Shown here piece by piece: positions 1 to 64,000 of a DNA stretch of 64,000 nucleotides (position 1 is its first letter; every line of letters begins with the position of its first letter). A model generated the notes under the pieces. It was given only the letters and a program-made list of their open reading frames with translations, did no database searches and was not told the DNA's origin. The stretch is from contig JBHPGK010000001.1 of assembly GCA_042570605.1 (NCBI GenBank), forward strand, positions 8,644 through 72,643, read 5' to 3'. The position numbers and the translations under genes are program-made. This DNA is from Candidatus Zhuqueibacterota bacterium. GTDB taxonomy: Bacteria > SM23-31 > JBHPGK01.

Positions 1-2558
1 GGAAGGTTGGTGTATTTAGGTTTTGATCTTTCCAGATTAATTTTCAGTGAATCATTTATATCCACCAGTTCAACTGCATTATTAAGGAATTCATTCATTT
101 TCTTTTTAACATTTTCCAGTATTTTGGAATCGCTGCTGTCGGAAATTGAAACTGCAGTCAGATCTACATCAAGATTTGAATTTACAAACGCTTCAAAGCA
201 CATCCCTCTAAAATATTCTGAAACCGTTCCCCTGTTCATACCGCCGATCTGGTCTGCAGTTCTCGATACGGAACCATAGCCGAATCCCTCCTCTCTGAGT
301 TTCTCCAGCATTATATCCGGTAGATTATCCTTTGTTTTTGAGTGTTCATGTACAGATTTCTGGATTTCTTCCGGTAGATCTGATATTTTGATAACATTTC
401 TGTTCTCACTGTTTGCAAATATTAATGCTCTTTTGATTGAATTTTCCAGTTCTCTGACATTTCCGGGCCAGCCATAATTTTTTAAAGAATCAAATGCAAG
501 TTTTGATATACCGATATCTTTAAATCCTTCTCTGCTGATAAAATATTTGATCAAAATGTCAAGGTCTTCCAGGCGTTCTTTTAAAGGAGGAATTTTTATA
601 TTAAAAGCGTTTATCCTGAAATACAGGTCTTCCCTGAATTCGCCTTCATTTACTACTGATTTTATATCCTTATTGGTAGCGGTTATTACCCTGACGTCAA
701 CTTTTTTTGTAACCTCTCCTCCTACACGCTCAAATTCACCTTCCTGAAGAATCCTGAGCAGTTTAACCTGAAAGGCAAGGCTGGTTTCAGTAATTTCATC
801 AAGAAACAAAGTGCCTCCGTCAGCGAGTTCAAATCTCCCCTTTTTATCGGATACCGCTCCGGTAAAAGCACCTTTCTGATGACCAAACAGTTCGCTCTCC
901 AACAACGTTTCTGTCAGAGCACCGCAATTAACAGCTATAAAAGGATTGTCCTTTTTCTTAGAAATATTATGAATAGTCCTGGCGATCAATTCCTTACCTG
1001 TTCCGCTGTCACCGGAAATCAGAACCGGGATATTTTCATTTGCAATTTTCTCAGCAAGATCTAATATTGCCTCCATTTTTCCGGCCGGATTGTATATAAT
1101 ACCCGGATACTTCTGCTCTTTTAATTCTTCGGGTTCACTTACCTTAATAATTTCTTCATCCTTTATCCGGCTTTTCAGATTATTGATTTCTTCCCTGTAG
1201 ACATGGATCTTTTCAATGATCTCATTTTTTATTACGGAATCCTCTTTTTCCTTTTCGATCTTTATTAATTCCTTTTGCAGATCTTTAAGAATATTTTCTT
1301 TTTCTGCGAGGGATATTTCAATTTCGTCTTTAGCTTCTTCCAAATGCTCACGTTTCACTTTTTCTTCGGAAAACAGGAACGAGATACCGGCTAAAAAGGC
1401 TGCTATATTTAATAGAAAACCCGGTACAAATTCCATATAAATATCAAAAAAGAGTACCCCAATATTTACAAGAAAAAAAAGCCCGAAAAATGATAGACCG
1501 AATAGTATTCCTTTTGCCCCGGGAAACCGGATGATCATAAAAAGCATTAGTAATGCAATAATTATTGAAAATAACCAGGAAAGGATAAACCCAATGTCTG
1601 TAAGAAAATCGTTTTTGATAATATTATCTATGACATTAGCAAAAACTATACTGAAAGTAGAATTGTTTTCAAGCGGAAATGACTGTGGGATACTTTTCCC
1701 TTCTGCAATTACGGAAATCAAAAATATTTTATTCTTTAATGATCCGGTATCACCATTATTTATTATATCCCATATTTCAAGGAATGAATATTTTGTTACG
1801 CTGTTCGTTGATGATTTGAAATTAACAATTCCAATTCCATCTTCAATGTTATCGACCGTTATATTCCCGATTCTGAGTTTATTATTGTCAAAATGAAATT
1901 CATTACTGCCGGTTTCTTTTTTTAAAACATGTCCTGCTGTACATAATGGAAAGCTTGGATATTTTTTCCCTGCATATTCTGCAAAAAGATTCAATTTTCT
2001 CACTTTCCCGTCAATATCGGTAATTAAATTTGTGAATCCCAATCCGCTGAAACTTTCAGCAAATTTTTGTTCAGGCGGGTTAAATATTTGTCCAAATGCA
2101 AAACTTTCGGCAAATATGTTTAGAGAAGGTTCTACAATATTTATTACGGGTTCTTCAAGTTTTTCATGAGTAATGTCATTAAAATAAAAAACTGAGAAAA
2201 TATTATCGTATTGTTTTATTGTTTCTACAAAAAATATATCATATTCCGGAAAATCAAATGACTCTTTTTCCAGAAGTATTGAAAATCCTATGGATAGTGG
2301 TTCCAGATTCTCCAGTTCTCCAACCAGCAAGGCATAATAGTTTTTTGTTAAAGGCCAGCCGCCCAGACTTTTGATATCTTCATTATCCAGATATATTACT
2401 ACGATCCTGTCGTCTAATTCTTCCTCGCCCCGTAAAAGAAATTTTAGATCATAAGAACTTAATTCTAACTTCTGTAAAAATCCAAAATTGAGATTAAAAA
2501 CTACGGAAAGTACAAAGATGATGATTACAACAAAAGCTGATTTTTTATTCCTGTTCAA
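1..2558 (-). CDS. Membrane-anchored sigma-54-dependent transcriptional activator with an N-terminal CHASE2-like periplasmic sensor domain. It is partial: the C-terminus runs off the window start.
   Basis: The minus-strand translation gives an N-terminal TM helix, a CHASE2-like region (IVVIYLDNEDIKSLGGWPLTKNYYALLVGEL), three TM helices, a coiled coil, then a sigma-54 AAA+ domain with GDSGTGKE and YGWPGNVRELEN motifs. It is absent from the ORF track because it has no stop codon inside the window. A TTG start near 2558 was inferred. Confidence 0.7.
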   Translation of the reverse strand, partial: MNRNKKSAFVVIIIFVLSVVFNLNFGFLQKLELSSYDLKFLLRGEEELDDRIVVIYLDNEDIKSLGGWPLTKNYYALLVGELENLEPLSIGFSILLEKESFDFPEYDIFFVETIKQYDNIFSVFYFNDITHEKLEEPVINIVEPSLNIFAESFAFGQIFNPPEQKFAESFSGLGFTNLITDIDGKVRKLNLFAEYAGKKYPSFPLCTAGHVLKKETGSNEFHFDNNKLRIGNITVDNIEDGIGIVNFKSSTNSVTKYSFLEIWDIINNGDTGSLKNKIFLISVIAEGKSIPQSFPLENNSTFSIVFANVIDNIIKNDFLTDIGFILSWLFSIIIALLMLFMIIRFPGAKGILFGLSFFGLFFLVNIGVLFFDIYMEFVPGFLLNIAAFLAGISFLFSEEKVKREHLEEAKDEIEISLAEKENILKDLQKELIKIEKEKEDSVIKNEIIEKIHVYREEINNLKSRIKDEEIIKVSEPEELKEQKYPGIIYNPAGKMEAILDLAEKIANENIPVLISGDSGTGKELIARTIHNISKKKDNPFIAVNCGALTETLLESELFGHQKGAFTGAVSDKKGRFELADGGTLFLDEITETSLAFQVKLLRILQEGEFERVGGEVTKKVDVRVITATNKDIKSVVNEGEFREDLYFRINAFNIKIPPLKERLEDLDILIKYFISREGFKDIGISKLAFDSLKNYGWPGNVRELENSIKRALIFANSENRNVIKISDLPEEIQKSVHEHSKTKDNLPDIMLEKLREEGFGYGSVSRTADQIGGMNRGTVSEYFRGMCFEAFVNSNLDVDLTAVSISDSSDSKILENVKKKMNEFLNNAVELVDINDSLKINLERSKPKYTNL

Positions 2559-2579
2559 TCTATCTACCGGATTCCTTTT

Positions 2580-4085
2580 TTAACGTTCTTCCTCTGCAAA
2601 AACTTCAGCCGTAAAAACGAAAAACTCAGTGCCGTCCATTTTCCAGGCATCTTTCGGCAATCCCGCTTTCATGCAGGTATACTCGATAAAGGTCTGTCTG
2701 TCCCATTTTTCCTCAACCGGTACCTGGGGCAGTAAAAGCCCCTGCCGGTTTCCCCTCTTGATGATCAGTCCGTGCTTACCGACAACCACATTTTCGGGAT
2801 CTTTCATCTGTGAGATCGGGCTCAGCACAGATATTTCCAGCTTCAGATCTTTAAGCTCGTTTTCCGAAACAGGAGCAAACCTGGGATCTTCAACCGCAGC
2901 AAGCCTGGCAACATCACCAACGGTCTCGTATAAAGTTTTTACCGGAACAATATAACCTATACAGCCTCTCAGATTTCCATTTTTCTTAATAGTAACAAAA
3001 GCGCCCCTTTTTTGCAACAGAATATCTGATTTTGGTGAAAATTCTTCAGGTTTTGCCCCCTTAACGGCAGAATTTATGGAATTCCATGCTATTTCAAACA
3101 GCAGTTTTCTGTCTTTTTCACTCAAAGACGTATCACTGTCCGGAGATTTTCCATCAGATTTATAAAATACCGCACCCATATACCCGACAACCCTGTTCTT
3201 ATCTCCATATTGATTATCTCCGGAGTTTGCATATTTTGTGATCCTAACACTTTTTGCGCCGAGTTTTTCAGATGCTATCATTGCAGAAACTACGGGGAAT
3301 CCGCCGCAGGCTTCAATCTGCCTTTTACTCAATCCATCAGCCAATCCCTTATAATCATAATTTTCCACACAGTCGACGAACTTCTTATCCAGAGCATTCG
3401 CATCATCGTACGTATGAAAATGCGATAGATCGCTGCTTGCAACGATAAGGGCACTTTTGTTCTTCAATACTTTTGCCAATGCGTTTCCCAGTGATGAGGC
3501 GACCCTGTAATTCTGTTCTCCCATAATAATCGGGACAATTTTAAAATCCCCTAATACAACTTGAAGAAAAGGAAGCTGAATTTCAAGGGAATGCTCGCTG
3601 TTTCCTGCAGTCGAGACCTTATGCCCTTTATCGGAAAAATTCAGTACGTCAGTTTCTTTAACTAATTTTCCCGCTATATCTTTATCAATGTCGATTTTAC
3701 CCAGCGGTGTTTCATAAGCACTGCCGTCATATACAGAACATCCGAGAAAATATTCCCGGTGCGAAGGGGCGATCACAACTACAGTTTCATATTTCCTGCC
3801 TGCCAGATTTTTATAAGCACTTGCCGCAATTTCACCTGAGTACGCATACCCTGCATGAGGAGATACTACTGCCCTGATCTCACCACCGGTCTCAACCGGC
3901 TGGACCTTGTCCAGATATGACTGAATTGTTTTCCTCAGTCCCTCTATATCACCGGGATACCAGCTTCCCGCAACTGCAGGTTTCCTGACTTTTCCTTTTG
4001 TCTGAATAAGATACGGTATTCCGAAAACCGATGAAATTACGAGTATTACAAAAAATAAAGTAATTATATTTTTTTTCATTGCCAT
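2580..4085 (-). CDS. AmmeMemoRadiSam system protein B (MEMO1-like) fused to protein A (AMMECR1 domain), with an N-terminal signal peptide or anchor.
   Basis: A MEMO1-like region (AGSWYPGD...VVSPHAGYAYSG) is followed by an AMMECR1 region (RGCIGYIVP...VEDPRFAPV). The N-terminus is hydrophobic (MAMKKNIITLFFVILVISSVFG). It overlaps the next gene by 10 nt. Confidence 0.8.
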   Translation of the reverse strand: MAMKKNIITLFFVILVISSVFGIPYLIQTKGKVRKPAVAGSWYPGDIEGLRKTIQSYLDKVQPVETGGEIRAVVSPHAGYAYSGEIAASAYKNLAGRKYETVVVIAPSHREYFLGCSVYDGSAYETPLGKIDIDKDIAGKLVKETDVLNFSDKGHKVSTAGNSEHSLEIQLPFLQVVLGDFKIVPIIMGEQNYRVASSLGNALAKVLKNKSALIVASSDLSHFHTYDDANALDKKFVDCVENYDYKGLADGLSKRQIEACGGFPVVSAMIASEKLGAKSVRITKYANSGDNQYGDKNRVVGYMGAVFYKSDGKSPDSDTSLSEKDRKLLFEIAWNSINSAVKGAKPEEFSPKSDILLQKRGAFVTIKKNGNLRGCIGYIVPVKTLYETVGDVARLAAVEDPRFAPVSENELKDLKLEISVLSPISQMKDPENVVVGKHGLIIKRGNRQGLLLPQVPVEEKWDRQTFIEYTCMKAGLPKDAWKMDGTEFFVFTAEVFAEEER

Positions 4086-5215
4086 ACTCCCGGAATAGTA
4101 GTATTACATTTACTGCACCTGCCCTTTTCGAAATTTTTCAAATTCACTGAATAACCTAACCTTTGAATCACAACTGATTTGCATTTTGGGCAGTATGTAT
4201 GTCCACCTTTATGACCGATAGGGACATTCCCGAGGTACACGAAATTCAGCCCTTCGGCATCACATATTTCCTTTGCTGTTTCGAGGGTTTTTACCGGTGT
4301 CGGCGGAATGTTTTTTAGTTTGTACATCGGGTAATACCTGCTGAAATGAACGGGAACATCTCCTCCAAGCTCACTTTTGATCCATTTCGCCAGTTCCCTG
4401 ATCTCCTCCGGTTTATCATTCTGCTCAGGGATCATCAGATAAACAATTTCAAACCAAACACCTCTTTTTTTGAGTAAAACAAGAGTATCGAGTACAGGTT
4501 TTAACTTCCCCATTACGAGCTCTTTATAAAACCTGTCTGTGAATGCTTTAAGATCTATCTTGACGCCGTCAAGTACGTTTAAAAGGTCATCAAGAGGCTT
4601 CTGATTTATGTATCCATTCGAAATAATTACACTTTTAATTCCCTTTTTTCTGCCTTCAACTGCCGTATCATACATATATTCATAAAAGATCACAGGTTCA
4701 GAATAAGTGTACGCTATAGACGCACAGTTATTTCTTTTTGCTGATTCGGCAATCAGGTCAGGCGGTGCATAAACAGCTTTGACCTGCTCAGGTCTCATCT
4801 GGGAGATCTCCCAGTTCTGGCAGAATTTACACTCCACGTTGCACCCGACAGTTGCAATAGAAAAAGCTGTTGTCCCCGGCAAGAAATGGTAAAGAGGCTT
4901 TTTTTCAATGGGATCAGCATGTATAGAACAGGGACGTGAATACACCAGCGTATAATATTTACCACCCCTGTTTTCCCTTACACCGCAGTACCCTCTTTCC
5001 AGGTCATCTATTTCACATTCCCGCGGGCAAAGCTTACAGACTATCTTTTTGTCGGGCAGTTTTTCATAGTAGCGCGCTTCTTTGACAAATCTATCATCAT
5101 CGTCAATTCCCAGATTTTTCAGATTTAAGTCAAATACTGCTGCCGTGCATACAGCCGGTAAGCTTAAAAGACTGTCTTTCAGAAATTTTCTTCTTGTTAG
5201 TTTTTTGGGCATCAT
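4076..5215 (-). CDS. AmmeMemoRadiSam system radical SAM enzyme with an N-terminal twin-arginine (Tat) signal.
   Basis: It has the CX3CX2C motif (GCNVECKFC) and an N-terminal Cys cluster (CKLCPRECEI...GYCG) typical of TIGR04337-type enzymes. The N-terminus, MMPKKLTRRKFLKDSLLSLPAVCTAAV, matches the Tat consensus S/T-R-R-x-F-L-K. It overlaps the upstream gene by 4 nt. Confidence 0.8.
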   Translation of the reverse strand: MMPKKLTRRKFLKDSLLSLPAVCTAAVFDLNLKNLGIDDDDRFVKEARYYEKLPDKKIVCKLCPRECEIDDLERGYCGVRENRGGKYYTLVYSRPCSIHADPIEKKPLYHFLPGTTAFSIATVGCNVECKFCQNWEISQMRPEQVKAVYAPPDLIAESAKRNNCASIAYTYSEPVIFYEYMYDTAVEGRKKGIKSVIISNGYINQKPLDDLLNVLDGVKIDLKAFTDRFYKELVMGKLKPVLDTLVLLKKRGVWFEIVYLMIPEQNDKPEEIRELAKWIKSELGGDVPVHFSRYYPMYKLKNIPPTPVKTLETAKEICDAEGLNFVYLGNVPIGHKGGHTYCPKCKSVVIQRLGYSVNLKNFEKGRCSKCNTTIPGVWQ

Positions 5216-6192
5216 ACTGTAATTATTTTAATCTTTTCCGGATCATTTGTTCCAATTCCTAACTCGGCAGCGGTATTAATATACGTAGGTTCCCGGTTTT
5301 CTTCCTTCAAAGAGGGCAGATTATTTTTTTCACGTAATTCCTCAATAATGCTTACACCCACCGTATCCAGAGCAACAGGATCCGTTCCGATAAAAATCCC
5401 GTTATAGGGGAAACTCCACCGTGGGAAGAACGGCGGTCCGCCGTTATACTGGCAGTTCAGAGCATCCATTATGGTAATTACGGTCTTATTTTTTATCAGC
5501 GGATAATCATACAGGTCAGCAATATAGGGATCTCCAGTCTGTTCGTGGTACTTGTTCGGATTATGAATTATTCCATACATGTTTTTCATGGCGCCTGTAT
5601 AACCGCATATACCGTGGTCCTTCAGGACAGGCACATTAATGATAACATCACATTCTTCCGTTAATATACGGGAAAACAGACTCCCGACTGATCTGTTGAT
5701 CCTCAGGTTCCGTTCAAAACCTTTATGATCATTTCCGTAGCATCTGTATTTACTGCCTTGTGTATTTGTTTTGTATCCGGCACTTTTAAGGTCGCTGCTT
5801 AGGCGGTCAAATACGATAATTTTATCATCACTAATACCGGCTTCCGCAAGCTGCTTAACGATCGCTTCGGTCAATTCGACCTGAGTGGATGCGCCCCCTT
5901 TACCTGCAAGACAGTTGATCTTAATACCTACGGTCGAACCGCCGGGTAAAATCTTTTTCCAGCCGTCAACATGACTGTCTACATTAAAGAAGGATTTTAT
6001 ACCCTTTTCAAGGAGAGTATTTACTTTATCAGCATCAAGATCGTTTCTCGATATCCTGATACCGTCATCCTGCGCGATAATGACTTTTGAATCTTTCCGG
6101 TAAAAAGATTTTGATGCTCCTGCAGTACCTTTTTTTAAGTACAAACCGCCGGAAAAGAGTGTAAAATATTTGAAAAAATCCCTTCGTTTCAT
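5212..6192 (-). CDS. DUF362 family protein with a Tat-type signal peptide.
   Basis: NVPVLKDHGICGYTGAMKNMYG and GIKINCLAGKGG resemble DUF362 (PF04015). The N-terminus is MKRRDFFKYFTLFSGGLYLKKGTAGA. It is translationally coupled to the radical SAM gene. Confidence 0.65.
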   Translation of the reverse strand: MKRRDFFKYFTLFSGGLYLKKGTAGASKSFYRKDSKVIIAQDDGIRISRNDLDADKVNTLLEKGIKSFFNVDSHVDGWKKILPGGSTVGIKINCLAGKGGASTQVELTEAIVKQLAEAGISDDKIIVFDRLSSDLKSAGYKTNTQGSKYRCYGNDHKGFERNLRINRSVGSLFSRILTEECDVIINVPVLKDHGICGYTGAMKNMYGIIHNPNKYHEQTGDPYIADLYDYPLIKNKTVITIMDALNCQYNGGPPFFPRWSFPYNGIFIGTDPVALDTVGVSIIEELREKNNLPSLKEENREPTYINTAAELGIGTNDPEKIKIITV

Positions 6193-6406
6193 ATCGGTAT
6201 AAAATATACCTCATATCAAGGCAATTGTCAAGAAATAGTAAAGGAGGAAATCTGAATGTTAAAATCAAAAATTAAATATAAAAACTACATATCAAAATCT
6301 AAAATCAAATTTTGTCAAAAATGAAATAATTTATTAACCGCGAGAGGCTTATACTAATGATGTCTTGGAATGTCATTGACTGCTCAGGAATATTTGATTA
6401 AATATA

Positions 6407-6967
6407 TCACTCCTCATAAGTCAGTGAAACCTTATCAAACCATCCGGTACCATTTCCCGCCATCCAGAGGTATACTCGAATATTTTGTGTTTTTTCAGGA
6501 GTATCTATTGAAATAGAATATCTTTTCCAGCCGACAGGGTAGGAGGTTATTTTATCTATTTCTATAAAATGATAAGATAAAATTTCATGATCTGCTTTTT
6601 GTACATTGATATGTGCAGAAATATTACCGACAGTTTTTCCATAAGTTTTCATATAGATTGAAAATGTGAGATTTTTACCGGCGGGAACATTATAAACCGT
6701 CTGATAAAACATTCCGTATTTTGATACCTGTGATACTGAACTTTCTATTTTCAAACATTTTTCTCCGAAAATTGCAGATTCAGTATCAATCGCTCCTGTA
6801 ATATTAAGAGTATCCGATCCGCCATAACCCCAGTATTTCGGAATTTTATCGCCTGCTTCAAAATCACCATTTTTGAGCAATTCTATAATTTCAGGTTTAT
6901 TTGGGCTGCAGTTTGAAAATAATACAAATATGATGATTACTGCCGATACAAAGATATTTTTTTTCAT
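6407..6967 (-). CDS. Small lipoprotein with a CBM4/9-like carbohydrate-binding fold (186 aa).
   Basis: There is a signal peptide ending ...LFSNCS. NGDFEAG...YWGY and GNGTGWFDKVSL motifs are present. It is paralogous to 9656..10216. Confidence 0.5.
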   Translation of the reverse strand: MKKNIFVSAVIIIFVLFSNCSPNKPEIIELLKNGDFEAGDKIPKYWGYGGSDTLNITGAIDTESAIFGEKCLKIESSVSQVSKYGMFYQTVYNVPAGKNLTFSIYMKTYGKTVGNISAHINVQKADHEILSYHFIEIDKITSYPVGWKRYSISIDTPEKTQNIRVYLWMAGNGTGWFDKVSLTYEE

Positions 6968-7197
6968 TTTTACCTCCTTTTAATTGAGGCTCCCTGTCAT
7001 AATATATTATTACAATAATTATGCCGGAATAAGAAATAAGAAATTTATTCTCGTAACATCTTAATTATCAGTAACTTATGAAATGTACTGTGATAAATAT
7101 AAATATTGTTGAAACTGCGGGAAGTCTGAAAGAATGCGGGAAATGATGTAAAAATGTTAAGAATTAACAATCTTTATCTATTAATTGAAGGAATTAA

Positions 7198-7228
7198 AAG
7201 GAGGACATTGCTCAATGTCCTCTTTTTA
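7198..7228. terminator. Hairpin plus T-run, terminator-like palindromic repeat (GGAGGACATTGCTCAATGTCCTCTTTTT).
   Basis: It is a perfect 9-bp stem followed by T5. Near-identical copies occur at 42231-42260, and a variant at 42088-42118. Confidence 0.4.
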
Positions 7229-7593
7229 CACAAATGTTTTAACGGTATTGTTAAACCAGGGGTTGTCACATGGATATGTGAAAATTTTATTGTAGGGAAC
7301 GGTCGCGACCGTTCCCTACATCAATTGTCATCATTATGATTTTAAATTTTAGCTTACGAAGGTGTTTTTCCACAAAGTGGTCAATTCTTGACATGGTCTC
7401 CCAAATATGAGAGGAGACCCTGAAACAAGTTCAGGGTGACATTTTTGGAGTTGCGCAACAGACACTTTCACAGGAATGACACTTTCTGTGAGTGTTTTGA
7501 ATAGCCCCCTATCATTTACTGTCTTGATTCATTTCCTGAGGCTTCTTATTCAACCACGGGCTTTGGAACCTTAGCCTTTCTTCTCTCATATCG

Positions 7594-7673
7594 CTTTGCA
7601 CTATGCCCTTTGCACTTTGCTCTCTGCACTTTGCTCTATGCCTATGCACTATGCCCTTTGCTCTCTGCTATTT
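7594..7673. repeat. Degenerate heptanucleotide tandem repeat, (TGCNCTN) about 11 copies.
   Basis: tgcacta tgccctt tgcactt tgctctc tgcactt tgctcta ... is read directly. It abuts the stop codon of the M1 peptidase gene. Confidence 0.7.
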
Positions 7674-9647
7674 AATAAATACGAACTTCTTAACATCCTT
7701 AAATCTCGGGGTTTCCATTTTTACAAAGTATACGCCTGAGCTTAATTCAAAGTAAAAGTCATTCGTCAAATCCCACCTTTTTATATATATCCCAGCCGGC
7801 TGGTCATACACATAAAATTCTTTTACTTCCTGCCCGAGGATATTATAAAATGTGATCTTTACATCCGTTTTGACAGGTATATAGTATTTTACTCCGATCT
7901 CAGGTATTTCTGACTGCACACACGGATTGGGAAAAGGCTGGAATAATTTGAAATCGTCAGGGACAGGAGTAGTAAGATGCCTTTTCTTTAAAACTTTGTA
8001 ATTCGGATCGATGATTATGTTTTTGGGCTGCTCGTCAACCGTAAATGTAAAATCATCACTTCTTTTATTGAATACTATATCCTCGATCTGCATAGTACCG
8101 TTTTCCAAAAGAATTCCAATCTCAAGCAGCAGATGAAATGTCGGACCTTCCTCCTGTACCTGGCTGAGGTTAAGGTCTACTTTATAACTGCCTCCAACAC
8201 TCTGTGATGTCCAGTCATATTCAATTTCCGGCAGACCTATGTCAAAAAGCCACTGGTCAAAGAACCACCTGAGATTCAAACCGGATAACTCTTCACACAA
8301 TAGTATAAAATCCTCTGTATTAATATTCCCCCATTTAAACCGGTTTAAGTGCTCACGTGTAATGTTCCAGAAAACGTCGTCACCCACTATATTCCGCAGC
8401 ATATGCAGTACCCATGCACCTTTTTGATATTCATTCGTTCCGAAAATATATTCATACGGCGGGTCATAAATAGCATATCTGAATCCTGCATCAGCATTGA
8501 ACACTGCCTGCTCCATGCCATTCAGGTAATTGATAAAACTGTCTTCACCATATTTATACCTGAACCATTCGCCCGTATAATAGGTTGCGAAACTTTCATT
8601 CAGCCAGATATTTCTAAAATCAAGGCAGGTAACAAGGTCACCGAACCACATATGTACAAGCTCATGGGCAAAACCACCCTCAGCCCCACCGTGTCCGTTT
8701 ATCCAACTTTCACTCATTGTCGTAATGCTCGTATGCTCCATACCTCCGCCCCAGCCTCTCATTTCCATATGCCCGTATTTATCATAGGGGTAAGGTTCAT
8801 CAAAAAGCTGTACATACAATTCCATCATTTCGGCAATATTCCTGAGATCAAAAGCGGCTGCTGCTGAATCCTCCGGAAAAATATAGTTAAGAATAGGGAT
8901 GCTGTCCCCGTCTGCCACATACCAGTCGGTAGCAACTGTATAATCGGAAATTGAAAATGCCATTAAATACGTTGTTAAAAAGTGGTCTTCCTTCCAGTGA
9001 TAAGTAATTGTATTATCGGGATTTGCTATTTCTTCAATAAGTATGCCGTTTGAAGCGACCTTGTACATCTCAGGTACGGTAATTTCACACTCCCAGGTCG
9101 CTTTATCCCAGGGCTCATCAAAACAGGGCATCCAGTACCTCGCATCCCAGGGTTCAGACAGAGTAAATGCGTTCTTATCGTTATAAAAAAATCCAATATT
9201 GTCAGAATTGGTATATCGGTAATAAATATCTACAATTCCATTTTCATTATTGATAAGAGGACTGCTCAAATCGATCGATAAAAATCCCGGAATGATACTA
9301 TGACTTATTTTATCCCATGTAGGATCCGTGCTTTCGGGGTCCGAAAACAGGACACTGTCTATTTCCAGATACAGGGAATGAAATCTGATATTTGTCAGAT
9401 TTGCTTCATTGCTTTTAAAAGAAATTTTTACATTTCCCGAGTATTCTCGGTTTGTCATGGGAACATTCAATTTCAGGTAATACTTTATCACATCAAACGA
9501 ATGCGAGGAATCTGCAAAAATATGACTGCCTTTATTTAGAAATTGATTTGCTTTCAAGAGACTGTTTTTCGGATTTTCTAATAAATTCTGGGCAAATATA
9601 ATATTTGATAAAAATAAAATCAGAAGCAGGACTGTCTTATGTCGCAT
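7668..9647 (-). CDS. M1 family zinc aminopeptidase, secreted via T9SS (C-terminal sorting domain).
   Basis: HELVHMWFGD...(18)...E and GGMEH motifs are present. There is an N-terminal signal. The C-terminal roughly 80 aa resemble a T9SS CTD (GVYFVKMETPRFKDVKKFVFIK). Confidence 0.85.
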   Translation of the reverse strand: MRHKTVLLLILFLSNIIFAQNLLENPKNSLLKANQFLNKGSHIFADSSHSFDVIKYYLKLNVPMTNREYSGNVKISFKSNEANLTNIRFHSLYLEIDSVLFSDPESTDPTWDKISHSIIPGFLSIDLSSPLINNENGIVDIYYRYTNSDNIGFFYNDKNAFTLSEPWDARYWMPCFDEPWDKATWECEITVPEMYKVASNGILIEEIANPDNTITYHWKEDHFLTTYLMAFSISDYTVATDWYVADGDSIPILNYIFPEDSAAAAFDLRNIAEMMELYVQLFDEPYPYDKYGHMEMRGWGGGMEHTSITTMSESWINGHGGAEGGFAHELVHMWFGDLVTCLDFRNIWLNESFATYYTGEWFRYKYGEDSFINYLNGMEQAVFNADAGFRYAIYDPPYEYIFGTNEYQKGAWVLHMLRNIVGDDVFWNITREHLNRFKWGNINTEDFILLCEELSGLNLRWFFDQWLFDIGLPEIEYDWTSQSVGGSYKVDLNLSQVQEEGPTFHLLLEIGILLENGTMQIEDIVFNKRSDDFTFTVDEQPKNIIIDPNYKVLKKRHLTTPVPDDFKLFQPFPNPCVQSEIPEIGVKYYIPVKTDVKITFYNILGQEVKEFYVYDQPAGIYIKRWDLTNDFYFELSSGVYFVKMETPRFKDVKKFVFIK

Positions 9648-9655
9648 TTTTACCT

Positions 9656-10216
9656 CTATTTAATATGAATTAAGGATGCATTATCAAACCACACGGTACC
9701 GTTACCCTGATGATACAGGACAAGGTCTAACCGGACGGCTTCGGGTGAGATCCGTTTCTTTACAGAGTATTTTCTCCATGAATTTGAGCCATTAATTGTA
9801 AAATACTCGCTTGTTGATTCAAAATCAATCACATTTCCCCTATGATCAACAGCCTGCAAAATTACGGCTGCAGAACCGATAGTAACATCTACAGTTTTAA
9901 CATAGGCAGAGAATTCCAGTTCTTTACCCTTTGGAAATGTAGTCTGATTCTGGTAATAGTAGGACCTGATATCATCATAATATTCAAGATTTTCAATTTT
10001 TATGCACCTCTGCCCGGAAAATACATTTTCCGCATCAATGCCGGTTATAAATTTTGTCTGGTAGGGATTAGAAACATTCCACCCGGCCGGGGGTTCCGTG
10101 CCTTCTTCAAAATCACCATTAATTAATACATCTTCCTGATACGGTTTATAGATGCTCTTACCACAGAAAGCAGAAACAACAAAAGCAAAAAGAAGCAAAT
10201 ATTTTAAATTTTTCAT
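9656..10216 (-). CDS. Small secreted CBM4/9-like protein, paralog of 6407..6967 (186 aa).
   Basis: It has a signal peptide and INGDFEEG...GWN and GNGTVWFDNASL motifs. It is the same length as its paralog. Confidence 0.5.
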   Translation of the reverse strand: MKNLKYLLLFAFVVSAFCGKSIYKPYQEDVLINGDFEEGTEPPAGWNVSNPYQTKFITGIDAENVFSGQRCIKIENLEYYDDIRSYYYQNQTTFPKGKELEFSAYVKTVDVTIGSAAVILQAVDHRGNVIDFESTSEYFTINGSNSWRKYSVKKRISPEAVRLDLVLYHQGNGTVWFDNASLIHIK

Positions 10217-10377
10217 GAGATTCCCTTAAAAATGATTGGATAGCCAAAATAATATACGATTAAAACTTAATATTTACAATATAGACGATACTACTTGAAG
10301 GAAGTAAAGGAAATTTTTGATTCTTAAGGAAATCAGTTAGGAATGAATGCTTTCATATAAGTAACCAAAGGCTGTGT

Positions 10378-10600
10378 TTGTCATTCCCTTGAAAGTGCGT
10401 GTTTCCCAACTCTATGTTTGAAAGCGTTAAGAGCCAGGAACTGTCATCCTGAACTTGTTTCAGGATCTCATCATACATTTGGAAGATCCTGAAACAAGTT
10501 CAGGATGACATTTTTGGAGTTGGGAAACACTCACGAAAAAGGGAATCCAGGATGGGAGTGGATTTATAATTATGGATTCCCGATTACTCGGGAATGACAC
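10378..10600. repeat. Nested palindromic MITE-like element.
   Basis: tgtcatcctgaacttgtttcaggatc and gatcctgaaacaagttcaggatgaca form a 26-bp inverted repeat. An outer inverted repeat is cgtgtttcccaactc with gagttgggaaacac. Related copies lie at 7415-7475 and 42340-42520. Confidence 0.6.
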
Positions 10601-10786
10601 TTAAGGATTCTGATTCTGTTTTATGTTATAAATGAATTAAAAGTAAAAATTGGCAACAAACTTAAAAAACTTTGAATTTAATAGATATAAAAATTCATAC
10701 AAAAAATATGTATTTTCATAATTTTGACTTCTGTTAAAGATAAAAAGGTTATTACCTGAATACTAAAAAATTGATTTTAGTTTTGA

Positions 10787-12040
10787 TCAGAAATTGATCT
10801 CTCCCTGAGGTGTGATTATTTTTACAAGTTTATATTCTCCATTCTTATACCGGTCAATAAATACATATCGCCGTGATAATTCTCTATAATCCCATATCTG
10901 GTATTTTTCGCCGATTGCTATTCCTTCATCCCGGGTACTAATTTTATCCGGCCTGCCTAATTTTACATATGTTTCTCCCATATCTGATTCCCAACCACGC
11001 TCAAACGCAGTAGAAAATTTCATATTAGCATAGCTTATCCTGTAAAAATATTCTTTCATCAGATCAAAATTCTTATCCTCTTCAGGTTCCATGTTCTTCC
11101 AGTATTCCAAAAATTCCAAACGCTGCCGGTCTTCAGGAAGCTCAAGCAAAGCTTTTTTCTCATCACTTTTTAAAATGTATTTCATATATTCGATACCTTC
11201 AGGAAGACGTACAGCATCAACTGGAAAATTTACCCACAATAAATTGACGGTCTTTTCCAATTTTATATCATCATGCAGTAATTCTAATTTATAACTCCCG
11301 GACTCTATCTCATATCCTGAAAGAAAGACTTTGACCGGAATGATCTTATTTTGTTCGATATTAACAGAATCATAATGAGAAAACAGCGTCTCATCAGGCT
11401 TATAAATTGAGGATATTTTCCATTCAATTATACTGCTTTGAGAAATTTTATTACTAAATATTTCAGCATAAAGTGTCAGTCCCTTTTCGAAATCAACTTT
11501 TATCTCTTTCAGGTCTTTAAAAAAACGGAACTCATCTTCAGATAAAGATTTTCCTTCAAAAGCGACAATTTCAGTAATTGTATATTCCTTATCCCAGTAA
11601 TCTTGAACTTTGATCTTTTCCCTTTTCTGAATAAGTTTTCCGGAATCTTTATTCTTTACTTCCAGAATAAAATCGTATTTAGAGGGTTTTAATTCAAAAT
11701 ATATGTATTCATTTATAAATTTTTCCCGTGAACCTGTTTCTTCGTAACTTTTTACAACGACATTTTCTTCCCAGTATTTACTTTCGATCAATTTTAAATC
11801 CTCATCATATAATTCAACTGAAAATTCATATTTTGACTCAAAAACAGAATCATTTTTGAAAAATTCAAGGTTATTAAAAAATTCCATTATGTAAATTGAA
11901 AGAGATGAGCATCCTTCATTCTCAGAAGGATGCTCAAAAAGCATAACATTAAAAGGCTGTTTGTCTTCCTGAGAGAATATAGTAACCGTCATTGAAAACA
12001 ACAGCGATATTATCAATAATTTTATTGTAAAATTTTTCAT
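10787..12040 (-). CDS. GWxTD domain-containing secreted protein.
   Basis: There is a signal peptide. The C-terminal region has RGWESDMGETYVKLGRPD, which resembles the GWxTD signature (TIGR04514-like). Confidence 0.5.
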   Translation of the reverse strand: MKNFTIKLLIISLLFSMTVTIFSQEDKQPFNVMLFEHPSENEGCSSLSIYIMEFFNNLEFFKNDSVFESKYEFSVELYDEDLKLIESKYWEENVVVKSYEETGSREKFINEYIYFELKPSKYDFILEVKNKDSGKLIQKREKIKVQDYWDKEYTITEIVAFEGKSLSEDEFRFFKDLKEIKVDFEKGLTLYAEIFSNKISQSSIIEWKISSIYKPDETLFSHYDSVNIEQNKIIPVKVFLSGYEIESGSYKLELLHDDIKLEKTVNLLWVNFPVDAVRLPEGIEYMKYILKSDEKKALLELPEDRQRLEFLEYWKNMEPEEDKNFDLMKEYFYRISYANMKFSTAFERGWESDMGETYVKLGRPDKISTRDEGIAIGEKYQIWDYRELSRRYVFIDRYKNGEYKLVKIITPQGEINF

Positions 12041-12120
12041 ATAATTTATTTAATAAATTCAGAGCAAATTATCAACATTTAAATAAATAATCCCGGATAC
12101 CCTCCATTTTCCGCCATATA

Positions 12121-12205
12121 TGTCATTTCGAGAGGAGCCCGAAGGGCGCAACGAGAAATCTTAGATTTTAGATTTCTCTCCCGCTGAGCGGGATTCGAAA
12201 TGACA
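12121..12205. repeat. Palindromic intergenic repeat of the GTCATTYCGAG...CGAAATGACA family.
   Basis: tgtcatttcgag...gagaaatcttagattttagatttctc...cgaaatgacaa has nested inverted repeats. Related motifs are dispersed through the window. Confidence 0.6.
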
Positions 12206-12229
12206 ACTAATATAGAATGCATATATTCT

Positions 12230-12691
12230 TTAAACAATCAAAGCCATAACAATAGCATCTTCCTTATTATCGGAATAATAGGCTTCTTTGGTACCGATGA
12301 CTTTAAAACCAAATTTCTCATATAAATTAATAGCAGGTTTGTTACTTTTCCTCACTTCGAGATAAAAGAAATTTGCCCCAAGCTCTCTGCCCTTTTCAAT
12401 AATAAGTTTCAGTAAATAGCTGCCTATCCCTTTTCTCCTGAAATCCTCTATCACAGCGAAATTTCCAATATGATATTCATTAATTCCTTTCCAGGAAAAA
12501 CAATAAGCGATCATCCTGTTATTATAAATAAGTTTGTAAGAAACAGAATTCGATCGGTGAGCAAGTTCAAACTTTAATGATTCTTTAGACCATGGATTAG
12601 GGAATATTTCCTTCTCCAGATCTGCAAGTTCATCGAGGTCATCTATCGTTAATTTTTCAAGTTTAAGAGAATTCAGGTCGAAATCGCTCAT
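12230..12691 (-). CDS. rimI: Ribosomal-protein-alanine N-acetyltransferase (GNAT).
   Basis: It is a GNAT fold (YLEVRKSNKPAINLYEKFGF) in the conserved rimI-tsaB-tsaE arrangement. Confidence 0.7.
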   Translation of the reverse strand: MSDFDLNSLKLEKLTIDDLDELADLEKEIFPNPWSKESLKFELAHRSNSVSYKLIYNNRMIAYCFSWKGINEYHIGNFAVIEDFRRKGIGSYLLKLIIEKGRELGANFFYLEVRKSNKPAINLYEKFGFKVIGTKEAYYSDNKEDAIVMALIV

Positions 12692-13356
12692 TATACTGGA
12701 AAGCCCCTTAAATATAAAGGTTCTAAAGTGAAAATATCATCTTTTTCACCCCGGTACAATTTTTCATAACCAAGCTTCGCTATAATACCGCTTCTGAGTC
12801 CAATTTGATCAAACGGGATTATTTTAATAAAATCGATCCCTTCAAATTTATCAGATATTTCCTGTTTTAATTTACCAAGTAAAACATTCTGTTCATTAAC
12901 ATTTAATTTCTCTAAAAACGCATCGGTATTATAGATAAAATAATCGGTTTCTTTTTCTATCCTGTTTTCAGCTATTTTAAACCTGCATGTATAAAGTTCA
13001 TCTCGTCTGAACGGTAAAAGTGCCCATACTTTCTCTACACTTCCGGTATACTGCACCGCTAAAGTATCAAGCGTAGGGACACCAATAATCGGAACATTCA
13101 ATCCAAAAGCTATACCTTTTGCTGCGGCAAGTCCAATTCTTAAACCGGTATATGAACCGGGACCGATAGAGACGGCGACCCCTGAAATATTTTCTATATC
13201 CAGGTTCTTTTGGTAAAGCAGATCTTTTAGCTGTTTAAAAATAAGAGCAGAGTGTGCATTTTTCCCGTCTGTATTTTTCTCGGCTATTATCCCCTTTTCA
13301 TCCGCTAATGCCACACCGCAGATATCAAGAGCTGTTTCTATTCCTAAAATGATCAT
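12691..13356 (-). CDS. tsaB: tRNA threonylcarbamoyladenosine biosynthesis protein TsaB.
   Basis: MIILGIETALDICGVALA is a YeaZ-type N-terminus. Its start and stop overlap the flanking rimI and tsaE. Confidence 0.85.
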   Translation of the reverse strand: MIILGIETALDICGVALADEKGIIAEKNTDGKNAHSALIFKQLKDLLYQKNLDIENISGVAVSIGPGSYTGLRIGLAAAKGIAFGLNVPIIGVPTLDTLAVQYTGSVEKVWALLPFRRDELYTCRFKIAENRIEKETDYFIYNTDAFLEKLNVNEQNVLLGKLKQEISDKFEGIDFIKIIPFDQIGLRSGIIAKLGYEKLYRGEKDDIFTLEPLYLRGFPV

Positions 13357-13772
13357 GTAAAATCGATCCTGATATTTCGCCAGTTTATATTATTTTTATC
13401 ATATTCAATAAATATATTTTTCGTCTGTTCAGGCAGAAAAATCTGGGCTATATCCGGCCATTCAAGCAGGCAGATACCATCACTGAAGAAGAACTCATCT
13501 ACACCCAGATTAAAGACTTCATCTGAAGTTTTCAACCGGTAAAAATCAAAATGATATATTTTAATTTTTCCCGTATATTCATTGATCAATGTAAAAGACG
13601 GGCTGCTCACGATCCCATCATACCCGAGCCCCCGGCAAATTCCTCTGATCAGCGTCGTTTTACCTGCCCCAAGTTCACCATAAACAGAAACGACATCGCC
13701 TTTTTTGATTTTTTGTGAGATCTTTTTCCCGAACTCGATAGTCTCTTCAGCGCATTTCAACTTTGCCGTCAA
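13353..13772 (-). CDS. tsaE: tRNA threonylcarbamoyladenosine biosynthesis ATPase TsaE.
   Basis: It has a GELGAGKTTLIRGI P-loop. YjeE-like size. Confidence 0.85.
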   Translation of the reverse strand: MTAKLKCAEETIEFGKKISQKIKKGDVVSVYGELGAGKTTLIRGICRGLGYDGIVSSPSFTLINEYTGKIKIYHFDFYRLKTSDEVFNLGVDEFFFSDGICLLEWPDIAQIFLPEQTKNIFIEYDKNNINWRNIRIDFT

Positions 13773-15356
13773 TTAGCCTTTCCCCTCCAGGCGCACTACA
13801 GGCAGGATCATCTCCTCCATCGAAATACCGCCGTGTTGAAAACTGTCTTTATACATATTTACAAATTTATGATAATTGGTAGGATAAACAAGAAAATTTT
13901 CCTCTTTTGCCAATACATAATTACAGTGAACCCCTACTACCGGAAGTTTATAATCTTCAGGATTTTTAATGATCAGAGTATCTTTTAATTCTGAATTAAG
14001 ATTCCTGCCAACTTTATACCTCAAATTAGTAGATGTATCTTTGTCACCTTTTATTTGTGAAGGTTTTGAAACACGGATACTTCCGTGATCAGTTGTTAAA
14101 ATTACGATCGATTTTGACTTTGAAATGCTTTTCAGTATATTAAACAAATGAGAATGTAAGAACCACGATGAGGTTAAAGATCTGAATGCCGCCTCATCAG
14201 GCACGATCTGCTGTAAGATTTCGGATTCACTTCTTTTATGAGTTAAATTATCCACGAAATTGAACACTAACGAAGTAAGAGGTGTTTTCAGGTAATTATT
14301 AATGTTGTTTTCAATCGTTTCAAGCTCTCTTTTCTCAAGGATCTTGAAGTATTTCGGTTCAATATCAAATTTTACTCCCCTTCGGGCAAGATGTTTTTCA
14401 AGGAACTCTTTTTCAAACCGGTTTCTGCTCGATTCATCCAGTTCTCCGCTTCTCCATAGATCGGGAAACTGTCTTTCTATTTCTCTGGGGTATAAACCGC
14501 TGAAAATTGAATTCCTTGAATAAGGTGTGGCAGACGGGAGGATGGAATAATAATATTCCTTTTTAATATTAAAATAATCGTAAAGAATGGATTCCAGGGA
14601 AAGCCACTGGTCAAGCCTCAAACAGTCGATAATAATAAAAAAGACATTTTTTCCGTCCTGCAGCTCGGGGATAACATATTTCGACACTATATCTGTCGAT
14701 AGAACAGGTCTATCGCTGCTGTGAATCCAGTTCCTGTAATTTTTTTCTATATATTTTGAGAATTCAATATTGCATTCTCTTATCTGATCTTTAAGAGACT
14801 GTTCCAGTCCCAGGTCGGGGAATTTATCGAGTTCCACCCACCATTCAGCAAGTTTCGCCCAGATTTCTATCCATTCATCATACGTCGGTCCCATGTTCAG
14901 TAATTGTGAAATGCGGACAAATTCAGATGTATAATCTTTCGATATCCTGGCACTTTCTATTTCTTTTGTCTCAAGTATCCTTTTTATTGTAAGAAGTATC
15001 TGGCTTGGATTAACAGGTTTGGTTAAATAATCATCAATTTTACCGCCGATTGCATCTTCCATCAATGTCTCTTCTTCATTTTTTGTAATCATTATTACAG
15101 GCAGCGCTGGATTATATTCCTTGATTTCCGATAATGTCTGAAGTCCGTCTTTACCGGGCATCATTTCATCTAATAACACAAGATCAAATTTTTCCATTCG
15201 TGAGAGAATTACCGCATCCTCACCGTTAGAAACGGTTTTCATGGTAAATCCTTTGTTTTCAAGAAAAATAACATGAGGTTTCAGAAGATCGATCTCATCA
15301 TCCGCCCATAAAATTTTCCCTTTACTTCTTTCCATAAAACACCTCTTAATGTTCAA
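13773..15356 (-). CDS. porX: PorX-like response regulator: CheY-like receiver fused to a PglZ (alkaline-phosphatase-like) domain.
   Basis: The N-terminal receiver is ILWADDEIDLL...LVLLDEMMPGKDG. The C-terminal PglZ-like region has TTDHGS and HGGISMEEMILP. Its 527 aa match PorX architecture. Confidence 0.65.
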   Translation of the reverse strand: MNIKRCFMERSKGKILWADDEIDLLKPHVIFLENKGFTMKTVSNGEDAVILSRMEKFDLVLLDEMMPGKDGLQTLSEIKEYNPALPVIMITKNEEETLMEDAIGGKIDDYLTKPVNPSQILLTIKRILETKEIESARISKDYTSEFVRISQLLNMGPTYDEWIEIWAKLAEWWVELDKFPDLGLEQSLKDQIRECNIEFSKYIEKNYRNWIHSSDRPVLSTDIVSKYVIPELQDGKNVFFIIIDCLRLDQWLSLESILYDYFNIKKEYYYSILPSATPYSRNSIFSGLYPREIERQFPDLWRSGELDESSRNRFEKEFLEKHLARRGVKFDIEPKYFKILEKRELETIENNINNYLKTPLTSLVFNFVDNLTHKRSESEILQQIVPDEAAFRSLTSSWFLHSHLFNILKSISKSKSIVILTTDHGSIRVSKPSQIKGDKDTSTNLRYKVGRNLNSELKDTLIIKNPEDYKLPVVGVHCNYVLAKEENFLVYPTNYHKFVNMYKDSFQHGGISMEEMILPVVRLEGKG

Positions 15357-15362
15357 ATAAAA

Positions 15363-16043
15363 TCAGCTGTTCATCCTCCTGATCTCGTTAACAAACCTGT
15401 GGGCTTCCCTGACAGGTTCAGATAACCGGTACTTCTTTATTGTTTTTTTTACTATCTCAAGACTTTTATCAAAGTCGACTTTATGTCCCGGTGATATATA
15501 TATCGGTTTTACTTTCGCCCTGCTTCTGAAAACAATCCCTACTTTTTTTTCTTTATAGATCAAATCGCAGCTGGAACCATAATTTTCTTTTAATTCGGCG
15601 TGCTCGCCCACCAGTTTTTTTTTAGCCACTCCGACTGCCGGCAGATCAAGAAGCACCCCTACATGTGATGCAAGTCCGAATCCCCGTGGATGAGCGATCC
15701 CGTGTCCGTCACAAATTACTACGTCCGGAACGTTTGTTAATTTCTCAAATGATCTCATTAAAACCGGGGCTTCCCTGAAGCTTAAATACCCCGGAACATA
15801 AGGGAAATTTGCCTTATCAATACAATAGGCTTTTTCTACAACTTTCAGAGTATCAAGTTCCATGACAACCACAGCAGAATATAAAAGATCCGATCCCCGG
15901 GAATATGAAACATCTGCACCTGCAACAGTATTTATATTTTCGCACCTGTTTTCAATGATCAAATATTTTTCTCTCAAAGATTCCTGTATCTTTTTAGCTT
16001 CACTGACGGTAATTTCCCATTTATGAAACTGTTTGATCTTCAT
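15363..16043 (-). CDS. nfi: Endonuclease V (deoxyinosine 3' endonuclease).
   Basis: VAGADVSY...PYVPGYLSFREAPVL...ICDGHGIAHPRGFGLASHVG motifs are present. Confidence 0.85.
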   Translation of the reverse strand: MKIKQFHKWEITVSEAKKIQESLREKYLIIENRCENINTVAGADVSYSRGSDLLYSAVVVMELDTLKVVEKAYCIDKANFPYVPGYLSFREAPVLMRSFEKLTNVPDVVICDGHGIAHPRGFGLASHVGVLLDLPAVGVAKKKLVGEHAELKENYGSSCDLIYKEKKVGIVFRSRAKVKPIYISPGHKVDFDKSLEIVKKTIKKYRLSEPVREAHRFVNEIRRMNS

Positions 16044-16066
16044 AAACTAAAATTTAAACTATTTTT

Positions 16067-16435
16067 TCAACCTAAAAGTTTCTTTACTTCCTTCACCAGC
16101 CGGTTTATATGAACAGGTTTGGCAAAAAATTTCGAGACACCGAGCTTTTTCAGATCAAATACCCTTTCTCTGTTCAAAGTAGATGACAAAACAAAAACAG
16201 GTACGTCCTTGTTAAAGACCCTTATAAGTTTCATGGTCTGCTGTCCATCCATAACCGGCATCATATAGTCTATAATAATAAGGCTTATCTCCTGGTCCGT
16301 TTCATTCAGGAATTGTATTCCTTCCTTTCCGTTACGGCACAAAATGCAATCATACTTCTTTTCAAATTTTTTCAGCAGGAGAATCCGAATTGGTTTTGTA
16401 TCATCTATAATAAGAATTTTCTTTAGCTCAGGCAT
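16067..16435 (-). CDS. Single-domain response regulator (CheY-like receiver).
   Basis: ILIIDD...IIIDYMMPVMDG receiver motifs are present. It is 122 aa. Confidence 0.7.
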   Translation of the reverse strand: MPELKKILIIDDTKPIRILLLKKFEKKYDCILCRNGKEGIQFLNETDQEISLIIIDYMMPVMDGQQTMKLIRVFNKDVPVFVLSSTLNRERVFDLKKLGVSKFFAKPVHINRLVKEVKKLLG

Positions 16436-18606
16436 TCCCGGATTCTCTCTTTTAAAGAAGTATATCTCTGAGAAACTTTATTATTGTTTATGGCAATATT
16501 CAGAGCTTTATAAGTACCGATCATAATAATAACTTTTTTGGCTCTTGTTACCGCAGTATAAAGCAGATTCCTCTGGAGCATTATATAGTGCTGCGTTGTA
16601 AAAGGAATTATAACGTAATCATATTCGCTCCCCTGGCTTTTATGGACTGTGATCGCATAAGCAAGGGTGATTTCATCCAGCTCTTTGAACTCATAGACTA
16701 TTTCTTTACTTTCAAAGCCTATAAGTAATCTTGATTCCTCAAGATCAACCGCTTTAATTATTCCGATGTCCCCGTTATAAATATCCTTATCATAATTATT
16801 CCTGGTTTGTAATACCTTATCGCCAACCTTATACAGACTGTTTCCCCGCTTAATGCCGGCTCTTCTGGTGTTCAAAGACTCTTGAAGAACATTATTGAGG
16901 TTTATCGCACCGATCTCCCCTTTATGCATAGGCGTTAAGATCTGGATATCATTAAGAGGATCACAGCCGTATTTCCCCGGAAGCCTTACTTTGCAGAGTT
17001 CTTTAATTCGCTCAACGATCATTTCCGGAGACTCTTCATAAATAAAGAAAAAATTCTCATCGTTTTTATTATCTATATGGATTTTGTCTCCGCTGTTTAT
17101 CCGGTGTGCATTTAATATAATACTGTTCATACTCTCCTGGCGGAATACTTCATCAAGATGCGTGAGCTCAATTTTATCGGAACTAAGCAGGTCCTTTAGT
17201 ACATTTCCCGGGCCAACGGATGGAAGCTGGTCATCATCACCTACCAGGATAAGCCTCGTGTCAAGGCTAATACCCTTTAAAAGACTCTTAAAAATAAAAA
17301 CGTCCATCATTGAACTTTCATCAACTATTACAACATCCTCAGGTATGGGATTTGATTCGTCCCGTGAAAATTCACCGCTTCGGGGAGTATATACCAGAAG
17401 CCTGTGTATTGTCTTGGCAGGTATACCGCAGGTCTCCTCCATTCTTTTGGCGGCTCTTCCGGTAGGAGCACACAAAGTAACCTTTAATTTCATCTTTCGG
17501 AACAGCTCGATTATGCCGTTTATTATTGTAGTTTTACCTGTTCCGGGACCACCGGTTAAAATAAATATCTTATTATTGACCGCTTTTTTTATCGCTTCTT
17601 TCTGTTTTACCGCAAACTTGATCCCCATCTTAAGTTCAATGTTTGGAATTTCCCCGTCAAGAACTGCAGTGTCTATTTTTTTGAATGGAACGGATAATAT
17701 CCTCTGAATTTTATTCGCAATATATGTTTCCGCTTCATAGTGTGATATCAGAAATACATTATCATTTTCAATAATGATCCTTTTATCCTTCAGAAGTTCA
17801 TTTATTCCTTCTTCAAGTTTTTCCGGATTTATGCTTAAAAGTTCTTCCGCATTTTCCAGTAATATATTTTTCGGCAGGAACACATGTCCTTCTTCCGAAG
17901 CGGAATCAAGCAGATAGACCAGAGCGGCTTTTACACGGTTTATTGAATCCCTTTCTTCACCCAGTTTCTCTGCAATGCTGTCGGCTGATTTAAATCCAAT
18001 CCCCTTAATATCATATATTAACTGATAAGGATTTGAATTAACAACTTCTATTGAATTAAGGCCGTATCTGTCAAATATCTTTAAAGCGAAACTGATACCG
18101 ATATTATGGGACTGCAGGAAAATGATTATATCTTTTAGTGACTTATATTCATCCCATCCTTTGGATATCTGCTCCAGTTTTACTTTCCCGATCTTGTCAA
18201 CTTCAAGGAGTCTTTTTGGTTTTTTATCAATTATCTCAAGTGTATCCTTACCGAAATGACTTACTATGGCTTCTGCGGTCTTCGGACCGATATATTTAAT
18301 AAGACCGGAACCCAAAAATTTCTCTATTCCATCTGTAGACATCGGGGTAATAGATTCATAATCAATTATTTCGATCTGAGGACCGAATTTTTTGTGAACA
18401 GTCCACTCTCCTCTCAACTTTATGGATTCGCCAATATTTAAGGAGGGCAGATTTCCGGTAATGGTGTGAATTTCTCTGGTTTCTGTATCTTTGATTTTTG
18501 CGACGGTATATCCGTTTTCAGGATTTTGAAAGAGGATTTTCTCAACAACACCTTTTAAAGAGAACTCTCCGGATTTTTTATCTTCAAATAGATTTTCATT
18601 TTTCAT
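16423..18606 (-). CDS. recD2: RecD2-like SF1B ATP-dependent DNA helicase.
   Basis: There is a Walker A motif (LTGGPGTGKTT), TLCAPTGRAAKRM and LILVGDDDQLPSVGPG. It has an N-terminal OB/HhH region and is 727 aa. Confidence 0.8.
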   Translation of the reverse strand: MKNENLFEDKKSGEFSLKGVVEKILFQNPENGYTVAKIKDTETREIHTITGNLPSLNIGESIKLRGEWTVHKKFGPQIEIIDYESITPMSTDGIEKFLGSGLIKYIGPKTAEAIVSHFGKDTLEIIDKKPKRLLEVDKIGKVKLEQISKGWDEYKSLKDIIIFLQSHNIGISFALKIFDRYGLNSIEVVNSNPYQLIYDIKGIGFKSADSIAEKLGEERDSINRVKAALVYLLDSASEEGHVFLPKNILLENAEELLSINPEKLEEGINELLKDKRIIIENDNVFLISHYEAETYIANKIQRILSVPFKKIDTAVLDGEIPNIELKMGIKFAVKQKEAIKKAVNNKIFILTGGPGTGKTTIINGIIELFRKMKLKVTLCAPTGRAAKRMEETCGIPAKTIHRLLVYTPRSGEFSRDESNPIPEDVVIVDESSMMDVFIFKSLLKGISLDTRLILVGDDDQLPSVGPGNVLKDLLSSDKIELTHLDEVFRQESMNSIILNAHRINSGDKIHIDNKNDENFFFIYEESPEMIVERIKELCKVRLPGKYGCDPLNDIQILTPMHKGEIGAINLNNVLQESLNTRRAGIKRGNSLYKVGDKVLQTRNNYDKDIYNGDIGIIKAVDLEESRLLIGFESKEIVYEFKELDEITLAYAITVHKSQGSEYDYVIIPFTTQHYIMLQRNLLYTAVTRAKKVIIMIGTYKALNIAINNNKVSQRYTSLKERIRECLS

Positions 18607-18609
18607 AAA

Positions 18610-19482
18610 TCATAAATTTATTTCCATGCCTTCAACAGCGCCCACGAGTTCATAGTTATTATTCTTCTCATCGATAGTCTTTTTTATTTTCGCTATTCTG
18701 GCATCCAATTGTTTATCGGTATGTTCAGGATCGTAATGGAAAAACGCCAGCTTTTTTACTTCTGCCTGCTGGGCTACTGAGTTTGTAAATTCCATAGTTC
18801 CATGTCCCCAACTGACCTTTCTCTCATATTCTTCCTCAGTATACTGCCCCTCCATCAACAACAGATCCACTCCTTTAATAAATTTAATAAATTTCTCTTC
18901 AAAAAACTGAACCCACGGCACTGTAGGATCCCATTTATCTCTCATGGTACCGCTGTAAGGTTCATTGTCAGATACGTATGCAATTGAATTATTTTTTGTA
19001 TCCAGTCTGAAACCCACTGTAATACCCGGATGATTGAGAAAGAAGAACGTCAATTCAAAAGGACCAATATTTACTTTATCGTTAAGTTCCACAAAATTTA
19101 TATGCGACCGGAAAATCGAAAAATCGACTGGAAAATAATTAGTGTCCATCTGTCCCTTTATGATCTTCTCAAAATCCATATCAATTCCCCGAACACCGTA
19201 AAAATTTATTTTATTTCCCGGTATATATGCCGGCTGAAAGAAAGGTATCCCATGAATATGGTCCCAGTGGGTATGGCTGATCAATATATGCAGCTCAAGT
19301 TTTTTATCCTTAAACTCTTTGACCAGAGACCTGCCTAATTCTCTGATTCCTGTTCCGGCATCGATAATAATAATAGTATCTTTTTCTCTGACTTCGATGC
19401 ATGAAGTGTTACCACCGTATTTTAAAGTGGATTTACCCGGTACAGGAGCAGAACCTCTGGTGCCCCAGAATTTAATTTTCAC
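18610..19482 (-). CDS. MBL-fold metallo-hydrolase.
   Basis: HTHWDHIHG is the HxHxDH motif. Confidence 0.7.
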   Translation of the reverse strand: MKIKFWGTRGSAPVPGKSTLKYGGNTSCIEVREKDTIIIIDAGTGIRELGRSLVKEFKDKKLELHILISHTHWDHIHGIPFFQPAYIPGNKINFYGVRGIDMDFEKIIKGQMDTNYFPVDFSIFRSHINFVELNDKVNIGPFELTFFFLNHPGITVGFRLDTKNNSIAYVSDNEPYSGTMRDKWDPTVPWVQFFEEKFIKFIKGVDLLLMEGQYTEEEYERKVSWGHGTMEFTNSVAQQAEVKKLAFFHYDPEHTDKQLDARIAKIKKTIDEKNNNYELVGAVEGMEINL

Positions 19483-19840
19483 TTAATAATTCCTCTAATT
19501 TATCAAGAACATCTTCCCATTTGAACGGTTTCGGGATAAAACCTTCAGCCCCTATCTCATAAGCTTTTTTTATATCCGATTCATAAGATTTTGCAGAAAC
19601 AAAAATCACATGAATGTACTTCAATTCATCGTCTGACTTGATCTCCTGGCAAATGGAAAATCCATGAACGAAAGGCAGAAGAATATCCAGAATGACAAGA
19701 TCAGGTTTCCACTGTCTTACTTTCTCCATAGCTTTTCGCCCGTCAGATACCCCGATAACGGAATAATTGTATAACTGCAGATTATCGATGAAAAGCTTAA
19801 CAATGTCTTCATCATCGTCAATGATCAATATTTTTTTCAT
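19472..19840 (-). CDS. Single-domain response regulator (CheY-like receiver).
   Basis: ILIIDDDEDIV...LVILDILLP receiver motifs are present. It is 122 aa. Confidence 0.7.
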   Translation of the reverse strand: MKKILIIDDDEDIVKLFIDNLQLYNYSVIGVSDGRKAMEKVRQWKPDLVILDILLPFVHGFSICQEIKSDDELKYIHVIFVSAKSYESDIKKAYEIGAEGFIPKPFKWEDVLDKLEELLSEN

Positions 19841-19842
19841 AA

Positions 19843-21573
19843 TTACATCTTTTCCGGTGCTTCCATAGATAAAAGGCGCAGTCCCTCTTTCAAAACGATC
19901 CCGGTTGATTTTGTAAGGAGTACCCTTTCTTTAGACAAAGTTTCTGATTCAGCGCTTAAAATGGAAAATTTATTATAAAATTTGTTAAAAATTCGGGCAA
20001 GGTCATATAAATACACTGAAATTCTCGAAGGATTCCGGCTGATCGCTGCTTCACTTACATATTTTTTAAATAAAAATATCTGTTTTGCAATATTCAGTTC
20101 TTCTTCATTCCCGATCTCCAATAATTCCTCGGATTTTTGTATCTTTTCCTTAACATTTTTCAAAACACTTGAAATTCTCGCATAGGTATATTGGATATAT
20201 GGTCCTGTATCACCGTCAAAACTTATTGATTCATCAGGATTAAAATGAATATCTTTTAGCGGGTGAACCTTAAGAATATAGTATTTAATTGCCCCGATCC
20301 CAACCTGTTCAGAGATTTGGTTTAATTCCTTTGCACTAAAATCCCTGTTCTTTTTCCTGATCTCTTTTTTAACAAGATTTTTCATCTCATCCATTAACTC
20401 ATCAGCATCAACAACTTTCCCCTCCCTTGATTTCATTTTACCCTCCGGCAAATAGACCATCCCGTAACCAAAATGAAAACATTTATCAGCCCAGTCGTAA
20501 CCGAGTTTTTTCAAAATAGTGAAAAGTATCTTAAAATGAAATTTCTGTTCCGAAGCTACAACAAAAACCGACAGGTCGGGTGAAAAATCATCAAACTTCA
20601 ATTTCGTCGTTCCGATATCCTGGGTAATATAAACAGAGGTCCCGTCCCTTCTCAAAAGGACTTTAACGCCAAGGTCGTCTTTTGAGAGATCTATAATGAC
20701 CTCTCCTTTATGATTCTTTGTGCATATATTTTTTTCCAGAGCGTCAAGGACCATCTGTCTCCCAAGCCTGAAAGTATCACTTTCATAGTAAATTTTGTCG
20801 AACCGGCATCCAAGCCTGTTGTATGTTTTCTGAAATCCCTTGTAAACCCATCTGTTCATTTTCCGCCACAGTGTTAATACGCTTTCCACACCCTGTTCCC
20901 ACTGCCTCAGCATTTCATATGCTTCATTGAGAAGATCAGGATTTTCCTTGGATTTCTGCTCGAACATCACATAATAATCGCCTACAAAATGGTCTCCCTT
21001 CTTCCGGGCGGATGATGGAGCTTTGTTCTCTCCCCACTTTTGATAAGCGATCATGGACTTGGTTATGTGAATACCGCGGTCATTGATCAGATTTACTCTC
21101 GCTACATCATATCCTGCCTTTTCAAAGATATTGCCTAACGATACACCGAGAACATTGTTTCTGATATGCCCCAGGTGCTGGGGTTTATTGGTATTCGGAG
21201 CAGAATATTCTATCATTATTGTCTGGTCACTACCAAAATCTGAGCTGCCAATCCTTTTCCCGAGATCCAGTGTTTTGTTAACAACAGACCTGATAAAATC
21301 CTTTTTTTCAAGAATAATATTAATAAAAGGACCTTCAGCTTCGATCTTACTTGTAAAAGGCAGCCCGCCAATTTTTTCAACTATTTCATCTGCGATCTCT
21401 TTTGGATTTTTCTTCAGCAGCTTTGCCAGAAAAAAACAGTCGAATCCAAAATCCCCTTTGGCATCTTCCGGTGTTGGTTCAAGTCTGATCTCATATTCTT
21501 GCTTTCCCAGTTCCGGAAAACTTTTCCTAATCCCCTTATCGATACTTTTATTTAATATGTCTATTGTTTCCAT
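19843..21573 (-). CDS. argS: Arginine--tRNA ligase.
   Basis: It has a HIGH-type motif (PQHLGHIRN), a KMKSREGK (KMSKS) motif and the ArgRS anticodon-binding C-terminus. Confidence 0.9.
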   Translation of the reverse strand: METIDILNKSIDKGIRKSFPELGKQEYEIRLEPTPEDAKGDFGFDCFFLAKLLKKNPKEIADEIVEKIGGLPFTSKIEAEGPFINIILEKKDFIRSVVNKTLDLGKRIGSSDFGSDQTIMIEYSAPNTNKPQHLGHIRNNVLGVSLGNIFEKAGYDVARVNLINDRGIHITKSMIAYQKWGENKAPSSARKKGDHFVGDYYVMFEQKSKENPDLLNEAYEMLRQWEQGVESVLTLWRKMNRWVYKGFQKTYNRLGCRFDKIYYESDTFRLGRQMVLDALEKNICTKNHKGEVIIDLSKDDLGVKVLLRRDGTSVYITQDIGTTKLKFDDFSPDLSVFVVASEQKFHFKILFTILKKLGYDWADKCFHFGYGMVYLPEGKMKSREGKVVDADELMDEMKNLVKKEIRKKNRDFSAKELNQISEQVGIGAIKYYILKVHPLKDIHFNPDESISFDGDTGPYIQYTYARISSVLKNVKEKIQKSEELLEIGNEEELNIAKQIFLFKKYVSEAAISRNPSRISVYLYDLARIFNKFYNKFSILSAESETLSKERVLLTKSTGIVLKEGLRLLSMEAPEKM

Positions 21574-21635
21574 ATACTTACTTATATTTCCCTTTAATAT
21601 TGTACAGACTTTGTATTAAAACTACTAACTCTTCT

Positions 21636-21700
21636 CCTAATTCCTAATTCTTAATTCCTAATTCTTAATTCTTAATTAATAATTATTAATTGTTAATTCC
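21636..21700. repeat. AT-rich microsatellite (TAATTC/TTAATT units).
   Basis: ctaattcctaattcttaattcctaattcttaattcttaattaataattattaattgttaatt lies between the cstA 3' end and the argS start. Confidence 0.7.
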
Positions 21701-23284
21701 CCTCACTTTCTTAAAAGCCAGTCCTGCCTGGACAACTGCAACAATAAAGAGCAGGAGGCTCAAAAAACTTAATAAATACTGACCCTTTGAAAATGTATTT
21801 AAAATCAGCACAAACAGTGCAGATAATGCAACAACAAACATAAATATCATCGGGATAATGGTAAACCACGATTTTATTTTTTTACCTGAAAGCCAGATCG
21901 TAACGGCAAGCAGCGCCAATGCCGCCAGGAGCTGGTTTGCCGATCCGAACAGCGGCCAGATAACCTGCCATTTCCCGGATAGTGCCAGGACAGATGCCGC
22001 TGCAACAGTAATTACAGTTGCAATATACCTGTTACTGCCCAAAATTGAACTCTTTGCTTCACCTCTTTTCGAAAAAAACTCCTGGAAAGTATACCTTCCA
22101 AGGCGTGTAGCTGTATCAAGTGTGGTCAAAGCAAAGGCTGATACAGCCAGGGAGGTGAATATAACTCCTACTCTATGCGGAACTCCAAAACTGTTAAAGA
22201 ACGACGCAACTCCCTCGGAAAAAAGACCAACGGGATTTGAACTAAGCTCCGCATACCGGCTTTTTGTCAGAATTATTACCGTGATGATAGAGATCACCGC
22301 CAGCAGGCTTTCGATCAACATGCCTCCATAACCGATTACACGCGCATCGCTTTCTTTATTCAATTGCTTAGAGGTCGTACCGGAAGCTACAAGTGAATGA
22401 AAACCCGATATTGCTCCACAGGCAACTGTAACGAACAGGATCGGGAATAGATAGCCTAAATTCTGGTTAAAACCGGTATAACCTACATACTGAATTGAGG
22501 GACGCAGGATAAAAATCCCAATAAAAGCACCTGCGATAAGGACATACAGCAAAAATGAATTCAGATAATCTCTCGGCTGCAGGAGAATCCATACCGGTAC
22601 AACCGACGCAATAATAACATATCCGAGTAACAGGTACGTCCATGAAGAGATAGAAAGCTGCAGCGGAAACAAAACACCAAGATATATACAGAATCCCAGG
22701 AGTGCTACCCCGATAACTGATGCGGCACCAAGAGGGATATTCCTCCTGTAAACTCCAAATCCAAAGACTACTGCAAGGATAATAAACAGTATAGAGGCAG
22801 TCCCGGCTTCAGGTATTCTGTTGAAAGTTCTTGCCACTATTATGGTAAAAGCTGCAATAACCAGTATTAAGGTTGCCCAGGCAAATATCAGGAATAGTTT
22901 TTTTCCGAATGATCCGAGTTTTTCCTCGATCACTTCACCGATCGATCTGCCCTGATGCCGAATTGAAGCGGTCAGGGAAACAAAATCGTGAACCGCACCG
23001 ATAAATATTCCGCCGATTATTATCCACAGGTAAACAGGTATCCAGCCGTAGGTAGCCGCAACAACAGGACCGATAATAGGTGCAGCGCCGGCAATAGATG
23101 CGAAATGATGACCAAGCAGCACAGGAGCTTTCGCGGGGAGATAGTCGACCCCGTCCCTGTTTGTATGCGCCGGCGTTTCACGGCTGTTGTCTATACCGAG
23201 TTTTGCGGATATATATTTCGAGTAAAACCTGTATCCCAAAATGAAAAAAACAACTGCTGCCAATACCAAAAAAACCGAGTTCAA
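21686..23284 (-). CDS. cstA: Carbon starvation protein A family transporter.
   Basis: It is a multi-TM protein with GHHFASIAGAAPIIGPV and GAVHDF motifs typical of CstA. Confidence 0.85.
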   Translation of the reverse strand: MNSVFLVLAAVVFFILGYRFYSKYISAKLGIDNSRETPAHTNRDGVDYLPAKAPVLLGHHFASIAGAAPIIGPVVAATYGWIPVYLWIIIGGIFIGAVHDFVSLTASIRHQGRSIGEVIEEKLGSFGKKLFLIFAWATLILVIAAFTIIVARTFNRIPEAGTASILFIILAVVFGFGVYRRNIPLGAASVIGVALLGFCIYLGVLFPLQLSISSWTYLLLGYVIIASVVPVWILLQPRDYLNSFLLYVLIAGAFIGIFILRPSIQYVGYTGFNQNLGYLFPILFVTVACGAISGFHSLVASGTTSKQLNKESDARVIGYGGMLIESLLAVISIITVIILTKSRYAELSSNPVGLFSEGVASFFNSFGVPHRVGVIFTSLAVSAFALTTLDTATRLGRYTFQEFFSKRGEAKSSILGSNRYIATVITVAAASVLALSGKWQVIWPLFGSANQLLAALALLAVTIWLSGKKIKSWFTIIPMIFMFVVALSALFVLILNTFSKGQYLLSFLSLLLFIVAVVQAGLAFKKVRGINN

Positions 23285-23298
23285 ACTTAGCTCCCTAA

Positions 23299-23634
23299 TT
23301 AAGCCTTATCACTCACCACTTCATTTATCCAGTTTAAATATTCCCTGCTACCCTGATCGATCCCGAATGAAATTATCTCCGGGACTTCATAACTGTGCAG
23401 TTCTTTTACTTCTTTTTCAATATCTTTGAATTTACCCTTAGTACTTTTTACCACCAGCAGGTATTCATCATCTCTGCAGAGTTCCTCTTTCCAGATATAA
23501 ACTGACTTTATCCCGGGAATAATATTCACACATGCCGCCAGTCTTTCTTCGACCAGTTTGAAAGCAATTTTTTCCGCTTCTTCATGAGAAGGGGCAGTTA
23601 TAAAAATAATGATATATTGTTGTTTTTCACTCAT
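23299..23634 (-). CDS. cutA: Divalent-cation tolerance protein CutA.
   Basis: IIFITAPSHEEAEKIAFKLVEERLAACVNIIPGIKSVYIWK is present. The track ORF has an N-terminal extension overlapping ggt. The true start is probably the internal Met in MSEKQQ. Confidence 0.7.
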   Translation of the reverse strand: MSEKQQYIIIFITAPSHEEAEKIAFKLVEERLAACVNIIPGIKSVYIWKEELCRDDEYLLVVKSTKGKFKDIEKEVKELHSYEVPEIISFGIDQGSREYLNWINEVVSDKA

Positions 23635-23635
23635 A

Positions 23636-25360
23636 TTAATAACCTGCCGCTTTTCCCTCGAGCCGCGGATCAGCAGCGCCGAATAAAAGCTTATTCTTAG
23701 CGTCATACAGGATCGAATGGGCATCGCCGATTGAACCTCTTTCCTTCACTTCATGCCCCATTTTTCTAAGATTTTCAATAACATCAACAGGCAGCCCCTT
23801 TCTTTCGGGCTGTATCCTGTCCGGGAACCATTGATGATGTATCCGCACCGCATTAACGGCATCCTGTATGTTCATTTTATGGTCTATAACATTCATTATC
23901 ACCTGGAAAACAGTTGTGATTATTGTAGCGCCTCCCGGTGTACCGGTTACCATAAAAAGTTCTCCGTCTTTTTCTACGATGGTTGGCGTCATACTGCTCA
24001 GCATCCTTTTACCCGGCTGAATGGAATTTGCATACCCTCCGATAAGACCGTAAATATTAGGATACCCCGGTTTTATACTGAAATCGTCCATTTCGTTGTT
24101 CAACAAAAATCCCGCACCATCAATTACTACATGAGAACCGTACCCGCCGTTAAGCGTGGTTGTAGTTGCCACAGCATTACCCCATCTATCTACAACAGAA
24201 TAGTGGGTTGTCTCCTCGCTTTCATACCCAGCGGGTTTGCCGTGTGATATTTCCCTGCTGTCTGAAGCAAGGTCTGTTTTAATTGATTTACGGAGCTTTG
24301 CAGCATATTCCTTAGATATCAATCCTTCTACAGGAATATTTACATAATCCGGGTCCCCGAGATATTCAGCCCTGTCTGCATAAACCCTTCGTTCAGCTTC
24401 TGTCAGAAGATGTATGGTTTTCGATGAGTTATGTCCCAGGCTTCCAATATCATATTCTTCAACGATATTTAATAGTTGGGCTATAGCGACACCCCCGGAA
24501 CTGGGCGGGGACATTGAAATTATATTATACCCCCTGTAATCAAATTCTATTGGTTTTCTGATTTCAGCCTCATAGTCTTCGAGGTCCTCAGCAGTAATGC
24601 TGCCGCCGTTCGATTTCATTTGTTTTTCTATGAGTTGAGCGGTTTTTCCTTTATAAAAACCGTCATTCCCTTTTTCAGCAATTAATTTTAATGTTTTGGC
24701 AAGGTCTTTCTGTATAAACATATCGCCGAATTCAAAATCCCCACCGTCCTGTTTGGTGAAGATTTTTGCGGATTCCGGAAATTTAACAAAGTCTTCTTTA
24801 TGCGCATTCAGTGACTTTGCAAATCCCCACGACACTTTAAAACCCTTCTCTGCAAGCCTGACAGCAGGTTTCAAAACCTCTTCTAAAGACATTGTGCCGT
24901 ATTTTTCGAGGGCAAGGTTCATTCCGGCAACTGCTCCCGGAACTCCCGAGGCAAGATACCCCAAAGTACTGGCGTCCTCTATTACCTCACCGTTTTCATC
25001 CAGGTACATCTTCTCATGAGCAGAGCCAGGGGCTTTTTCCCTGTAGTCGACCGCAGTTTTGCTGCCGTCTTTAAACCTGATAACCATAAATCCGCCGCCG
25101 CCGATATTGCCTGCGGCAGGGAAGGTAACGGCAAGTGCATAACCGACCGCAACCGCCGCATCAACTGCATTGCCGCCATTCTTAAGTATCTCAATTCCCG
25201 CTTGTGACGCAAGTTCATGTGTAGAAACAACCATTCCGTTTTTTGCAGCGACCGGATTGTGAGACGAAGATATTAAAATGCCGGATGTAGGATAAATGAT
25301 TGTAAATAAAATGATTAAACCATAAAACAGTCTTTTCATAAAATCCCCAAAATGTATCAA
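23636..25360 (-). CDS. ggt: Gamma-glutamyltransferase.
   Basis: It has the TTHYSVVD autoprocessing Thr region, GGGFMV, and a signal peptide. Confidence 0.9.
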   Translation of the reverse strand: MIHFGDFMKRLFYGLIILFTIIYPTSGILISSSHNPVAAKNGMVVSTHELASQAGIEILKNGGNAVDAAVAVGYALAVTFPAAGNIGGGGFMVIRFKDGSKTAVDYREKAPGSAHEKMYLDENGEVIEDASTLGYLASGVPGAVAGMNLALEKYGTMSLEEVLKPAVRLAEKGFKVSWGFAKSLNAHKEDFVKFPESAKIFTKQDGGDFEFGDMFIQKDLAKTLKLIAEKGNDGFYKGKTAQLIEKQMKSNGGSITAEDLEDYEAEIRKPIEFDYRGYNIISMSPPSSGGVAIAQLLNIVEEYDIGSLGHNSSKTIHLLTEAERRVYADRAEYLGDPDYVNIPVEGLISKEYAAKLRKSIKTDLASDSREISHGKPAGYESEETTHYSVVDRWGNAVATTTTLNGGYGSHVVIDGAGFLLNNEMDDFSIKPGYPNIYGLIGGYANSIQPGKRMLSSMTPTIVEKDGELFMVTGTPGGATIITTVFQVIMNVIDHKMNIQDAVNAVRIHHQWFPDRIQPERKGLPVDVIENLRKMGHEVKERGSIGDAHSILYDAKNKLLFGAADPRLEGKAAGY

Positions 25361-25596
25361 AGAAAAGTACTAAAATTAAGAAAAAAAGTCAATTTTTAAT
25401 TTGGAGGGTAAATTAGAGATGAAATTTGACCAAAATTTTTGAAAATCACATAGTGTAAGGGCGAAGCATTTTTAAAGTAATAATTCTTTTTTAAAGGAGG
25501 TTATTCATATAAAATGCTTCGCCCCTACTTTATCATAGAAACATTAATATGGCTTGTAAAATTTTTTATATTTGAAGTACAGAATAAGATAAAACC

Positions 25597-26412
25597 TCAA
25601 AAAATCATATTTTGTTGAATAAATACTATTGCCCCCGTTTCGGGGTGGCAGTAAAAAGTGACAAGCCCTGCATCTACACCTTTTAAAGCGTAGATAAATA
25701 TTTGAAGTCCATCGGTCTTATCATATATTTCGTATTCATGTTTGAAATTATAAGTATCATCCCTGCTGTAAGTATGTTCTTTTTCACCTGTAAAGTCATG
25801 ATATGTATACGTATAACCGATGATATTACTCATAATTTTATCTTTATCAAACTGTACAGGTTTTTCAATTTTTATATCCGGGATCAGACCGGACTGAATA
25901 CTTTTTATTCTGCCTTCTCCGGAGAAACATAAATAAAGAATATGCCGGCTCACAAAATCCCAGTGTTTTCCGTTTATACCGGTCTGAATGAACCTTACAC
26001 TGAATTCATCCCAATCATTACTTATATTAGAATTGTAAAATTCAAGATTCTGCGCACTGCACCCGAACAGGTCTTCCCATTCTGTATAAAACTGCAATGC
26101 TCTTTCAATGCAGTCATTCTCATCATTCAAATTAAGCCCCTCGCTGAACACTATGGGATATGGTCTCTGAAAGCTTGCTTTTTCAAGGTACGAAGATGCA
26201 GGATTGAAATCGAGGTCCCACAGGGTATTCAGGTTATTATATTCAGTTAAAAAACTGTCCCACTTTTCCTGTATTTTTTCGTCCCTTTCCCAGTTGTAGG
26301 AAATAATATAAGGGTTTTTTGAATAAACTGTATCATCCGAACCGGTCAAGGAACATGAAAAGAAGGTCAAATGAATCAAAAGGAAATATTTTATGATTTT
26401 TACACAAATCAT
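25597..26412 (-). CDS. Paralog 1 of the six-member tandem lipoprotein family (unknown function).
   Basis: It has the FFSCS lipobox-like N-terminus and shared motifs NPYIISYNWE..IQEKWDSFL, WEDLFGC..NLE and a C-terminal YCHPETGAI. Confidence 0.6.
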   Translation of the reverse strand: MICVKIIKYFLLIHLTFFSCSLTGSDDTVYSKNPYIISYNWERDEKIQEKWDSFLTEYNNLNTLWDLDFNPASSYLEKASFQRPYPIVFSEGLNLNDENDCIERALQFYTEWEDLFGCSAQNLEFYNSNISNDWDEFSVRFIQTGINGKHWDFVSRHILYLCFSGEGRIKSIQSGLIPDIKIEKPVQFDKDKIMSNIIGYTYTYHDFTGEKEHTYSRDDTYNFKHEYEIYDKTDGLQIFIYALKGVDAGLVTFYCHPETGAIVFIQQNMIF

Positions 26413-26440
26413 ATTATTTTATTGTTTTTAGAGTGTTATC

Positions 26441-27283
26441 TTAATAAATACTCACAAGTATTTTTTCTGTTGTTTCCGGATGATAGTAAATTGTACATTT
26501 ATAATTATGGTCATCTTCAATCCAATAATATTTGATTCCTTTCAAATAGTAAACATATGCCTTATTTTCGGTATATTGTAAATATATTTCAAAATCGTCT
26601 TTTATATTGTAACTGTCTTTTGAGGTGAACTCATGATCAGGATACATAATAGAGCTGCCTGATAAATGAAATTTATGTTTATATCCCATCGTGCTGTGAA
26701 TCATATTATGAATATATGCTTTTTCAGGTTTTTCAATTTCCACATCCGGATATAATGCAGAAACGATCTGCAACAATTCACCATTTGTATTTACTCTAAA
26801 TCTGATCCATCGTCTGTAAACAAATTTTACTCTCCTATTATTAAGTTTTACCTGTTCAAATCTATAATTAAAATAATTCCCATAAAGGCTGTAGTCGTCC
26901 AGACGTTCAAATTCCAGATTCTCCACTTTACACCCAAACAGATCCTGCCACTTTTCATAAAATCCTAACAGGTCAGGGATAAAATCTTCCTTATTCGAGC
27001 TTGTAATTGAATCCGGAATAATTTTTGGTAAATTATTTTCAAAATAAGTTTGCATTAAATAGGATGTAGGCTTCATGAAAATTGTACCCTTGTCCATTGT
27101 CGCAGCATTATAAAAATCCAGAAATTGTTCCCATCTATCCTGAATCTGATTTTCTTTTTCCCAGTTGTAGGATATGATCACGGGATTGGCTGTTGTACTT
27201 TTTTCATCAGTTCCTGTAAGGGAACAATTATGTATAATTAAGACCGCTAATGATAAGAATTTTAAATATTTTAGATAATACAT
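26441..27283 (-). CDS. Paralog 2 of the tandem lipoprotein family.
   Basis: NPVIISYNWEKENQIQDRWEQFL, WQDLFGC and a C-terminal YYHPETTEKI are present. Confidence 0.6.
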   Translation of the reverse strand: MYYLKYLKFLSLAVLIIHNCSLTGTDEKSTTANPVIISYNWEKENQIQDRWEQFLDFYNAATMDKGTIFMKPTSYLMQTYFENNLPKIIPDSITSSNKEDFIPDLLGFYEKWQDLFGCKVENLEFERLDDYSLYGNYFNYRFEQVKLNNRRVKFVYRRWIRFRVNTNGELLQIVSALYPDVEIEKPEKAYIHNMIHSTMGYKHKFHLSGSSIMYPDHEFTSKDSYNIKDDFEIYLQYTENKAYVYYLKGIKYYWIEDDHNYKCTIYYHPETTEKILVSIY

Positions 27284-27295
27284 ATTTTTTAAATT

Positions 27296-28135
27296 TTACA
27301 GAATTTTAATATGTATAATTTCCCCCGTTTCAGGGTGGTAATAAATAGTACATTTAATTGTAAATCCACGTTCGACCCATGAAAATACAATTCCTTTTAA
27401 ATAATAGGTCAGGAAATAATTTTCTTCATAATCTACAAATAGTTCAAAGCCGTCCTTTAATTCAAAACTGTCATTAATTGAGAAAGTATGTTTCTCCGGG
27501 TACGGAAAAGAAGACCAGAGTGGGGCATTTATTTCAAAAGTATGACCAATTGTATTGTTGATCATGCGGCTCAAAAATGCATTATCAGGAATATCTATTT
27601 CAACATCGGGAATAAGAGAAGATATTATTCTGGTCAATTGCCCGGATGAACTTATATAGAACTCAATAGACTGTATAAGAACAAACACGCAATCTATTTT
27701 ATTTAACCTTTTCTGGATAAAACGCATATAGAAAGATCCTGTATCGCTGTATCTAAAGATATTATACAACTCCAGGTTTTCAACTGAGCAGCCGAACAGG
27801 TCCTGCCATTTCTCATAAAATTCAAGAATTTCGTCAATTAACTCAGTCTGGTTTAATAATACCGCGGGATCGGTAATAACTACAGGAAGATTGTTATTAA
27901 ATTTTGCATAAGTCAAGTATGAAGTTGATTTTATGAAGCGTGTTTTTTCAGTATCAGGTTCTGCGTTATATAAAGTCAGGAACTCAGCCCATCGCTCTTT
28001 GATATTATTATCAATTCTTGGATCAAAAGCAGTAATCACAGGATTAGAAGAGGTGTTTATATTTTCTCCGGGTGAGAAAATATCCGAGCAGGAAAAAATC
28101 AACAAAAATAATATACAAATAATGATCTTTTTCAA
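27296..28135 (-). CDS. Paralog 3 of the tandem lipoprotein family.
   Basis: It has an FSCS lipobox and WQDLFGCSVENLE and YYHPETGEI motifs. Confidence 0.6.
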   Translation of the reverse strand: MKKIIICILFLLIFSCSDIFSPGENINTSSNPVITAFDPRIDNNIKERWAEFLTLYNAEPDTEKTRFIKSTSYLTYAKFNNNLPVVITDPAVLLNQTELIDEILEFYEKWQDLFGCSVENLELYNIFRYSDTGSFYMRFIQKRLNKIDCVFVLIQSIEFYISSSGQLTRIISSLIPDVEIDIPDNAFLSRMINNTIGHTFEINAPLWSSFPYPEKHTFSINDSFELKDGFELFVDYEENYFLTYYLKGIVFSWVERGFTIKCTIYYHPETGEIIHIKIL

Positions 28136-28173
28136 GAGAGTCTCCTTTTAAGGATCATTTTTGAAAACAATTT

Positions 28174-29004
28174 TTAATTAGAATTTATTAACACTATCTC
28201 CCCCGTTTCAGGGTGGCAGTATACTGAATAGGTACTCGAGCCGTCCTGTTCAATAACATTTACGCATTTTAAAAAATATACATAATATTCTAATTCCGTT
28301 CTCTCAACATATACATTAAAATTCTCGCTAACCTCGTACCGGTCATCCTCAGTAAAGACCCGCACTACTTCGCCTGAATTCGGCGGATACACATAAGAAT
28401 ACCCGATAATATTTGACAGTATTTTATCATGGTCATACCTGTCAGGAACGGTAAGACCAAGGTCGGGAACAAGGGAATTATACAAATACCTGAAATTACC
28501 TGAATCGGTCACACCAATTACTATCTCGGGATTAAGTATAAAGGAAACATCCTGACCGTTCAGTTTTTTTTGAATAAAACTTATAGTAAATAAACGAAAA
28601 TCTGACCGGTATTCGAATTTATACATAATAAGACTTTCCGCTCCCGTTCCGAACAAGCCTTTCCATGTATCCAGGAATTCCAGTACTTTCTCGATAACTG
28701 CGTCCCGGTCATAAGCAATAAGAGTATCAGAAATGATGCGCGGCTGAGTCGCCCAGAAATGTATGTCATCGATATACGATGTCACCGGATTAAAATCCAT
28801 TGTAACATAACCGTCCTGAGACATATTATGCTGAGTAAGAAATTCAGACCATTTTTCCCGGATCTGTTCATCCCGGTACTCACTGAAAACGATCTTGACC
28901 GGATTATTTGAGTAGGAATATTCTTCATTAAGGTCCAATGACCGTTTTGAACAGGAGAAAACAAGAAATAGTGTTAAATTAAGGATAATATTTCTTCTTG
29001 ACAT
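28174..29004 (-). CDS. Paralog 4 of the tandem lipoprotein family.
   Basis: It has an FSCS lipobox and a YCHPETGEIV motif. Its 5' end overlaps the upstream paralog by about 26 nt, so the start is uncertain. Confidence 0.55.
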   Translation of the reverse strand: MSRRNIILNLTLFLVFSCSKRSLDLNEEYSYSNNPVKIVFSEYRDEQIREKWSEFLTQHNMSQDGYVTMDFNPVTSYIDDIHFWATQPRIISDTLIAYDRDAVIEKVLEFLDTWKGLFGTGAESLIMYKFEYRSDFRLFTISFIQKKLNGQDVSFILNPEIVIGVTDSGNFRYLYNSLVPDLGLTVPDRYDHDKILSNIIGYSYVYPPNSGEVVRVFTEDDRYEVSENFNVYVERTELEYYVYFLKCVNVIEQDGSSTYSVYCHPETGEIVLINSN

Positions 29005-29848
29005 AAATTATCTCCCCCGTTTCAGGGTGGCAGTAAATGACAAATCCCCATATTGAATTGCCAGTGTCCTTGACTTCAATTCCCTTGAGAAAATACATAT
29101 TATAAAAGGTTTCTTTTCTTTCAATATGTATTTCAAATCCATCTCTTATTTTATGCAGGTTTCCTGTATTTATTTTAAATGTGTTGTAGCTGTGCATATT
29201 ATTAATAGAGTGCCCGATTATACTTTTCATAATTTTATCCATATTACATTCTTTTGGAAATTCAGGATAGTCATTTAAAAAAATAGTATTCCAGAATCCC
29301 GATAATTCGCCGGTTTCTTTGATTGAAAATATGATACCGGGCTGGTCTATGAAAGGAACTTCCCTTCCCCCTATCCCATACTGCCTGAAATTAATTCTGA
29401 ATTGTTTATCCTCCTCGTAATATTCACTGCTATATACTCTAAAATTTGCATTAACTGAACCAAAAAGGTCACTCCATTCAAATAAAAAATCAATCAATCT
29501 GTCTTCAAGTATTTCTTTGTTTTCTGGATTAAACTCCTCATTAAAAATAACAGGTTTATAATCATTAAAATGTGATGATTCAAAATAAAATGTTACCGGA
29601 TCAAAACGAAAGTTCCCTTTATAATTATCAGGAATATTATAGGCACTTAAAAAATCTGTAAATCTTTCCTGTACTATGAGGTTTATTTCGCCACTGGCTT
29701 TTAGCTGGAAAGGATTCTCAAAATATTCCTTATCTTCAGTTCCATTGATATTTGAACAGCTCAAAAAACAAAACAAAACCACAGACAATACAATATTATC
29801 AAACATTGTTTCAAAAAATTTGTCGGTAATTTTGTAAAAAATTTTCAT
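28979..29848 (-). CDS. Paralog 5 of the tandem lipoprotein family.
   Basis: It has an FLSCS lipobox, WSDLFG and YCHPETGEII motifs. The internal Met at 29806 is a possible start. Confidence 0.55.
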   Translation of the reverse strand: MKIFYKITDKFFETMFDNIVLSVVLFCFLSCSNINGTEDKEYFENPFQLKASGEINLIVQERFTDFLSAYNIPDNYKGNFRFDPVTFYFESSHFNDYKPVIFNEEFNPENKEILEDRLIDFLFEWSDLFGSVNANFRVYSSEYYEEDKQFRINFRQYGIGGREVPFIDQPGIIFSIKETGELSGFWNTIFLNDYPEFPKECNMDKIMKSIIGHSINNMHSYNTFKINTGNLHKIRDGFEIHIERKETFYNMYFLKGIEVKDTGNSIWGFVIYCHPETGEIIYVKKKYYP

Positions 29849-29888
29849 GCTTCAAAAATCGGTTTTATCATTATCAAACAAAAGAGAA

Positions 29889-30767
29889 TCACCACCCTAC
29901 ATACATAATTTCCCCGGTTAATGGATGACAGTAAATTGTAAAAGGGATCCATGGCTCTTCTCTATAATCCACATTTTGTAAATATTCGACAGCTTTAACC
30001 ACATAAATTAATATAGCATTACCTTCATATTTAGTTAAAACAGAGTAACCATCCTTAAATCGAAAGTTGTCATTCTCATTTAATATATATAATTGAGACC
30101 ATTCACCATAAACGGCTTGAGAAGTAATATTTTCAAGTATTTTTTCCTTATTAAAGTAAGGGGGAATTTCAAGGTATACATCAGGAATGAGATCATTCCT
30201 TATTCCTGATAAAAAGCCGTAACAGTCTAAACTTATATATAAACTTCTGTCATATAATATGTTAACAGGGATTCCATTGATTTTTTTCTGAATAAAACGA
30301 ACATTGATCGATCCTTCATCACCAAATGAAATCTCTTCAATCTCCAGGTTATTTGCATCACAACCAAAGAGATCTTCCCACTTATCAACAAAATGGGTTA
30401 TTCTATTAAAAACCACTGCGGTATCAGTACATGATAATGTATCTCTAAATATTCTCGGTTTATCTTTATCAGTTATATACACATTACCCAAATATGAAGA
30501 TATTATATTTGGATTGAATATCATTTCTAATCCTCTGCACTCATATTCAGATAAAAATTGATCCCATTTTTCATAAAATTTGTCTTTCCTTTCTTTATCA
30601 TATGTTATTATAGCCGGATTAGCAGGCAAATTATTTTCGCCTGTTGGTCCATACAGATCAGAACAAAAATTGAATAAAGTTATAAAAATAAACAGGGATG
30701 AAATCAGCCTATTAGATGAGAAAAACCTTCGGAAGAGTTTTAATACCCCTTGCATTTTTTTCTTCAC
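29889..30767 (-). CDS. Paralog 6 of the tandem lipoprotein family.
   Basis: It has an NFCS lipobox and WEDLFGCDANNLE and YCHPLTGEIM motifs. Confidence 0.55.
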   Translation of the reverse strand: MKKKMQGVLKLFRRFFSSNRLISSLFIFITLFNFCSDLYGPTGENNLPANPAIITYDKERKDKFYEKWDQFLSEYECRGLEMIFNPNIISSYLGNVYITDKDKPRIFRDTLSCTDTAVVFNRITHFVDKWEDLFGCDANNLEIEEISFGDEGSINVRFIQKKINGIPVNILYDRSLYISLDCYGFLSGIRNDLIPDVYLEIPPYFNKEKILENITSQAVYGEWSQLYILNENDNFRFKDGYSVLTKYEGNAILIYVVKAVEYLQNVDYREEPWIPFTIYCHPLTGEIMYVGW

Positions 30768-31372
30768 CCGGGTTAATTACGAAAAATAAGCCCTTCTAAT
30801 AATATAGACGAAAAAAAATTCAAAAGGTAAATATTATTTTTTATTTTTGTAATTGGTTTAGAGCGAACAGAACTGTCCGGTAAAAACAAAAATTTATTTT
30901 TACTATCATTGCGAAGCGTCCCGATCCCGCTAAGCGGGAGGGACATCGAAGCAATCTCACTGTTCGGAGAAACTGACGATAAGATTCTTCTCCCCCAAGT
31001 TCTCGGGGGAATATAGGATGGGCGTGGCTATTAATTACAGATTCTCAATCAACAGACTGTGTGAAAACGGTATAAAAATAAGTACAAACGTATCATGAAG
31101 GAGTTCCATCCCAAGAGTTGAGATAGGGATGACTGAAACAATCTCATAATATATTTAATAATAATACCTCAGCGGTGAGATTGCTTCGTTGCTACGCGCC
31201 TCGCTATGACAGTAAAAATATTAAAATTATATAAAATCCTGCATTTTCACACAGTCTGCAACTCGGGAATAACAGTATTTGACGCAATATCAAGTAAAAA
31301 CTGGTTTTCCAAAGAATAAATTGGGAAATTGGCCTAAATTTGTTAAATTGAATCTTTAAATTTTGAGGAGAT

Positions 31373-31771
31373 ATGGAAGTATTCTGCTGGGGACAGGAAA
31401 AACTTATAAACATCGAGTCCTGCTTCGATTGTAAGGATTCCGGTAAATGCAAACAATATCAGAAGGCGCTCACAAGGCATCCTGACAGAATTGCATCTTT
31501 GAAAAGAAAATGGACAAACAAGTCCCCACAGATAGAGATAATAATAAGGAGGAAAGAAATGTCAAAAAAATCCGATAAGAAATCTCAGTCTTCATCTAAA
31601 AAAGACCCGAAATATGCCTACTTTTATGACAAGAAAGGACAGGAAGTCTTTCACGTCGGGACTGAAAAGGATATACAGAAACTCTACCATTCAGGCGGGA
31701 GTGTCAGCAAGATATTCAAACTCGGCGATGAAATGGAAGTTATCGTAAAGCTGGTAAAGAAAAAAACCTGA
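31373..31771 (+). CDS. Hypothetical small basic protein (weak call).
   Basis: It is the only ORF in an otherwise non-coding, repeat-rich region, and has a K/S-rich middle. No recognisable motif. Confidence 0.2.
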   Translation: MEVFCWGQEKLINIESCFDCKDSGKCKQYQKALTRHPDRIASLKRKWTNKSPQIEIIIRRKEMSKKSDKKSQSSSKKDPKYAYFYDKKGQEVFHVGTEKDIQKLYHSGGSVSKIFKLGDEMEVIVKLVKKKT

Positions 31772-31807
31772 TATTCTAATTTAAAAAATTTTATAAAAAT
31801 TGAACGC

Positions 31808-34444
31808 TTAAAACCAGGCTTTTAATGTAACGATCCTTTTATTGGGAACATAAAGATTTACAGAATTACCTTTATTTATACTTAATTCTTCAATTTTATC
31901 TTCTTTAAGATCGACATTCTCAATTTTTTTCAGGTCTTTGTAAAATGTGATCTTCCCTTTGAGTTTCCTGTTCGATATATTGTAAAACCTGACAATAAGA
32001 GCTTCATCATTTTCAGCTCTTTTAATTGTGCTTACAACCAGTTCCTCAGGTTCAACTCTGACAAAACTCAGGTCCAGCGGCAGTTCACCATCAGACTTGT
32101 CAATGTTCTTGGTTATGATAGGCGAACAGGACTGAAAAGCCAGCTGATAGCTTTTCGATTCGAACAGGTCACCGTCATGAGGAATTATTGAATAATGAAA
32201 ATGATAATCGCCAAGACACTGAGCTTCCGGTGTGGGGATAGCGGGTCCCGCATGTCCTTTCCTTGTCATAAGGTCGTCCCTTGAAAGCCATCCGACTGAC
32301 CGCAGGAGTGTGATCATAATTGCGTGTTTGTTCTTATGGGGGACCATCTCATATTCTCTTAATCCTCTTGCAGCAACACATAAACCGAATTTCCCGTTAT
32401 TGATATCCACGAACTTGTGAAAATTCTTTGTCGGCGAGGGGGACTCCGCCCAGTCTTTTTTTACGGGGATGTCAATGTCCCTTTCAAGTACGGTAAAATG
32501 ACCCCCGGCAAATGCTTTCTGGACAGAAACATTAGCGGGGAAAGAAACCCTTATCCTGTGATCTTTTGCCTTGTTCGCAACCTCGGTACGGATATCTATT
32601 TTCCGGGATTCGGATTTCAGTGATATATATGAGGTAACCGGGCATATGACAATTTTGTTGCTTCTGGATTTCCTGTCCATCGATAGTGACGCAGGTATTG
32701 CAAGCTCTGAAGTTACTTTGAAGATCGCCTCAAGCTGATTAAACGACTGCAGACGCATTTTCACATTGCTCAGATTCGAGTAAAATTTAATCGAATTTTT
32801 TATTGGAGAATAATTATATTCATCACCGGCATCTTCTGAATCTTCAAACAGATTTAATCCTTCAAAGATTTTACCTGTTTTCTTATCGAGAATACTTAAT
32901 GAACCGTCCTTTTTTATTCTCAGGGAAAGAAATTTGTTTTCTGCTCCGTCTGATATTAGCTTAAGGTCGGTTTCAAGTGCTTCGGGTTCTCCTTCAAAAA
33001 TATCGAATACCCGGTAACCGCAGGGCGGAATATTTTTTGCCTTTAAAATAATGTCATCTTCTACAACATCCTCAAAATAATTCAGATCGACAACCGTCCG
33101 TTTATCTGATTTCAATTTCAGGTATTCCACCTCGTTCCCTTCGGAGTCAACGATCCTGTATACAAATTCGTTATCCGGTTTTGTTCTTTTAAATCGCACT
33201 TTCGCTCTTAACACATCCGTTATTTCCCAGTTATGCGGATTAAAAATAACAAACGGATCACCTTTCAGAGAAGATGTATTAATACCTTTTCCAAGATCAC
33301 TTATCGAATTCCTGAGCAGCCTGTTGGCGATCTGCAGGGACTGCTGAAATCTCGGCTGCATTTCCCTGTGGATCTGGTCAATGCCGCAGCCGCATATATC
33401 ATCATGAGGATGATTTTTCAAAAGCGTTTTCCATCCTTTTATCAGGAAATCATACGGGTATTCAGAACCGTTAACCCATGCAAACGCAGATATCGGTTCT
33501 ACATATTTCTCATACGTATTTTCTATTTTATCATTAAAAAGTTTCAAATAAACTCGGGTTGAATATACTCCCTGCAGAATAGAAGTGTTTTTACCGTAAG
33601 TTAACTCACCTGAAATCGATTCCAGGATCGGATCATCGGATATAACGGTTTCCTGGTATTCTTCAATTGATCCGTGTATAACTGTCATATCATTAAATTT
33701 CTTATTCGCCTTTTTAATGATCTCCGGGAGCTCCGGCTGCGGGAACTGGTGGTCAAATCCGTTATAAATGATCACATTGTTTGTGCGCAGGTGGGGGCTC
33801 AACTCATCCACTTCCTCTCTTATCTGTTTTAAAGCTTTATCAAAACTGAAATCAGCGGGATCAACATTTGAGAAAACTTTTCCATAGCCGAGGTTCGCCC
33901 CGTTCACATAGTGCCTGAACTGGTATAGTGCAAGTATTTCTGTACCGTCCGGGGTTTTCCAGACAAATTCAGTTCCCAACTGCTCGGCTTCATCACCCAT
34001 TCCTCTGGAAAAAACGACAGTAGGAAGGCCAAATCCCTTTAATATCTGGGGAAGCTGTTCAATATGACCGAATGAATCCGGAATATACCCGGCATTCAGG
34101 GGTTCACCAAATTCTTTTGAAACTTTGCGCCCTATCAGAAGGTTTCTTAACAGCGCCTCACCGCTTACAATAAATTCATCTGCCAAAACATACCAGGGGC
34201 CTATAAAGATCCTCTTCTTTTCTACAAGCTCTTTCAGTTTTTCCTTCATATAGGGTTTTACAGCGAGGTAATCCTCGAGTAAAATTGTCTGACCATCAAG
34301 CATAAAAGACTTGTATTCCGGATCCTTCTCGAGTATATCGACAAGGTAATCGATCATTTCGACAAGTTTCATCCTGTAATCCTGAAAAGGAAGATACCAA
34401 GCCCTGTCCCAATGAGTATGGGGGACAATAAAGACCTTTAACAT
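31808..34444 (-). CDS. Glycoside hydrolase family 38 alpha-mannosidase.
   Basis: It has the GH38 N-terminal signature VPHTHWDRAWY, and its 878 aa length is consistent. Confidence 0.8.
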   Translation of the reverse strand: MLKVFIVPHTHWDRAWYLPFQDYRMKLVEMIDYLVDILEKDPEYKSFMLDGQTILLEDYLAVKPYMKEKLKELVEKKRIFIGPWYVLADEFIVSGEALLRNLLIGRKVSKEFGEPLNAGYIPDSFGHIEQLPQILKGFGLPTVVFSRGMGDEAEQLGTEFVWKTPDGTEILALYQFRHYVNGANLGYGKVFSNVDPADFSFDKALKQIREEVDELSPHLRTNNVIIYNGFDHQFPQPELPEIIKKANKKFNDMTVIHGSIEEYQETVISDDPILESISGELTYGKNTSILQGVYSTRVYLKLFNDKIENTYEKYVEPISAFAWVNGSEYPYDFLIKGWKTLLKNHPHDDICGCGIDQIHREMQPRFQQSLQIANRLLRNSISDLGKGINTSSLKGDPFVIFNPHNWEITDVLRAKVRFKRTKPDNEFVYRIVDSEGNEVEYLKLKSDKRTVVDLNYFEDVVEDDIILKAKNIPPCGYRVFDIFEGEPEALETDLKLISDGAENKFLSLRIKKDGSLSILDKKTGKIFEGLNLFEDSEDAGDEYNYSPIKNSIKFYSNLSNVKMRLQSFNQLEAIFKVTSELAIPASLSMDRKSRSNKIVICPVTSYISLKSESRKIDIRTEVANKAKDHRIRVSFPANVSVQKAFAGGHFTVLERDIDIPVKKDWAESPSPTKNFHKFVDINNGKFGLCVAARGLREYEMVPHKNKHAIMITLLRSVGWLSRDDLMTRKGHAGPAIPTPEAQCLGDYHFHYSIIPHDGDLFESKSYQLAFQSCSPIITKNIDKSDGELPLDLSFVRVEPEELVVSTIKRAENDEALIVRFYNISNRKLKGKITFYKDLKKIENVDLKEDKIEELSINKGNSVNLYVPNKRIVTLKAWF

Positions 34445-35679
34445 AATTGGAATCTCCTATTACATAATAAAATAAAATTAGCTCACAAACGAGAGTTCTA
34501 GCACATATAAAATTATAAACTTCAGGAGAATCAAGTTAGTAGTAGTTACCATAAGAAAGTTAAAAAAAATATTTTCCGTTGTCAAATGATTTTATTTTAA
34601 ATTTTTTCTTTTTTTTACACTTGTGTCCGGCAATTATTAAATAGGGATTTTTCTCCAGGTAAACCGGTACTGGAATAACACAGAAGTTGAGGTCCTTAAC
34701 GTCATTCTGAACGCAGTGAAGAATCTCACTGCAAACAGCTTCGAACAGTAGGATTGCGTACTCGTCGCGCAAAAGGTAGTGACTTCCCCGAGCAATCTCA
34801 CCGATAAGGTATTGTCATTAATTTAGTTATGAGATTACTTCAGCCATTCCGACACATCGAGACTCCTTCGTAATAACACCTCTGTACATGTTTTTTACAG
34901 TTTTTTCACAAAGGGACTACTTCGTAGCACAAAGTGATCACTTCGTGATAGGATCTCATAAATAGAAGAGAAGATTCCGATCCCGAACATTCTGGACGGA
35001 ATGACAGTTCTGCACTTTAATCGCTTTGAAAAACGAGTTGGGAAACACGCCCGCAGGCTGGAATGACGGATAAGTACTTCTTTTTAACATTAACAAGAAT
35101 GTTCCATCCTGAGAACACGGATAAATGGTCTTAAAATACATCAAGAAATAAAGGTAGAACAAGTATCTACTCTATCAAAAATTGGAATAATTAAAAAATT
35201 GAAAAGGTTCAGTATGGAAAGAAAAATTTGGACAACCCCCAAAATTTACATGGTTATAAGGTATATCTTATTGATAATGTAAATACTTATGGGAAATATA
35301 GACATGAAAAATAATTGAAGCGAAGATGTCATTATCCGCCAGAGGTGGATCCCGCCATCTGCGGGACGAGGAGCGAAGCGACGTAGTAATCTGCCGGGAT
35401 TTTAGGATTTGTCTTTGTGGTAGTAGATTGCTTCTCCCGGTAAACCGGGATCGCAATGACATTTATGCCGTGGCAGGAGATTCTCCCCAGCACTCGGGTC
35501 CCCGGAATTACAGCCATTATTAAAAAATGGGGGTAGTCCAATAAGGAAATAAAAATATCTTGATTAAATGATATTTTTATGTTAATATTAAATTTTAAAA
35601 TCAGCATATCTAACTACATGAATATTAATAAGTTATAACCCAAACGCATAATACAGGTACAATTTCCCCGGAGGGATTA

Positions 35680-36729
35680 ATGTCTGAAAAAATGAAAGCA
35701 GTTGCAAAAACGAAAAGTTCACCCGGAGCAGAACTAATTGAAACGGCTATTCCGGAGGTCAGAGAGGATGAAGTCCTTGTTAAAGTTAAGGCAACATCGA
35801 TTTGCGGCAGTGATGTCCATATTTATAATTGGGACAATTGGGCTCAAAGCAGGGTCAAAACTTTTCCCAGAATAATGGGGCATGAATTCGCAGGTGAAGT
35901 TGTTGAAGTGGGAAATAATGTAAAAAAGATCAAGGCGGGAGATCTCATATCTGCAGAAACCCATATCCCCTGCCAGAGCTGTATTCAGTGCCTGACAGGA
36001 CAGATGCATATCTGCGGAAACCTGAAAATACTGAGCCTCGACACCAACGGATGTTTTGCCGAATATGCTGTCGTTCCGGAGATCGTCTGCTGGGTAAATG
36101 ACAAAAGCATCCCATTTGAATTCGCAAGTGTTCAGGAACCTTTGGGAAATGCAGTTTACTGCTCACTTGTGGAACCGGTTACCGGAAAAACTGTCCTGAT
36201 TATGGGAGACGGACCCACCTCCCTTTTTGCAGCGGGTGTCTGTAAAGTGGCAGGAGCATCACAGGTTTACGTCGTAGGTTTAAGCCCTTACAGGCTGGAG
36301 ATCGCAAAAAAAATGGGTGCAGACCTTGTACTGAATAATAAAACAGACAATACTGTTGAAATAATACTGGACAAAACTGACGGCGTTGGTGTAGATGTTG
36401 TACTCGAAATGGCAGGTGCACAGGAAACAATCACACAGGGATTTCAACTGGTCAGGAAAGGAGGCAGATTTTCAGCATTCGGTATTGCTGCAAAACCTGT
36501 TGAACTCGATATAAATAATGCAGTAATTTTTAAGGGGGTTACCGTTTATGGTATCAACGGGCGGCTAATGTTTGATACCTGGTTCAAAGTAAGAAATCTT
36601 CTTGCTTCAAAAAAGCTGGATATCTCGCCCGTTGTCACCCATAAGCTCAAACTGGAGGACTTCGAAAAGGGATTTGACCTTATGCGGACTTTTCCTCAGA
36701 AATGCGGTAAGGTCGTCTTGTTCCCTTAG
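35680..36729 (+). CDS. tdh: L-threonine 3-dehydrogenase.
   Basis: It is a Zn-ADH fold with ICGSDVHIYNWDNW and GHEFAGEVVEVG. It is close to E. coli Tdh throughout and has a GGAGG SD. Confidence 0.9.
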   Translation: MSEKMKAVAKTKSSPGAELIETAIPEVREDEVLVKVKATSICGSDVHIYNWDNWAQSRVKTFPRIMGHEFAGEVVEVGNNVKKIKAGDLISAETHIPCQSCIQCLTGQMHICGNLKILSLDTNGCFAEYAVVPEIVCWVNDKSIPFEFASVQEPLGNAVYCSLVEPVTGKTVLIMGDGPTSLFAAGVCKVAGASQVYVVGLSPYRLEIAKKMGADLVLNNKTDNTVEIILDKTDGVGVDVVLEMAGAQETITQGFQLVRKGGRFSAFGIAAKPVELDINNAVIFKGVTVYGINGRLMFDTWFKVRNLLASKKLDISPVVTHKLKLEDFEKGFDLMRTFPQKCGKVVLFP

Positions 36730-36765
36730 GGTAAACAGAACATCATAAAAAACGGGGGGAATCTC

Positions 36766-37974
36766 ATGTACGGTAAATTTAAAAGGTTTCTTTTAACTGA
36801 ATTGGAAACTATTAAAAATGCCGGTTTATACAAAGAAGAAAGGGTATTAACTTCTCAGCAGGGTGTCCAGATTGAAACCGACAAAGGATTAAAAGTCTTA
36901 AATTTTTGTGCTAATAATTATCTTGGTCTTTCAACTGATCCAAGAGTCATTTCTGCCGCTGAAAAAGTCTGCAAAAAATGGGGCTATGGTTTATCATCTG
37001 TAAGATTCATTTGCGGTACTCAACAGGTTCATAAGGAATTAGAAAAAAAATTGAGCGAATTCCTGAGTACAGAAGACACTTTATTATATTCCTCATGTTA
37101 CGATGCAAACGGCGGAGTATTTGAACCGCTGCTTAATGAAGATTGTGCAATAATCTCAGACGAACTTAATCATGCTTCAATTATCGATGGCGTCAGGTTA
37201 TGCAAAGCAAAACGTTTCAGGTATAAAAACAATAACATGAGCGACCTTGAAGACAAGATCAAGGAAGCGGCGGATTCAAAATATAAGATCATTGCGACTG
37301 ACGGTGTATTCTCTATGGACGGCATTATTGCTAAAGTAGATGAAATTTGTGACCTTGCAGATAAATACGACGCAATGGTCCTGGTCGATGACTCCCATGC
37401 TACAGGTTTTATAGGACAATCGGGAAGAGGAAGCCATGAACACTGCGGAGCCGTAGGAAGAGTGGATATAATTACCACAACTTTCGGCAAAGCCCTGGGA
37501 GGAGCATCCGGGGGATGCGTATCCGGAAGAAAAGAAATAATTGAATATTTAAGACAGAAATCCCGGCCTTATCTCTTTTCAAATTCTCTCGCCCCGATTA
37601 TCGCCGGTACAACCCTGGAAGTACTCGATATGCTCTCAAATACCACAGAATTAAGAGACAAACTTGAGGAAAACACAAAATATTTCAGAAAAGGCATTGA
37701 AGACTCCGGTTTTAAGATCGTGCCGGGTAATCACCCCATTGTCCCTATATTATTCGGTCATCTGCCGGACGATGCAAAACTCGCTCGTGATTTTGCCGGT
37801 GAAATGTTGAAAGAAGGTATTTATGTTATTGGATTTTCCTATCCTGTGGTGCCTAAAGGGAAGTCCAGAATCAGAGTTCAGATCAGTGCAATGCATACAA
37901 AAGAGCATATTGACTTTGCAATTGATAAATTTATTAAAACAGGAAACAAATTTGATATTTGGAATAGGAATTGA
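36766..37974 (+). CDS. kbl: Glycine C-acetyltransferase (2-amino-3-ketobutyrate CoA ligase).
   Basis: NFCANNYLGL, SVRFICGTQ, ATDGVFSMDG and TFGKALGG (PLP Lys) are present. It matches E. coli Kbl closely across its length. Confidence 0.9.
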   Translation: MYGKFKRFLLTELETIKNAGLYKEERVLTSQQGVQIETDKGLKVLNFCANNYLGLSTDPRVISAAEKVCKKWGYGLSSVRFICGTQQVHKELEKKLSEFLSTEDTLLYSSCYDANGGVFEPLLNEDCAIISDELNHASIIDGVRLCKAKRFRYKNNNMSDLEDKIKEAADSKYKIIATDGVFSMDGIIAKVDEICDLADKYDAMVLVDDSHATGFIGQSGRGSHEHCGAVGRVDIITTTFGKALGGASGGCVSGRKEIIEYLRQKSRPYLFSNSLAPIIAGTTLEVLDMLSNTTELRDKLEENTKYFRKGIEDSGFKIVPGNHPIVPILFGHLPDDAKLARDFAGEMLKEGIYVIGFSYPVVPKGKSRIRVQISAMHTKEHIDFAIDKFIKTGNKFDIWNRN

Positions 37975-38344
37975 TATAATAGAAATAGACAGGATTTCAC
38001 GCGAACTCTCAAAAGACAACGGTTTCAAAGAAAAAATATATACTTCACTGGAAATCGAGACCGGAGAATCCTTTGACAATCCGGCAAAGTACTTCGCCGG
38101 ATGTTTTAGTGCAAAAGAAGCTTTTTTCAAGGCACTGGGTACCGGATGGCGCTATGGAATGACATTTAAAGAGATAGAGACATTCCAGGAAAATGAAAAA
38201 ACATTAAGCCTGAGGGTATCCGGAAAAGCAAAAGATTTTATTAACAATAATCTGATAAAAAAGACATGTATCACTCTGGCAATTACAGATAAATTTGCTG
38301 CCGCCCTGGTTGTTTTGGAGCTTGAGGATACAGAAGACCGCTGA
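37952..38344 (+). CDS. acpS: Holo-[acyl-carrier-protein] synthase (4'-phosphopantetheinyl transferase).
   Basis: GIGIDIIEIDRI...FSAKEAFFKALGTG matches AcpS. The track ORF begins inside kbl, so the real start is probably the TTG/ATA region near 37952. Confidence 0.65.
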   Translation: MIFGIGIDIIEIDRISRELSKDNGFKEKIYTSLEIETGESFDNPAKYFAGCFSAKEAFFKALGTGWRYGMTFKEIETFQENEKTLSLRVSGKAKDFINNNLIKKTCITLAITDKFAAALVVLELEDTEDR

Positions 38345-38506
38345 CATTCATTTTTTCCCTTCACTTCGAAAATCTTCATTAAGTGATAAAAATCACAATA
38401 TTTGTTAATATTTTCACAATATTTCTTGTTATAAAAAGTATTTTTTTTTAACTTACTATCCTTTTTCATTAATCAAACCCGGAGTAGAATAAACAGGGAG
38501 AAGCAA

Positions 38507-40213
38507 ATGTCAAATATCGGTTCATATGATGAAATAATTAAGGATTTTAAATGGTCAATATCGGAGAGTGAACTTGGTTACAATAATGGTGACGTTATAA
38601 ATATCGGCTGGTATTGTTCCGACAGAGTATGTAAAATGGGAAAATCTGAAAAAACTGCGCTGATCTGGGAAGGACACGGAGGGATTGAAAAAAGTTACAC
38701 TTTTAATGATGTCAGGCTTGCCAGTAATACAATTGGCGATTTTCTAAGAAACACCGGTGTAAAAGAAGAAGACCGGGTCTGCCTGTTTATGGACAGGATA
38801 CCTGAGCTTTACCTGGGATTTTTAGGTATTTTAAAGATCGGAGCCATTGCACAGCCTCTGTTTTCTGCATTTGGAGATGAATCACTATTCGTCAGGCTGG
38901 AAAATGCGCAAACGAGGGCAATTATTACCCAGAGAAAGCATGTTTCAAAGGTCAGAAAAATCATAGACAGGCTGCCTTTTCTCGAATATATCATTATCGT
39001 GGATCATGACGGAAAAAAGCTGCTACAGGAAAGGGAAATAACATTCTCCCTTGCCGAGGCTGAACCTGTCGAAGACCTGGAAATTTATCCTGCAAAGGCA
39101 GAGTCGCCGTCAGTTCTTCATTATACATCCGGTACCACCGGACAGCCTAAAGGAGTACAGAATGTCCATTATTCACTAATTTCACAATATCTTACCACAA
39201 AATGGGTCCTGGACCTGAGGGATGAGGACATATACTGGTGTACTGCCGACCCGGGATGGGTAACAGGGACCTCTTACGGTATAATCGGTCCATGGAGCAT
39301 GGGTATCACACAATGTGTTCTCGATGCCGGTTTTTCTGCGGATACATGGTATAAATTTATTGAAAAAAACAGGATAACCGTATGGTATTCAGCACCTACC
39401 GCGATCCGGTCGTTGATGAAAGCAGGTGAAGAAATTGTCAGACAGTATGATCTGTCTTCTCTGAGGCATCTTGCAAGTGTAGGAGAACCTCTTAATGCCG
39501 AAGCTGTCGTCTGGTCGGAAAAAGTGTTCAACAGACCATTTCTGGACACTTACTGGCAGACCGAAACAGGCTCGATCATGCTCACGAATTTCCCGGGTAT
39601 GAAGGTAAAACCCGGTTCCATGGGGAAATCATTTCCCGGTATCACTGCCGCAGTTCTTGATCCGGAAACTTTTGAACCTATCACCGAACCCGGAAGAATT
39701 GGTTTAATAGGATTTAAACCTGGGTGGCCTGCGATGATGAGAGGTTACTGGAACAATGAAGAAACTTACAGAAAAAAATTCGAGAATGGCTGGTATATCC
39801 CTGGTGACAGGTCAAGTATAGATAATGAGGGTTATTTCTGGTTCTCAGGCAGAGATGATGATGTTATAAATACCGGAGGACACCTTGTGAGTCCATTTGA
39901 AGTGGAATCTGCACTGCTTGAACATGAAGCTGTTGCCGAGTCGGCTGTTGTAGCCAAACCTGATGAAGTTAATATGGAAGTTGTAAAAGCCTTTGTTACT
40001 TTAAAACCGGGTTTTGAGGCAAATGCAGACCTCGAATTAAAGATTATGAACTTTATTCGAAAGAAGCTTTCTCCACTGGCAATGCCTCAGGAAATCGAAT
40101 ATGTCGATTCCCTTCCTAAAACAAGGAGCGGAAAAATAATGAGGAGACTGCTTAGGGCGAAGGAATGGGGAGAAGAAACTGGAGATACTTCCACACTCGA
40201 GGATGATGAATAG
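38507..40213 (+). CDS. Acs-family (acetyl/propionyl-CoA synthetase-like) AMP-forming ligase.
   Basis: YTSGTTGQPKGV, YWQTETG and a C-terminal LPKTRSGKIMRRLLR are present. These are hallmarks of the acetyl-CoA synthetase subfamily rather than long-chain FadD. Confidence 0.8.
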   Translation: MSNIGSYDEIIKDFKWSISESELGYNNGDVINIGWYCSDRVCKMGKSEKTALIWEGHGGIEKSYTFNDVRLASNTIGDFLRNTGVKEEDRVCLFMDRIPELYLGFLGILKIGAIAQPLFSAFGDESLFVRLENAQTRAIITQRKHVSKVRKIIDRLPFLEYIIIVDHDGKKLLQEREITFSLAEAEPVEDLEIYPAKAESPSVLHYTSGTTGQPKGVQNVHYSLISQYLTTKWVLDLRDEDIYWCTADPGWVTGTSYGIIGPWSMGITQCVLDAGFSADTWYKFIEKNRITVWYSAPTAIRSLMKAGEEIVRQYDLSSLRHLASVGEPLNAEAVVWSEKVFNRPFLDTYWQTETGSIMLTNFPGMKVKPGSMGKSFPGITAAVLDPETFEPITEPGRIGLIGFKPGWPAMMRGYWNNEETYRKKFENGWYIPGDRSSIDNEGYFWFSGRDDDVINTGGHLVSPFEVESALLEHEAVAESAVVAKPDEVNMEVVKAFVTLKPGFEANADLELKIMNFIRKKLSPLAMPQEIEYVDSLPKTRSGKIMRRLLRAKEWGEETGDTSTLEDDE

Positions 40214-40306
40214 AAGAAGGAAGGCTGAGGCTAAGACTAAGGCTGAGAAAATACCCGGAATATTAAATGAAAAATATATATAACTGTTTAATAAAGGAGA
40301 CATAAA

Positions 40307-40555
40307 ATGGACGATATGAAGGATGTAGTATTAGAATATGTAATAGAAGAATACGTAGAAGATGAAGATGAGGAAATCACTTATGACTCTCCCCTTATAT
40401 CAGGAGGAATTGTTGATTCATTCTCGATGGTCTCTCTGAAAAGATTCCTGGAAAATAAATACAGCATCTCGATACCGGATGAAAAGGCAACCCCGGAAGC
40501 TTTTGATACGGTGAACAGTATTGTTTTGCTGGTAAATGAATTTTTAAATAAATAG
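40307..40555 (+). CDS. Small acidic carrier protein (DltC/aminoacyl-carrier-like ACP, 82 aa).
   Basis: GGIVDSFSMVSLKRFLE resembles the DltC GIIDSFQTVGLL phosphopantetheine-attachment site. It has an acidic N-terminus. Confidence 0.6.
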   Translation: MDDMKDVVLEYVIEEYVEDEDEEITYDSPLISGGIVDSFSMVSLKRFLENKYSISIPDEKATPEAFDTVNSIVLLVNEFLNK

Positions 40556-40639
40556 TAAAGATAATCAACCCGGATACCATAAAAAAACGAATTAAAGATA
40601 TATACTAAATTTAAATTCAATTCATTCAGGAGATAAATT

Positions 40640-41887
40640 ATGAGTTTTAGTGAGAAAACAAGATCGATATACCGGGAACAACTGGAGGGCATAAAAAAAG
40701 CCGGGATTTTTAAGGTTGAAAGATTTATACATTCCGAACAGGCAGCCGACATTGAAGTTGAATTTCCTTCCGGTTCAAATTTAAAAAAAGTGATCAATAT
40801 GTGTGCCAACAATTATCTGGGTCTTTCCAGCCACCCGGAAGTTATTAAAGCGGCTCATGAAGGTCTGGATAAACGCGGTTACGGAATGTCTTCGGTCCGC
40901 TTTATATGCGGAACACAGGATATTCATAATGAGCTGGAATCAAAAATGACGGAGTTTTTGGGTACGGAAGCTACCATTCTCTTTCCTTCCTGTATGGATG
41001 CAAATGCCGGTGTATTTGAAGCGATCCTGACAAACGAGGATGTAATAATATCCGACCGTCTTGTACATGCTTCACTGGTCGACGGCATCAGGCTGTGCAG
41101 CGCCGCACATGACACAATTAAACACTCGAACATGGATCATTTAGAGAAAAAGCTCCAGCTTCATGCGGATAAACGGCTGAAGCTAGTGGTTACCGATGGT
41201 GTATTCTCAATGGACGGGGATACTGCAAAACTGGATGAGATGGTAGACCTGTGCAAAAAGTATGATGCAATGCTGCTTGTTGATGATTCCCATGCAACCG
41301 GATTCATAGGTAAAACAGGACGAGGCGTTCACGAAAAATACGGTCTTTTAGGTAAGATCGATATTATTACCACGACTTTCGGTAAAGCTCTCGGCGGAGC
41401 ATCGGGAGGATGTGTTTCCGGAAGGGCGGAAATCGTTGAAATGTGCAGGCAGAAAGCAAGACCATACCTGTTTTCCAATACTATAGCTCCGGTGGTTGTA
41501 TCAGGAGTTTTAAGAGTTTTAGAAATCCTTTCGGAAACCACCGAACGCAGAGACAAACTGGAAAAGAACAGCGAATACTGGCGCAAAGGGCTGACTGAAG
41601 CCGGATTATTGATAAAAGAGGGTGACACTCCAATTGTCCCAGTAATGTTTTTTAATGCAAAACTTTCGCAGGATTTTGCTAAAGACCTTTACGAGGAAGG
41701 GATATATGCAATAGGTTTCTTTTTTCCGGTTGTGGCTCAGGGGCAGGCAAGAATAAGGACGCAGATATCGGCAGCTCATGAAATACATCATCTCGATAAA
41801 GCGCTCGACGCATTTACAAAAGTCGGTAAAAAATACGATATTTTAGGAAAAACCAAACAGGAAATTATCGGGAAATACGGAATGTAG
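40640..41887 (+). CDS. Second Kbl-type alpha-oxoamine synthase (glycine C-acyltransferase paralog).
   Basis: NMCANNYLGL, SVRFICGTQ, VTDGVFSMDG and TFGKALGG are present. It is clearly Kbl-like but diverged from the upstream kbl (for example Cys to Met in the substrate pocket region, FFFPVVAQGQARIR). Confidence 0.8.
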   Translation: MSFSEKTRSIYREQLEGIKKAGIFKVERFIHSEQAADIEVEFPSGSNLKKVINMCANNYLGLSSHPEVIKAAHEGLDKRGYGMSSVRFICGTQDIHNELESKMTEFLGTEATILFPSCMDANAGVFEAILTNEDVIISDRLVHASLVDGIRLCSAAHDTIKHSNMDHLEKKLQLHADKRLKLVVTDGVFSMDGDTAKLDEMVDLCKKYDAMLLVDDSHATGFIGKTGRGVHEKYGLLGKIDIITTTFGKALGGASGGCVSGRAEIVEMCRQKARPYLFSNTIAPVVVSGVLRVLEILSETTERRDKLEKNSEYWRKGLTEAGLLIKEGDTPIVPVMFFNAKLSQDFAKDLYEEGIYAIGFFFPVVAQGQARIRTQISAAHEIHHLDKALDAFTKVGKKYDILGKTKQEIIGKYGM

Positions 41888-42087
41888 AAATTTAGTCTAC
41901 CGGACGAAATTAACTACAGATAAAAAAAATACTGGTAAAATGAAAAAATGTTTTTTATATTATTAACAGCCTAATGTAATGTCATATGGCAGGGGGTATG
42001 TTTGATAGGGAGAAAGGACCGGTAATTTAACCGGTCTTTTTTCATTTTAGACGCAAAAGTAGAAAAGTATTTGTAAGAAAGCGCACA

Positions 42088-42118
42088 TTACTCAATGTCC
42101 GCTTTTTTGTATAATTAT
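42088..42118. terminator. Terminator-like hairpin plus T6, a variant of the GGACATTG..CAATGTCC repeat.
   Basis: gcgcacattactcaatgtccgctttttt is present. Confidence 0.35.
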
Positions 42119-42230
42119 TTCAACATACATTTCTTATTATTTTAAATACATATGCGAGGGCATTAATGCCCTCTCTTAATGCCGGAAGGTGCTTAAAACC
42201 ACCTTATAATAAAAGTCTTAAATACTAATA

Positions 42231-42260
42231 GAGAGGACATTGAGCAATGTCCTCTTTTTG
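42231..42260. terminator. Terminator-like hairpin plus T5, a copy of the repeat at 7198-7228.
   Basis: gagaggacattgagcaatgtcctcttttt is near-identical to the 7198 copy. Confidence 0.4.
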
Positions 42261-42339
42261 TAAATCAATAATTTCCAAACGCAGATAGACTATCCGTCAC
42301 AAAGTGATCACTTTGTGAAAAAACAATAAAAACTAAACG

Positions 42340-42620
42340 AATTGATGTCATTCCCGCAGAAGTGCGTGTTGCTCAACTCTTTTTTTGAAAGAGATAAGAG
42401 TCCGGAATTGTCATTTCAAACGTAGTGAGAAATCTAAACAAGCCTTTCTTAGACCCTGAACCAAGTTCAGGGTGACAGGCTTGGAGTTGAGCCACACACA
42501 CGGAAGCGGGAATATCATGGAGTTTTTACTTCGTGGGGGTAGATTGCTTTCCTGGTAAACCGGGATCAGGACTTGCCTCGCAATGACACTATTGAGCGTG
42601 TCATTCCCGACTCCGATCCA
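42340..42620. repeat. Composite repeat region containing MITE-like nested palindromes and a GTAGATTGCTTYCCYGGTAAACCGGGATC module.
   Basis: It holds a cctgaaccaagttcagggtgaca copy, a gtgcgtgttgctcaactc / gagttgagccacac inverted repeat, and a module shared with 35419-35466 and 44823-44930. Confidence 0.55.
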
Positions 42621-42736
42621 CGCCGGAGGCGGACACGCGGGAATCTCCTACCATAAAAACAAATGTATCTAAGTTTTCACTAAGTGATCACTTAGTGTCA
42701 AACAGTCTCAGGGCAGCAGCACAATATATACATACA

Positions 42737-44413
42737 TCACTTCAACAATACAAGCTTCTTCGACCGTATAAAATCCACCGCTTTAAACCTGTATATGTAA
42801 ACACCGCTGGAGACCGGAAAACCTGAATTATTTGTGCCATCCCAAAACACAGAATGAGGGCCAGCATAATTGAATTGATTGTTCAAAAGCGTTTTTATTT
42901 CTTGACCGAGGATATTGTATATTTTAAGGATTACTTCAGTTTCTTTTTTTAATTCGAACTTTATCTTAGTCCCAGAATTAAAAGGATTTGGGTAATTCTG
43001 ATATAGGATATGTTCGTCAGGCACATTATAATCAACAATAGTCACCCATCGTCTCTTTGAACTTTCGTAATATTTACCGTCTGTATCTTCAAGGTAATTT
43101 ACAACAGTGTAAACATATTTCTTACCTTTTTCAACATCCGTATCTAAAAATTCAATAATGCTTGAATTAATTTCTTCTTTTGGTATAGTGTCAAGAAGGG
43201 TAATATTATCTATATATCTTAAATAGTCTTCAGTATATTCAGTTTTGTAAATTTTATATCCTGAAAAACCTGACCTTTCTGTAAACGGATTAATATAATT
43301 TATTTCATTAACATTCCATGTCAGTTCGATACCGCTGCTTCTCTTATTGTAAGTTACTTCAGGAGAGGCAAGAATGGGCGATTTCCACCCGCTTCTGTAA
43401 GTCCTCCTCGCCCATTTAAAGTTTTCAACCATGTTGTCCAAACCTTCCCCCACTCCAAAAGCGAATACAATTTTAGCTGTATCTCCAGGTGCGATATTAT
43501 AAGGCCCCCAACCGATATAAATATAACCAACTATAGTAGGTGAAGTTGAACCTTGCATGTAGGTAGAAATATTATTCTCCATTTTTTGAATAATTTCCGC
43601 GTAATCGCTATCGTAAATATTTTGATAACCCCAAAAATAATAAGCCGGTGTATGCTCAGGATATTTTTCATATTCTGTAGCAGGAGAATAAATTGAACAA
43701 GTACCAAAATAACCGGGACATTCTCCGTTTGGACCTCCCGCATCATCAGGTGAATAGTCAGGACTATCTCCATCGTAGGCATAAGCTATATAAATTTTTT
43801 CATCAGGAATAAACCCTGCATCATTACCTATGAATAAGTCTGTATGGTCATCCTTATAAAACCGTTTTACTTCTGGTTGTTCGACAGGTGAGATATCAAC
43901 ACAAAATTTTCTGTGCAGACAAAGTCCTTTTACCGTATCTATTCCTTCATTAATTAGAATGTATTCGAAAATAATAAAATCGTTCCTGAATTCTTCGGAA
44001 AATCCATAAGTATTAAATAATCCTCGTATAAAAGGTCTATCATTATATTGTTCTGTGTTTCTGTCAAAAAAGTCTGTTCTTGTATCAAGGTCTGATACTG
44101 CTGTTTTATCATCTATCACAGATTTAATATTTAAAGTGTATTCAGGCATAAATTGATTTAAGATAACATGTCTATATTCATTATTATCAATATAATAAAT
44201 TCGGGTATCAGCATAACTGGAATATATAGAATTGTTGTTGTATTTGGGATAATATATAAAGGCACCCCAATCACCATTATATAGACCAAAATCCCATAAA
44301 TAGACCTCAAAACTGCCTACATCATAATGAAATTGATTATTTTGAGAGTTTGACGGAACTGAACATACAAAAAGACTGATTAACACTACAATTTTTAAAA
44401 GATGTCTTTTCAT
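42737..44413 (-). CDS. Secreted protein with a T9SS C-terminal sorting domain (function unknown).
   Basis: There is a signal peptide. The C-terminus YQNYPNPFNSGTKIKFELKKETEVILKIYNILGQEIKTLL...GVYIYRFKA is a canonical T9SS type-A CTD. Confidence 0.65.
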   Translation of the reverse strand: MKRHLLKIVVLISLFVCSVPSNSQNNQFHYDVGSFEVYLWDFGLYNGDWGAFIYYPKYNNNSIYSSYADTRIYYIDNNEYRHVILNQFMPEYTLNIKSVIDDKTAVSDLDTRTDFFDRNTEQYNDRPFIRGLFNTYGFSEEFRNDFIIFEYILINEGIDTVKGLCLHRKFCVDISPVEQPEVKRFYKDDHTDLFIGNDAGFIPDEKIYIAYAYDGDSPDYSPDDAGGPNGECPGYFGTCSIYSPATEYEKYPEHTPAYYFWGYQNIYDSDYAEIIQKMENNISTYMQGSTSPTIVGYIYIGWGPYNIAPGDTAKIVFAFGVGEGLDNMVENFKWARRTYRSGWKSPILASPEVTYNKRSSGIELTWNVNEINYINPFTERSGFSGYKIYKTEYTEDYLRYIDNITLLDTIPKEEINSSIIEFLDTDVEKGKKYVYTVVNYLEDTDGKYYESSKRRWVTIVDYNVPDEHILYQNYPNPFNSGTKIKFELKKETEVILKIYNILGQEIKTLLNNQFNYAGPHSVFWDGTNNSGFPVSSGVYIYRFKAVDFIRSKKLVLLK

Positions 44414-44935
44414 TTTAGTATTATTAGTTAAATAGGTTTGAATATTTGATATAAATTTTACCCCATGTTTTTTATATCGGTTTTTCCTTAATAGGGAGAT
44501 TTATATATTAATGACGACTCAATCAAAGTAAAAGTAACAATTATTATAAATTTTTTGTTATTTGTGTAGACTTATCTCGAAAAGTATAGTTTATATCAGG
44601 CTTATTCAGAACTTTATTAATGACTCCATAATAGTAAATCTCATAATCTAATTCAAGTTATTTTCTGCTTCGTCATTCCAGCGAAGGTGTGTGTGGCTTA
44701 ACTCTTTTGTATAATAGAAATAAAAACACTGCGTGTCATTCGCGGTGCTATGGAACATCCTACACCTATACCCAGGGACAGGCTTTCTCCCCCCTGAGTA
44801 CTCGGGGAAATCTCATGAATTATGTACTTCGTGGGGGTAGATTGCTTTCCCGGTAAACCGGGACAGGCTGTTAGTTCCTGATCCCGGTAAACCGGGATCA
44901 GGACTTGCCTCGTAATGACAGTTCTGGCTCTGCCT

Positions 44936-44972
44936 TCTTCAAAAAAGAAAAAGTCATGGAATTTTCCATGAC
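44936..44972 (-). terminator. Rho-independent terminator of the MacB/HlyD operon.
   Basis: It is a perfect hairpin gtcatggaa-ttt-tccatgac followed on the minus strand by TTTTTCTTTTTT. Confidence 0.6.
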
Positions 44973-44985
44973 CTTCCTTATGAAT

Positions 44986-45022
44986 TTTAATTATTAATTA
45001 TTAATTATTAATTATTAATTTT
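44986..45022. repeat. (ATTAATT)n microsatellite.
   Basis: ttaattattaattattaattattaatt lies immediately 3' of the permease stop codon. Confidence 0.7.
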
Positions 45023-46261
45023 CTATTCATATCGTAGTGCATCAACACAGTCAATGCTTGCAGCACGGCGGGCTGGGAATGTGCCGAATATAATACCCAC
45101 AGCAGCGGATACTACAAATGCCACGAAAACCGATAACGGAGTGATCTTGGTAGTAAACTCAGCAAAACTGCTGACTATTAATGACATTGTTATTCCGAGT
45201 ATTACTCCAATAATCCCGCCAACAAGGCTGAGCCCGATAGACTCCAGTAAAAACTGGGTCATGATCTCTTTTTTCCTTGCACCTACAGCACGGCGGATAC
45301 CGATCTCGCGTGTACGTTCCAGAACGGTCGCCAGCATGATATTCATAATACCGATACCGCCCACAAGCAGTGAAATAGCGGCAATCGAACTTAAAACGAG
45401 GTTGTATATCCGTCTTTCCTTTTCCTCCTGTTTGAGCAGCTCATACGGAATAACAATATCAAAATCATCGTTATTATAATGGCGGCGGCTTACAATCCGG
45501 CGGATCACCGCGGCACTTTCAACAAGTTCATCAGAGTTCCGAATCTTTACAGTTAACTGGTCGATCTGGCTTGAGAGCTTTTCCTTTTTTTCGAATCTTC
45601 TTAAGATAGAGGATAGCGGGATATAAATATCCTGGTTTAAATTACGTGCAGCCAATTCACCTACAGTTTCTGTGAAAAGCGCTTTCGAACCCATTATGCC
45701 GATCACCTCAAACCACTGGTCATCGATCTTTACTTTTTTACCAAGCGGGTCCTCCACAGGGAAAAGCGTACTTGCTACCTCAGCGCCAAGTATGCAGACG
45801 CGGAGTTCCCTGTTATAATGGTCCTCAGATAAAAAAGTACCGGTCTTAGGTTCAATATTCAGTATCTCCTGAAATGCGGGTGTTACACCTACAAGATTAA
45901 CCTTGGAAGATTTATCCTCATATTTTGCTTCGACTTCAAGCTCAGATTGCGGAGCGACTTTTTCAATTGTCGGGACAATGTTTTTAATAGATTCAGCATC
46001 GGACAATGAAAGTCCCTGGGAGAATTTTGCACGGATTTCCTCAAGCTCTTTATCACTTAATTTTTTATCCCGAATGATAATATTATTTACACCAAGCGCT
46101 TTAAATTTTTCAAGTGCTTCTCGTTTAGCTCCTTCTCCGATTGCGAGCATTGCAATAACAGCAGCAACACCGAAAATGATACCGAGCATGGTTAAAACCG
46201 AGCGGAGCTTATGGACTTTCAGTCCTTCTATGCCAATCAGAAGATTCTCTTTAACATTCAT
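45023..46261 (-). CDS. MacB-type ABC transporter permease (MacB periplasmic core plus FtsX domain), with no fused ATPase.
   Basis: It has an N-terminal TM, a large periplasmic domain and three C-terminal TMs with the FtsX-like IGIMNIMLATVLERTREIGIRRAVGA motif. It is 412 aa. Confidence 0.8.
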   Translation of the reverse strand: MNVKENLLIGIEGLKVHKLRSVLTMLGIIFGVAAVIAMLAIGEGAKREALEKFKALGVNNIIIRDKKLSDKELEEIRAKFSQGLSLSDAESIKNIVPTIEKVAPQSELEVEAKYEDKSSKVNLVGVTPAFQEILNIEPKTGTFLSEDHYNRELRVCILGAEVASTLFPVEDPLGKKVKIDDQWFEVIGIMGSKALFTETVGELAARNLNQDIYIPLSSILRRFEKKEKLSSQIDQLTVKIRNSDELVESAAVIRRIVSRRHYNNDDFDIVIPYELLKQEEKERRIYNLVLSSIAAISLLVGGIGIMNIMLATVLERTREIGIRRAVGARKKEIMTQFLLESIGLSLVGGIIGVILGITMSLIVSSFAEFTTKITPLSVFVAFVVSAAVGIIFGTFPARRAASIDCVDALRYE

Positions 46262-47463
46262 TAAATTTCTCCCAGTCCGTTCTTTAATAAAATTTTGTCG
46301 CCCGGATTCAGGTTCCCTTTTACCATTGCTTCTTTGCTGTTTTTCGGGCCGACGGTTACCTTAGTCTTTTTCGGTCCATTCCCATTCTCAACATAGACAA
46401 AATACTCTCCTCCCTCCTGCCGGATGCAATTACTATTGACGAAAAGAGTATCTTTAAATTCTGCAATCACAAATTCGCAGCTTACAGTCATACCCGGTTT
46501 TAATATCTTGTCAACATCATCAAGCAGAACCACTAAATCAAAAACTTTGATCTTTGACTGCCTGTCCTTTTTACGGGATATATTGCTGACACTGATAATC
46601 GAACCGGTAAACGCTTTTTTTGGAAATGCATCTAACCTTACATAAGCTTTCTGCCCGACATGCACTTTCCCGATATCCATCTCACTGACAGTCGCTATGA
46701 CCTTCATCTGACTCATGTCTGGCAATAAAATTATGCCGTCTCCCCACCATACCTGGTCTCCAACAGCAACTTTTCTTCTGCCGCTCCCGCTCCATATTTG
46801 ACCATATTCGATCATCCCGTTTGCCGGAGCCCTCAGCGTATATGCATCGATAGCCTTTTTTGCCTGCTCGATATCCGATTTTATCTGAGAGAGCTTCAGT
46901 TCATTTATCAGCCTATCCTCATTATGCATTATTTTTGTTTTTTCTATCTTTTTAATTGTCCTGTTATAATTGATTTCAGCTATTTGAAGACTTACTTTTG
47001 AAATTTCTCTTTTGGTCGGAGATTCAAATTTGTCCTTTTCAGCCCGCAGTTTTACCGATCTCAGATCCGCTTCACTTGATTTTAATGACGCATTTAACTC
47101 TTTTAATTCGTTCTGCTGAGAGGTTTTAAGCTTATTGAATTCGGATTCCGCAATTGCCAGTTCACGTTTTTTGCCCTCCAACCTCTGCATTACTTTTGAA
47201 TTGTCAAGTTCTCCTATAACATCCCCTTTTTTGACATATGTGCCTTCAGCTGCAAGTTCAACAACTTTCGGCTGTTCAAAAAAACCTCTTATCATCGGTG
47301 CTGAGACCGACTTGGAATTAACTGCCCTTAATTCCCCTGTTTCAGTTATTGTGGAATAAAACCTGCCCTGCTGAACCAGGACAAAATGATTATTTCCTGA
47401 AGAACCGCCGCAGGCAAAACAGATCAGGAATAATAACTGAAAATAAAATATATATCTTTTCAT
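46261..47463 (-). CDS. HlyD-family periplasmic adaptor (membrane fusion protein), copy 1.
   Basis: There is a signal or lipobox (FACGGS), a long coiled coil, and beta-barrel/lipoyl-like motifs. Its start overlaps the permease stop. Confidence 0.75.
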   Translation of the reverse strand: MKRYIFYFQLLFLICFACGGSSGNNHFVLVQQGRFYSTITETGELRAVNSKSVSAPMIRGFFEQPKVVELAAEGTYVKKGDVIGELDNSKVMQRLEGKKRELAIAESEFNKLKTSQQNELKELNASLKSSEADLRSVKLRAEKDKFESPTKREISKVSLQIAEINYNRTIKKIEKTKIMHNEDRLINELKLSQIKSDIEQAKKAIDAYTLRAPANGMIEYGQIWSGSGRRKVAVGDQVWWGDGIILLPDMSQMKVIATVSEMDIGKVHVGQKAYVRLDAFPKKAFTGSIISVSNISRKKDRQSKIKVFDLVVLLDDVDKILKPGMTVSCEFVIAEFKDTLFVNSNCIRQEGGEYFVYVENGNGPKKTKVTVGPKNSKEAMVKGNLNPGDKILLKNGLGEI

Positions 47464-47492
47464 ATTTACCCTTCAATTAAACCTTAAATTTT

Positions 47493-48707
47493 CTAAAATG
47501 ACATTTCTGTCGGATCAACCAGTGCCACAGCATCACCTTCAACCAATCCCTCAACAATTATTACAAAATTATCATTTTCCTCACCCAATTTTACTTTACG
47601 CGGCTCAAATCCGCTTCCATTTTTCAGGTAGACTATGTTCTCACCGTCTTTTTTGAAAAGAGCATCAAGCGGAATACTTATAGTCTCGAGGATATTATTT
47701 ACGATGATCTCACAGCTTACAGTCATTCCCGGAATCAGTTTTTCATCATTGCCATCCATTAGAGCAATTATATCAAATACTTTTACTTTCGACTCCCTGT
47801 CTTTGAGCCTCGCAAGTGTGGCAATATCTGTTACATGACCGCTGTAGCTCGAATCGGGATACGCATCAAGTTTAACGATTACTTTCTGGTCCATTCCCAT
47901 TTTGGCGATATCCACTTCGTTGATAGGGACTTTAACTCTCATCAGGCTCAGATCCGGTAATCCAACCAGAGGATACCCGGGCCAGGTCTGATCGTTAACT
48001 GTAAATTTTTCCCCTGTTCTCCAGTTCTTTTCAACTATGGCAATCCCGGGATTGGGTGCTTTAACAGTAAGCATTTCCATAGTTAACTTAGCTTCATCCA
48101 GCTTATTCTGGGCTTGCAGCACCTTTAGATCAAGTGTATTGATTTCCTCTTTCTGAATACTCTTTTTATTCTCTATTTCCTGCTGCGCTTTATCAAGATT
48201 AATTGTTGCCTTTTCCAGATCAAGTTCTATTCTTTTTCTCTCAACTTCAGCATCATACTTTTTCAATTTCAGATTTAATTCGGAAATCTTGTGATTCAAG
48301 TTTGCAATTGCGAGATTAGTAACGAGTTCGTCCAATTGAGATTCATGGTTCGCTTTTGTTTTCCTGAGCTCGGATTTTGCAATTTCCAGTTCAGCTTCAG
48401 CATCTGATATGGTTTTCAACACATCGGATTTATCAAACTCCATCAAAACTTCATCCTTTTCCACCTGTTTTCCGTCTTCCACCATTTTCGTAATCTTCAG
48501 ATTAGATACTATATGCCATGGAATCGGGGGAGCGAATATCATTTTAGAGTTTACTGCCTCCAGTTCGCCTGTTTCTGTAACACTGATAATAAAATTACTC
48601 TTTTTGACAGTATAACAGTCAATTTCTTCATTTAAACTATGTTTACACGCAGAGACCAATATCATAAAAAGCAATAAAATTACAATTACCGGAGAATTCT
48701 TTGGCAT
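47493..48707 (-). CDS. HlyD-family periplasmic adaptor, copy 2.
   Basis: It has coiled-coil and MFP motifs. The likely start is the internal Met in MPKNSPVIV, so the track ORF start at 48770 is probably over-extended. Confidence 0.7.
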   Translation of the reverse strand: MPKNSPVIVILLLFMILVSACKHSLNEEIDCYTVKKSNFIISVTETGELEAVNSKMIFAPPIPWHIVSNLKITKMVEDGKQVEKDEVLMEFDKSDVLKTISDAEAELEIAKSELRKTKANHESQLDELVTNLAIANLNHKISELNLKLKKYDAEVERKRIELDLEKATINLDKAQQEIENKKSIQKEEINTLDLKVLQAQNKLDEAKLTMEMLTVKAPNPGIAIVEKNWRTGEKFTVNDQTWPGYPLVGLPDLSLMRVKVPINEVDIAKMGMDQKVIVKLDAYPDSSYSGHVTDIATLARLKDRESKVKVFDIIALMDGNDEKLIPGMTVSCEIIVNNILETISIPLDALFKKDGENIVYLKNGSGFEPRKVKLGEENDNFVIIVEGLVEGDAVALVDPTEMSF

Positions 48708-48788
48708 AATGCGCTCCTTTATATGGATTTTAAATTTAAATTTGTTCTTTATATATTTTTTCATATACATTTATGTATAAATACACTC

Positions 48789-50015
48789 TTATTTGATCTG
48801 TGAACTGCCCGGTTCACGTAAAGAGAGTTTTTCTCCATTGTTAACGCCGTTCTTAATTTCAATAAAATCATCGCCCTTATATGCAAGATCAACCTGCCGC
48901 TGCTCAAATTTATCTCCATCCTTAATATAAACAACATTGTTGCTGTCCTTTTCAAAAACACATTCCTTTGGAACTACAATTGCGTTCTCTAATTCCTCAA
49001 CAAAAATTTTACATTCGGCAGTGAGACCCGGAGTAAGAACGATATCAGTGCTGTCAAGATCAACTGTCACTCTTACCATCTTAACTTTAGACCTTCTATA
49101 GTTGATCAATACCGGCTTGGCGATTTTATCGACCATGGATACTTTTCCCGGCAGATCAAAATAACCGGATGATGAAACCGAAACTACAGCCTTCTGTCCT
49201 GTTTTAAGTTTTTGCGCATCTGTCTCGCTTACCTGAAGTTCAACCTGCATTACCGACAGGTCAGGAATTTTCACAAGCGGGTATCTTGTACGAACCATGT
49301 CGCCAAGCTCGTTCTTTTTATTTGTCCTTCTGTTAATTTCATATACAACAATTCCATCCATTGGAGCCTTTACAGTTAACTGCTCTTTGAAACGGTCATA
49401 CTGTTTCAATTTATTCTCTATTTGCTTTATCTTCATCTGCATAGAATTGATCTCTTCTTTTTTAACATTTTCCAATGATACCAGTTTTTTCCTGGTTTTT
49501 TCAGCTTCAATGTCAAATTTCTCAATCTCCAGTTTCTCGATTTCCTGTTTTGTCGGTGCTATAAACTCAAGTTCAGCCAAACGCAGTTTTTTAGATTCGG
49601 CAGAAGTTTCAAAAATTTTCAAATTCGATTCCAATTGTGACCGCTGTTCATCCAATTCAGTTTCCTTTTTTTTCAACTCCGCATTTTTCATTTCAATTTC
49701 ATTTAATGTGTTCTCGTATTCTCTTTCAAGCCGTTCATCTTTCATTACCGCTATAGTATCCCCTTCTTCCACCACAGTTCCTTCTGGTATTATATAAGAG
49801 AGTTCTTTCTGATAGTCAAGGCTCTGAGGAACTGAGATAGACCGGTTCACCTTAGCGTCCAGGACCCCGACAGATGTAACTGCTACACTGAAATTTTTTT
49901 CAACAGCTGTATAAGTAATACTGGATTTTGATTTGTCTGCAGAAGCGCAGTTCAAAAGAAAAGCAAATAATAAAAAAGGTATTGTCTGTAAAAATATTTT
50001 TTTTGTCATAACCAA
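48789..50015 (-). CDS. HlyD-family periplasmic adaptor, copy 3.
   Basis: It has a signal peptide, a coiled coil and C-terminal MFP beta domains. Confidence 0.7.
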   Translation of the reverse strand: MVMTKKIFLQTIPFLLFAFLLNCASADKSKSSITYTAVEKNFSVAVTSVGVLDAKVNRSISVPQSLDYQKELSYIIPEGTVVEEGDTIAVMKDERLEREYENTLNEIEMKNAELKKKETELDEQRSQLESNLKIFETSAESKKLRLAELEFIAPTKQEIEKLEIEKFDIEAEKTRKKLVSLENVKKEEINSMQMKIKQIENKLKQYDRFKEQLTVKAPMDGIVVYEINRRTNKKNELGDMVRTRYPLVKIPDLSVMQVELQVSETDAQKLKTGQKAVVSVSSSGYFDLPGKVSMVDKIAKPVLINYRRSKVKMVRVTVDLDSTDIVLTPGLTAECKIFVEELENAIVVPKECVFEKDSNNVVYIKDGDKFEQRQVDLAYKGDDFIEIKNGVNNGEKLSLREPGSSQIK

Positions 50016-50428
50016 ATACTATAACGAAAATGTTTTCTTATTTTTTTCACCCAATACCCCTGACAATAATGAATGATACTTATAGTTAATATTTTTTAAT
50101 AAACAAACTTTTTATAAATCAATTCTGGTGATTATTTTTCCCTTTTGTTCAAATTTTACGAAAATATTATTAGAAAGTTCCAAAAATGAAAGAAATATTA
50201 TTTTAATAATTTCCAGCATATTAATTCGTAATAATAATTCCATAATGACAATATTTGTTCTCATAAAATTTTTCTTATTATAACTGAATAAGTTATTCTG
50301 CACGAATAATTTTCACGCTTACCTTTTATATATTAGACTGTATTTTTTGGAAAAGGTTTTAAATAAATTTAACTTACCCTTGAATTTCTTTTTCAGTATG
50401 TGTATTTTACCAAAAAAAGTGAGAAATA

Positions 50429-51454
50429 ATGAGAGCCGTATATCAAGGAAAAAAAACAATTGAATTCGAAAGGGATATAATCCCTGAATTAAAAGACGAT
50501 GAACTATTGATAAAAGTAACAGGATGCGGTGTCTGCGGTACGGACGTGCATATTTACAATGGTGAGATATCTGTTGCTGAACCGCCCGTGGTGATCGGGC
50601 ATGAAATTACAGGGATCGTTGAAAACACCGGGAAAGATGTCAAAGATATAAACTCTGGTACACCTGTGGCTGTTGATCCTGTAATTCCCTGCCGGACCTG
50701 TTATTACTGCCGGTCGGGCAAACCGAACCTGTGTGACAATTTGGCTGTTATCGGTTATCATCTCGACGGCGGTTTTGAACGCTATACCAAAGCCCCAAGA
50801 AGCCAGGTTTATCCCCTGTCGGAAAATGTCAGCGCAAAGGGCAGAATACTCGTTGAACCTGCCGCATGTGTAATAAACGGCTACGATAAACTCGACATGA
50901 AGCCCGGCAGCACTGTACTTGTTTTGGGTGCTGGTCCGATCGGGCTTATCTGGCTTCAGCTTCTTAAACATTCACCGGTGAAACTTATAGTACAGACTGA
51001 TATTGTTGAAATGAGGTGTAAAAAAGCAAATGAACTTGGGGCAGACATTGTGTTAAACAGAGCTGAGTCGGATCTAAAAGAGTTTACAGCAAAAAATTTC
51101 AAAGAAGGTTTTGATATTGTTATAGACGCAACGGGAGATCCGAAAGCAGTTGAAGAAGGCATTGAATTAACCGCAAAGATGGGCACGATGATGATCTTCG
51201 GACTTACACCTCAAGGCTCAACTGTCTCATTTGAACCGCTTAAAGTTTATGACAGGGAAATGAGAATAATTTCCTCCAAAATGCCGCCTTTGACACTGGA
51301 GCGGGCTGTCCGCCTTATCGAAAGCGGAAAGATCGACTATGAAAAAATAGTGTCTCATACTTTTCCGCTTGAAAAACTTCCCGAAGCCCTCGATATGTTT
51401 GAGAACGGAAAGGATAAGGTTCTTAAAATGCTGATCGATCCCTGGATGGAATAA
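50429..51454 (+). CDS. Zinc-dependent medium-chain dehydrogenase (Tdh/sorbitol-dehydrogenase-like).
   Basis: GCGVCGTDVHIYNGE and GHEITGIVENTG are present, with a GAGPIGL Rossmann motif. Confidence 0.8.
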   Translation: MRAVYQGKKTIEFERDIIPELKDDELLIKVTGCGVCGTDVHIYNGEISVAEPPVVIGHEITGIVENTGKDVKDINSGTPVAVDPVIPCRTCYYCRSGKPNLCDNLAVIGYHLDGGFERYTKAPRSQVYPLSENVSAKGRILVEPAACVINGYDKLDMKPGSTVLVLGAGPIGLIWLQLLKHSPVKLIVQTDIVEMRCKKANELGADIVLNRAESDLKEFTAKNFKEGFDIVIDATGDPKAVEEGIELTAKMGTMMIFGLTPQGSTVSFEPLKVYDREMRIISSKMPPLTLERAVRLIESGKIDYEKIVSHTFPLEKLPEALDMFENGKDKVLKMLIDPWME

Positions 51455-51456
51455 TA

Positions 51457-52572
51457 CTAATCAAGCCTTTTATTAAATCTGAATACACTTAAACCGAATA
51501 TCCCTATCCCGAACAGGAGAAGGATCAAAAATTCATCCCACAGTACGTCAAATCCGTTACCTTTAAGGAATATTCCCCTCACAATGATAATAAAATACTT
51601 CAATGGAATAAAATGAGTAATGAATTGTATGATATCCGGCATATTCTCAATCGGAAAGATAAATCCGGAAAGATAAATAAAAGGCATCATAAAAAAGAAA
51701 ACTGAGGTCATCATTGCCTGCTGCTGAGTCCGCGATATTGTCGAAATAAACAATCCCAATCCAAGAGTTGTAGTGATAAAGACAGCACTCAAAATATAGA
51801 GCAGAAAAAGGCTGCCTTTTATCGGAATTCCGAACCAGAAATACGAAACAAGAAGTACAAGGTTTATATCAACAAAACCGATCAGAACAAAAGGTATCAA
51901 TTTCCCTGCTATCAATTGAACACGGGATACAGGGGTTACTATAAGCTGTTCCATGGTCCCTATCTCTTTCTCTTTGACTATTACCATCGATGTCAGCATC
52001 ATCGTAACGATCATCAGGAGAAAACACAAAACTCCCGGAACCATAAAATTCCTGCTCTTAAGCTCAGGATTATACCAAGATCTGAACTCAATATTTACTT
52101 TCGAATATTTCACCGGAATATTAATGTTTTTTAGAAGTTCACCGGTAAATTTCATTATTGCGGCTCTTGAATACCCTATCCCTATCGTAGAGGAATTGGC
52201 ATCGCTGCCGTCAACAATCAACTGAACGGGCGATTGTTCTCCCGTTTTTATATTATTTTCAAAGCCGGAAGGTATTACCAGCCCCATAGACACCTTGTTT
52301 CTCTGTATGGAGCGTTCCAGGTCGGTATAATTATCGAACTTATCTTTTAAAGTAAAATAACCGGAGGCGGTAAATTTCGAGATCAATCTTCTTGAATAAT
52401 AACTGTTATCCTTATCGTAAACAGCTAACGTGATATTCCTGACATCAAGAGTTACTGCGTATCCCAGGAGGATCAACTGAAGGATCGGAGCAACAAATAT
52501 AGGCGGAAGCAGTTTTTTATCCCTGAAAAGCTGTATCAATTCCTTTTTTACCAAATATTTTATTCTTTTCAT
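51457..52572 (-). CDS. ABC-2 type transporter permease.
   Basis: It has 6 TM segments and ABC-2 (YbhS/YbhR-like) topology. Confidence 0.75.
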   Translation of the reverse strand: MKRIKYLVKKELIQLFRDKKLLPPIFVAPILQLILLGYAVTLDVRNITLAVYDKDNSYYSRRLISKFTASGYFTLKDKFDNYTDLERSIQRNKVSMGLVIPSGFENNIKTGEQSPVQLIVDGSDANSSTIGIGYSRAAIMKFTGELLKNINIPVKYSKVNIEFRSWYNPELKSRNFMVPGVLCFLLMIVTMMLTSMVIVKEKEIGTMEQLIVTPVSRVQLIAGKLIPFVLIGFVDINLVLLVSYFWFGIPIKGSLFLLYILSAVFITTTLGLGLFISTISRTQQQAMMTSVFFFMMPFIYLSGFIFPIENMPDIIQFITHFIPLKYFIIIVRGIFLKGNGFDVLWDEFLILLLFGIGIFGLSVFRFNKRLD

Positions 52573-53697
52573 CTACAGGCTCTTTTTTAATCTTAATGAA
52601 CTTATCATTATCATAAATACAGAGAAGGCAGTTAACAGCAGGAACGGTTCCCAAAAACTCAAAAAACCGCTTCCCTTGAGTATAATACTTCTTAATATTA
52701 CAAGAAAATATCTTAACGGTACCAGGTAAGTTACAAATTGTATCACTTTCGGCATACTGCTGATAGGAAATACAAACCCGGAGAGTATCATCGAAGGAAG
52801 CATAGTAGAAAGTAATGCGATCATAAATGCCACCTGCTGCGATTCTGTAATTGTCGATATAAGCATACCAATACCAAGAGCGCTGAATACAAATATTAAA
52901 ACAGATATGAACAGATAAAAAATGCTGCCTTTTATGGTTATATCAAACAGGATCATACCGACAATTAAAATAAAAAATGAGGTCAGCAGAGAAATAAGCA
53001 TATAAGGAAGTGTTTTCCCTATTATCAATTCCTGGGCTTTGATCGGTGAAACACTTATCTGCTCTATAGTAAATCTTTCCTTTTCACGCACAATTGAAAG
53101 TGATGTAGCAATGACGCAGACCATCATTAAAATAAATCCGATTAGTCCGGGCACAAGAAATTTAGCGCTTTTCAATTCCGGATTATACCATATCCGGTGT
53201 ATTATATCAACAGGCAGGGCTTCTTTTTTAATACCGGTTTTTTTGAACGCTTCAATCAGGATCTTTTTTGAAAAATCCTGGATATACATATTCAGGTTGC
53301 CCAGTGCTGTCATTCCCGTATTAGAATTGGTACCGTCAAGGAGAACCTGAATATTCGCATTTTCCCCGCTTATTAATTTATCTGAAAAATCTTCCGGTAT
53401 TACAATACATAGTGCTGCATCTCCTCTGTTAAGATACCCGTCTATCTGGTTATAAGATGTCAGGTGGTACCGTATATCAAAATGGTCATAAAGCCTGAGC
53501 ATTGTTATTAACCGCCTGCTGGAATCCGAATTATCATAATCCAGAACGGCAGTTTTAACATTTTTTACATCAAAATCTACGGCATAACCGAATAATAGAA
53601 GCAGAAAAGCCGGGAACACAATTAAAAGCAGCAAGGTACGCTTGTCCCTTGAAATCTGATGAAATTCCTTTACTATGACTGCAGCTAACCTATGCAT
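52573..53697 (-). CDS. ABC-2 type transporter permease (paralog).
   Basis: It has the same architecture as the downstream gene and is contiguous with it. Confidence 0.75.
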   Translation of the reverse strand: MHRLAAVIVKEFHQISRDKRTLLLLIVFPAFLLLLFGYAVDFDVKNVKTAVLDYDNSDSSRRLITMLRLYDHFDIRYHLTSYNQIDGYLNRGDAALCIVIPEDFSDKLISGENANIQVLLDGTNSNTGMTALGNLNMYIQDFSKKILIEAFKKTGIKKEALPVDIIHRIWYNPELKSAKFLVPGLIGFILMMVCVIATSLSIVREKERFTIEQISVSPIKAQELIIGKTLPYMLISLLTSFFILIVGMILFDITIKGSIFYLFISVLIFVFSALGIGMLISTITESQQVAFMIALLSTMLPSMILSGFVFPISSMPKVIQFVTYLVPLRYFLVILRSIILKGSGFLSFWEPFLLLTAFSVFMIMISSLRLKKSL

Positions 53698-54631
53698 TTT
53701 TCTCCTGAGATTTTATCAGTTCAATAAATACGTCTTCCATAGACGGAACAATTTCCCTGATGTTTTTAAAAGTGATATTCTCCTCCCTCAAAAACTTTTC
53801 AAGAAATAATTTATCCACATGTGAGACAGCCGGTATCAGATGAACTTTTAGCCCAAAGATCGAAACATCGGCAGTAAATTCCCCGGACTGTAAAATCTCC
53901 ATCAATTTCAATGAATCTTCAGCTTCGATCTCGAATACCTTACTCTTAATTACATTCCTTTTCAGTTCAGACGGAGCGCCTTTTATTATAATTCTGCCGT
54001 CATAAATAAAGGCAAGTTTGTTGCAGTATTCAGATTCTTCAAGATAATGAGTTGTTACAAACACCGTTGTGCCACTTTGTGCGATCGATTGAATTAGATT
54101 CCAGAAATTCCGGCGGGAAAGCGGGTCAACCCCGCTGGTCGGCTCATCCAGAAAAACGATCTTTGGCTTGTGCAGGAGAGCGCAGGATAATGCCAGCCTC
54201 TGTTTCCAACCCCCTGCCAATTCACCCGCAGGTTTATTCCCCTCTCCAATGAGACCCGCTTCAGCAATTGCCTTTTCAACTCTATCCGAAAGCTCTTTAT
54301 CATCGATACCGTATATACCGCCGTAAAAAGACAGGTTTTCCTTTACGGTCAGGTCTTCATATAATGAAAACCTCTGTGACATGTATCCGATTGACCGTTT
54401 AACATTTTCAGGCTCATCAACAATATTGAAGCCGCCAACAAATGCATTACCTGACGATGGTTTCAAAAGTCCGCAGAGCAAACGTATCGTTGTTGATTTA
54501 CCGGCACCGTTAGCACCCAAAAATCCGAAGATATCTCCTTTTTTCACCTCAAACGAAACATTATCGACAGCAGTAAATTTGCCGAACTTCATTGTTAGTT
54601 CATTAACGGATATGGAGACGGAATCATTCAT
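53690..54631 (-). CDS. ABC transporter ATP-binding protein.
   Basis: Walker A (GANGAGKST), LSGGWKQRL and Walker B (IVFLDEPTSGVDP) motifs are present. Confidence 0.85.
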   Translation of the reverse strand: MNDSVSISVNELTMKFGKFTAVDNVSFEVKKGDIFGFLGANGAGKSTTIRLLCGLLKPSSGNAFVGGFNIVDEPENVKRSIGYMSQRFSLYEDLTVKENLSFYGGIYGIDDKELSDRVEKAIAEAGLIGEGNKPAGELAGGWKQRLALSCALLHKPKIVFLDEPTSGVDPLSRRNFWNLIQSIAQSGTTVFVTTHYLEESEYCNKLAFIYDGRIIIKGAPSELKRNVIKSKVFEIEAEDSLKLMEILQSGEFTADVSIFGLKVHLIPAVSHVDKLFLEKFLREENITFKNIREIVPSMEDVFIELIKSQEKNA

Positions 54632-55931
54632 TTATACCTGCAGCTTTTTTCAGTTCAGCGAGATTAATGTTAAAATCCATAATACTTTTAGTTACTTCGA
54701 GTTTTGCCTTGAGAAGGTCAACTTCAGCATCGAGAAGTTCTGAGTTCAGCAGCAGACCGCTGCTGTATTTATCCTTTGATATCCTGTAGTTCTCCTCCGC
54801 CTGCTCGACCATTTTTTTACTTACTTTATATCTTTTAACAGATTCGTCGATCTGAAGAAAAATTCTTTTGATATCCAGTTCAATATCACTCTGCAGATTT
54901 TCAAGGTCTGACCGGAATTTTTTATAATCATTATCAGCCGCTTCGTAATCCATTTTCCTTTTTCCCCATTTCCAGAGGGTAAACTGCACCATTACTCCTG
55001 CATTCCACGTATCTTTCCACTGGTCTTTAACAGGGAAAATATTCCTGTTAGGTTTTGCATAGTTGTAATTTCCTAAAAGATAAACAGAAGGAAAAAATGA
55101 AGATTTTATCATTTCCCTGCCCGCTTCAGCTGATCTCAGCATACTTTTCATTGAGTTCAATAGAGGCCTGTCTTTAAATGCGCTGTTAAGAACTGCATTG
55201 AAATCATAATTAAAATCGGGAGACAATAATTTATAGTCTATTTCAAACTGTGAATCCAGCGGAATATTCATTAATTTGCTGAGGATCGTCCTGTTTAAAT
55301 TTATCCCCTTTTCAATAGAAGTGTTTAAAAGTTCCAGATTGGAAAGCTGAACTTCAACTCTTTTTACATCATTTTCTGAAGCCATCCCGTTTTCACGCAG
55401 ATTTATCACATCCGTTAAATGGGACATTACCATTTTAATAGATTCATTGACGACCTTTTCCGATTCGATTGCCTGAGCAAGTTTCCAGTAATAATTTTTA
55501 ACCGCAAACCTGATATTATTTTTCACCTCTGCAAGGCTGTTCTCTTTTGCAGTGAATATATTTTGTGCAATTTTTATATTTGAGCTGATCCTTTTCCCGG
55601 TAAAGACAGGCTGCTTTACTGTAAGGTTCAAACCGTAATTATCTTCAATTGAAGGGAATATATTCAGCCTCTGTCCGGTCGGCATGGTTATGGAAAAAGG
55701 TTCCATTCCGCTCAACCTTGTATAGCTCCCGGAAAACTCTACTGATGGCAATCGTTCCGTTTTTGCACTCAATACTTTATGCTGAGCAGATCCGACTTCG
55801 AATTCTGCAGACCTGATATTTCCGTTATTCTCAAGAGCCCGCTTTACACAGTGATCTAAAGTAAATGTAGTTTTTTCCTGTGCAAACACTGCAGAACATA
55901 ATAAAAGCACTATAATAAACTTAAACTTCAT
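54624..55931 (-). CDS. TolC-family outer membrane efflux protein.
   Basis: There is a signal peptide. It has two repeated coiled-coil/beta halves of a TolC-like OMP and is 435 aa. Confidence 0.75.
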   Translation of the reverse strand: MKFKFIIVLLLCSAVFAQEKTTFTLDHCVKRALENNGNIRSAEFEVGSAQHKVLSAKTERLPSVEFSGSYTRLSGMEPFSITMPTGQRLNIFPSIEDNYGLNLTVKQPVFTGKRISSNIKIAQNIFTAKENSLAEVKNNIRFAVKNYYWKLAQAIESEKVVNESIKMVMSHLTDVINLRENGMASENDVKRVEVQLSNLELLNTSIEKGINLNRTILSKLMNIPLDSQFEIDYKLLSPDFNYDFNAVLNSAFKDRPLLNSMKSMLRSAEAGREMIKSSFFPSVYLLGNYNYAKPNRNIFPVKDQWKDTWNAGVMVQFTLWKWGKRKMDYEAADNDYKKFRSDLENLQSDIELDIKRIFLQIDESVKRYKVSKKMVEQAEENYRISKDKYSSGLLLNSELLDAEVDLLKAKLEVTKSIMDFNINLAELKKAAGINE

Positions 55932-56865
55932 TATCTTTTTCTCCCGCTGTTTCCTTTAATTTAATTAAAAAGATATCCTCCAGGGATGGGCTTATAGTCC
56001 TGAAATCAAGAATCTGAAAGCCCTTTTCAAGAATTCTATTTTTTAATATTTCAGCACTGATCTTTTTTTCATCAATAACAACATGGATCCGGTCGCCGAA
56101 AGACTGAATATTTTCGATATCCTCTATACCGTTTAAAAATTTGAAAACATCATGCAGCGGAGAACATACTATTTCAACCACCTCTTTATCAAAAGAGTCT
56201 TTTACAGCACCCGGGTAATTACACTCCAGGATACTGCCGTCATACATGAAAGCGACCCTGTCACATCTCTCCGCCTCATCAAGATAAGGGGTAGTAACAA
56301 ATATCGTTATCCCCTCCTTTTTCAATCCTGCCAGTATCTGCCAGAATTCCCGCCTTGAAACCGGATCCACCCCCGTGGTCGGTTCATCGAGAAATAATAT
56401 CTCGGGAGAGTGGATCAAGGTACAGGCTAAAGCGAGTTTCTGTTTCATCCCGCCTGAAAGTCTTTCTGCGAGCCTGCCCGAAAATTTTTCAATGCCCATC
56501 CTCTCAAGAAGAATTTTCTTTTTATCCCTGAAATCTTTGATGTTATGTATTTTCGCAAAGAATTTTATATTTTCATCGATCGTTAGATCCCCATACAGCG
56601 AGAATTTCTGAGATAGATATCCGATCCGCTGCTTTATCTTATCCCGGTCTTTTTTCCCGTCAAGACCGAATACGGAAAAACTGCCTGAATCATTTTTCAA
56701 AATACCGCAAAGCGTTCTTACAAGAGTTGTTTTTCCTGCTCCATCCGGGCCTACCAGCCCAAACAACTCTCCTTCATTTACCTCCATATTTAAACCTGAT
56801 ACAGCGGTAACTTTACCGTAGTTTTTCACAAGATTATCTATTATTATTATTTTTTCCATAATCAA
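55921..56865 (-). CDS. ABC transporter ATP-binding protein.
   Basis: Walker A (GPDGAGKTT), LSGGMKQKL and ILFLDEPTTGVDP motifs are present. Confidence 0.85.
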   Translation of the reverse strand: MIMEKIIIIDNLVKNYGKVTAVSGLNMEVNEGELFGLVGPDGAGKTTLVRTLCGILKNDSGSFSVFGLDGKKDRDKIKQRIGYLSQKFSLYGDLTIDENIKFFAKIHNIKDFRDKKKILLERMGIEKFSGRLAERLSGGMKQKLALACTLIHSPEILFLDEPTTGVDPVSRREFWQILAGLKKEGITIFVTTPYLDEAERCDRVAFMYDGSILECNYPGAVKDSFDKEVVEIVCSPLHDVFKFLNGIEDIENIQSFGDRIHVVIDEKKISAEILKNRILEKGFQILDFRTISPSLEDIFLIKLKETAGEKDNEV

Positions 56866-56871
56866 AAAGTC

Positions 56872-57837
56872 TTACTGCAGCTTCAGAATAACATCAGCCG
56901 GCAGACCTGATTTCAATAATCCTTCACTGTTATAAATCTTAATTTTTACTCCAAAAACCAGTTTCTCCCTTTCATCCTTAGTCTGAATATTTTTAGGTGT
57001 GAACTCCGCTTCTTCAGCTATGAATTTAACATTTCCGCGAAATACTCTGTCTTCATATGTATCAATTTTTATTTCTGCTTCCTGACCGGTTTTGACTCTA
57101 CCGATATTTCTGTCACTTATATAAACAGTTATCCACATGCTGTCAGTCTTTGTAACAGTCAGGAGAAGACCATTTGGCAGTACTCTTTCTCCGGTTTCGA
57201 CAAGTTTATTTGTAACTGAGCCTTTCACCGGTGAAGTAATAGAACAGTCAGAAATTCTTTTTTCAACTAATTCAAGATTCGCCTCAGCCATTGACCTGTT
57301 TGCCTGTGCCATCTCGATCTCTTCGAGCCTTGCTCCTTTTACCAGCTTTTCCAGTACCTTCTTTGATGCCTGGTAATTAGCCTGTGCTACTTCAAAACCG
57401 GCTGTAGCATTTTCCAATAAACTTTTAGTTGCACTCCCCTTTTCGTATAAATTCTTTAACCTGTTGAAATTAGATTCAGCTTTCTCAAATGCAGCTTTTG
57501 CCCCTTTTACATTCTCCTGAGCTCGTTGAATATCTTCTTCTCTCGCTCCGGCAAGGATCAGTTTCAATTTTGCAGAAGCCGCATCGAACTGCGCTTTTAC
57601 AAGTTTCCGCTGAATTTTGAAATCGGAATCGTCAATTTTGAGCAGAACATCTCCCGGCAGGACTTTTTCCCCTTCTTCCACAAAAATATTTGCGACTTTC
57701 CCGGCAACAGGAGAGCTGATATCCACATGTACAGCCTCGATAGTACCTGTCCCCTCCAGCACAAAATCATTATTATTACCGGTGCAAAAGAACAATAAAA
57801 GAACAACTGATAACATGAAAAATTTACTGAACTTCAT
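56872..57837 (-). CDS. HlyD-family secretion/adaptor protein (YbhG-like).
   Basis: There is a signal or anchor, a coiled coil and MFP motifs. It is the first gene of the efflux operon. Confidence 0.75.
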   Translation of the reverse strand: MKFSKFFMLSVVLLLFFCTGNNNDFVLEGTGTIEAVHVDISSPVAGKVANIFVEEGEKVLPGDVLLKIDDSDFKIQRKLVKAQFDAASAKLKLILAGAREEDIQRAQENVKGAKAAFEKAESNFNRLKNLYEKGSATKSLLENATAGFEVAQANYQASKKVLEKLVKGARLEEIEMAQANRSMAEANLELVEKRISDCSITSPVKGSVTNKLVETGERVLPNGLLLTVTKTDSMWITVYISDRNIGRVKTGQEAEIKIDTYEDRVFRGNVKFIAEEAEFTPKNIQTKDEREKLVFGVKIKIYNSEGLLKSGLPADVILKLQ

Positions 57838-58039
57838 ATTTTATCCTTTCAAATATTTTTCTTCTGATTATACTTTGAAAAATGGAATTACTTTTTTTAA
57901 AATCAAACCATTACTTTCCTTGTAATTTTAATAATGAGATTCTTCGCTACGCTCCCACGCCACGGCGGGACAGGCAGAATGACGAAATAGCATAGATCTT
58001 CAGCGTCATTCTGAACGCAACGCAATGAAGTGAAGAATC

Positions 58040-58669
58040 TCATCTTACCTTTATCCCGTTAAGCACAAGGTCAATTATACTTTCTTTTCTCTTCTGAACA
58101 AATTCATCGCAATCTTCAGTCTTTATATTCCAGATCTCATCCATAACCGGCTTGGAAAGAAAGTAGAAAACCGACATTCCCAGCACACTGATAATAGTCT
58201 GAATAGAATCAACATCTCTTATTTCGCCTTTGGATTTTGCTTCATCCAGTATCATTTTAATCGTGACTGGGGAAAAAAGCCAGTTTTCCTCAGTAACGAA
58301 TCCACCAATAATTCTTTTAATAACCGGTGCTCCGTCAATGATCTCCCTCATAATCAGCCTGGTTATCCGTACATTTTCAGCCAGGAAATCAATATAAATG
58401 CTGATAAAATTCTTAATTTTATTCTCTATGGCAATATCTTTCTTAAAAGCCTGTTCAACGGTCATAAAAATTTTTGTAAAAATATACTCCAATGATTTCT
58501 CATAAAGTGTATCTTTATCGGTATAATAATAATGGAGCATAGCCTTATTTATATCCGCTTTCTTTGCGATCTCATGCATCCTGGCGCCGTACTTCCCCTT
58601 TTCAATAAAGACATCGATCGCCGCAGCCAGGATCCTTTCTTTTGCATCAGCAGGTATTTCTTTTTTCAT
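58040..58669 (-). CDS. TetR/AcrR family transcriptional regulator (CecR/YbiH-like position).
   Basis: It has an N-terminal HTH (ERILAAAIDVFIEKGKYGARMHEIAKKADINKAMLHYYY). It sits directly upstream of the hlyD-ABC operon. Confidence 0.75.
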   Translation of the reverse strand: MKKEIPADAKERILAAAIDVFIEKGKYGARMHEIAKKADINKAMLHYYYTDKDTLYEKSLEYIFTKIFMTVEQAFKKDIAIENKIKNFISIYIDFLAENVRITRLIMREIIDGAPVIKRIIGGFVTEENWLFSPVTIKMILDEAKSKGEIRDVDSIQTIISVLGMSVFYFLSKPVMDEIWNIKTEDCDEFVQKRKESIIDLVLNGIKVR

Positions 58670-58929
58670 CTTTTAACCATTCGGTTTAATTAACTGTTTG
58701 GTTTATCTATACGGTTAATATAAGGAAAAGTTATAAATCTGTCAAGGATTTTTTGGAATAAAATTTAATCAACTAAGAGATGTTAAAGGAATGGTTTTAT
58801 TTCAGTAGTGTCCGGTAAAAAATAAAAAGACTTATACTTATGTTCTTGTTTTAATAGAACTTTAATCAAAATATATTAAATATTATTTGATTTTGAAAAA
58901 AATGATCGAATTGCAAAAATTATAAGCAA

Positions 58930-59015
58930 CTGGATTCCAGCCTTCGCTGGAATGATAGTTCCTATGTTCTTGTTATTATTCATGTTGTGTCATTCCAGCG
59001 AAGGCTGGAATCCAG
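58930..59015. repeat. Perfect 26-bp inverted repeat (CTGGATTCCAGCCTTCGCTGGAATGA) with a 34-nt spacer.
   Basis: Arm 1 is at 58930-58955 and arm 2 at 58990-59015. It is a member of the GGAATGAC/GTCATTCC family. Confidence 0.65.
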
Positions 59016-59082
59016 TTTTTTGATGTACGTAAAATATATTTTTATTTTTTTACCGAACAGTAGTGGTTTTATTTATTAAAAT

Positions 59083-59586
59083 TTACTGACAGTTTTTCTT
59101 ACTCCTTCTCTCCAGCAGCACTACATCCCGCCATATACCGTTCAATTTCCCGATCTTTTCTCTAATTTCCACTTCTCTGAATCCGCATTATTTAAATAAA
59201 TTTATACTGGTTTTATTTTCGGGAAAGATACCTGCCTGCAGTGTCCATAAGGTAAATCTTTCTGATTCCCCGATCAAGCTGTTCAGTAAAAATTCACCTG
59301 TACCCTTCCCTCTTTTTGCTGTTTCAACATAAATACTGACTTCTGCAGCACCGGAATACGCAGTTCTTGAAGACACCGGGTTCAGTGCAGTCCAACCAAT
59401 AATTTTTTCTCCGGAAACCGCTACAATCCTGCATTTATCAAGATGATTTTTGTTCCACTCTTCGCATTCCGGCACAATAGTTTCAAATGTAGCATTTCCG
59501 GTCAGAATACCCTGTTTGTATATCTCCTTGACATGAGACCAGTCCCCTTTTTTCATTTTTCTGATTATACAATCCATAAACAGCAA
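59083..59586 (-). pseudogene. GNAT family (phosphinothricin-acetyltransferase-like) N-acetyltransferase interrupted by an in-frame TAA.
   Basis: The track ORF ends ...GIFPENKTSINLFK*. The same frame continues CGFREVEIREKIGKLNGIWRDVVLLERRSKKKNCQ*, which is the conserved PAT C-terminus. The stop at 59188-59190 is a single A-to-T substitution in a Lys codon. Confidence 0.55.
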
Positions 59587-59593
59587 TTCATGA

Positions 59594-60973
59594 TTAATAC
59601 AATCCTGCTTTCTTAAGAGCCTGAACTGCGCCCTCCTGTTTCATCAAAGCTTCTATTTCCTCAACAGTTCTGGGGATTCCTTTAGTTAAAACTTCACAGC
59701 CGTCTTCAGTGATCAATATGGTGTTTTCAACCCTTACACCGAGGTTCTCATCCGGGAAAACTGCAAAGGGTTCATTCGCAAAAACCATTCCCGGCTTTAA
59801 TACAGACGGTCCCCCTCCAACATCATGTACAGCCATTCCTACATAATGTCCAAATCCCCCTCGCATCCTTTGAAAAACATCATCCGAAAGATCAAACCCC
59901 TGCTTTGTCAGGATATCCTCAACCCCTGTTCTTACTTCACTAATTGTAAGCCCTGGTTTATAGAGGCTGATACAAGCATTGTGTACTGCAAGCACCGTTT
60001 CATATATTTCCCGCTGTCTTGGTGTAAATCTCCCATTTACCGGATAGGAAACTGTGATATCTATATCGTAATAGTCAAAATCGGGACCGGCATCTACTAC
60101 AAGGAAATCTCCGTCCTCAAGAACCCGGTCGTATTTATAGTAATGCAGATACGGGTGGTTTTCTCCGGAACATAAGATGGTATAATAGGCAAGGTCATTA
60201 GCACCTTCCTTCTTGCAGTAATATTCAAACAGAGATGCAAGTTCATATTCATGCATGCCGGCGCCGGTGGATCTCATAAGTTCAATATGCGCATTTACCG
60301 CAATTTTGGCAGCTTTTCTCAGAATTTCGATCTCAGCCGGAGACTTGATTATTCGTAATTCAGTTATCATCTGACTGCAGTCCTTAACCTCGATATCGCT
60401 ATACCTGGTTTTTAAATGCTTTATAAATTGTTGTTCCCTGGTCATTCTCCCATCCCATTCATTGTTCTCCATAGTTCTTCTGAGAGTCCTGAGTTTTTCG
60501 TACTTACATTCTCTCATCAATTCTTCGGGAATATTAGAAGTATAAAAGATTTTCGTCTGTGATCTGAGTTTTTCCAAATAAGTAGAAAATTCTTCAATTG
60601 GGTAGACTTTTTCGATACCGGTAACGTTTTTTGGATCTCTAACTAAATCCAGACTGATCCCTTCGTTACGCGCTCCTCTTTCGGAAATTGTAAAAAACAG
60701 AATACTCTCTTTATTGATCCCGTCAATTATTAAAATCGAATTTGGAATTGTTACACCGCTAAAGTACATAAAATCATTGTTCTGGTAATGTTCATTATAT
60801 CCCACCCTTAATTGTGCGCCAAGAATGATAGCAATTCCATCCGGTATTTGCTGCATCAGTTTAGTCCTTCTGGCAGAGTACTCTGATTTTTCAAATATAC
60901 CGGCTGATAATGTGGAGGAAATTATAAGCGGGAATACAAATAATGATACTAAAACCAAAGTTCTTTTTTTCAT
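59594..60973 (-). CDS. M24B family Xaa-Pro aminopeptidase (aminopeptidase P) with a signal peptide.
   Basis: HYVGMAVHDVGG and the pita-bread fold metal ligands (D..D..H..E..E pattern) are present. There is an N-terminal signal. Confidence 0.8.
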   Translation of the reverse strand: MKKRTLVLVSLFVFPLIISSTLSAGIFEKSEYSARRTKLMQQIPDGIAIILGAQLRVGYNEHYQNNDFMYFSGVTIPNSILIIDGINKESILFFTISERGARNEGISLDLVRDPKNVTGIEKVYPIEEFSTYLEKLRSQTKIFYTSNIPEELMRECKYEKLRTLRRTMENNEWDGRMTREQQFIKHLKTRYSDIEVKDCSQMITELRIIKSPAEIEILRKAAKIAVNAHIELMRSTGAGMHEYELASLFEYYCKKEGANDLAYYTILCSGENHPYLHYYKYDRVLEDGDFLVVDAGPDFDYYDIDITVSYPVNGRFTPRQREIYETVLAVHNACISLYKPGLTISEVRTGVEDILTKQGFDLSDDVFQRMRGGFGHYVGMAVHDVGGGPSVLKPGMVFANEPFAVFPDENLGVRVENTILITEDGCEVLTKGIPRTVEEIEALMKQEGAVQALKKAGLY

Positions 60974-61243
60974 CTTTATCTCCGTAATTTAAAAAAATAT
61001 ACTTTTTCCTAATATCACCAATTTCTATCAAACAAAAAGGTAGAACGGCAGTTTCCGTGGAAATATGACACTAATTTAACATTTATTCTAATTATGGCAA
61101 ATGATATCGAGTTGATTGAGAACTGATAATTTTTCATTTCTGGTAATTTAACCGGTTTTTACAAAAAATTCAGTTAAAAAATACTTGCATTTATTCTATT
61201 CCATTTTTACATTTACGAGGTTAATAAAAGAAAGTTTAAAATT

Positions 61244-61303
61244 ATGAAATTATTATCTGATAAAATCTGGTGGTGGAAAACTAATTTATGGAGGCAGGTC
61301 TGA
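61244..61303 (+). promoter_or_regulatory. Candidate Trp-rich leader peptide (MKLLSDKIWWWKTNLWRQV) for ribosome-mediated attenuation.
   Basis: The 19-codon ORF has three consecutive TGG codons plus a fourth. It lies 40 nt upstream of a strong intrinsic terminator and is followed by trpB2. Its SD is weak. Confidence 0.4.
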
Positions 61304-61342
61304 TTAAATTCGGAAAATAACATTATAAATATAAATGTTAAA

Positions 61343-61374
61343 AACGCGGACCTGGAGGTTCGCGTTTTTTTTAT
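61343..61374 (+). terminator. Intrinsic terminator / attenuator hairpin immediately upstream of trpB2.
   Basis: aacgcgga-cctggagg-ttcgcgtt is an 8-bp stem (one G-U pair) followed by a T8-A-T4 tract. The RBS AAGGAGG and the trpB2 ATG follow within 25 nt. Confidence 0.55.
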
Positions 61375-61396
61375 TTTCAACAAGGAGGAAACAATT

Positions 61397-62695
61397 ATGG
61401 AAACCAGAAAGACAATGCTCACAGAAACAGAATTACCAAAATTCTATTACAACATTCTTGCCGACCTGGAAAATCCTTTAAGCCCGCCGCTTAATCCCGG
61501 AACAAAAGAACCGATAGGACCCGATGACCTTGCACCGATCTTCCCAATGGGATTGATCCGGCAGGAAGTCTCCACCGAAAGGTTCATTGAAATACCTAAG
61601 GAAGTTCTGGATGTATACAAGATATACCGCCCGACGCCTCTGGTTAGGGCAAGAAACCTCGAAAAACATCTCGACACTCCGGCAAAGATATATTATAAGA
61701 ACGAGAGTGTCAGCCCCACGGGAAGCCATAAAACTAATACTGCTATAGCACAGGCATTTTATAATAAGATTGAGGGAGTAAAAAAACTATCCACAGAAAC
61801 CGGTGCCGGGCAATGGGGCAGCGCACTTTCTTTTGCATGTAATATCTTTGATATGGAGTGCAGTGTTTATATGGTCAGGATAAGTTATGAACAAAAACCC
61901 CACCGGAGAACAATGATGGAGCTTTTTAATGCCAAGATAGTTCCCAGCCCTTCTGACAAGACAAATATAGGACAAAGATTTCTTGCACAGCATCCGGATA
62001 CTCCCGGAAGCCTTGGGATAGCGATCTCTGAAGCTCTTGAAGAAGCTGTTAGCGATGATAATACTAAATACTCTCTCGGCAGCGTTCTAAGCCATGTCCT
62101 GCTTCATCAAACAATTATCGGGCTGGAGACTGAAAAGCAGCTTGAAATTGCAGGTGATGCTCCTGACGTAATAATCGGCTGCTGCGGGGGAGGCAGTAAT
62201 CTCGGAGGCATAAGCTTTCCATTTATTAAACGTAAATTAAAAGGAGAAAATATCAGGGTAATTGCGGTAGAACCAAAGGTATGTCCTTCACTTACATGCG
62301 GAGACTTCAAATATGATTTCGGCGACACAGGAGAGATGACTCCCTTACTGGAAATGTTCAGCCTCGGACATGGATTTGTTCCTCCGCCGATCCATGCCGG
62401 AGGATTGAGATATCATGGCGCAGCACCTCTGGTGAGCAGGCTGGTGAAAGACAAATTGATCGAAGCGCAGTCTTTTGAGCAGACAGAGACTTTTGAGGCA
62501 GGGGCAATTTTTACAAAAACTGAAGGGATAATCCCTGCTCCGGAATCTGCGCATGCAGTCAAATCTGCAATACAAGAAGCTGTTAAATGTAAATCAGAGG
62601 GCAAAAAGAAGGTAATTATATTCAACTTGAGCGGACACGGACATTTTGATATGTCCGCATATGAGAATTATCTGAATAATGGTCTATCTACATAG
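61397..62695 (+). CDS. trpB2: TrpB2-type tryptophan synthase beta-like PLP enzyme.
   Basis: It has the PLP-Lys motif [15 protein letters not shown] and GAGQWGSA, and is 432 aa. The long N-terminal extension is typical of TrpB2 rather than TrpB1. Confidence 0.8.
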
Positions 62696-63015
62696 ATCTT
62701 TATTCGAAAGACATAATTCTTGAATGCTTTTTTAAAATCTGAAGAATTTATCATGAAGAGCATAGTAAGGTAAATGGTCATTACGAGGGGTCCCGTCCTC
62801 CCGAATTTTCGGGGGGCCGGGGCGCCAGCCTGCCTCTCTCCCTGTACAATCAGGACTCAGAATGACAACTTTTATTACAAATTGGGGATATTAATGTTTT
62901 TATTCAGCAAATTTCTTGAAATTTACTGAAATTTACCTTAAATTCTTAATGTTTTACCGGATATTTTTATAATTATGATATTTTTTAAGAAAAATCTCAT
63001 CCTTGAGGGTTTAAC

Positions 63016-64000
63016 ATGAATAAACTTTTAGATATTTTTTCTTCAGATTCAGATGACATTGAAATTGCAGGAATTAATAATCTTACGCGACTCTGTAAAT
63101 ATCATCCAAAGAAAAAAGATGATTTCTTAGATGGTTTAGAGCTTGCTGAAGACCTTGCAAGTAACGATGGTGTAACTCTATATACCACAGGAACCAATAT
63201 TACTCCGGATAGAATTGCTCGTTTGACGAACCTTCAGGAGAATAATCCAAATATGGTCATGCAGTTCAAACTTAAAAGAAGTCAGCAGTTAATCAGTAAT
63301 TTTAAAGGTGATATCTCAAAAAAATTAATTAAAATTCTTGCATTCAGAAAAAATTATAAAGTATATGCATCTCTAATGGGCTCAATAGAAAAGGATATTG
63401 AACTACTTGTAAATGACCTTCTTGCAGATGAAAATATTGTTTTAAGTATCTATAAAATGAAATTTATAGTTGACTCTTCTGAAAATAAAAATGCTGCCAT
63501 GTATTTTAATCATACAATATCTGTTGTTCTTTTTGCTTATGCAATTGCCAGAACAGGAGAAATGAGAGAGATGCTGAAATTTGAGGATGAAGATTTTAAA
63601 GAACTGCTTAAAGCAGCCTTTTTCCACAATATAGGTGCTATTGTTGACATCGAATCGATCCTCGGATTAGACGAAGGACAACGTGAAATAAAGTATCATG
63701 AATCAAACAGGAACAGCGGTTATTTACTGAACAATGTAAGACTGGGTGTGGATGCTATGGATGCGATCCGATACGTGGGAGAATACTTTTTTAACCAGAC
63801 TGATTTTATTAACCGGGAGGACGATAAAGGAAGCTGGATGGCAAATTTGATCCTGATTGCCGACAAATACGCAAGACTGGAAAGCGGACTTTTTGGAGTA
63901 AAATTAAAACCTTCTCATATTGTTGACAGATTAAATGTAGAAGCAGCAAACAAGAAACTGAATGTCAATGTTGTAAGAGCTTTGACCCTGGTACTAAAAT
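63016..64000 (+). CDS. Hypothetical protein, possibly HD-domain-like; partial, running off the window end.
   Basis: The ORF is open to the window end, with FHNIGAIVD and HTISVV His-containing motifs. Assignment is weak. Confidence 0.3.
   Translation, partial: MNKLLDIFSSDSDDIEIAGINNLTRLCKYHPKKKDDFLDGLELAEDLASNDGVTLYTTGTNITPDRIARLTNLQENNPNMVMQFKLKRSQQLISNFKGDISKKLIKILAFRKNYKVYASLMGSIEKDIELLVNDLLADENIVLSIYKMKFIVDSSENKNAAMYFNHTISVVLFAYAIARTGEMREMLKFEDEDFKELLKAAFFHNIGAIVDIESILGLDEGQREIKYHESNRNSGYLLNNVRLGVDAMDAIRYVGEYFFNQTDFINREDDKGSWMANLILIADKYARLESGLFGVKLKPSHIVDRLNVEAANKKLNVNVVRALTLVLK

What the first reader, a model, noticed from the sequence alone, without database searches (positions are those of the whole stretch)
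61244..61396. Trp-codon-rich leader peptide plus intrinsic terminator upstream of trpB2, a candidate attenuator
ATG AAA TTA TTA TCT GAT AAA ATC TGG TGG TGG AAA ACT AAT TTA TGG AGG CAG GTC TGA encodes a 19-aa peptide with three consecutive Trp codons plus a fourth. An 8-bp GC-rich hairpin follows 40 nt downstream, then T8-A-T4 (61343-61374). The strong RBS and ATG of trpB2 follow immediately after. The leader's 3' end (GCAGGTC, 61294-61300) is complementary to GACCTG(C) in the terminator's 5' arm (61347-61353). This is a possible antiterminator pairing that ribosome stalling at WWW would favour. Classical Trp attenuation of a stand-alone trpB2, an enzyme whose physiological role is still debated, would be a useful functional clue that it really makes tryptophan here.
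Basis: seen in the sequence. Interest (0 to 1): 0.65.

Follow-up and report, generated by a model that had tools for sequence, protein, structure and literature searches.

The report
Tryptophan-sensing leader attenuator before trpB2
A 19-codon mini-gene with three consecutive tryptophan codons, followed by a transcription stop signal, sits just upstream of a lone tryptophan-synthase-like gene (trpB2) in an uncultured KSB1 bacterium; it most likely switches that gene on when tryptophan runs short, and similar switches precede trpB2 in many related bacteria.

Summary
The leader ORF (61244-61303, MKLLSDKIWWWKTNLWRQV*) holds the only TGGTGGTGG in the 64-kb window. A strong intrinsic terminator (61340-61377) lies between it and a bona fide TrpB2 gene (61397-62695).

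An 8-bp antiterminator (61295-61302 with 61347-61354) includes the leader stop codon. It is far more stable than in shuffled controls (z about -3.8). A ribosome at the stop codon would mask it; one stalled at WWW would not.

No close relative of this genome was available. The nearest TrpB2 homologues (67-68% identity) and two other KSB1 loci lack the leader. Across 150 diverse trpB2 loci, however, a W-rich short ORF plus terminator occurs upstream on the sense strand in 21. It occurs in 0 antisense controls and in 3 of 1398 random windows.

Among named genomes these leaders are confined to the FCB group, apart from one terminator-less Poribacteria ORF that is probably chance. Sequences differ but the geometry is the same. 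In Bacillota, trpB2 carries a UGG-specifier T-box instead.

Verdict: a classical ribosome-mediated Trp attenuator, a new member of a known kind. No Rfam family covers it, and I found no description in the searchable literature. It supports a Trp-supplying (indole-salvage) role for stand-alone TrpB2.

The parts
61158..61185 (+). Candidate sigma-70-like promoter for the leader transcript (TTTACA, 16 nt, AATACT). Inferred only.
   Evidence: Consensus scan, 9 of 12 matches. It lies in the divergent 423-nt intergenic region between the minus-strand Xaa-Pro aminopeptidase gene (59594-60973) and trpB2. No experimental support.
61244..61303 (+). Leader ORF, 19 codons plus UGA: MKLLSDKIWWWKTNLWRQV*
   Evidence: It has 4 Trp in 19 residues against a 1.07% background. 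It has no clear SD sequence upstream, but only 22 of 49 long ORFs in the window have one.
61268..61276 (+). Regulatory run of three Trp codons (UGG UGG UGG). A fourth UGG is at 61289-61291.
   Evidence: The only TGGTGGTGG in 64 kb on both strands, expected 0.16.
61295..61302 (+). Antiterminator 5' strand CAGGUCUG. It contains the first two bases of the leader stop codon UGA (61301-61303).
   Evidence: It pairs with 61347-61354 in the MFE fold of the nascent RNA 61287-61356, -14.6 kcal/mol. Shuffle z = -3.8.
61318..61340 (+). Small A/U-rich hairpin (ACAUUAU...AAAUGUU). It sits inside the antiterminator loop, or just 5' of the terminator.
   Evidence: Present in both alternative folds. Its role is unknown.
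61347..61354 (+). Antiterminator 3' strand CGGACCUG. It comprises the core of the terminator 5' arm (61347-52) plus two loop bases.
   Evidence: All 8 core bases of the terminator 5' arm are sequestered in the nascent fold.
61340..61377 (+). Intrinsic terminator: 13-bp stem (6 G-C pairs), loop UGGA, then U8-A-U4.
   Evidence: 13 pairs, 6 GC. Hairpin alone is -17.3 kcal/mol. It is a hit in my strict terminator scan of the window. It ends 20 nt before the trpB2 ATG, so every trpB2 transcript must pass through it.
61382..61389 (+). Shine-Dalgarno sequence AAGGAGGA of trpB2. It is not part of either hairpin.
   Evidence: This argues for control of transcription rather than translation.
61397..62695 (+). 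trpB2: stand-alone TrpB-like PLP enzyme, 432 aa, 1 Trp.
   Evidence: NCBIfam NF009057 723 bits and TIGR01415 666 bits. 100% identical to an NCBI protein from a 'candidate division KSB1 bacterium'. No TrpB paralogue in the window. The flanking genes I examined are not trp genes.

Best explanation
This is a ribosome-mediated (leader-peptide) transcription attenuator that senses charged tRNA-Trp and controls a monocistronic trpB2.

Transcription starts upstream of 61244 (inferred). A ribosome translates the 19-codon leader while RNA polymerase proceeds.

- Trp plentiful: the ribosome runs to the UGA at 61301-03. Its footprint covers 61295-61302, so this segment cannot pair with 61347-61354. The terminator hairpin 61340-61369 plus U-tract then forms, and transcription stops 20 nt before trpB2.
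- Trp-tRNA scarce: the ribosome stalls on UGG-UGG-UGG (61268-76). Its 3' edge is at about 61286-89, which leaves 61295-61302 free. That segment pairs with the terminator's 5' arm as soon as the arm is transcribed. This antiterminator acts kinetically. Polymerase reads through and TrpB2 is made.

TrpB2 then makes Trp from indole plus serine or O-phosphoserine, i.e. indole salvage.

Shown here: all sequence elements, the alternative pairings with their statistics, and recurrence of the same design upstream of trpB2 in other FCB-group bacteria.

Inferred: the promoter, translation of the leader, ribosome footprint geometry, Trp dependence, and the enzyme's in vivo substrate.
For: 1. Elements and geometry were read directly.

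2. The terminator is strong. It lies inside the 5' UTR of trpB2, and there is no upstream co-directional gene for it to terminate.

3. The nascent RNA folds into the antiterminator at -14.6 kcal/mol, against -6.5 +/- 2.2 in shuffles (3 of 1000; 0 of 300, z = -3.84). With a ribosome modelled on the stop codon, only the terminator forms.

4. The energy ranking is terminator -25.0 against enforced antiterminator -15.6 kcal/mol. From my own knowledge, this matches the classical E. coli trp leader, where 3:4 is more stable than 2:3.

5. Comparative evidence from 150 trpB2 loci with at least 300 nt upstream:
- A WWW short ORF is on the sense strand in 16. It is on the antisense strand in 0, and in 3 of 1417 random windows.
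- A W(x)W short ORF with a terminator within 110 nt occurs in 21, against 0 antisense and 3 of 1398 random windows.

6. In 13 of 15 analysed leaders, the MFE of the nascent RNA pairs the terminator 5' arm with a segment lying mostly -11 to +23 nt from the leader stop codon (one outlier, L033, at -25 to -14). In L035 such a pairing is present but no more stable than in shuffles; in L029 it is absent. The sequences are unrelated between clades.

7. Among named genomes the leaders are confined to FCB-group taxa: Bacteroidales, Zixibacteria, Latescibacterota, Ignavibacteriales. KSB1 belongs to that group.

8. Bacillota trpB2 loci carry T-box leaders instead, one with a UGG specifier. Sensing of Trp-tRNA upstream of trpB2 therefore arose by different routes.

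9. The B. thetaiotaomicron TrpB2 rescued an E. coli trpA mutant through cross-fed indole (preprint 10.1101/2024.05.08.593210).
Against: - There is no experimental data.
- No close orthologue was available to test conservation of this particular leader.
- The nearest TrpB2 homologues (67-68% identity: L161, L162, L164) and two other KSB1/Zhuqueibacterota loci (L002, L162) have no W-leader.
- The leader ORF has no clear Shine-Dalgarno sequence, while trpB2 has a perfect one. About half of the window's genes also lack one.
- No 1:2-type anti-antiterminator or pause hairpin was found. Without any translation the antiterminator would form, giving default read-through, unlike E. coli trpL.
- A stall at the fourth Trp codon (61289-91) would mask the antiterminator and favour termination.
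- The antiterminator is only 8 bp, closes a 44-nt loop, and is about 9 kcal/mol less stable than the terminator state.
Confidence: 0.75

Rival explanations
1. The terminator is a real attenuator, but it is controlled by something other than the ribosome: an RNA-binding protein, a small-molecule riboswitch or tRNA. The Trp-codon ORF would be incidental.
For: The leader ORF lacks an SD sequence. There is no 1:2 hairpin. There is a weak sub-threshold hit to the Rfam 'trpB motif' riboswitch candidate, 22.3 bits.
Against: - No Rfam family reaches its gathering score.
- The trpB-motif hit is far below its threshold of 59 bits. That family is from Firmicutes and Fusobacteria.
- No T-box was found. 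No TRAP-like (G/U)AG repeat array was found.
- The unique WWW run, its reading frame, and the stop codon lying inside the antiterminator would all have to be coincidences. The same coincidences would have to recur in more than 20 other trpB2 loci.
Confidence: 0.08
2. An independent small gene (a W-rich micropeptide or a small RNA) with its own terminator happens to lie upstream. trpB2 is then expressed by leaky read-through or from its own promoter.
For: A short ORF followed by a strong terminator is also the anatomy of a small stand-alone gene. In Sinorhizobium, attenuator RNAs and leader peptides can have trans functions (abstracts listed: PMC6614838, PMC7298713).
Against: - Only 19 nt separate the U-tract from the trpB2 ATG, and the SD sequence fills most of it. 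There is no room for a separate promoter.
- Across clades the peptides share nothing but the Trp run.
- The association is specific to trpB2.
- A trans role would add to attenuation rather than replace it.
Confidence: 0.07
3. Chance co-occurrence of a TGG run, a short ORF and a hairpin in an AT-rich intergenic region, with no regulatory function.
For: Neither the closest TrpB2 homologues nor other KSB1 genomes have the leader. Short ORFs are common in any intergenic DNA.
Against: - The expected number of TGGTGGTGG in the whole window is 0.16, and the only copy is here.
- The antiterminator z-score is -3.8.
- W-ORF plus terminator is found in 0.2% of random windows, against 14% of trpB2 upstream regions.
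Confidence: 0.03
4. Leader translation acts mainly on trpB2 translation or mRNA stability (for example ribosome re-initiation or coupling), rather than on transcription termination.
For: Leader ORFs have been proposed to boost downstream translation by re-initiation (PMC4833913, listed). The Ignavibacteriales locus L004 has a WWW leader with no obvious terminator.
Against: In the window the leader stop codon is 93 nt upstream of the trpB2 ATG. The SD sequence is not sequestered in either fold. A canonical terminator with U8 intervenes.
Confidence: 0.05

Closest known systems
E. coli / enterobacterial trp operon leader (trpL; Rfam RF00513 Trp_leader)
   Same: - A short leader ORF with tandem Trp codons near its end.
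- An intrinsic terminator before the first structural gene.
- An antiterminator that shares the terminator's 5' arm and lies where a ribosome at the leader stop codon masks it.
- A terminator that is thermodynamically stronger than the antiterminator.
- Comparable spacing from the leader stop codon to the terminator, as far as I recall the E. coli leader.
- The peptide context WWW-K-T here, and WWWR / WWRT in the Bacteroidales relatives. These resemble E. coli ...GWWRTS. The E. coli details come from my own knowledge.
   Different: - No sequence or covariance-model similarity. RF00513 does not appear even at E <= 10.
- Three plus one Trp codons instead of two.
- No 1:2 protector/pause hairpin was detected, so an untranslated leader should read through.
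- The stop codon is inside the antiterminator strand rather than just before it.
- It controls a single stand-alone trpB2 rather than trpEDCBA.
- The host is an uncultured KSB1 (FCB group) bacterium.
W-leader attenuators upstream of stand-alone trpB2 in other FCB-group bacteria, found here (for example L008, L026, L065, L075 in Bacteroidales; L025 in Zixibacteria; metagenomic L086, L126, L134, L143, L158)
   Same: - The same gene is controlled.
- The leader ORF has 2-4 adjacent Trp codons.
- The terminator U-tract begins 52-74 nt after the leader stop (64 nt in the window).
- The antiterminator 5' strand lies at or next to the stop codon.
- trpB2 is not next to other trp genes.
   Different: - No detectable sequence homology to the window's leader. 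The Bacteroidales type uses a conserved GUAAACA / UGUUUAC pairing, and a second type uses GGUAUG..CCAC / GUGG...
- Many relatives have two tandem terminators, while the window has one.
- None is in Rfam, and I found no description in the searchable literature.
T-box leaders with a Trp (UGG) specifier upstream of trpB2 in Bacillota
   Same: They sense uncharged versus charged tRNA-Trp and control read-through of a terminator upstream of the same gene family (L069 and L062).
   Different: They are tRNA-binding riboswitches of about 280-300 nt, with no leader ORF. No T-box is present in the window.
Actinobacterial Trp leader-peptide attenuators (Seliverstov et al. 2005, PMC1262725)
   Same: They are leader-peptide Trp attenuators predicted outside the Proteobacteria. 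One lies upstream of an operon that the paper names trpB2A in C. diphtheriae.
   Different: The hairpins are GC-rich with conserved GGCC-type triples, and the phylum is different. There 'trpB2' is paired with trpA, and I could not establish that it is the TIGR01415 class.
Rfam RF04312 trpB ncRNA motif (Narunsky et al. 2024, PMC11109978)
   Same: A two-hairpin 5' UTR element ending in an intrinsic terminator, sometimes upstream of trpB.
   Different: It is a riboswitch candidate from Firmicutes and Fusobacteria, found mostly upstream of ABC transporters. The window scores 22.3 bits against a threshold of 59. The match spans 61283-61377, which includes the terminator hairpin. It is not a member.

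Membership tests
Ribosome-mediated (leader-peptide) amino-acid transcription attenuators | A short ORF in the 5' leader with clustered codons for the amino acid made by the controlled gene. | tested here: met
   The 19-codon ORF 61244-61303 has WWW plus one more W. It holds the only TGGTGGTGG in the window.
Ribosome-mediated (leader-peptide) amino-acid transcription attenuators | An intrinsic terminator between the leader ORF and the structural gene. | tested here: met
   61340-61377: 13-bp stem, 6 G-C pairs, U8AU4. -17.3 kcal/mol.
Ribosome-mediated (leader-peptide) amino-acid transcription attenuators | A mutually exclusive antiterminator that uses the terminator's 5' arm. | tested here: met
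   61295-61302 pairs with 61347-61354. Nascent fold is -14.6 kcal/mol, z = -3.8 against shuffles.
Ribosome-mediated (leader-peptide) amino-acid transcription attenuators | Geometry: a ribosome at the stop codon masks the antiterminator, and a ribosome stalled at the regulatory codons does not. | tested here: met
   The stop codon (61301-03) lies inside the antiterminator 5' strand. The WWW run ends 18 nt upstream of that strand. The footprint sizes are assumed from general knowledge.
Ribosome-mediated (leader-peptide) amino-acid transcription attenuators | An anti-antiterminator / pause hairpin (1:2) that enforces termination when the leader is not translated (E. coli-type three-hairpin design). 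| tested here: not met
   The fold of the untranslated nascent RNA 61222-61356 still forms the antiterminator. This feature defines the E. coli subtype, not the mechanism as such.
Ribosome-mediated (leader-peptide) amino-acid transcription attenuators | Read-through rises on starvation for the cognate amino acid and depends on leader translation. | not testable with these tools
   This needs reporter fusions, Term-seq or coupled in vitro transcription-translation.
Rfam RF00513 Trp_leader (enterobacterial) | A covariance-model match at or above the gathering score. | tested here: not met
   No hit at gathering score in the window. Not listed even at E <= 10 for 60900-61500.
Rfam RF04312 trpB ncRNA motif | A covariance-model match at or above 59 bits. 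| tested here: not met
   22.3 bits, E = 1.2.
T-box leader (RF00230) | A covariance-model match with Stem I, a specifier loop and the T-box sequence. | tested here: not met
   No hit in the window. Positive controls were found upstream of trpB2 in Bacillota loci.
TRAP-regulated trp leader (Bacillus) | An array of 9-11 (G/U)AG triplets spaced by 2-3 nt. | tested here: not met
   Only 4 such triplets occur in 61190-61396, and none are in register.
TrpB2 (TIGR01415 / NF009057) for the controlled gene | A full-length HMM match above the curated cutoff that beats canonical TrpB1. | tested here: met
   723 bits (cutoff 366) and 666 bits (cutoff 519). TIGR00263 trpB scores 169 bits against a cutoff of 392.

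The most novel reading that the evidence does not exclude
The window's element would be one member of a widespread, uncatalogued set of Trp leader-peptide attenuators. These would control stand-alone trpB2 across the FCB superphylum (Bacteroidales, Zixibacteria, KSB1, Latescibacterota and others).

They would have been built repeatedly from unrelated sequences on one blueprint: the stop codon embedded in or next to the antiterminator, no protector hairpin, and often tandem terminators.

Together with the Trp T-boxes on trpB2 in Bacillota, this would be the first regulatory evidence across phyla that TrpB2 is a Trp-starvation-induced, Trp-supplying (indole-salvage) enzyme.
Probability: 0.55. 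Interest if true: 0.6.

Novelty: new member of a known kind. Interest (0 to 1): 0.5.

Why it matters
The physiological role of stand-alone TrpB2 has been argued mainly from enzyme kinetics. Proposals include indole salvage and O-phosphoserine-dependent Trp synthesis.

A switch that reads Trp-tRNA supply and opens only under Trp shortage is independent, organism-level evidence that the cell uses this enzyme to obtain tryptophan.

The finding also extends classical leader-peptide attenuation, best known from Proteobacteria and Actinobacteria, to an uncultured KSB1 bacterium and to many Bacteroidales and Zixibacteria. Cultured Bacteroidales with a leader-bearing trpB2, if one can be identified, could serve to test it directly.

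For genome annotation, these leaders are not in Rfam. They would be missed, or called as hypothetical small proteins.

Tried and rejected
- **Rfam, whole window at gathering score:** nothing. At E <= 10 around the element there were only sub-threshold hits, mostly spanning the terminator region. These included RF04312 'trpB motif', which I looked up and rejected.
- **Rfam on 15 FCB trpB2 loci:** only a tRNA, so the related leaders are not catalogued either.
- **Search for close orthologues:** Genome contigs, metagenome contigs and the 5.8-billion protein set. Nothing was above 69% identity except the source protein itself.
- **Exact lookup of the source protein:** The look-up of encoding contigs on the source protein failed, so the remaining roughly 14 kb of the 78-kb source contig could not be inspected for other trp genes.
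- **Nearest homologues:** L161, L162 and L164 were inspected and have no leader.
- **TrpB1 paralogue in the window:** none.
- **TRAP-site repeats:** none.
- **A 1:2 protector hairpin:** not found.
- **Literature:** ten searches found no description of W-leaders upstream of trpB2 in Bacteroidota or the FCB group. The library misses most subscription-journal papers. The 2004 Vitreschak attenuator survey and the 2008 Merino/Jensen/Yanofsky review, which I recall from memory, could not be read. Prior mention therefore cannot be excluded.
- **Covariation alignment across clades:** not attempted, because the leaders are not alignable between clades. I used per-locus shuffle tests instead.

Full report
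**1. What is in the sequence**

The region 60974-61396 is a divergent intergenic spacer. On its left, on the minus strand, is a Xaa-Pro aminopeptidase-like gene (59594-60973). On its right, on the plus strand, is a 432-aa ORF (61397-62695).

The plus-strand ORF is a TrpB2. It scores 723 bits on NCBIfam NF009057 and 666 bits on TIGR01415, both far above their cutoffs. It fails the canonical trpB model (169 bits against a cutoff of 392). It is 100% identical to an NCBI protein from a 'candidate division KSB1 bacterium'. NCBI taxonomy places this organism in Candidatus Zhuqueibacterota, within the FCB group.

The spacer contains the following elements:
- A 19-codon ORF at 61244-61303, MKLLSDKIWWWKTNLWRQV*. 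Its UGG codons are at 61268, 61271, 61274 and 61289.
- A hairpin at 61340-61369: 13 bp with 6 G-C pairs and loop UGGA.
- A tail of U8-A-U4, ending at 61377.
- The Shine-Dalgarno sequence AAGGAGGA at 61382-89, then the trpB2 ATG at 61397.

**2. Is it more than chance?**

- TGGTGGTGG occurs once in the 64-kb window on both strands, here. The expected count is 0.16.
- Trp makes up 1.07% of residues in the window's long ORFs but 21% of the leader. TrpB2 itself has a single Trp.
- With strict criteria only eight terminators are found on both strands of the window. This is the only one that sits immediately upstream of a gene start with no co-directional gene before it.
- Only 19 nt separate the U-tract from the ATG. 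Any trpB2 transcript must therefore be made through this terminator.

**3. Alternative structures**

I modelled a ribosome stalled on the WWW run by folding the RNA from 61287 up to the terminator loop at 61356. The MFE structure pairs CAGGUCUG (61295-61302) with CGGACCUG (61347-61354), and all eight core bases of the terminator's 5' arm are sequestered.

The energy is -14.6 kcal/mol. Dinucleotide shuffles of the upstream part give -6.5 +/- 2.2. The observed value was reached by 3 of 1000 shuffles and 0 of 300 (z = -3.84).

The 5' strand contains the first two bases of the leader's UGA stop codon. With a ribosome modelled on the stop codon, the remaining RNA (61316-61378) forms only the terminator.

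In the full transcript the terminator state (-25.0 kcal/mol) is more stable than the enforced antiterminator state (-15.6 kcal/mol). The antiterminator must therefore act kinetically. From my own knowledge, the E. coli trp leader behaves the same way.

I found no 1:2-type protector hairpin. An untranslated nascent leader still forms the antiterminator.

G61294 is unpaired, and the helix extends through the stop codon instead.

**4. Comparative evidence**

No close relative exists in the collections. The best TrpB2 matches are 65-69% identical. The three nearest homologues I could inspect (L161, L162, L164) have no Trp-rich leader. Neither do two other KSB1/Zhuqueibacterota loci, L002 and L162. 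Conservation of this particular leader cannot be shown.

The same design is nevertheless strikingly recurrent upstream of trpB2 elsewhere. Among 150 trpB2 loci with at least 300 nt of upstream sequence:

| Feature upstream of trpB2 | Sense strand | Antisense strand | Random 300-nt windows |
|---|---|---|---|
| Short ORF containing WWW | 16 of 150 | 0 of 150 | 3 of 1417 |
| W(x)W short ORF plus terminator within 110 nt | 21 of 150 | 0 of 150 | 3 of 1398 |

Other points from these loci:
- The terminator U-tract starts 52-74 nt after the leader stop. In the window the distance is 64 nt.
- In 13 of 15 leaders folded as above, the terminator's 5' arm pairs with a segment lying mostly -11 to +23 nt from the leader stop codon (L033 is an outlier at -25 to -14). 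Most z-scores are negative, with a mean of -2.0.
- Of the other two, L035 shows such a pairing but it is no more stable than in shuffles, and L029 shows none.
- The paired sequences differ completely between clades. The window uses CAGGUCUG/CGGACCUG. Bacteroidales use GUAAACA/UGUUUAC. Another group uses GGUAUG..CCAC/GUGG... The feature that is kept is the architecture, not the sequence.
- Within the Bacteroidales subgroup the 21-residue peptides vary at the N-terminus but keep F(W/C)WWR.
- Among named genomes, all leaders that also have a terminator are in FCB-group taxa: Bacteroidales, Zixibacteria, Latescibacterota. An Ignavibacteriales locus (L004) has a WWW ORF without an obvious terminator.
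- None with a terminator is found in the archaeal, Desulfobacterota, Chloroflexota or Bacillota loci. One Poribacteria locus (L003) has a 'WW' ORF without a terminator, which is probably chance.
- In the leader-bearing loci trpB2 is not adjacent to trp genes.
- In Bacillota, trpB2 is instead preceded by T-box leaders (L062, L069). The L069 specifier reads UGG.

Control of trpB2 by Trp-tRNA availability thus appears in different phyla by different devices.

**5. Mechanism proposed**

This is a ribosome-mediated transcription attenuator. When Trp-tRNA is plentiful, the ribosome reaches the UGA and masks 61295-61302. The terminator forms and transcription ends at about 61370-77.

When Trp-tRNA is scarce, the ribosome stalls at 61268-76. 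Its leading edge is at about 61286-89. The antiterminator forms as soon as 61347-54 emerges, and polymerase reads into trpB2.

The following steps are inferred rather than shown:
- the promoter (a 9-of-12 sigma-70-like match at 61158-85);
- translation of the leader, which has no clear SD sequence, although only 22 of 49 long ORFs in the window have one;
- ribosome footprint sizes;
- the response to Trp.

A stall at the fourth UGG (61289-91) would mask the antiterminator. That codon is probably not part of the sensor.

**6. Rivals**

- A ligand-, protein- or tRNA-controlled attenuator is disfavoured. There is no Rfam family at threshold, no T-box and no TRAP-site repeats. The trpB2-specific recurrence of in-frame Trp runs also argues against it.
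- An independent small gene is disfavoured, because there is no room for a trpB2 promoter after the terminator.
- Pure chance is excluded for practical purposes by the statistics above.
- Translational control is unlikely, because the SD sequence is free in both folds.

**7. Comparison with known systems and novelty**

The element works like the classical trpL attenuator. It is not a sequence or structure member of Rfam Trp_leader (no hit). It lacks the protector hairpin and controls a lone trpB2.

The Rfam 'trpB motif' (RF04312) is a riboswitch candidate from Firmicutes and Fusobacteria (PMC11109978). The window's 22-bit hit, against a threshold of 59, spans 61283-61377, which includes the terminator hairpin.

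As of 2010, Naville and Gautheret knew of leader peptides only in Proteobacteria and Actinobacteria, to which they added Firmicutes (PMC2965389). Seliverstov et al. predicted Trp attenuators in Actinobacteria (PMC1262725).

I found no paper describing Trp leaders on trpB2 in the FCB group. Key subscription-journal surveys were not readable, so prior mention cannot be excluded.

I therefore classify this as a new member of a known kind. It probably represents a broader uncatalogued set.

**8. Significance**

The switch is regulatory evidence that this stand-alone TrpB2 serves Trp supply. A published result agrees with this. The B. thetaiotaomicron TrpB2 rescued an E. coli trpA mutant only when indole-secreting cells were nearby (preprint 10.1101/2024.05.08.593210).

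The finding is solid and useful, but it is mechanistically conventional.

Noticed in passing
window 62785-62835 (within the 320-nt gap 62696-63015 after trpB2): A markedly GC-rich, strongly paired element (GGGGUCCCGUCCUCCCGAAUUUUCGGGGGGCCGGGGCG) in a genome of 37.7% GC. It is unique in the window. The fold of 62696-62900 has z = -2.15. No U-tract follows. It may be a 3' stabiliser, an unusual terminator or a small RNA.
   Followed up: partly
window 58928-58955 / 58990-59017: A perfect 28-nt inverted repeat (AACTGGATTCCAGCCTTCGCTGGAATGA) with a 34-nt spacer, in the intergenic region between the TetR-like gene (58040-58669) and the 59188-59586 ORF. It looks like a REP- or MITE-like palindromic element.
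   Followed up: no
window ~42233-42262 (+) and ~7192-7220 (-): The identical hairpin GAGGACATTGAGCAATGTCCTC followed by a T-run occurs twice, 35 kb apart and on opposite strands. It is a repeated terminator-like element.
   Followed up: no
L014, L031, L042 (Ignavibacteria), about 60-170 nt upstream of trpB2: A conserved short ORF (for example MKIRLKNISLSSSFIWRPRA*) has a single Trp codon placed exactly at the 5' foot of a GGCGC-N4-GCGCC hairpin. That hairpin spans the end of the ORF. No adjacent U-tract follows. This may be a different, one-codon Trp-sensing design.
   Followed up: no
L025, L026, L065, L075, L086, L126, L134, L156, L158 (upstream of trpB2): Many related leaders carry two tandem intrinsic terminators about 40-50 nt apart after the Trp leader ORF. 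The window has only one.
   Followed up: partly
L069 2746-3039; L062 3680-3960; L078 2241-2536: T-box leaders lie upstream of trpB2 in two Bacillota MAGs, and further upstream in an Anaerolineae MAG. The L069 specifier position reads UGG (Trp).
   Followed up: partly
L026, L029, L035, L065, L075, L147, L156, L021, L024, L034 leader peptides; window 61268-61282: The residue after the Trp run is almost always Arg in Bacteroidales (WWWR, WLWR, CWWR). L075 reads CWWRT, and the window reads WWWKT. From memory, this echoes E. coli TrpL ...GWWRTS. It could be coincidence or a shared constraint on the stalling context.
   Followed up: no
L026 1322-3481 (similarly placed ORF in L065, not scanned); L065 5408-6397; L147 2813-3943: In several Bacteroidales loci the leader-bearing trpB2 is flanked by an aldehyde:ferredoxin oxidoreductase gene and/or a Rieske/VanA-like oxygenase gene. 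This may hint at a link to metabolism of aromatic or indole-derived compounds.
   Followed up: no
L028 3260-3398 (-): A Guanidine-I riboswitch lies near the trpB2 of a Bacillota MAG, on the opposite strand. It is unrelated to the finding.
   Followed up: no
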